In this document: piece after piece, positions 1-16,005 of the stretch | Numbering within the stretch: the first letter of the stretch is position 1 | Layout of the letters: every line of letters starts with the position of its first letter | NCBI GenBank assembly: GCA_039679545.1 | Contig: JBDKUT010000114.1 | Coordinates: forward strand, 1 to 16,005 | Source: Thermotogota bacterium | GTDB lineage: Bacteria; Bipolaricaulota; Bipolaricaulia; UBA7950; UBA9294 | DNA length: 16,005 bases | Direction: 5' to 3' | Notes under the pieces: model-generated | Databases searched by the model: none | What the model saw: only the letters and a program-made list of their open reading frames with translations | What the model was told of the DNA's origin: nothing | Program-made: the position numbers and the translations under genes

Positions 1-233
1 ATCTCGTCACCCGTGAAGTAGCCAGCGGCTTCCAACTCCCTGATGGCACTTGTGACCAGTCTCCTGTCATCTGTAGAGATTGCTCCGAGATCAGCGATGC
101 TCACGACCGATTCGCTGGGCAAGCTTAGGAGATACACAAGCAATCCCTTCGCCCGGAATGAGAGTCGAGGGTCAATCAACGGAGCTCTGTCGAGCGAAAG
201 CCACAGGTTTGAAGTACGCCTGATTCTTATCAT
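1..233 (-). CDS. Partial (3'-truncated at window edge) winged-HTH protein resembling the N-terminus of phage/plasmid replication initiators
   Basis: Hand translation from ATG at 233: MIRIRRTSNLWLSLDRAPLIDPRLSFRAKGLLVYLLSLPSESVVSIADLGAISTDDRRLVTSAIRELEAAGYFTGDE, open to the edge. DxRLSxxAKGLLxYLLS...RELExAGY is typical of this family. GC of 1-240 counted as 127/240 (53%). Confidence 0.75.
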   Translation of the reverse strand, partial: MIRIRRTSNLWLSLDRAPLIDPRLSFRAKGLLVYLLSLPSESVVSIADLGAISTDDRRLVTSAIRELEAAGYFTGDE

Positions 234-373
234 CGTTGTAATTGAAGCCCCCAGGTGCAGTCACTCAGGTTACTTGCGGCGCCCGGCTTGGGGCAACTGC
301 CATCGACGAACCTCGCCAACATCACAGCATCGCCTCGTCCTGGAGCCTAGACTATCCGCCTTCCACGTGGGGT

Positions 374-1345
374 CTAGCTCACGTGGATCTCGATGATATC
401 GCCGTCGGCGAGTCGGTGGTCGGAGGGGACCTGCTGGCCGTCGAAGCGCCCTGATCCCCAGACCCGCACGTACTTCAGATGTTCCGCCAGATCGCGGTGC
501 ACGGTGCGTACCGCGTCGAGCACGGTGGCTCCCACAGGGAGCGTGTACGGCTCCTCAAGGTCGGGCTTCTTCCCCGGCAGCTTGGTGTACACGCGACGCA
601 CATGGAGCGCGTCGAAGAGCATCCGCCGGAAGTCGTCGAGCCCCTCTCCGGAGACGACCGACGTCACAACCCCGGGAAACGGCAGCTCCGCGAGGAACTC
701 GGCCGCGTCCGGCAGGGTGTCGGCCTTGGTGAGCGCGATCCGCGCCGGAAGGATCCGAACGCGCTCCTCGCCCGCGGCCGCCGCCGTCGCGAGCTCGAGG
801 TGCCGCTCCGAGAGCATGCGCCGTAGGTCCCCGAGGTACTCGTCGAGAAGGTCGATCTCGTCGAGCGGCAGGACGAGGACGACGATGTCGGCCGCTCGGA
901 TGAGGTTGTAGACCCACGGTTCGGTGTACTCGTCCGACAAGGGGGGAAGGTCCACCAGCTGAATCCCCACGTCCTCGAACTTCATCATGCCGGGGACCGG
1001 GATCAGTGTTGAGAACGGGTACTCGGCCACCTCCGGCTTCGCGTTCGTGAGCGCCGCGACGAGGCTCGACTTCCCGCTGTTCGGGACTCCGACCAGGACC
1101 GCTTGCCCCGCGCCCTCTTTCGGGATGTGGTCGTACCCGGAGCTGTGCCCCTTCTTGGCGCGGATGTCGGCGTCGCGGAAGCGGGCGATCTTTCGCTTGA
1201 TGTCGGCCCGCATCTTCTCGGTCCCCTTGTGCTTGGGGATCGTCGACTGCATGTCCTCGAGCGCGGCCAGCTTCTCCTCGGTCGTGGTCGCCTTGAAGAA
1301 GCGCTCGCGCGCCTTGATGAACTCGGGGGTCAGGTTCGCCGGCAT
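374..1345 (-). CDS. OBG-superfamily DRG-like GTPase with C-terminal TGS domain
   Basis: Start MPANLTPEF with GGAGG upstream; PKHKGTEK N-terminal motif; G1 GVPNSGKS, G2 YPFST, G3 DLPP, G4 TKAD; TGS-like tail ending HRLADGDIIEIH. Confidence 0.9.
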   Translation of the reverse strand: MPANLTPEFIKARERFFKATTTEEKLAALEDMQSTIPKHKGTEKMRADIKRKIARFRDADIRAKKGHSSGYDHIPKEGAGQAVLVGVPNSGKSSLVAALTNAKPEVAEYPFSTLIPVPGMMKFEDVGIQLVDLPPLSDEYTEPWVYNLIRAADIVVLVLPLDEIDLLDEYLGDLRRMLSERHLELATAAAAGEERVRILPARIALTKADTLPDAAEFLAELPFPGVVTSVVSGEGLDDFRRMLFDALHVRRVYTKLPGKKPDLEEPYTLPVGATVLDAVRTVHRDLAEHLKYVRVWGSGRFDGQQVPSDHRLADGDIIEIHVS

Positions 1346-1403
1346 CGTCCGTGTCTCCTCCGGTCTAGGGTAAGCGCGGGGACACCGAGCTTCAACGGAC
1401 CGG

Positions 1404-2891
1404 CTACTCGTTGTGCGGGATCGAGATCGTGCTCCCGCCGATGAACTCGCGCACGACGGCGTCACCCGGAATGAGCGACAGGTCGCGCGCCTGCGCGAGC
1501 GTCAATCCCTGCACCGAGTCGAGCAGGTGCGTCACGCGCCGGTGGCGGATCTGCGCGTCGAGGAAGGACGGGTAGGCCTTCAGGTCGCCGACCGTCGGCC
1601 AGATCCCGTCGTCGCCAAGGAAGAACGGCTTCAGCGCCGGCAGGTCGAACGGCATCCCGCCGTTCAGCGCGCAATCGGCCATCCCCTTGAGCGGGATGAT
1701 CGAGAAGAGCTCGCCCGCCCGGACGTAGTGCCAGTGCAGGAGCGTCGCGAGCGGCGGGTGATTGCGGTGGTTCACGTCGCGCAGCATCCGGCGAAGGAGC
1801 CGCACGTCCTCGAACCGTGTGAGTCGCCGGTCGCTGCGGTCGCCGTGGTAGAGGGGCATCATCGGGTTCGGCTCGTAGAGCGGGTTCATCGCCTCGATGT
1901 AGACGCGGAAGATGACCTTCGGATCGATCCCCGCAGTGATCGGCGGGTAGAACCCGTGCAGGCAGTCGAGGAGAAGGATCTGGTCCCGCTCCCGGCGGAC
2001 CGGTTTGAGCGCCGAGCGACGCCCCTCCTTGAAGCTGTACACCGGCTTCTCGATGACCTTCCCTTCGAGCAGCGCGCGCAGGTGCTCGTTCATCAGCTGG
2101 ATGTCGAGCGCCTCGGGGGTCTCGAAGTTCCGGTCGTCGATCCAGTCCGTGGGGTGCTCGATGAGCGACCAGAAGTAGTCGTCGAGGTTCAGCATGAGGA
2201 ACCGCAGTCCGGCCTTCTCGAGCCGCTGGGTGAGCTTCACCGTGGTCGTCGTCTTCCCCGACGACGACGGCCCGCTGACCCAGATCATCTTGAGGTCGTC
2301 GCCCTTCTCGATTCGGGCCACCACCTTCTTCGCGGCGTCGTCGAGCGACGCCTCGTAGCGCTCGAGCGAATCCGAAACAAGCCGCGCGAGCCGTCCGCCG
2401 CGGACGATGTCGTTTAACCCCTCAACGGTGTCGCAGTCGTGCTCGCGGTTCCACGCGACCCACGGCTCCATCTGCTCAGGCGGATACCCGTTGCGAACGA
2501 ACTGCTTCTCGGTGATCGCTCCTTCACGCACCCAGTGGTGGCCCCAGCGGAAGCATGTATACGTGTCGGCGACCTTGGTGAAGCCGTTGCTGCCGAGTAC
2601 GTGGAGGACGACGTTCTGGATCTCTTCGACCGTCGGCGGGAAGTTCGACACGTGGTGGCGCTCGTCGGCATTGAGGCAGACGACAACAAGGTCGGAAAGA
2701 AACTGGGCAATCCCCTCGTCCGTCTCCCCGGCGGCGAAGATGCGGTCGTTGATCCCCGGCAGGTAGTCTTGCTCGAAGCCCCCGACCGACGTCGAGGCGC
2801 GGAGGATCACGCGGACGATGCGATCCTGATCGAAAGCGACGAGCGCGTGGTTCCGCTTGCGGATCTTGCCGATCTTGTTGACGACGGCCAT
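1404..2891 (-). CDS. ATP-cone domain fused to uridine kinase/PRK-family P-loop kinase
   Basis: N-terminal KIRKRNHALVAFDQDRI...PTVEEIQNVVLHVL (ATP-cone pattern); Walker A SGPSSSGKTT; LDDYF, NFETPEALD, YSFKEGRR and RLLRRMLRD match uridine-kinase-family motifs. Confidence 0.85.
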   Translation of the reverse strand: MAVVNKIGKIRKRNHALVAFDQDRIVRVILRASTSVGGFEQDYLPGINDRIFAAGETDEGIAQFLSDLVVVCLNADERHHVSNFPPTVEEIQNVVLHVLGSNGFTKVADTYTCFRWGHHWVREGAITEKQFVRNGYPPEQMEPWVAWNREHDCDTVEGLNDIVRGGRLARLVSDSLERYEASLDDAAKKVVARIEKGDDLKMIWVSGPSSSGKTTTTVKLTQRLEKAGLRFLMLNLDDYFWSLIEHPTDWIDDRNFETPEALDIQLMNEHLRALLEGKVIEKPVYSFKEGRRSALKPVRRERDQILLLDCLHGFYPPITAGIDPKVIFRVYIEAMNPLYEPNPMMPLYHGDRSDRRLTRFEDVRLLRRMLRDVNHRNHPPLATLLHWHYVRAGELFSIIPLKGMADCALNGGMPFDLPALKPFFLGDDGIWPTVGDLKAYPSFLDAQIRHRRVTHLLDSVQGLTLAQARDLSLIPGDAVVREFIGGSTISIPHNE

Positions 2892-2900
2892 GGCGTCGCC

Positions 2901-2929
2901 ATTATACCGGCGATCGGCTTCCGATCGAA
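2901..2929 (-). promoter_or_regulatory. sigma70-type promoter of the ATP-cone kinase, near-leaderless
   Basis: TTCGAT-N17-TATAAT on the minus strand; -10 box lies 9 nt before the ATG, no SD; perfect dyad CGATCGG-AAG-CCGATCG (2911-2927) overlaps the -35 and spacer. Confidence 0.65.
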
Positions 2930-2972
2930 GATGCCGCGCTCTCCCTCGCCGGAGTGCGAGACACGGACGCCG

Positions 2973-3350
2973 CTAGAGGACACCCGAAATGAGGAAAAGG
3001 GCTCCCACCGCGGCCTCGATCCATGGGCACAGGCGCATCGGCAGCGACTTCGTCCGCGCCTTGGTGAATGCGCCGAGAATCGCGCTCGCGAAGAGCAACC
3101 CGACGCAGGCATTGACCAGGATCGTCTCGAGCCTCCCGCCGAACGAGCCGTAGTAGGTCACGAGCCCCACCAGCGCCCCGACAAAGAGAAGCGTCATCCC
3201 CTCGAAGATCCACGTGGCGACCACGATGAGGCGGTTGTCTTTCGAAGTCTCCCCGAATCCACGGACGATCGACCGCACCGGCACAAGATGGGCAATCCCC
3301 CACACGAGAAGCACAAGACACCCGGCGACCCGCAGGATGAGCGGCAGCAT
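2973..3350 (-). CDS. Hypothetical integral membrane protein (about 4 TM helices)
   Basis: AAGGAGG directly upstream of ATG 3350 (MLPLILRVAG...); four hydrophobic segments. Confidence 0.75.
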   Translation of the reverse strand: MLPLILRVAGCLVLLVWGIAHLVPVRSIVRGFGETSKDNRLIVVATWIFEGMTLLFVGALVGLVTYYGSFGGRLETILVNACVGLLFASAILGAFTKARTKSLPMRLCPWIEAAVGALFLISGVL

Positions 3351-3413
3351 AGGCCTCCTTCCGACAGCGTTCACGACGCCGACGCTCTCCACCCTACAGG
3401 ATCGAGACGGGCG

Positions 3414-3451
3414 AAAAGAAAACGGGCGGGCGCCCCAAGGCGTACGCCCGT
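3414..3451 (-). terminator. Intrinsic terminator downstream of the deoxynucleoside kinase
   Basis: Minus strand ACGGGCG-TA-CGCC-TTGG-GGCG-CC-CGCCCGT followed by TTTCTTTT. Confidence 0.75.
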
Positions 3452-3479
3452 CCCGCCTCTCCAGATCGCTCGATGGCCT

Positions 3480-4145
3480 CTACTCCACGCGCGTCCCGAC
3501 GGACGCCCTTCGCCCTCCAAGCGGGACTCCCGCCGACCTCAAGATGTCGTAGATCTCCTCTGCCTGCCACTGCCGGCAGCCGTCGAGGATCACGGCCCTC
3601 GGGTTCTCGAGCAGCCATTCGTCGTGCAGCGCCTCGAGGTCCCTCAAGTACTCGAGCGGAATCGCCGTCTCCTCGTTTCGCCCGCGGCACGTGATCCGAT
3701 CGTGGCAGACGTCGGCCGGAGTGCGCAGGTAGACGATCTTGTCCGGTTCGGCGCACCAGTTCTTCTGCAGCCAGTCCCACAGCTTGCAGTACAGCTGCCA
3801 CTCTGTCTTCGACATGAGCCCCGTCTGGAAGCAGTTCTTGGCGAAGACGTAGCGGTCGCAGTAGATCGAACGCTCGAGAACCACATCCGAGTGATCGGTC
3901 ATCGCGAGAACCTCCGTCCACGTCTTGGCTCGCGTTGTGAACGCCGCGAGCTGGAACGTGAACGCCCACCGATGGCCGTCCCGATAGAATAGGTCGAGAA
4001 GGTTCTCGTCGAACTCCTGCTGCCAGGCGCCGACCGGCTCCTCGATGAACCCGAACAAACCCGATTCCGCCAGTCTTCGCCCCACCGTGCTCTTGCCCGC
4101 TGCGATGTTGCCTTCGAAGAGAATCATGGTTTGCTGCTCCCGCAC
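3480..4145 (-). CDS. Deoxynucleoside kinase (dAK/dCK/dGK family)
   Basis: EGNIAAGKST P-loop, EEPV..W, FYRD..RWAFTFQL, ERSIYCDRYVF, RGRNEE lid, YLRDL...HDEW. Start is GTG 4145 (AAGGGGGG upstream) or ATG 4127. Confidence 0.93.
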   Translation of the reverse strand: MREQQTMILFEGNIAAGKSTVGRRLAESGLFGFIEEPVGAWQQEFDENLLDLFYRDGHRWAFTFQLAAFTTRAKTWTEVLAMTDHSDVVLERSIYCDRYVFAKNCFQTGLMSKTEWQLYCKLWDWLQKNWCAEPDKIVYLRTPADVCHDRITCRGRNEETAIPLEYLRDLEALHDEWLLENPRAVILDGCRQWQAEEIYDILRSAGVPLGGRRASVGTRVE

Positions 4146-4251
4146 ACGCCCCCCCTTGTGGACGAACCCTTCCTCGTTCACCCGAATGGCCCGGAACTTC
4201 CCCTCGCGCGCGGTGGCGGGATCCCCTCGTAGATCTCCCACCCGTGCGACC

Positions 4252-4280
4252 ATCCTACACCTCCCGGCTTCCGGGTCGAA
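4252..4280 (-). promoter_or_regulatory. Putative sigma70 promoter of the deoxynucleoside kinase
   Basis: TTCGAC-N17-TAGGAT, with dyad CCCGG-AAG-CCGGG next to the -35. Confidence 0.45.
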
Positions 4281-4494
4281 AACCGCGCATCCCCCGCGGA
4301 GCCAGGCGAATCCGGCATCGCGAGGCCGTTCCCGGAACGTCCCGCGACGAGAGCCGACAGATGTCCCAGGTGAGCGGTGTCTCGCCACGATCTCGGACTC
4401 CCGCAGCCGTGAGACAACACGCGCGCGTCCCAGATGCGCCTCGCCAACCACCGTCCTACAATCCGCCCAACTCAGGAACTAGAAGAAGGACCTC

Positions 4495-5577
4495 GTGAAC
4501 ACGAACCAAAGAGAGGGCGACCCCGCTTTCGACGCTTCCATTCTCGACGTACTGCGCACCGGCATCCGAATCACCCGCGGCAACCCGCGCCTCGCGCTGC
4601 GCGGAGTCCGTCTGCTCCGAAGCCAGCAGCGAGCCGCCCGATGCCGCAACCAACAAGAAACCCTCGGGCTTCACGTGCCTCCGTTCGTGATCTTCAGCGT
4701 CACAGGAGCCTGCAACCTCACCTGCGCCGGCTGCTACGCAAGCATCCTCCACCGCGCCGCTCGCCCGGAGATGGCCGACAAGCGAGTAGGATCTCTCTTT
4801 CGCGAGGCGCGAGACCTCGGCGTCTCCGTGATGCTCCTCGCCGGGGGAGAGCCGCTCCTGCGTCGTGAGCTGCTCGCCGACGTGCTGGCTGTACCCGAGA
4901 TCCTCTTCCTGCTCTTCACGAATGGCTCGCTACTCGACGACGCCGTCATCCGTACGCTGCGCGGCGCCTCCCACGTCATCCCTGTCCTGAGCGTCGAGGG
5001 CGGTGAGGAAGAAACCGACGCGCGCCGGGGCGCGGGAGCGTACGAGCGCGTCACGGCGGCCATGGCGAAGCTTCACGCCCGCCACATCGTCTTCGGAACC
5101 TCGACGACGCTCACGAGCGCCAACTTCGAAACGGCAACCAGCGAAGCATACGTGCGCGGCCTCGCCCACCGCGGCTGTCGGCTCTTCTACTACATCAACT
5201 ACGTCCCCGTCGAGCCGGGCACCGACAACCTCCAGCTCACACCGGACCAGGTCGCCGAGCTCGGGCGCCGGCTCACGCGGTATCGCCGGACCATGCCCGC
5301 CCTGTTCATCGCCTTCCCGAACGACGAGCTTGCCTTCGGCGGCTGCCTTGCTGCGGGAAAGGGGTTCCTCCACATCAACGCCTACGGCGACGTCGAGCCG
5401 TGCCCGTTCTCTCCCTACTCCGACTCGAACCTCCTTGCGGTCTCGTTCCGAGACGCCCTCGCATCCCCTCTTTTCCGCAAGATCCGCGCCGAGGAGATCA
5501 CGTTGGACGAGACGGACGGACGCTGCGCGCTGTGGAAGCGTCGGGAATGGGTCAAGGGACTCGTCGAGAAGCGCTGA
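4495..5577 (+). CDS. Radical SAM protein with C-terminal Twitch/SPASM-like domain
   Basis: CNLTCAGC (CxxxCxxC), GGEP, FTNG, SVEG...DARRG; GCLAAGKGFLHINAYGDVEPCPF...GRC; AAGGA before GTG start. Confidence 0.92.
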   Translation: MNTNQREGDPAFDASILDVLRTGIRITRGNPRLALRGVRLLRSQQRAARCRNQQETLGLHVPPFVIFSVTGACNLTCAGCYASILHRAARPEMADKRVGSLFREARDLGVSVMLLAGGEPLLRRELLADVLAVPEILFLLFTNGSLLDDAVIRTLRGASHVIPVLSVEGGEEETDARRGAGAYERVTAAMAKLHARHIVFGTSTTLTSANFETATSEAYVRGLAHRGCRLFYYINYVPVEPGTDNLQLTPDQVAELGRRLTRYRRTMPALFIAFPNDELAFGGCLAAGKGFLHINAYGDVEPCPFSPYSDSNLLAVSFRDALASPLFRKIRAEEITLDETDGRCALWKRREWVKGLVEKR

Positions 5578-5587
5578 ATTCAGAGTG

Positions 5588-5859
5588 CGCCTGTGCGTGG
5601 CTCCATCGAAGAGAGGCAAGAAGCGCTTCGCGAGTAGACAGCTCGGGCCAAGTAGACCTCTAACACCCGCAGAGGCCAGCTTACCGCTGCTCCCTTCCGG
5701 GCCTGACGGGGTTCGCCGACATGCGCCGCAGAGGGCTCGACCGTCAACGCCACTTGCTCGTGGACGGACCCTCCCGCCTTTCCCCTCCGGAAACCCTTCG
5801 GTTCCACTAGAGCGGGTTCTGGATGTAGGGGACCGCTAGCCCCCCACCTAGCACAGGCG
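5588..5859 (-). ncRNA. ffs: Signal recognition particle RNA, large bacterial type with Alu domain (about 272 nt)
   Basis: Helix-8 signature GAACCCCGTCAGGCCCGGAAGGGAGCAGCGGTAAGC (about 5679-5714); termini CGCCTGTGC / GCACAGGCG form a perfect 9-bp helix; complementary AGCGG / CCGCT in the 5' region fit the Alu loop-loop pseudoknot. Confidence 0.93.
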
Positions 5860-5860
5860 T

Positions 5861-5951
5861 TGGCGGAGGGGGCGGGATTTGAACCCGCGGTACCCACGAG
5901 GAGTACACCGGTTCTCCAAACCGGCGGCTTCGGCCGCTCACCCACCCCTCC
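5861..5951 (-). tRNA. tRNA-Ser(GGA), encoded CCA, long variable arm
   Basis: Acceptor GGAGGGG/CCCCTCC-G-CCA; anticodon arm CCGGT-TTGGAGA-ACCGG; variable arm GTAC...GTAC; T arm GCGGG-TTCAAAT-CCCGC. Confidence 0.97.
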
Positions 5952-5960
5952 GACTCGGTC

Positions 5961-5989
5961 ATTCTAGGGATGCAGGAAGGGGACTTCAA
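5961..5989 (-). promoter_or_regulatory. sigma70 promoter of the tRNA-Ser/SRP RNA transcript
   Basis: TTGAAG-N17-TAGAAT, ending 9 nt before the tRNA 5' end. Confidence 0.8.
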
Positions 5990-6034
5990 CCGCGAGCGGG
6001 CCTGGCTGCGCAAATCCCGCGTGGCGGCGAGTGC

Positions 6035-6063
6035 TTGATCTCGCCGTGCACGCCCACTAGGCT
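6035..6063 (+). promoter_or_regulatory. Putative sigma70 promoter of the Cas4-like nuclease
   Basis: TTGATC-N17-TAGGCT; AGGAGGT at 6080-6086 before ATG 6090. Confidence 0.6.
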
Positions 6064-6089
6064 CTAGCAAGCGCGAAGCAGGAGGTCCC

Positions 6090-6743
6090 ATGGCCGTTCG
6101 AAGAACCGATCCGTACATCTGGGTCACGTGGCTCACGAAGCTCCTCGCTGGCGAGAGTCAGTGCGAGTGGGCGGCGTGGTTCCGCGCCCACCACTCGGAC
6201 TACGACCGCCTGCCGAGCGACTTCGACCTCGCCGCCTGGACCGTCGAACACAACGAACTCGTCCAGCTTCGTCGCGAGCAGCTTCTCGACGAGGGGTGGC
6301 AGGTCTACGTCGAGGACGAGAATGCGTTCAAGCGAATCGGCAAGACGGGGATCGTCGTGTCCGGAAAGCCCGACATCCTCTCGCTCCGCGATGGCAAAGC
6401 CATCATCGAGGACTGCAAGACCGGGCGGCCGCGCACCTCGGACCAGCTGCAGGTTCTCGTGTACATGCTCCTGCTTCCCATCGGCAATCCCCGATGCACG
6501 GGAGTGAAGCTCTCCGGACGCGTCACGTATCGATCCGGTGCGATGGACATCCCGCTGACCTCGCTCGATGCCGTATTCCGCGCCAAGTTCGTCGAACTGG
6601 TGCAGCGCATCGGCGGAGAGAAGCCGCTCCCGAAGAACCCCGTCTGGTCGGAGTGCCACTGGTGCGACATCGGACCGGCCGACTGTCTGTACCGCGTCGA
6701 CCAGCCGCCCGAGTCCGCCGAGGCTCAGACGGACCTGTTCTGA
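6090..6743 (+). CDS. Solo Cas4-like / RecB-family PD-(D/E)xK nuclease with four putative Fe-S cysteines
   Basis: GKPD95, D108-C-K110, Q121xxxY125; Cys25 plus C189xxC192...C199; His54. Confidence 0.88.
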   Translation: MAVRRTDPYIWVTWLTKLLAGESQCEWAAWFRAHHSDYDRLPSDFDLAAWTVEHNELVQLRREQLLDEGWQVYVEDENAFKRIGKTGIVVSGKPDILSLRDGKAIIEDCKTGRPRTSDQLQVLVYMLLLPIGNPRCTGVKLSGRVTYRSGAMDIPLTSLDAVFRAKFVELVQRIGGEKPLPKNPVWSECHWCDIGPADCLYRVDQPPESAEAQTDLF

Positions 6744-6763
6744 GCGAGCAGTCCCGTTCCCGG

Positions 6764-6792
6764 TTGACATACGCCCGGCAACGCCGTAGCCT
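6764..6792 (+). promoter_or_regulatory. sigma70 promoter of the Rrf2 gene
   Basis: Consensus TTGACA-N17-TAGCCT; ATG 14 nt after the -10 box, no SD. Confidence 0.7.
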
Positions 6793-6806
6793 CTTCCCAA
6801 ATTCGG

Positions 6807-7226
6807 ATGATTTACTCCAAGACCGCCAAGTACGCCGTCCTTGCACTCGCCGAAGTCTCCCTCCGTTCCCACGGCGACTACGTCTCGACCCGCGAGATTG
6901 CCGACGTCGCTTCCATTCCGTATCCCCACTTCGCGAAGACCATCGCGCTTCTCAAGCGGGCCGGGCTGATCGCAACGTCCCGCGGCAAGACGGGCGGCAT
7001 CCTCCTTGCCTGCCCGGCCAAGGACATCACTGTGCTCGATGTCGTCATCGCCGTTGACGGCCCCGACACGCTGAACGACTGTCCCCTTTTCCTCGAATCG
7101 TGCGATTGCACCCGAACCTGTTCGCTGCACGGATTGTGGCGTGAGGCGCACGACGCCGTCGTCGCCTTCCTGAAGCAAACCACCATCGCTGACGTCGCCG
7201 CAGCCCGCGCGAGCGTCGTCTCCTAA
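6807..7226 (+). CDS. Rrf2-family transcriptional regulator, Fe-S ligand type (IscR-like spacing)
   Basis: SKTAKYAVLAL...EIA...SRGKTGGILL...ITVLDVV; C92, C99, C101, C105, H108; FLKQTTIADV. Confidence 0.95.
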   Translation: MIYSKTAKYAVLALAEVSLRSHGDYVSTREIADVASIPYPHFAKTIALLKRAGLIATSRGKTGGILLACPAKDITVLDVVIAVDGPDTLNDCPLFLESCDCTRTCSLHGLWREAHDAVVAFLKQTTIADVAAARASVVS

Positions 7227-7280
7227 GATTCCTGGCACCCTCTCCACACCTTCTTCACGGGAAGGAACTACTGTCGCTCG

Positions 7281-7320
7281 TATATTGGACATTCTGCCCC
7301 AAATATCCATATCGTGGGGC
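7281..7320 (+). promoter_or_regulatory. Putative promoter/operator of the envelope operon
   Basis: AT-rich patch; TGGACA-N18-TATCGT; imperfect dyad ATATTGGACA-TTC-TGCCCCAAAT and second dyad GCCCCA...TGGGGC. Confidence 0.45.
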
Positions 7321-7361
7321 TACGATGCCGGCGGCGAAATGCCATCCGTGAAAGGTGAAGC

Positions 7362-8342
7362 ATGCAGATGAGAAAGACCGTGGCGTCTCTGATTGTGCTC
7401 ATGATCGGCATCCCTTTGAGCCTCGGGATCGCTCTGGGAAACGCAGAAGGTGCGGAGGGTATCGCCCTCCCCAACGAGGGAGGATCCTGGGCCCTCGCAT
7501 CGGTGATGCGCACCGACCCACCCCCGACACAGTCGGGAACGCTCGAGATTCGCGGCGTCGGTACGTTCACGTACGACCCGGCGGTCGTAGAGACGTTGCG
7601 GCCCGACGTGTTTGCGAAGGGTCGGTTCTCGGCCTTCGACGTCCTCGCTGCGCTTGCGGCAGCGGGCAAGGTCGATGTCCACTACGTGTATGACGAGAGC
7701 CAGGCTACGTATGTGATCCAGTCGATCGATGGGCTCACCGGGTGGTGGTACGACGTCCGCCTTCCCGGAGGCGCCTTCGAGCGAACGGTTCTCCGGATGG
7801 ACACGTACCCCATCAAGAACGGAGCGGAGGTCTACCTCTACCTCGAGGACCCGGCCAGGCTCGCGGCGATCGAATCGAGCTTCCAAGAGGAAGTCGCGCT
7901 CCGCGCGGCGAACGGCGGCCGGATCATCGTTCCGACGGTCACGATCAAGGGACCAAGGTCCACCGTGACCTTCCGCGACCTCGTTGTGACGTCCCACAAC
8001 GTCCGCCCCGATGTCTTTCGGCCGGGCGCAATCACCACGCTCGACGTCCTCTTGAGCCTTGGCGAGCAAGGGCGGATCTCCGGTCTTGAATTGGCTTGGC
8101 ACGCCGCGCTCGGCGACGTGTCCAACGTGAATCACTACATGGTCGATTGGATCTCGCTTCCCGGCGTCCTCGGAGAGAAGGACTCGCTCTGCGGCTACAT
8201 GGACGAAGCGGCAACGGAGGGGCTGCGGGGCTTCCTCACGCCGCACTCGCACGCCACGACACAGATCCACCTCTCGTCCGACCTCGAGTTCCTCGTGTCT
8301 CCCGGGTACGTCGAGTGGCAGTGGCTGTGCGCAACCCCGTAG
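7362..8342 (+). CDS. Secreted protein with two internally repeated domains, DUF4430/transcobalamin-beta-like
   Basis: Signal peptide MQMRKTVASLIVLMIGIPLSLGIALG; repeats RPDVFAKGRFSAFDVLAAL and RPDVFRPGAITTLDVLLSL; YVIQSIDGLTGWWYDV. CDS is solid, fold call tentative. Confidence 0.7.
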   Translation: MQMRKTVASLIVLMIGIPLSLGIALGNAEGAEGIALPNEGGSWALASVMRTDPPPTQSGTLEIRGVGTFTYDPAVVETLRPDVFAKGRFSAFDVLAALAAAGKVDVHYVYDESQATYVIQSIDGLTGWWYDVRLPGGAFERTVLRMDTYPIKNGAEVYLYLEDPARLAAIESSFQEEVALRAANGGRIIVPTVTIKGPRSTVTFRDLVVTSHNVRPDVFRPGAITTLDVLLSLGEQGRISGLELAWHAALGDVSNVNHYMVDWISLPGVLGEKDSLCGYMDEAATEGLRGFLTPHSHATTQIHLSSDLEFLVSPGYVEWQWLCATP

Positions 8343-8379
8343 TCGCGCCGGGCACCGTCTCAACAAGGAAGGGTGAGGT

Positions 8380-9498
8380 ATGAACTGGATCCTACGTGCG
8401 AACCTCAAGCGCAGGAAGGCACGACTTGCGTTGACGATCGGAGGGATTGCAGTCGGCGTTGCGACGCTGTTTGCCCTGCTCTCCTTCAGCGCCGGCATCG
8501 CCACAGCGCTCGAGCGCGAGCTCGACAGCCTCGGCGCTCATATCATCATTCTCCCAGTCGGCTGCCCGTACTCGCTCACGCTCGCTCTCATGCAAGGAGC
8601 CGACACGATCGAGTACATCGACGAGGCCTCGCTGGCTGAGTTCCGAGCGGTGAGCAATGTCGAGGTCGCCGCGCCGGCCGTGGTCGGCCGCGCCAAGGTA
8701 AACGGCACGCTCCTACCGATCTACGGCACCGATATCGAAACCGCCGCGCTTAAGCACTGGGACCTCACAACGTTCGACGGAGCGGTAATCGGCAGCAAGG
8801 CGGCCGCGGATCTCGGACTCTCCGTCGGCGACACCATCACGGTCAGCCTCTACGCTCCGATCACCATCGCGGTGACCAAGGTCCTGCCGGTGACCGGCGG
8901 GCGCGACGACACGTTCGTCTTCCTGCCGCTCGCCGAGGCCCAGCAGGTTCTGGCGCTGAACGGCAAGCTGTCGGCCGTGCTCGTGCGAACAGCCGACGTG
9001 TCCCGCGTCTCGGAGACGCGGAGCTTGCTCGGCCACATGATGGGCGTCCAGGCGGTCCCGCCGAACGAGGTCTTCGACACGCTCGTCGGCATCCTCGCCA
9101 CGGTGAGGCAGACGATGATCCTCATCGCCGGGATTGCGATCGCTGTCGGTGTCTTCACCACCATGAATACCATGATCATGTCGGTGCAGGAGCGCCGGCG
9201 CGACATCGGCCTCCTTCGCGCCGTCGGAGCGACTCGGCGCGAGGTGTTCAACCTCTTCCTGTATGAGTCGGTGACCGTGTCGGCGATCGGCGGACTCGTC
9301 GGGCTCGGCGCCGGGTACGTCGCTACGCTCCTCTTGCCCCGAGCGAGCGGCCTCGGCCTCGAAGCCCTGCCGCAGTACTCGCTTGCGTTCATCGGGATCT
9401 GCCTCGGCGTCGCGATCGCCGTCGGCACGGTCGCGGCGCTCTATCCGGCCATGATGGCCACGCGCGTGCAGCCGATCCGCGCACTGAGGGAATTATGA
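8380..9498 (+). CDS. MacB/FtsX-type (type VII) ABC transporter permease
   Basis: RRKARLALTIGGIAVGVA TM1, large extracytoplasmic domain with VGCPY, SVQERRRDIGLLRAVGA motif, terminal LYPA...QPIRALR. Confidence 0.93.
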   Translation: MNWILRANLKRRKARLALTIGGIAVGVATLFALLSFSAGIATALERELDSLGAHIIILPVGCPYSLTLALMQGADTIEYIDEASLAEFRAVSNVEVAAPAVVGRAKVNGTLLPIYGTDIETAALKHWDLTTFDGAVIGSKAAADLGLSVGDTITVSLYAPITIAVTKVLPVTGGRDDTFVFLPLAEAQQVLALNGKLSAVLVRTADVSRVSETRSLLGHMMGVQAVPPNEVFDTLVGILATVRQTMILIAGIAIAVGVFTTMNTMIMSVQERRRDIGLLRAVGATRREVFNLFLYESVTVSAIGGLVGLGAGYVATLLLPRASGLGLEALPQYSLAFIGICLGVAIAVGTVAALYPAMMATRVQPIRALREL

Positions 9499-10151
9499 TC
9501 GTCGAGCTGATCAGGGTTTCGAAGGAGTACGGCCAGAGGACGCGCTTCGTGGCCGTCCGCGACATCGACCTCTGCGTGACCACGGGCGACTTCCTCTCGA
9601 TCGTCGGTCCATCCGGATCCGGGAAGTCGTCTCTCCTGCATCTCGTCGGTTGCCTCGACCGCCCCACCTCGGGTTCGGTGCGGGTCGACGGAGAGCCGGT
9701 CGATCGGTTGTCCGACGCTGAGCTGAGCCACGTGCGACGGGAGCGGATCGGCTTCGTATTCCAGCAGTTCTACCTCAACGACGCGATGACCGCGCGGCAG
9801 AACGTTCTCCTTCCGCTCGAGCTGGCCCACGTGAAAGGGCGCCAGGAGCTCGCCCGCGCGGCACTCGCCGACGTCGGACTGTACGGCAAAGAAAAGAGTT
9901 ACCCGTCGCAGCTCTCAGGCGGAGAGCAGCAGCGCTGCGCGGTCGCGCGCGCTCTCGTGAACTCCCCCGAGCTGTTGCTCGCGGACGAGCCGACGGGCAG
10001 CCTGGATTCTCAATCCGGCAAGAACATCCTGCAGCTGATGGAACGTCTCCGCGACGCGCGCGGCCTCGCGCTCGTCATCGTCACGCACGATCCGACGGTC
10101 GCCGCTCGCGCGAAAACGCACATTTCAATTCAAGACGGGAGGATCGCATGA
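9495..10151 (+). CDS. ABC transporter ATP-binding protein (LolD/MacB family)
   Basis: [40 protein letters not shown] overlap with the permease stop. Confidence 0.96.
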
Positions 10152-10705
10152 AGGACGTTGGAGTCTGGATTCTCGTTGGATTGGCGGTCGTCGGCGTCGG
10201 ACTCGCCAGCGCCTGGGGCCTCGGCGCGTTCGGAACGCGATCCACCGCGGTTGCGCAGTCAGCCCCGGCAGCCGCTCCGGCCCCACAGCCTGCCAAGGGG
10301 AACGGTGCCCCCGTTCCCGCGTCGGCCGTCGTCCAAGCTTCGACGTCCGTAGAGCCGGTACAGGTTGTCGTTGCGGCGGCACAGGCTCCGACAGCACAGA
10401 CTCCAACGCCGTCGGACGCGATCGCCGACGTCACGATCTGGGATCTCATCCAAAAGGGATCGCCGTACGCCGGCCGCACAGTCCGCGTCCGTGGGACCAT
10501 CATCACGCAGTGCATGAGCGGGTGCGAGTTCGGCCTCGCCGACGACTCCGGCACCCTTTCCGTCCAACTCGTCGGCCCTGCCCTCGAACAGCTCGTTCCT
10601 TCCGGCAGCGTCGGGAAGAAGGCGGAAGCCATTGGAGTCCTCTCGACCGGCGATCGACCGCAGCTCATCGTCGACGACCCCGATCACTGGAAGATCCTGA
10701 ACTAG
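10148..10705 (+). CDS. Membrane-anchored/secreted OB-fold-like protein with CxxxC motif and Pro/Ala linker
   Basis: N-terminal hydrophobic helix, AP-rich linker, YAGRTVRVRGTIITQCMSGCEFGLADDSGTLSV; ATGA overlap with the ATPase stop. Confidence 0.75.
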   Translation: MKDVGVWILVGLAVVGVGLASAWGLGAFGTRSTAVAQSAPAAAPAPQPAKGNGAPVPASAVVQASTSVEPVQVVVAAAQAPTAQTPTPSDAIADVTIWDLIQKGSPYAGRTVRVRGTIITQCMSGCEFGLADDSGTLSVQLVGPALEQLVPSGSVGKKAEAIGVLSTGDRPQLIVDDPDHWKILN

Positions 10706-10816
10706 AGGCGCTTCCGGAGCACCTCGGACTCCGGCGGCGCGAACCGCCCACAGGAACTTCGCGGCGGGTCGCCAGCGGACAGGCACGAAGAACCGATGGA
10801 AGAGAGGGGGAGAAGA

Positions 10817-11245
10817 ATGATTCGAAGGCTGGCGGAAAAGCAAGTCCTGCTCGCTCTTGCCCTCCTTGCCGTCCTCACGGCGGCCCAAGGCTGCGGCATC
10901 CCCGCGGTCACGACGCCAGGCACCGAATCCGTCGCCGAGGTCCAAGTGACGGAGGATCCGAAGGGTGGACTCTACATCACAAAGCTCTCCTGCACGTTCC
11001 AAGTGGTCACGGTGAGCGGCGGCGCCCTAGCGGTGCCCGCCACGCTCCGTGTGAAGTGGGTCGCCGCGTGCGGTGTCCACAAGACCGAGACCTTCCAGTT
11101 CACTGGAGGTGAGCAGATTTACATGACCATGTACTTGGAAGCCGGCGGATCCTACATTGCAAAGACGTTGTGGGTTGAGATCACGTGGGAAGATGCCGAA
11201 GGCAGTCACCGAATCGAGAGCGCCGTCGCAGAGTGCTCCATCTAG
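10817..11245 (+). CDS. Probable lipoprotein of unknown function
   Basis: MIRRLAEKQVLLALALLAVLTAAQGC (non-canonical lipobox); purine-rich SD upstream; beta-strand-rich body with three more Cys. Confidence 0.7.
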   Translation: MIRRLAEKQVLLALALLAVLTAAQGCGIPAVTTPGTESVAEVQVTEDPKGGLYITKLSCTFQVVTVSGGALAVPATLRVKWVAACGVHKTETFQFTGGEQIYMTMYLEAGGSYIAKTLWVEITWEDAEGSHRIESAVAECSI

Positions 11246-11338
11246 CCCCGCAGCCGACCTAGGCCCACGAACCTCGCACGCGCCGTTTGCCCCTTGTACG
11301 ATGGACGGAAGACGACAGCTCGACAGCGGAGGCGCGGA

Positions 11339-12442
11339 TTGGACAAGGAACCGGCGCAGATGAGTTCACCTGTTGGCGCCCGCACGACGATCAACGGGCG
11401 CGAGGTCGATTACTTCTGCGGCACGAGCTACTACGGCCTGCACGGTCACCCACAGGTGATTGCCGCGGCGCGTGAAGCGCTTGCGGCGTATGGCGTCGGA
11501 ACGGCAACCGCCGCGTGGACGCCGGCACACGCCGAGGTTGTCGAGCGGGCGGGTCGCTTCCTCGGAACCGAAACCGTCACCTACGTCGCTTCGGGGTACT
11601 TGGCGCCGCTCGTCCTCTTCCAAGCGCTCTCCCAGGATTACGACGTCGCCTTTGCCGACGACGCCTCCCACTACGGCGTTCTCGACGCCCTGAGAGCGGT
11701 CGGCAAGGACGTTGTCCCATTCCGCCACCTCGACCCCGACGACCTCGCGCGTCAACTCACGATGAGCGGCCGCGCTGGCAGAAGATCTCTCGTGGTCACC
11801 GACGGCGTCTTCCCGTCAACCGGGGCCATCGCTCCGCTCTCAATCTACGTCGACACCCTCCGACGTCATCCCGACGCCATCCTCTGTGTCGATGACGCCC
11901 ACGGCCTCGGCGTCATCGGCACGAACGGGCGAGGCAGCCTCGAGTACCACGGCGTCGAGAAGAACGGTGCGCGCTTCTGCGGCACGCTGAGCAAAGCGTT
12001 CGGCGGCGCCGGCGGCATCGTCCCTGGAGACCACGCCCTGGCGACGCGGATTCGTCAGGCGTCGCGCGTCCCCCGCGGTGCTTCGGCTCCCTCGGTGCCG
12101 GCAGCCGCGGCCTCTGCCGCAGGCGTGCGCATCCTCGCCGAGCACCCTGAGATGCGGCAGCAGCTCTGGAACAACGTCCGACGCGTGAAGTCCGGTCTGC
12201 GTGCGCTCGGCTTCGACCTCGCCGATACGCCCGTTCCGATCGTCAGCCTCCGGGGACGCCCATCGATCGATCTCCTCCGCGTCCGAGAGACGCTCGAGCG
12301 GCAGGGCATCCTCGTCCACCACTCGCCTCCGCATGGCTACTCGGATTCTCCCGATGTCGAGACTCTCCGCATTGCCATCTTCTCGACCCACACGCCGGAG
12401 CAGATCGACCGACTCGTCGACGCCGTCCGCCGCGCGGCCTGA
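11339..12442 (+). CDS. PLP-dependent class II aminotransferase / alpha-oxoamine synthase (BioF/Kbl-like)
   Basis: YFCGTSYYGL, SGY, SHYG, TDGVF, DDAHG, GTLSKAFG (PLP lysine), LRIAI. Start TTG 11339 (GGAGG 6 nt upstream) or ATG 11360. Confidence 0.9.
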   Translation: MDKEPAQMSSPVGARTTINGREVDYFCGTSYYGLHGHPQVIAAAREALAAYGVGTATAAWTPAHAEVVERAGRFLGTETVTYVASGYLAPLVLFQALSQDYDVAFADDASHYGVLDALRAVGKDVVPFRHLDPDDLARQLTMSGRAGRRSLVVTDGVFPSTGAIAPLSIYVDTLRRHPDAILCVDDAHGLGVIGTNGRGSLEYHGVEKNGARFCGTLSKAFGGAGGIVPGDHALATRIRQASRVPRGASAPSVPAAAASAAGVRILAEHPEMRQQLWNNVRRVKSGLRALGFDLADTPVPIVSLRGRPSIDLLRVRETLERQGILVHHSPPHGYSDSPDVETLRIAIFSTHTPEQIDRLVDAVRRAA

Positions 12443-12522
12443 GTCGGCCGCGGCCGATTTGTCTTGAACCGGCGTAGCTCAGTAGAATGCGAGTGCTTCA
12501 ACCTCAAGCTAAGGAGGGGGCT

Positions 12523-12690
12523 ATGGCGAAGAATGGTGGCGTGTGCATGGGTGGCGGCAGCCTGGCCGGGCTCGTTTGGTTCGGCGGGTGGCTCTTCACG
12601 ATGGCGTTCGCGAAGCTGCTTTGGTGGCAGTGCATCGTGAGCCTCGTGATCTGGCCGTACTACCTCGGTATCCTCGCGCGCGGCGCGTAG
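12523..12690 (+). CDS. Small Trp/Gly-rich membrane protein (55 aa)
   Basis: AAGGAGG SD before ATG 12523; two hydrophobic segments; WPYYLG near the end; candidate promoter TTGTCT-N18-TAGAAT at 12459-12488. Confidence 0.8.
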   Translation: MAKNGGVCMGGGSLAGLVWFGGWLFTMAFAKLLWWQCIVSLVIWPYYLGILARGA

Positions 12691-12750
12691 CGCACTCCCG
12701 CCCGGAGCGCATCAGCAATCCGGGGCACGATCAACATCCCGGGAGAGACC

Positions 12751-13359
12751 GTGCACCCATCCGACCACACGGTCTGCGGTGGTTTTCCTTGCGGTGACGT
12801 CGAGCATCGCCTGTACAGCGTTCCGAGAATCGACGTCACCGCGAGGCGTGTCTCTCTTGTCGTGGTCTCGGAAGCCGCTGCACCGCGGATCGAAGACGGT
12901 TACTACGCGGCGGACGATTCTCTGTTCGCGCGAACGACGCTCCAGGCCTTCCGCGACGCCGGTGCGAATGTAACGTCCGTCACAGACCTCTTGAAGCGCG
13001 GTGTCTACCTGACGACCGCCGTCAAGTGTGCCAAAACGGCGTATGCCGTCCAGACGGCTACGGTCAACGCGTGCTCACAGCTTCTCGAGCAGGAGCTTGC
13101 CCTCTTTCCGAACGTGCGCGCCGTCCTCCTCATGGGTGACGTCGCGATCAAGGCGCTCTGTGCAATCGCGCGGCGGGCGGGAGAGCCCCGGCCGATCCCT
13201 GCTGGGGCGACCTACAAGCTGCGCGGCCCCGAGTATATGTGGCGAGGGATTCGCGTTTTCCCGTCGTACGTGCAGGCGGGTCCAAGCTTCTTCATCGAGG
13301 CGTCGAAACGACGAATGATCGCCGAGGACATCGCCGCGGCGCTGGCTCTCGTCAAGTAA
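12751..13359 (+). CDS. Uracil-DNA glycosylase superfamily protein (divergent, Fe-S type)
   Basis: VVSEAA, YLTTAVKC, ACSQLLEQEL, VLLMGDVA, VFPSY; N-terminal CGGFPC plus two more Cys at family 4/5-like positions. Confidence 0.8.
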   Translation: MHPSDHTVCGGFPCGDVEHRLYSVPRIDVTARRVSLVVVSEAAAPRIEDGYYAADDSLFARTTLQAFRDAGANVTSVTDLLKRGVYLTTAVKCAKTAYAVQTATVNACSQLLEQELALFPNVRAVLLMGDVAIKALCAIARRAGEPRPIPAGATYKLRGPEYMWRGIRVFPSYVQAGPSFFIEASKRRMIAEDIAAALALVK

Positions 13360-14161
13360 CCGACTGTGGCTTCGTCGCCACCCAGATCATCTGGGAGCTG
13401 TCGTCCGACAAGGGCTCCCCGAAGAAGTCGCCGTACGTTGCGCGCACCTCAAGGCCGACGCGCGCTATCAGGTGCTCAACCTCGAAGCGGAAGAGGCAGT
13501 GCAAGCGAATCGGCCCCGTCTCGTGAGACTCAACCACGTGGCCGTTCTCGTCGAGTTCCTCCCATCGCGTCTCGCAGATCGCCGTCTGCGTCGAGCGCTC
13601 GTACCTCCACGCCCGCATGGCGCGTACCGCGCGCCCTGTCTTCGGCCGCCGGAACGTTTCCTCTTCTTCGAAGACGCCGCCCTTCGCCCTCACGAGGTCG
13701 CCAAGCCACGCCATGTCCTGGTGGTCGAGATGAACGATGAGGGTGCCGCCCGGAGCGAGGTGCCGCTTCACGCAGGACAGGCACGCGACTTGATCGTCCG
13801 GCGTCAGAAGGTTATGGAACGCGTGACCTGGGATCAGGATGAGTCCGAACGTGCGCTCGAGGTCGAACGACCGCATGTCGGCCTCGACCCACGAGACGTT
13901 CGGAACGTCCACGCTCTTCTCCCGCGCGGCCTCGAGCATGGCGCTCGACAGGTCCAGCCCCACGACCTTGGCTCCCGCCCGCGCCAGCCGAAGAGCCACG
14001 CGCCCCGTACCGCAGGCGAGTTCGAGCACCACTTCGCCGCACGTCTTCGCCCAGTCGGCCGCGTCGAGGTAGAAGCTGATTTCGCCCGGCCAGTCCGGCA
14101 CCGCGGCGTCGTACGTCTCCGCGTAGTACCCCCGATCGAGGCTGATCCCTTCGTCATCCAC
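13352..14161 (-). CDS. Class I SAM-dependent methyltransferase
   Basis: YAETYD, VLELACGTGR, GLDLSSAML, ADMRSF, HLAPGG; GTG start overlaps the ferredoxin stop. Confidence 0.93.
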   Translation of the reverse strand: MDDEGISLDRGYYAETYDAAVPDWPGEISFYLDAADWAKTCGEVVLELACGTGRVALRLARAGAKVVGLDLSSAMLEAAREKSVDVPNVSWVEADMRSFDLERTFGLILIPGHAFHNLLTPDDQVACLSCVKRHLAPGGTLIVHLDHQDMAWLGDLVRAKGGVFEEEETFRRPKTGRAVRAMRAWRYERSTQTAICETRWEELDENGHVVESHETGPIRLHCLFRFEVEHLIARVGLEVRATYGDFFGEPLSDDSSQMIWVATKPQSVT

Positions 14162-14819
14162 GCGATCGCCCCTCGTGGCTCTTGGAGCCCGCGGCTCGCT
14201 TCACGAGTTCGATCGCCCCGGACGGGCACGTGCTAACGCAGAGGCCGCACCCGAAGCACTTCCCCTCCTCAAAGACCGCGTGGTCCGCGCTCGCGGTCAT
14301 CGTGAACGCTCCGAAGTGACACCGCTTCTCGCACTGCCCGCAGCCAACGCACGACCCCGCATCGAACCGCGCTATGTAGTTCGACTCCACAAACCCCTCG
14401 CGGAAGTCGCGTCCCCGCCAATCCTGGAACGGCCCGCAGCAGCACGAGCAACAGGAGCAGACGATGGTGACCTGTTCCCCAGGTTTGTGGTACGCCATGT
14501 GCACGAGTCCGGCGCGGTGCGACCTCTCCAGGACGTCAAGCGCCTCGTCGAGGGAGATCGGACGCCACCCGTCCTTGTCGATGCTCCGTCGCCCCTCGTC
14601 GTTGATGCCCAGGCACACCTCGAGCGGCCGGCCGCATGCGTCAGCCCTCTTGTCCCTGCGGCACATGCACTCGCCGACGGCGATCAGCTCCGCCCCCGCG
14701 AGGAGTTCACGCATCTCCGGCTGTGTAAGCACGACCTCGGTCGCCGTGATCTCCACGTGCATCGGGACCGTGTGTCCGATGTACTCCGTGGGCGTTCGTT
14801 CGCTTGTCTGATCCGACAT
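14154..14819 (-). CDS. Cys-rich protein with C-terminal 2x[4Fe-4S] ferredoxin domain
   Basis: CVGCGQCEKRC and CFGCGLCVSTCP; additional CMCR...C...C and CSCCSCCC. Start ATG 14819 (or GTG 14855). Confidence 0.92.
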   Translation of the reverse strand: MSDQTSERTPTEYIGHTVPMHVEITATEVVLTQPEMRELLAGAELIAVGECMCRRDKRADACGRPLEVCLGINDEGRRSIDKDGWRPISLDEALDVLERSHRAGLVHMAYHKPGEQVTIVCSCCSCCCGPFQDWRGRDFREGFVESNYIARFDAGSCVGCGQCEKRCHFGAFTMTASADHAVFEEGKCFGCGLCVSTCPSGAIELVKRAAGSKSHEGRSRG

Positions 14820-14861
14820 CCCGCTCCCTTCCAGATTGATGGGCTCCTCGCCCACGTCCGA

Positions 14862-15254
14862 CTACGGCACCAGTTCGATCGCCGCCGCCTCGTGGATCAG
14901 CCGCACGATCGCCGGCCGTCGGGCGTCGTCCGCGGACCGAATCGGCACATACCGTTTCGAAAGACGATCCCCCTCGAGCCGGTGCTCCGGGTCCTCAAGC
15001 CTGACCCCGTGGATAAAGTCGAGACGCACCATGCCGCGGCGGACGACGATCTGGCAGATCGCCCCCTTGACGCGCCCACCGATCCACGGCGTGTGGTACG
15101 AGAGCCCGTCCCAAAGCACTGTCTCCTCGGCGTCGGGCACCGTGCAGCGCACGACCTCGCGAAGCGCCTCGACGATAACGCGCGACGGCGGCGGCACACC
15201 GTCGACGAACCGCCGAACATCATCCGTGCCCGACGTTCCGCTCAGGGTCGCCAC
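14862..15254 (-). CDS. DUF1801 (YdhG-like) domain protein
   Basis: DVRRFV...LREVVRCTVPDAEETVLW..LSY, F.HG..L.DP...LEG, LIHEA; likely GTG start at 15254 overlapping the upstream stop. Confidence 0.78.
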   Translation of the reverse strand: MATLSGTSGTDDVRRFVDGVPPPSRVIVEALREVVRCTVPDAEETVLWDGLSYHTPWIGGRVKGAICQIVVRRGMVRLDFIHGVRLEDPEHRLEGDRLSKRYVPIRSADDARRPAIVRLIHEAAAIELVP

Positions 15255-15742
15255 GGCGCCACCTGGTAGGTGCCCGAGAAGGCCGCGGCTCCGCCGTGCC
15301 ACGTTCTCCACGCAAGAAGTGCTAGCCAGACCACGAACAAGCGAAGCTCAAGGGGCAGCGCCTCCGGGAGATCGAAGTGAGCCCGGCTGCTCCACACCCC
15401 CTCCGGGACCGCCGTGCCGATGACTTGGTCGCCTTCGAGCAGGCGGATCTCGCGGAACCACGCGGACGGGGAACGAAGGGCAAAGATCCGCTCACCGAAG
15501 CGAATCGAGAACGCCCTCGAGAACGCATGAAGGGGGACCGCCCTTGCTACCGGTCCGTCAAGCCGACGAAGGGCGATCGGGCCGAAGAGCCCGCCGTCGC
15601 GCCGCACGCGGTACCGAGCCCCATCCACGAGGATGTCTCCCCGCGCGAGCCACGGCGACAAACGCACGTCCCCAACGTGATGCCCGTTCTCGTCGCGCAC
15701 TTCGTAGATCGACGGCAATCCGCGCGGCTCTGCCGTCAGCAT
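15242..15742 (-). CDS. Hypothetical protein, possibly LURP-one/scramblase-like
   Basis: ATG 15742 with AGGGAGG upstream; repeated beta-hairpin-like segments and terminal LPEALPLELRLFVVWLALLAW helix. Confidence 0.65.
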   Translation of the reverse strand: MLTAEPRGLPSIYEVRDENGHHVGDVRLSPWLARGDILVDGARYRVRRDGGLFGPIALRRLDGPVARAVPLHAFSRAFSIRFGERIFALRSPSAWFREIRLLEGDQVIGTAVPEGVWSSRAHFDLPEALPLELRLFVVWLALLAWRTWHGGAAAFSGTYQVAPWRP

Positions 15743-15969
15743 GGGTGAGACCCTCCCTTGCCCCTCGACGTCGCTCTCCAGAATACACCAACCGTGGCGT
15801 CGCTCGCTCTTCTTCGCGGGGATGACGTGACGCGTCCGACACGAAGGGGCAGTATTCTTTTGCGTGGAGGTTCGATGAGGCGACTTGCGGCTACGGCCCT
15901 GCTCGCGCTGCTCAGCGCCGGGCTGTGAGCCCCGGGGTGGAGCCACTCGTCCCATCAGGAGGTGCGAAC

Positions 15970-16005
15970 GTGTCGACTTGTGCAATCATGGGTGTGGCGG
16001 TCGTC
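15970..16005 (+). CDS. Probable 5' end of a gene running off the window
   Basis: AGGAGGT (15957-15963), 6-nt spacer, GTG; reads MSTCAIMGVAVV to the edge. Confidence 0.45.
   Translation, partial: MSTCAIMGVAVV

Follow-up and report, generated by a model that had tools for sequence, protein, structure and literature searches.

A conserved type VII ABC permease and ATPase with a CxxGC OB-fold partner: an apparently undescribed module with a possible role in sulfur or thiol handling

Type VII ABC pumps such as MacB, LolCDE, HrtBA and YtrEF combine a four-TM permease carrying a large extracytoplasmic domain with a LolD-like ATPase, and are known for export and for mechanical work outside the membrane. 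We know of none that acts as an importer, and sulfur or thiol handling is not a known job of MacB-type pumps. In the classification of ABC transporters, type VII (MacB) is given for export only (PMC8386196). Cysteine-bearing transporters have been described elsewhere. The thiosulfate uptake proteins YeeE/YeeD (TsuA/TsuB) exhibit conserved cysteines at different depths, forming a relay outside and inside the membrane, together with a small Cys-containing partner and a tie to cysteine synthesis (PMC11073785). The iron uptake cluster FetMP-FetABCDEF is described as having ABC permease(s) and an ATPase with Cys-bearing envelope partners and an ABC substrate left open (PMC10783030), and the SAO selenoprotein ABC system of anaerobes is reported to have Cys/Sec on the permease and on several envelope partners (bioRxiv 10.1101/2022.07.06.499078). 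The module analysed here resembles each of these systems in part, belongs to none of SAO, Fet, Lol or Mac and is apparently undescribed, since no description of it was found in the literature searched.

The window, i.e. the whole stretch of 16,005 nucleotides that was analysed, contains six co-oriented genes (reading frames spanning 6807-11245), with 4-bp ATGA overlaps at both the permease/ATPase and the ATPase/OB junctions (Table 1), as the preliminary description had reported. That description had further proposed a redox-regulated module of six genes trafficking a metal or cofactor (corrinoid, heme, Cu/Fe). Of the three findings that it had named as refuting (no co-occurrence of homologues, unconserved cysteines, a match to a characterised transporter), none was made. 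The module is real, conserved and likely under Rrf2 control, but it does not extend to all six genes: only 8 of the 19 complete loci contain the lipoprotein gene, and the window-type Rrf2 is limited to the two closest genera, and hence a six-gene unit was rejected. The upstream PD-(D/E)XK nuclease gene and the downstream BioF-like gene, syntenic only in close relatives, are not part of it either.

Table 1. Positions of genes and predicted control elements in the window
Feature	Position	Strand	Remarks
rrf2 promoter-like site	6764-6792	+	TTGACA, 17 nt, TAGCCT; short leader
rrf2	6807-7226	+	Rrf2-family regulator
Putative Rrf2 operator	7282-7306	+	25-bp imperfect palindrome
Sigma-70-like promoter	7286-7315	+	TGGACA-18-TATCGT; conserved in relatives; overlapped by the box
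Secreted/N-anchored beta-grasp protein gene	7362-8342	+	
Type VII ABC permease gene	8380-9498	+	
LolD/MacB-type ABC ATPase gene	9495-10151	+	
CxxGC OB-fold protein gene	10148-10705	+	
Lipoprotein gene	10796/10817-11245	+	start at 10817 more likely

Hydropathy, the AF2 model and Pfam (PF12704 and PF02687) point to a permease with four TM helices (14-45, 234-269, 300-320 and 329-360 by hydropathy) and a large extracytoplasmic domain after the first helix, and Foldseek matches the model to LolE/MacB (E 8.5e-21 to 1e-17, 16-22% identity). The ATPase matches PF00005 with LolD, MacB and FtsE as top models, the best NCBIfam model being LolD at a score below its cut-off. As predicted from their sequences, the two proteins have the features that define a type VII ABC transporter. 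The GCP motif noted earlier in the extracytoplasmic domain is indeed present directly after TM1 as GCPY, with its cysteine C62 kept in 37 of 37 sequences and the motif in 22 of 22 relatives. A further cysteine, C341 in the last TM helix, had been overlooked and is kept in 36 of 37; the G080 paralog lacks cysteines. The permease profile finds 5 of the 301 in the class, and one of these has no GCP motif. Unlike the known type VII systems, the cluster combines the conserved C62/C341 with a dedicated CxxGC OB partner and has no adaptor, the absence of a MacA-type protein having been confirmed with Pfam and NCBIfam on all six proteins. MacAB-TolC was rejected due to this lack of an adaptor family and a MacB score of 54 bits against a cut-off of 966, LolCDE due to 92 bits for TIGR02212 (LolC/E) against 362, and to HrtBA there is a fold match only (16% identity). 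Membership in FetMP-FetABCDEF was excluded by the absence of FetM (FTR1), FetP (P19), FetA, thioredoxins and DUF2318 among the window proteins, which moreover include one permease instead of the FetB/FetC pair, although an FtrD/DUF2318-like gene adjoins two related loci (L075 and L084 only). SAO (SaoP with SaoB/X/C/L/T) was likewise rejected, because SaoP is MetI-like with binding proteins whereas the permease here has the type VII fold, and no Sao model matches any of the six proteins.

The OB-fold protein is N-anchored and, as described before, presents CMSGC (C122, C126), here beyond a 64-residue linker consisting of 44% Pro+Ala. CxxGC is found in 19 of 19 relatives, and its C, G and C are invariant in 37 cross-phylum rows; judged from these sequences, the conservation of GCP and CxxGC exceeds chance. 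In a profile search over 1.84 billion proteins, distant matches carry DUF4920/BOF/OB families, and several profile relatives score over the PF16267 (DUF4920) cut-off with a Cys-x-Gly-Cys motif common to both; the window protein has no match to this model. The profile detects 2 of 401 Chloroflexota and none of five genomes with an unlinked secreted protein.

The secreted protein is predicted to contain two beta-grasp repeats of the DUF4430/transcobalamin-beta-like type (internal repeat E 2e-6; AF2 pLDDT 87). Its likeness to these domains is one of fold or remote profile: Foldseek ranks the human transcobalamin beta-domain first (5no0, E 5.6e-3, prob 1.0) and also lists the DUF4430-type 3u7z, with nothing at E<=0.001 and no matches in PDB sequence searches. 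DUF4430 is an Atlas lead with fairly high confidence, its Pfam model matches only 2 of 35 domains (best E 0.09), and neither the secreted protein nor its OB neighbor passes the Pfam models for DUF4430 or DUF4920/BOF. C277 and C323, also overlooked earlier, are kept in 37 of 37 and are both lost in L112 and P0097, and thus behave as a pair would. Relative to DUF4430/transcobalamin-beta, the tandem repeat and the C-terminal cysteine pair appear to be new features. Of the His-rich tail claimed previously, the histidines exist (H295, H297, H303) but are modest in number; the His insert (PHSH) tracks the permease, occurring in 25 of 25 transporter-linked proteins versus 0 of 22 others, and arose once, in one clade.

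Regulation is predicted to involve the Rrf2 protein (PF02082, E 2.7e-33; TIGR00738 over its cut-off). Identity with IscR (67.5 against a cut-off of 207.55) or CymR (49 against 195) was rejected. It had been credited with three Cys and a His, but four cysteines (C92, C99, C101 and C105) and H108 are kept in the close clade, constituting in the C-terminal linker a Cys/His ligand set for an Fe-S cluster, whose binding is predicted. In a tree it forms a distinct clade that adjoins the module only in the two closest genera and lies outside the cysK-linked Rrf2 clade. The palindrome ahead of the secreted protein gene is a predicted Rrf2 operator: a box pattern, drawn after viewing the loci, recurs in this position at 15 of the 24 loci, against a mean of 0.3 in shuffles, and the window copy is the only strong match in its own genome, where the operator PWM gave no second strong site. 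Applied to Dehalococcoidia and distant loci, the PWM did not beat shuffles; palindromes do recur 36-39 bp before rrf2 in distant loci. The promoter overlapped by the box is the likely start of a four- to five-gene operon. For rrf2 itself, the promoter-like site was not picked by a consensus scan; all 8 of the relatives listed retain its TTGACA together with a TAG hexamer.

The conserved core is smaller than six genes and comprises the type VII permease, the ATPase and the membrane-anchored CxxGC OB protein. This OB-permease-ATPase order recurs across genomes and outside the phylum, with Dehalococcoidia/Chloroflexota and Methanoregula as named cluster members, and the Dehalococcoidia and archaeal loci have no secreted protein. 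A sulfur gene lies within 5 kb in 35 of 36 non-Bipolaricaulota loci with at least 7 kb of coverage, whereas 3.4% of 10-kb stretches taken at random from the own genome have one; the count of loci uses a query set drawn from the same 36 loci and represents about four independent gene contexts. These neighbors are cysK/cysE, desulfurases, MoeB/SAMP, Thi4 and SepCysS; CysK, CysE, NifS, FdhD, Thi4, SAMP1, NadA and SepCysS exceed NCBIfam cut-offs, and tRNA-Cys lies inside 4 of 6 non-Bipolaricaulota loci scanned. Within Bipolaricaulota, L084 faces rrf2-cysK-moeB-sufS-cysE, and L078/L080 have, directly upstream, the ortholog of the cysK-linked Rrf2 that the own genome encodes. CysK over cut-off is encoded in 20 of 27 module genomes versus 73 of 157 others, kin not being independent.

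Placement of the relatives in Chloroflexota and methane-making archaea among sulfur-use genes makes sulfur or thiol handling likelier than vitamin B12 or heme, and the recurrent gene order, the sulfur neighborhoods, tRNA-Cys, the Rrf2-like box and the CysK counts together suggest a sulfur function. Our preferred reading, to which we give somewhat less than an even chance, is that the trio is an Rrf2-repressed cysteine relay supplying the cell with reduced sulfur, its substrate, direction and contacts being hypothetical. A shortage of Fe-S or cysteine would release Rrf2 from the promoter box. Sulfane/thiosulfate-type sulfur would be caught on the CxxGC of the OB protein, whose linker is flexible, and handed to C62; from there, movements of the permease dimer powered by ATP would carry the sulfur in the direction of C341 and on into the membrane or cytoplasm for use by CysK, desulfurases and MoeB-type enzymes. 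The secreted protein of Bipolaricaulota, with C277/C323 and the His insert, would join the relay on the outside as a scavenger or a redox partner, and the lipoprotein would have an accessory role. As in the YeeE relay, cysteines are placed both outside and inside the membrane, and YeeE/YeeD may serve as a "works like" model for such a relay, with an unrelated fold (PF04143 matches neither the permease nor anything in its own genome), ATP drive and two cysteines per chain instead of three in the present system, and a cytoplasmic TusA-like YeeD as opposed to an extracytoplasmic OB-fold partner. It is conceivable, if doubtful, that a type VII transporter thereby acts as an importer, scavenging sulfane/thiosulfate sulfur through OB CxxGC, C62 and C341 in anaerobic bacteria and methanogens, as a further uptake route spread across domains by gene transfer, with sisters next to hgcAB repurposed for mercury and further thiophilic metals. 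A cross-domain Cys-bearing subfamily with a CxxGC partner in sulfur operons would allow a direct test of import or thiol relay by type VII pumps, and the module may be one means by which methanogens and anaerobes of sediments obtain sulfur where it is scarce.

Speaking against the sulfur relay, only 3 of 24 Bipolaricaulota loci have sulfur genes at a distance of up to 5 kb, and there are none in the window. The permeases of Bipolaricaulota form a long branch in a quick tree where long branches meet, from which neither a root nor a donor is claimed and which does not show them closer to sulfur-linked than to hgcAB/ArsR-linked rows. The listing of type VII for export only and the result of the operator PWM on the Dehalococcoidia loci count against the relay too. 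Also against it, the window Rrf2 is not of the cysK-linked kind, 7 of 27 module genomes have no CysK over cut-off, and full-length YeeE is not significantly excluded (0 of 27 module genomes versus 8 of 157, p=0.6), with split YeeE-like genes in five module genomes. Sister permeases, moreover, are followed by DsbD-N and TlpA, and DsbD-type genes flank the family f3 loci. This would suit an envelope thiol-redox machine, in which the transporter would send reducing power (cysteine, or electrons via its own cysteines) outward, first to the CxxGC OB protein and from there to the C277/C323 pair. A comparable role together with FetE/F has been put forward for FetBCD, which is predicted to relay reducing power (PMC10783030). 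The joint loss of C277/C323 fits such a machine, as do the surroundings of unlinked secreted-protein homologues, which often lie near disulfide reductases and are followed by a DUF4405 gene (cytochrome b561/ferric-reductase-like match) in 8 loci or fused to it in 3 proteins. The links to cysteine synthesis would then reflect demand for exported thiol. We regard this machine as unlikely: a thiol exporter in operons of sulfur consumers, probably induced by sulfur shortage, would be uneconomic, and the Dehalococcoidia and archaeal loci lack thioredoxins as well as the secreted protein.

Metal or corrinoid cargo, as first proposed, is not the best-supported choice because the cross-phylum context is mainly sulfur and cysteine metabolism and a cobalamin riboswitch is absent from the window and 13 loci. 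The metal part survives as handling of thiophilic metals, a reading that we consider quite unlikely: the cysteines and His insert would bind Hg/As/Cd/Cu, or Fe destined for Fe-S clusters, either to remove the metal or to support its uptake. In its favor, a GCP-type sister permease and an OB-like gene are directly upstream of hgcA/hgcB (L238), a lead on Hg-thiol handling in mercury methylators; other sisters are led by ArsR/SmtB near a P-type ATPase, L080 and f3 loci have Acr3-like and thioredoxin-like genes in the vicinity, the FtrD-like neighbors and the constant His insert would fit, and IscR-type Rrf2 proteins are reported to sense Fe-S status (PMC11672702). However, the metal-linked sisters differ in motif with an OB partner devoid of CxxGC, the insert has a single origin, and the 30 commonest neighbor clusters of CxxGC loci (judged by eye, with a subset scanned) include no recurrent FTR1, FeoB or metal exporter. 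Corrinoid (or heme) capture, with the tandem secreted protein binding cobalamin for import or release by the permease, is very improbable: it draws on the weak transcobalamin fold match and the DUF4430 lead, whereas the trio occurs without the secreted protein and the neighbors scanned include no B12 gene, the corrinoid protein HgcA by one sister permease excepted.

The lipoprotein and the window Rrf2 are local additions to the core, the lipoprotein being accessory. Its start at 10817 is favored by a purine-rich ribosome site upstream; it has a conserved Cys and CGxHK, matches no Pfam or NCBIfam model, and its Atlas leads all fall short of high confidence. Searched against plasmids, the window permease gave generic matches only, and viral contigs gave two weak generic ones, while a distant permease has matches in two plasmid records.

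The cluster is real and encodes a cysteine-bearing type of type VII ABC transporter that has apparently not been described before and likely handles sulfur or thiols. The permease is assigned to type VII by Pfam, structure model and Foldseek, and the transporter belongs to the type VII ABC class as defined in the available part of PMC8386196. The window sequence confirms the six co-oriented ORFs and both ATGA overlaps of the preliminary description, which had proposed an Rrf2-headed module trafficking a metal or cofactor, and the GCP motif of the permease (C62), the CMSGC of the OB-fold protein and the lack of an encoded adaptor likewise held. The reported His-rich tail of the secreted protein contains His, amounting to three residues, and the Rrf2 regulator carries four Cys plus His rather than three. 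The cysteines proved conserved, with C62 kept in 37/37 permeases, a second cysteine in the last TM helix (C341) in 36/37 and CxxGC in 19/19 relatives of the OB-fold protein.

Within the phylum set of 184 genomes, the secreted protein is matched in 34 and the permease profile in 28, of which 27 are of GCP type and accompanied in every genome by the secreted gene; the 28th (G080) has no cysteine. Close relatives bear the name Candidatus Bipolaricaulota. Among 39 fetched loci, eight of them cut by contig ends, 19 have secreted-permease-ATPase-OB in full order, with the lipoprotein gene in only eight of these; one locus has secreted-permease only, although there is room for more, and 11 have the secreted gene without transporter.

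The OB profile search yielded 327 proteins at E<=0.001, whose distant members are DUF4920/BOF-like with the same CxxGC motif; the literature searched gave zero papers on DUF4920. A metagenome scan with this distant OB family, from which the best 80 of 277 relatives were taken on, gave 52 loci of at least 2.5 kb, joined by two from an OB search of Chloroflexota. In these 54 loci permease (50) and ATPase (45) recur, with OB directly before permease, and no secreted gene was seen; GCPY is present in all 31 cross-phylum permeases, these being picked by pattern. Names among cluster members are Dehalococcoidia/Chloroflexota and Methanoregula. Neighbours of this permease-ATPase-OB trio include CysK, CysE, cysteine desulfurases, MoeB/ThiF, SAMP/MoaD and a cystathionine lyase-type enzyme, as well as FdhD, Thi4, NadA and SepCysS, with tRNA-Cys in loci L212, L213, L220 and L221 and none in scans of L217 and L218. 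A sulfur gene lies within 5 kb in 46/71 loci, and in 35/36 with at least 7 kb coverage, against an own-genome background of 3.4%; these loci are related to one another, stand for some four contexts and themselves supplied the sulfur queries. Only 3/24 Bipolaricaulota loci pass this test, which counts against a sulfur link. Profiles across the phylum are weak, with CysK over cut-off in 20/27 module genomes vs 73/157 others and full-length YeeE in 0/27 vs 8/157.

As the most economical reading, the trio may be a cysteine relay serving sulfur supply, in which capture would take place on the OB CxxGC, C62 would receive, and ATP-driven motion would deliver toward C341. Such a relay would work like that of YeeE/YeeD (PMC11073785, available part), with a type VII permease as its scaffold. 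A function in envelope thiol-redox, along the lines suggested for FetBCD/FetEF (PMC10783030, available part), is less probable, and thiophilic-metal handling is slightly less probable again. Sister permeases, which count against the sulfur reading, lie upstream of hgcA/hgcB or, on two plasmids, behind ArsR with DsbD-N, TlpA and a P-type ATPase. In the former locus (L238) both hgc genes exceed the NCBIfam cut-off, with no ATPase gene between. A quick tree places the window's permease clade on a long branch tied neither to the sulfur-linked nor to the metal-linked group. Corrinoid capture is improbable; no cobalamin riboswitch was found in the window or in 13 loci scanned.

Membership of MacAB, LolCDE, Fet or YeeE was rejected for the window system, as was that of SAO (10.1101/2022.07.06.499078, available part). 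No account of the trio was found in the literature searched, mostly listings and abstracts with few subscription papers. SepCysS genes occur with tRNA-Cys and sulfur genes according to the available part of PMC5424206, in whose text and supplement text, as distinct from picture-only figures, ABC, permease and transporter are not mentioned.

The secreted protein is modelled (pLDDT 87) as two beta-grasp repeats, with the transcobalamin beta-domain as top Foldseek match at only E 5.6e-3; DUF4430 matches 2/35 domains at E>=0.09. Both C277 and C323 are kept in each of 37 rows and missing together from two more distant ones. The copies linked to the transporter fall into a single clade marked by a His insert (25/25 vs 0/22, leaving out 10 loci skipped by extraction). 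After unlinked copies a DUF4405 (cytochrome-b-like module) gene comes next in eight loci (L094, L095, L099-L101, L105, L111, L113), and it is fused to them in three proteins (P0076, P0090, P0091); in Chloroflexota, Bipolaricaulota and others, this second clade and DUF4405 may thereby make up an envelope redox pair not yet described. Other extracellular domains are fused to the secreted domain in P0087 (cupredoxin-looking by eye, no Pfam match) and in P0097 and P0101 (CBM96-like, both cysteines missing).

In 15/24 loci the secreted gene has an imperfect palindrome of 25 bp upstream of it (shuffle mean 0.3, maximum 3), by a search pattern drawn up after viewing the sequences. The palindrome may resemble IscR-type operators. 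IscR and CymR motifs are alike (PMC3828012, available part). Ten loci from two genera have the window-type Rrf2 gene immediately upstream; eight other loci have a different adjacent Rrf2 (28-30% identity), two of which are orthologs of the cysK-linked Rrf2 on contig C5 of the genome that the window comes from. This C5 Rrf2 may regulate the operon in the window.

Coordinates of the palindrome and of further features in the window, contig C5 and fetched loci (L)
Source	Position (strand)	Feature	Remark
Window	5591-5856 (-)	Large bacterial SRP RNA	Just upstream of cluster's flank
Window	5861-5951 (-)	tRNA-Ser(GGA)	Just upstream of cluster's flank
Window	6090-6743 (+)	PD-(D/E)XK / Cas4-like nuclease	Upstream of rrf2 only in two closest genera
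Window	7282-7306	Palindrome	Over promoter-like site at 7286-7315
Window	11294-12442 (+)	BioF/Kbl-like PLP enzyme	After lipoprotein, close relatives only
Window	14154-14855 (-), 4495-5577 (+)	Ferredoxin-like and radical SAM/SPASM Fe-S proteins	Elsewhere in window
C5	about 12700-17000 (-)	rrf2-cysK-cysE-thiI-like cluster	Separate; then heavy-metal P-type ATPase-like gene
L075; L084	2174-2515; 10782-11234	FtrD-like (former DUF2318) Fe-S membrane protein genes	On module's flank in two genomes
L191; L145	2888-3448, 6937-7401; 5502-5960	Unannotated small genes	Recur in Dehalococcoidia sulfur operons beside trio; no Pfam or NCBIfam match
L220	5518-5589, 6892-6963	Two tRNA-Cys(GCA) genes	Flank radical SAM and SepCysS genes beside trio; Methanoregula-like
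L236	9756-14356	Sister module headed by ArsR/SmtB, with DsbD-N	Massilia plasmid
L237	3673-11397	Sister module headed by ArsR/SmtB, with TlpA, SMR, P-type ATPase genes	Vibrio plasmid
L238	252-3308 (-)	OB-like and GCP-type permease genes immediately before hgcA, hgcB	Chloroflexota; one locus only
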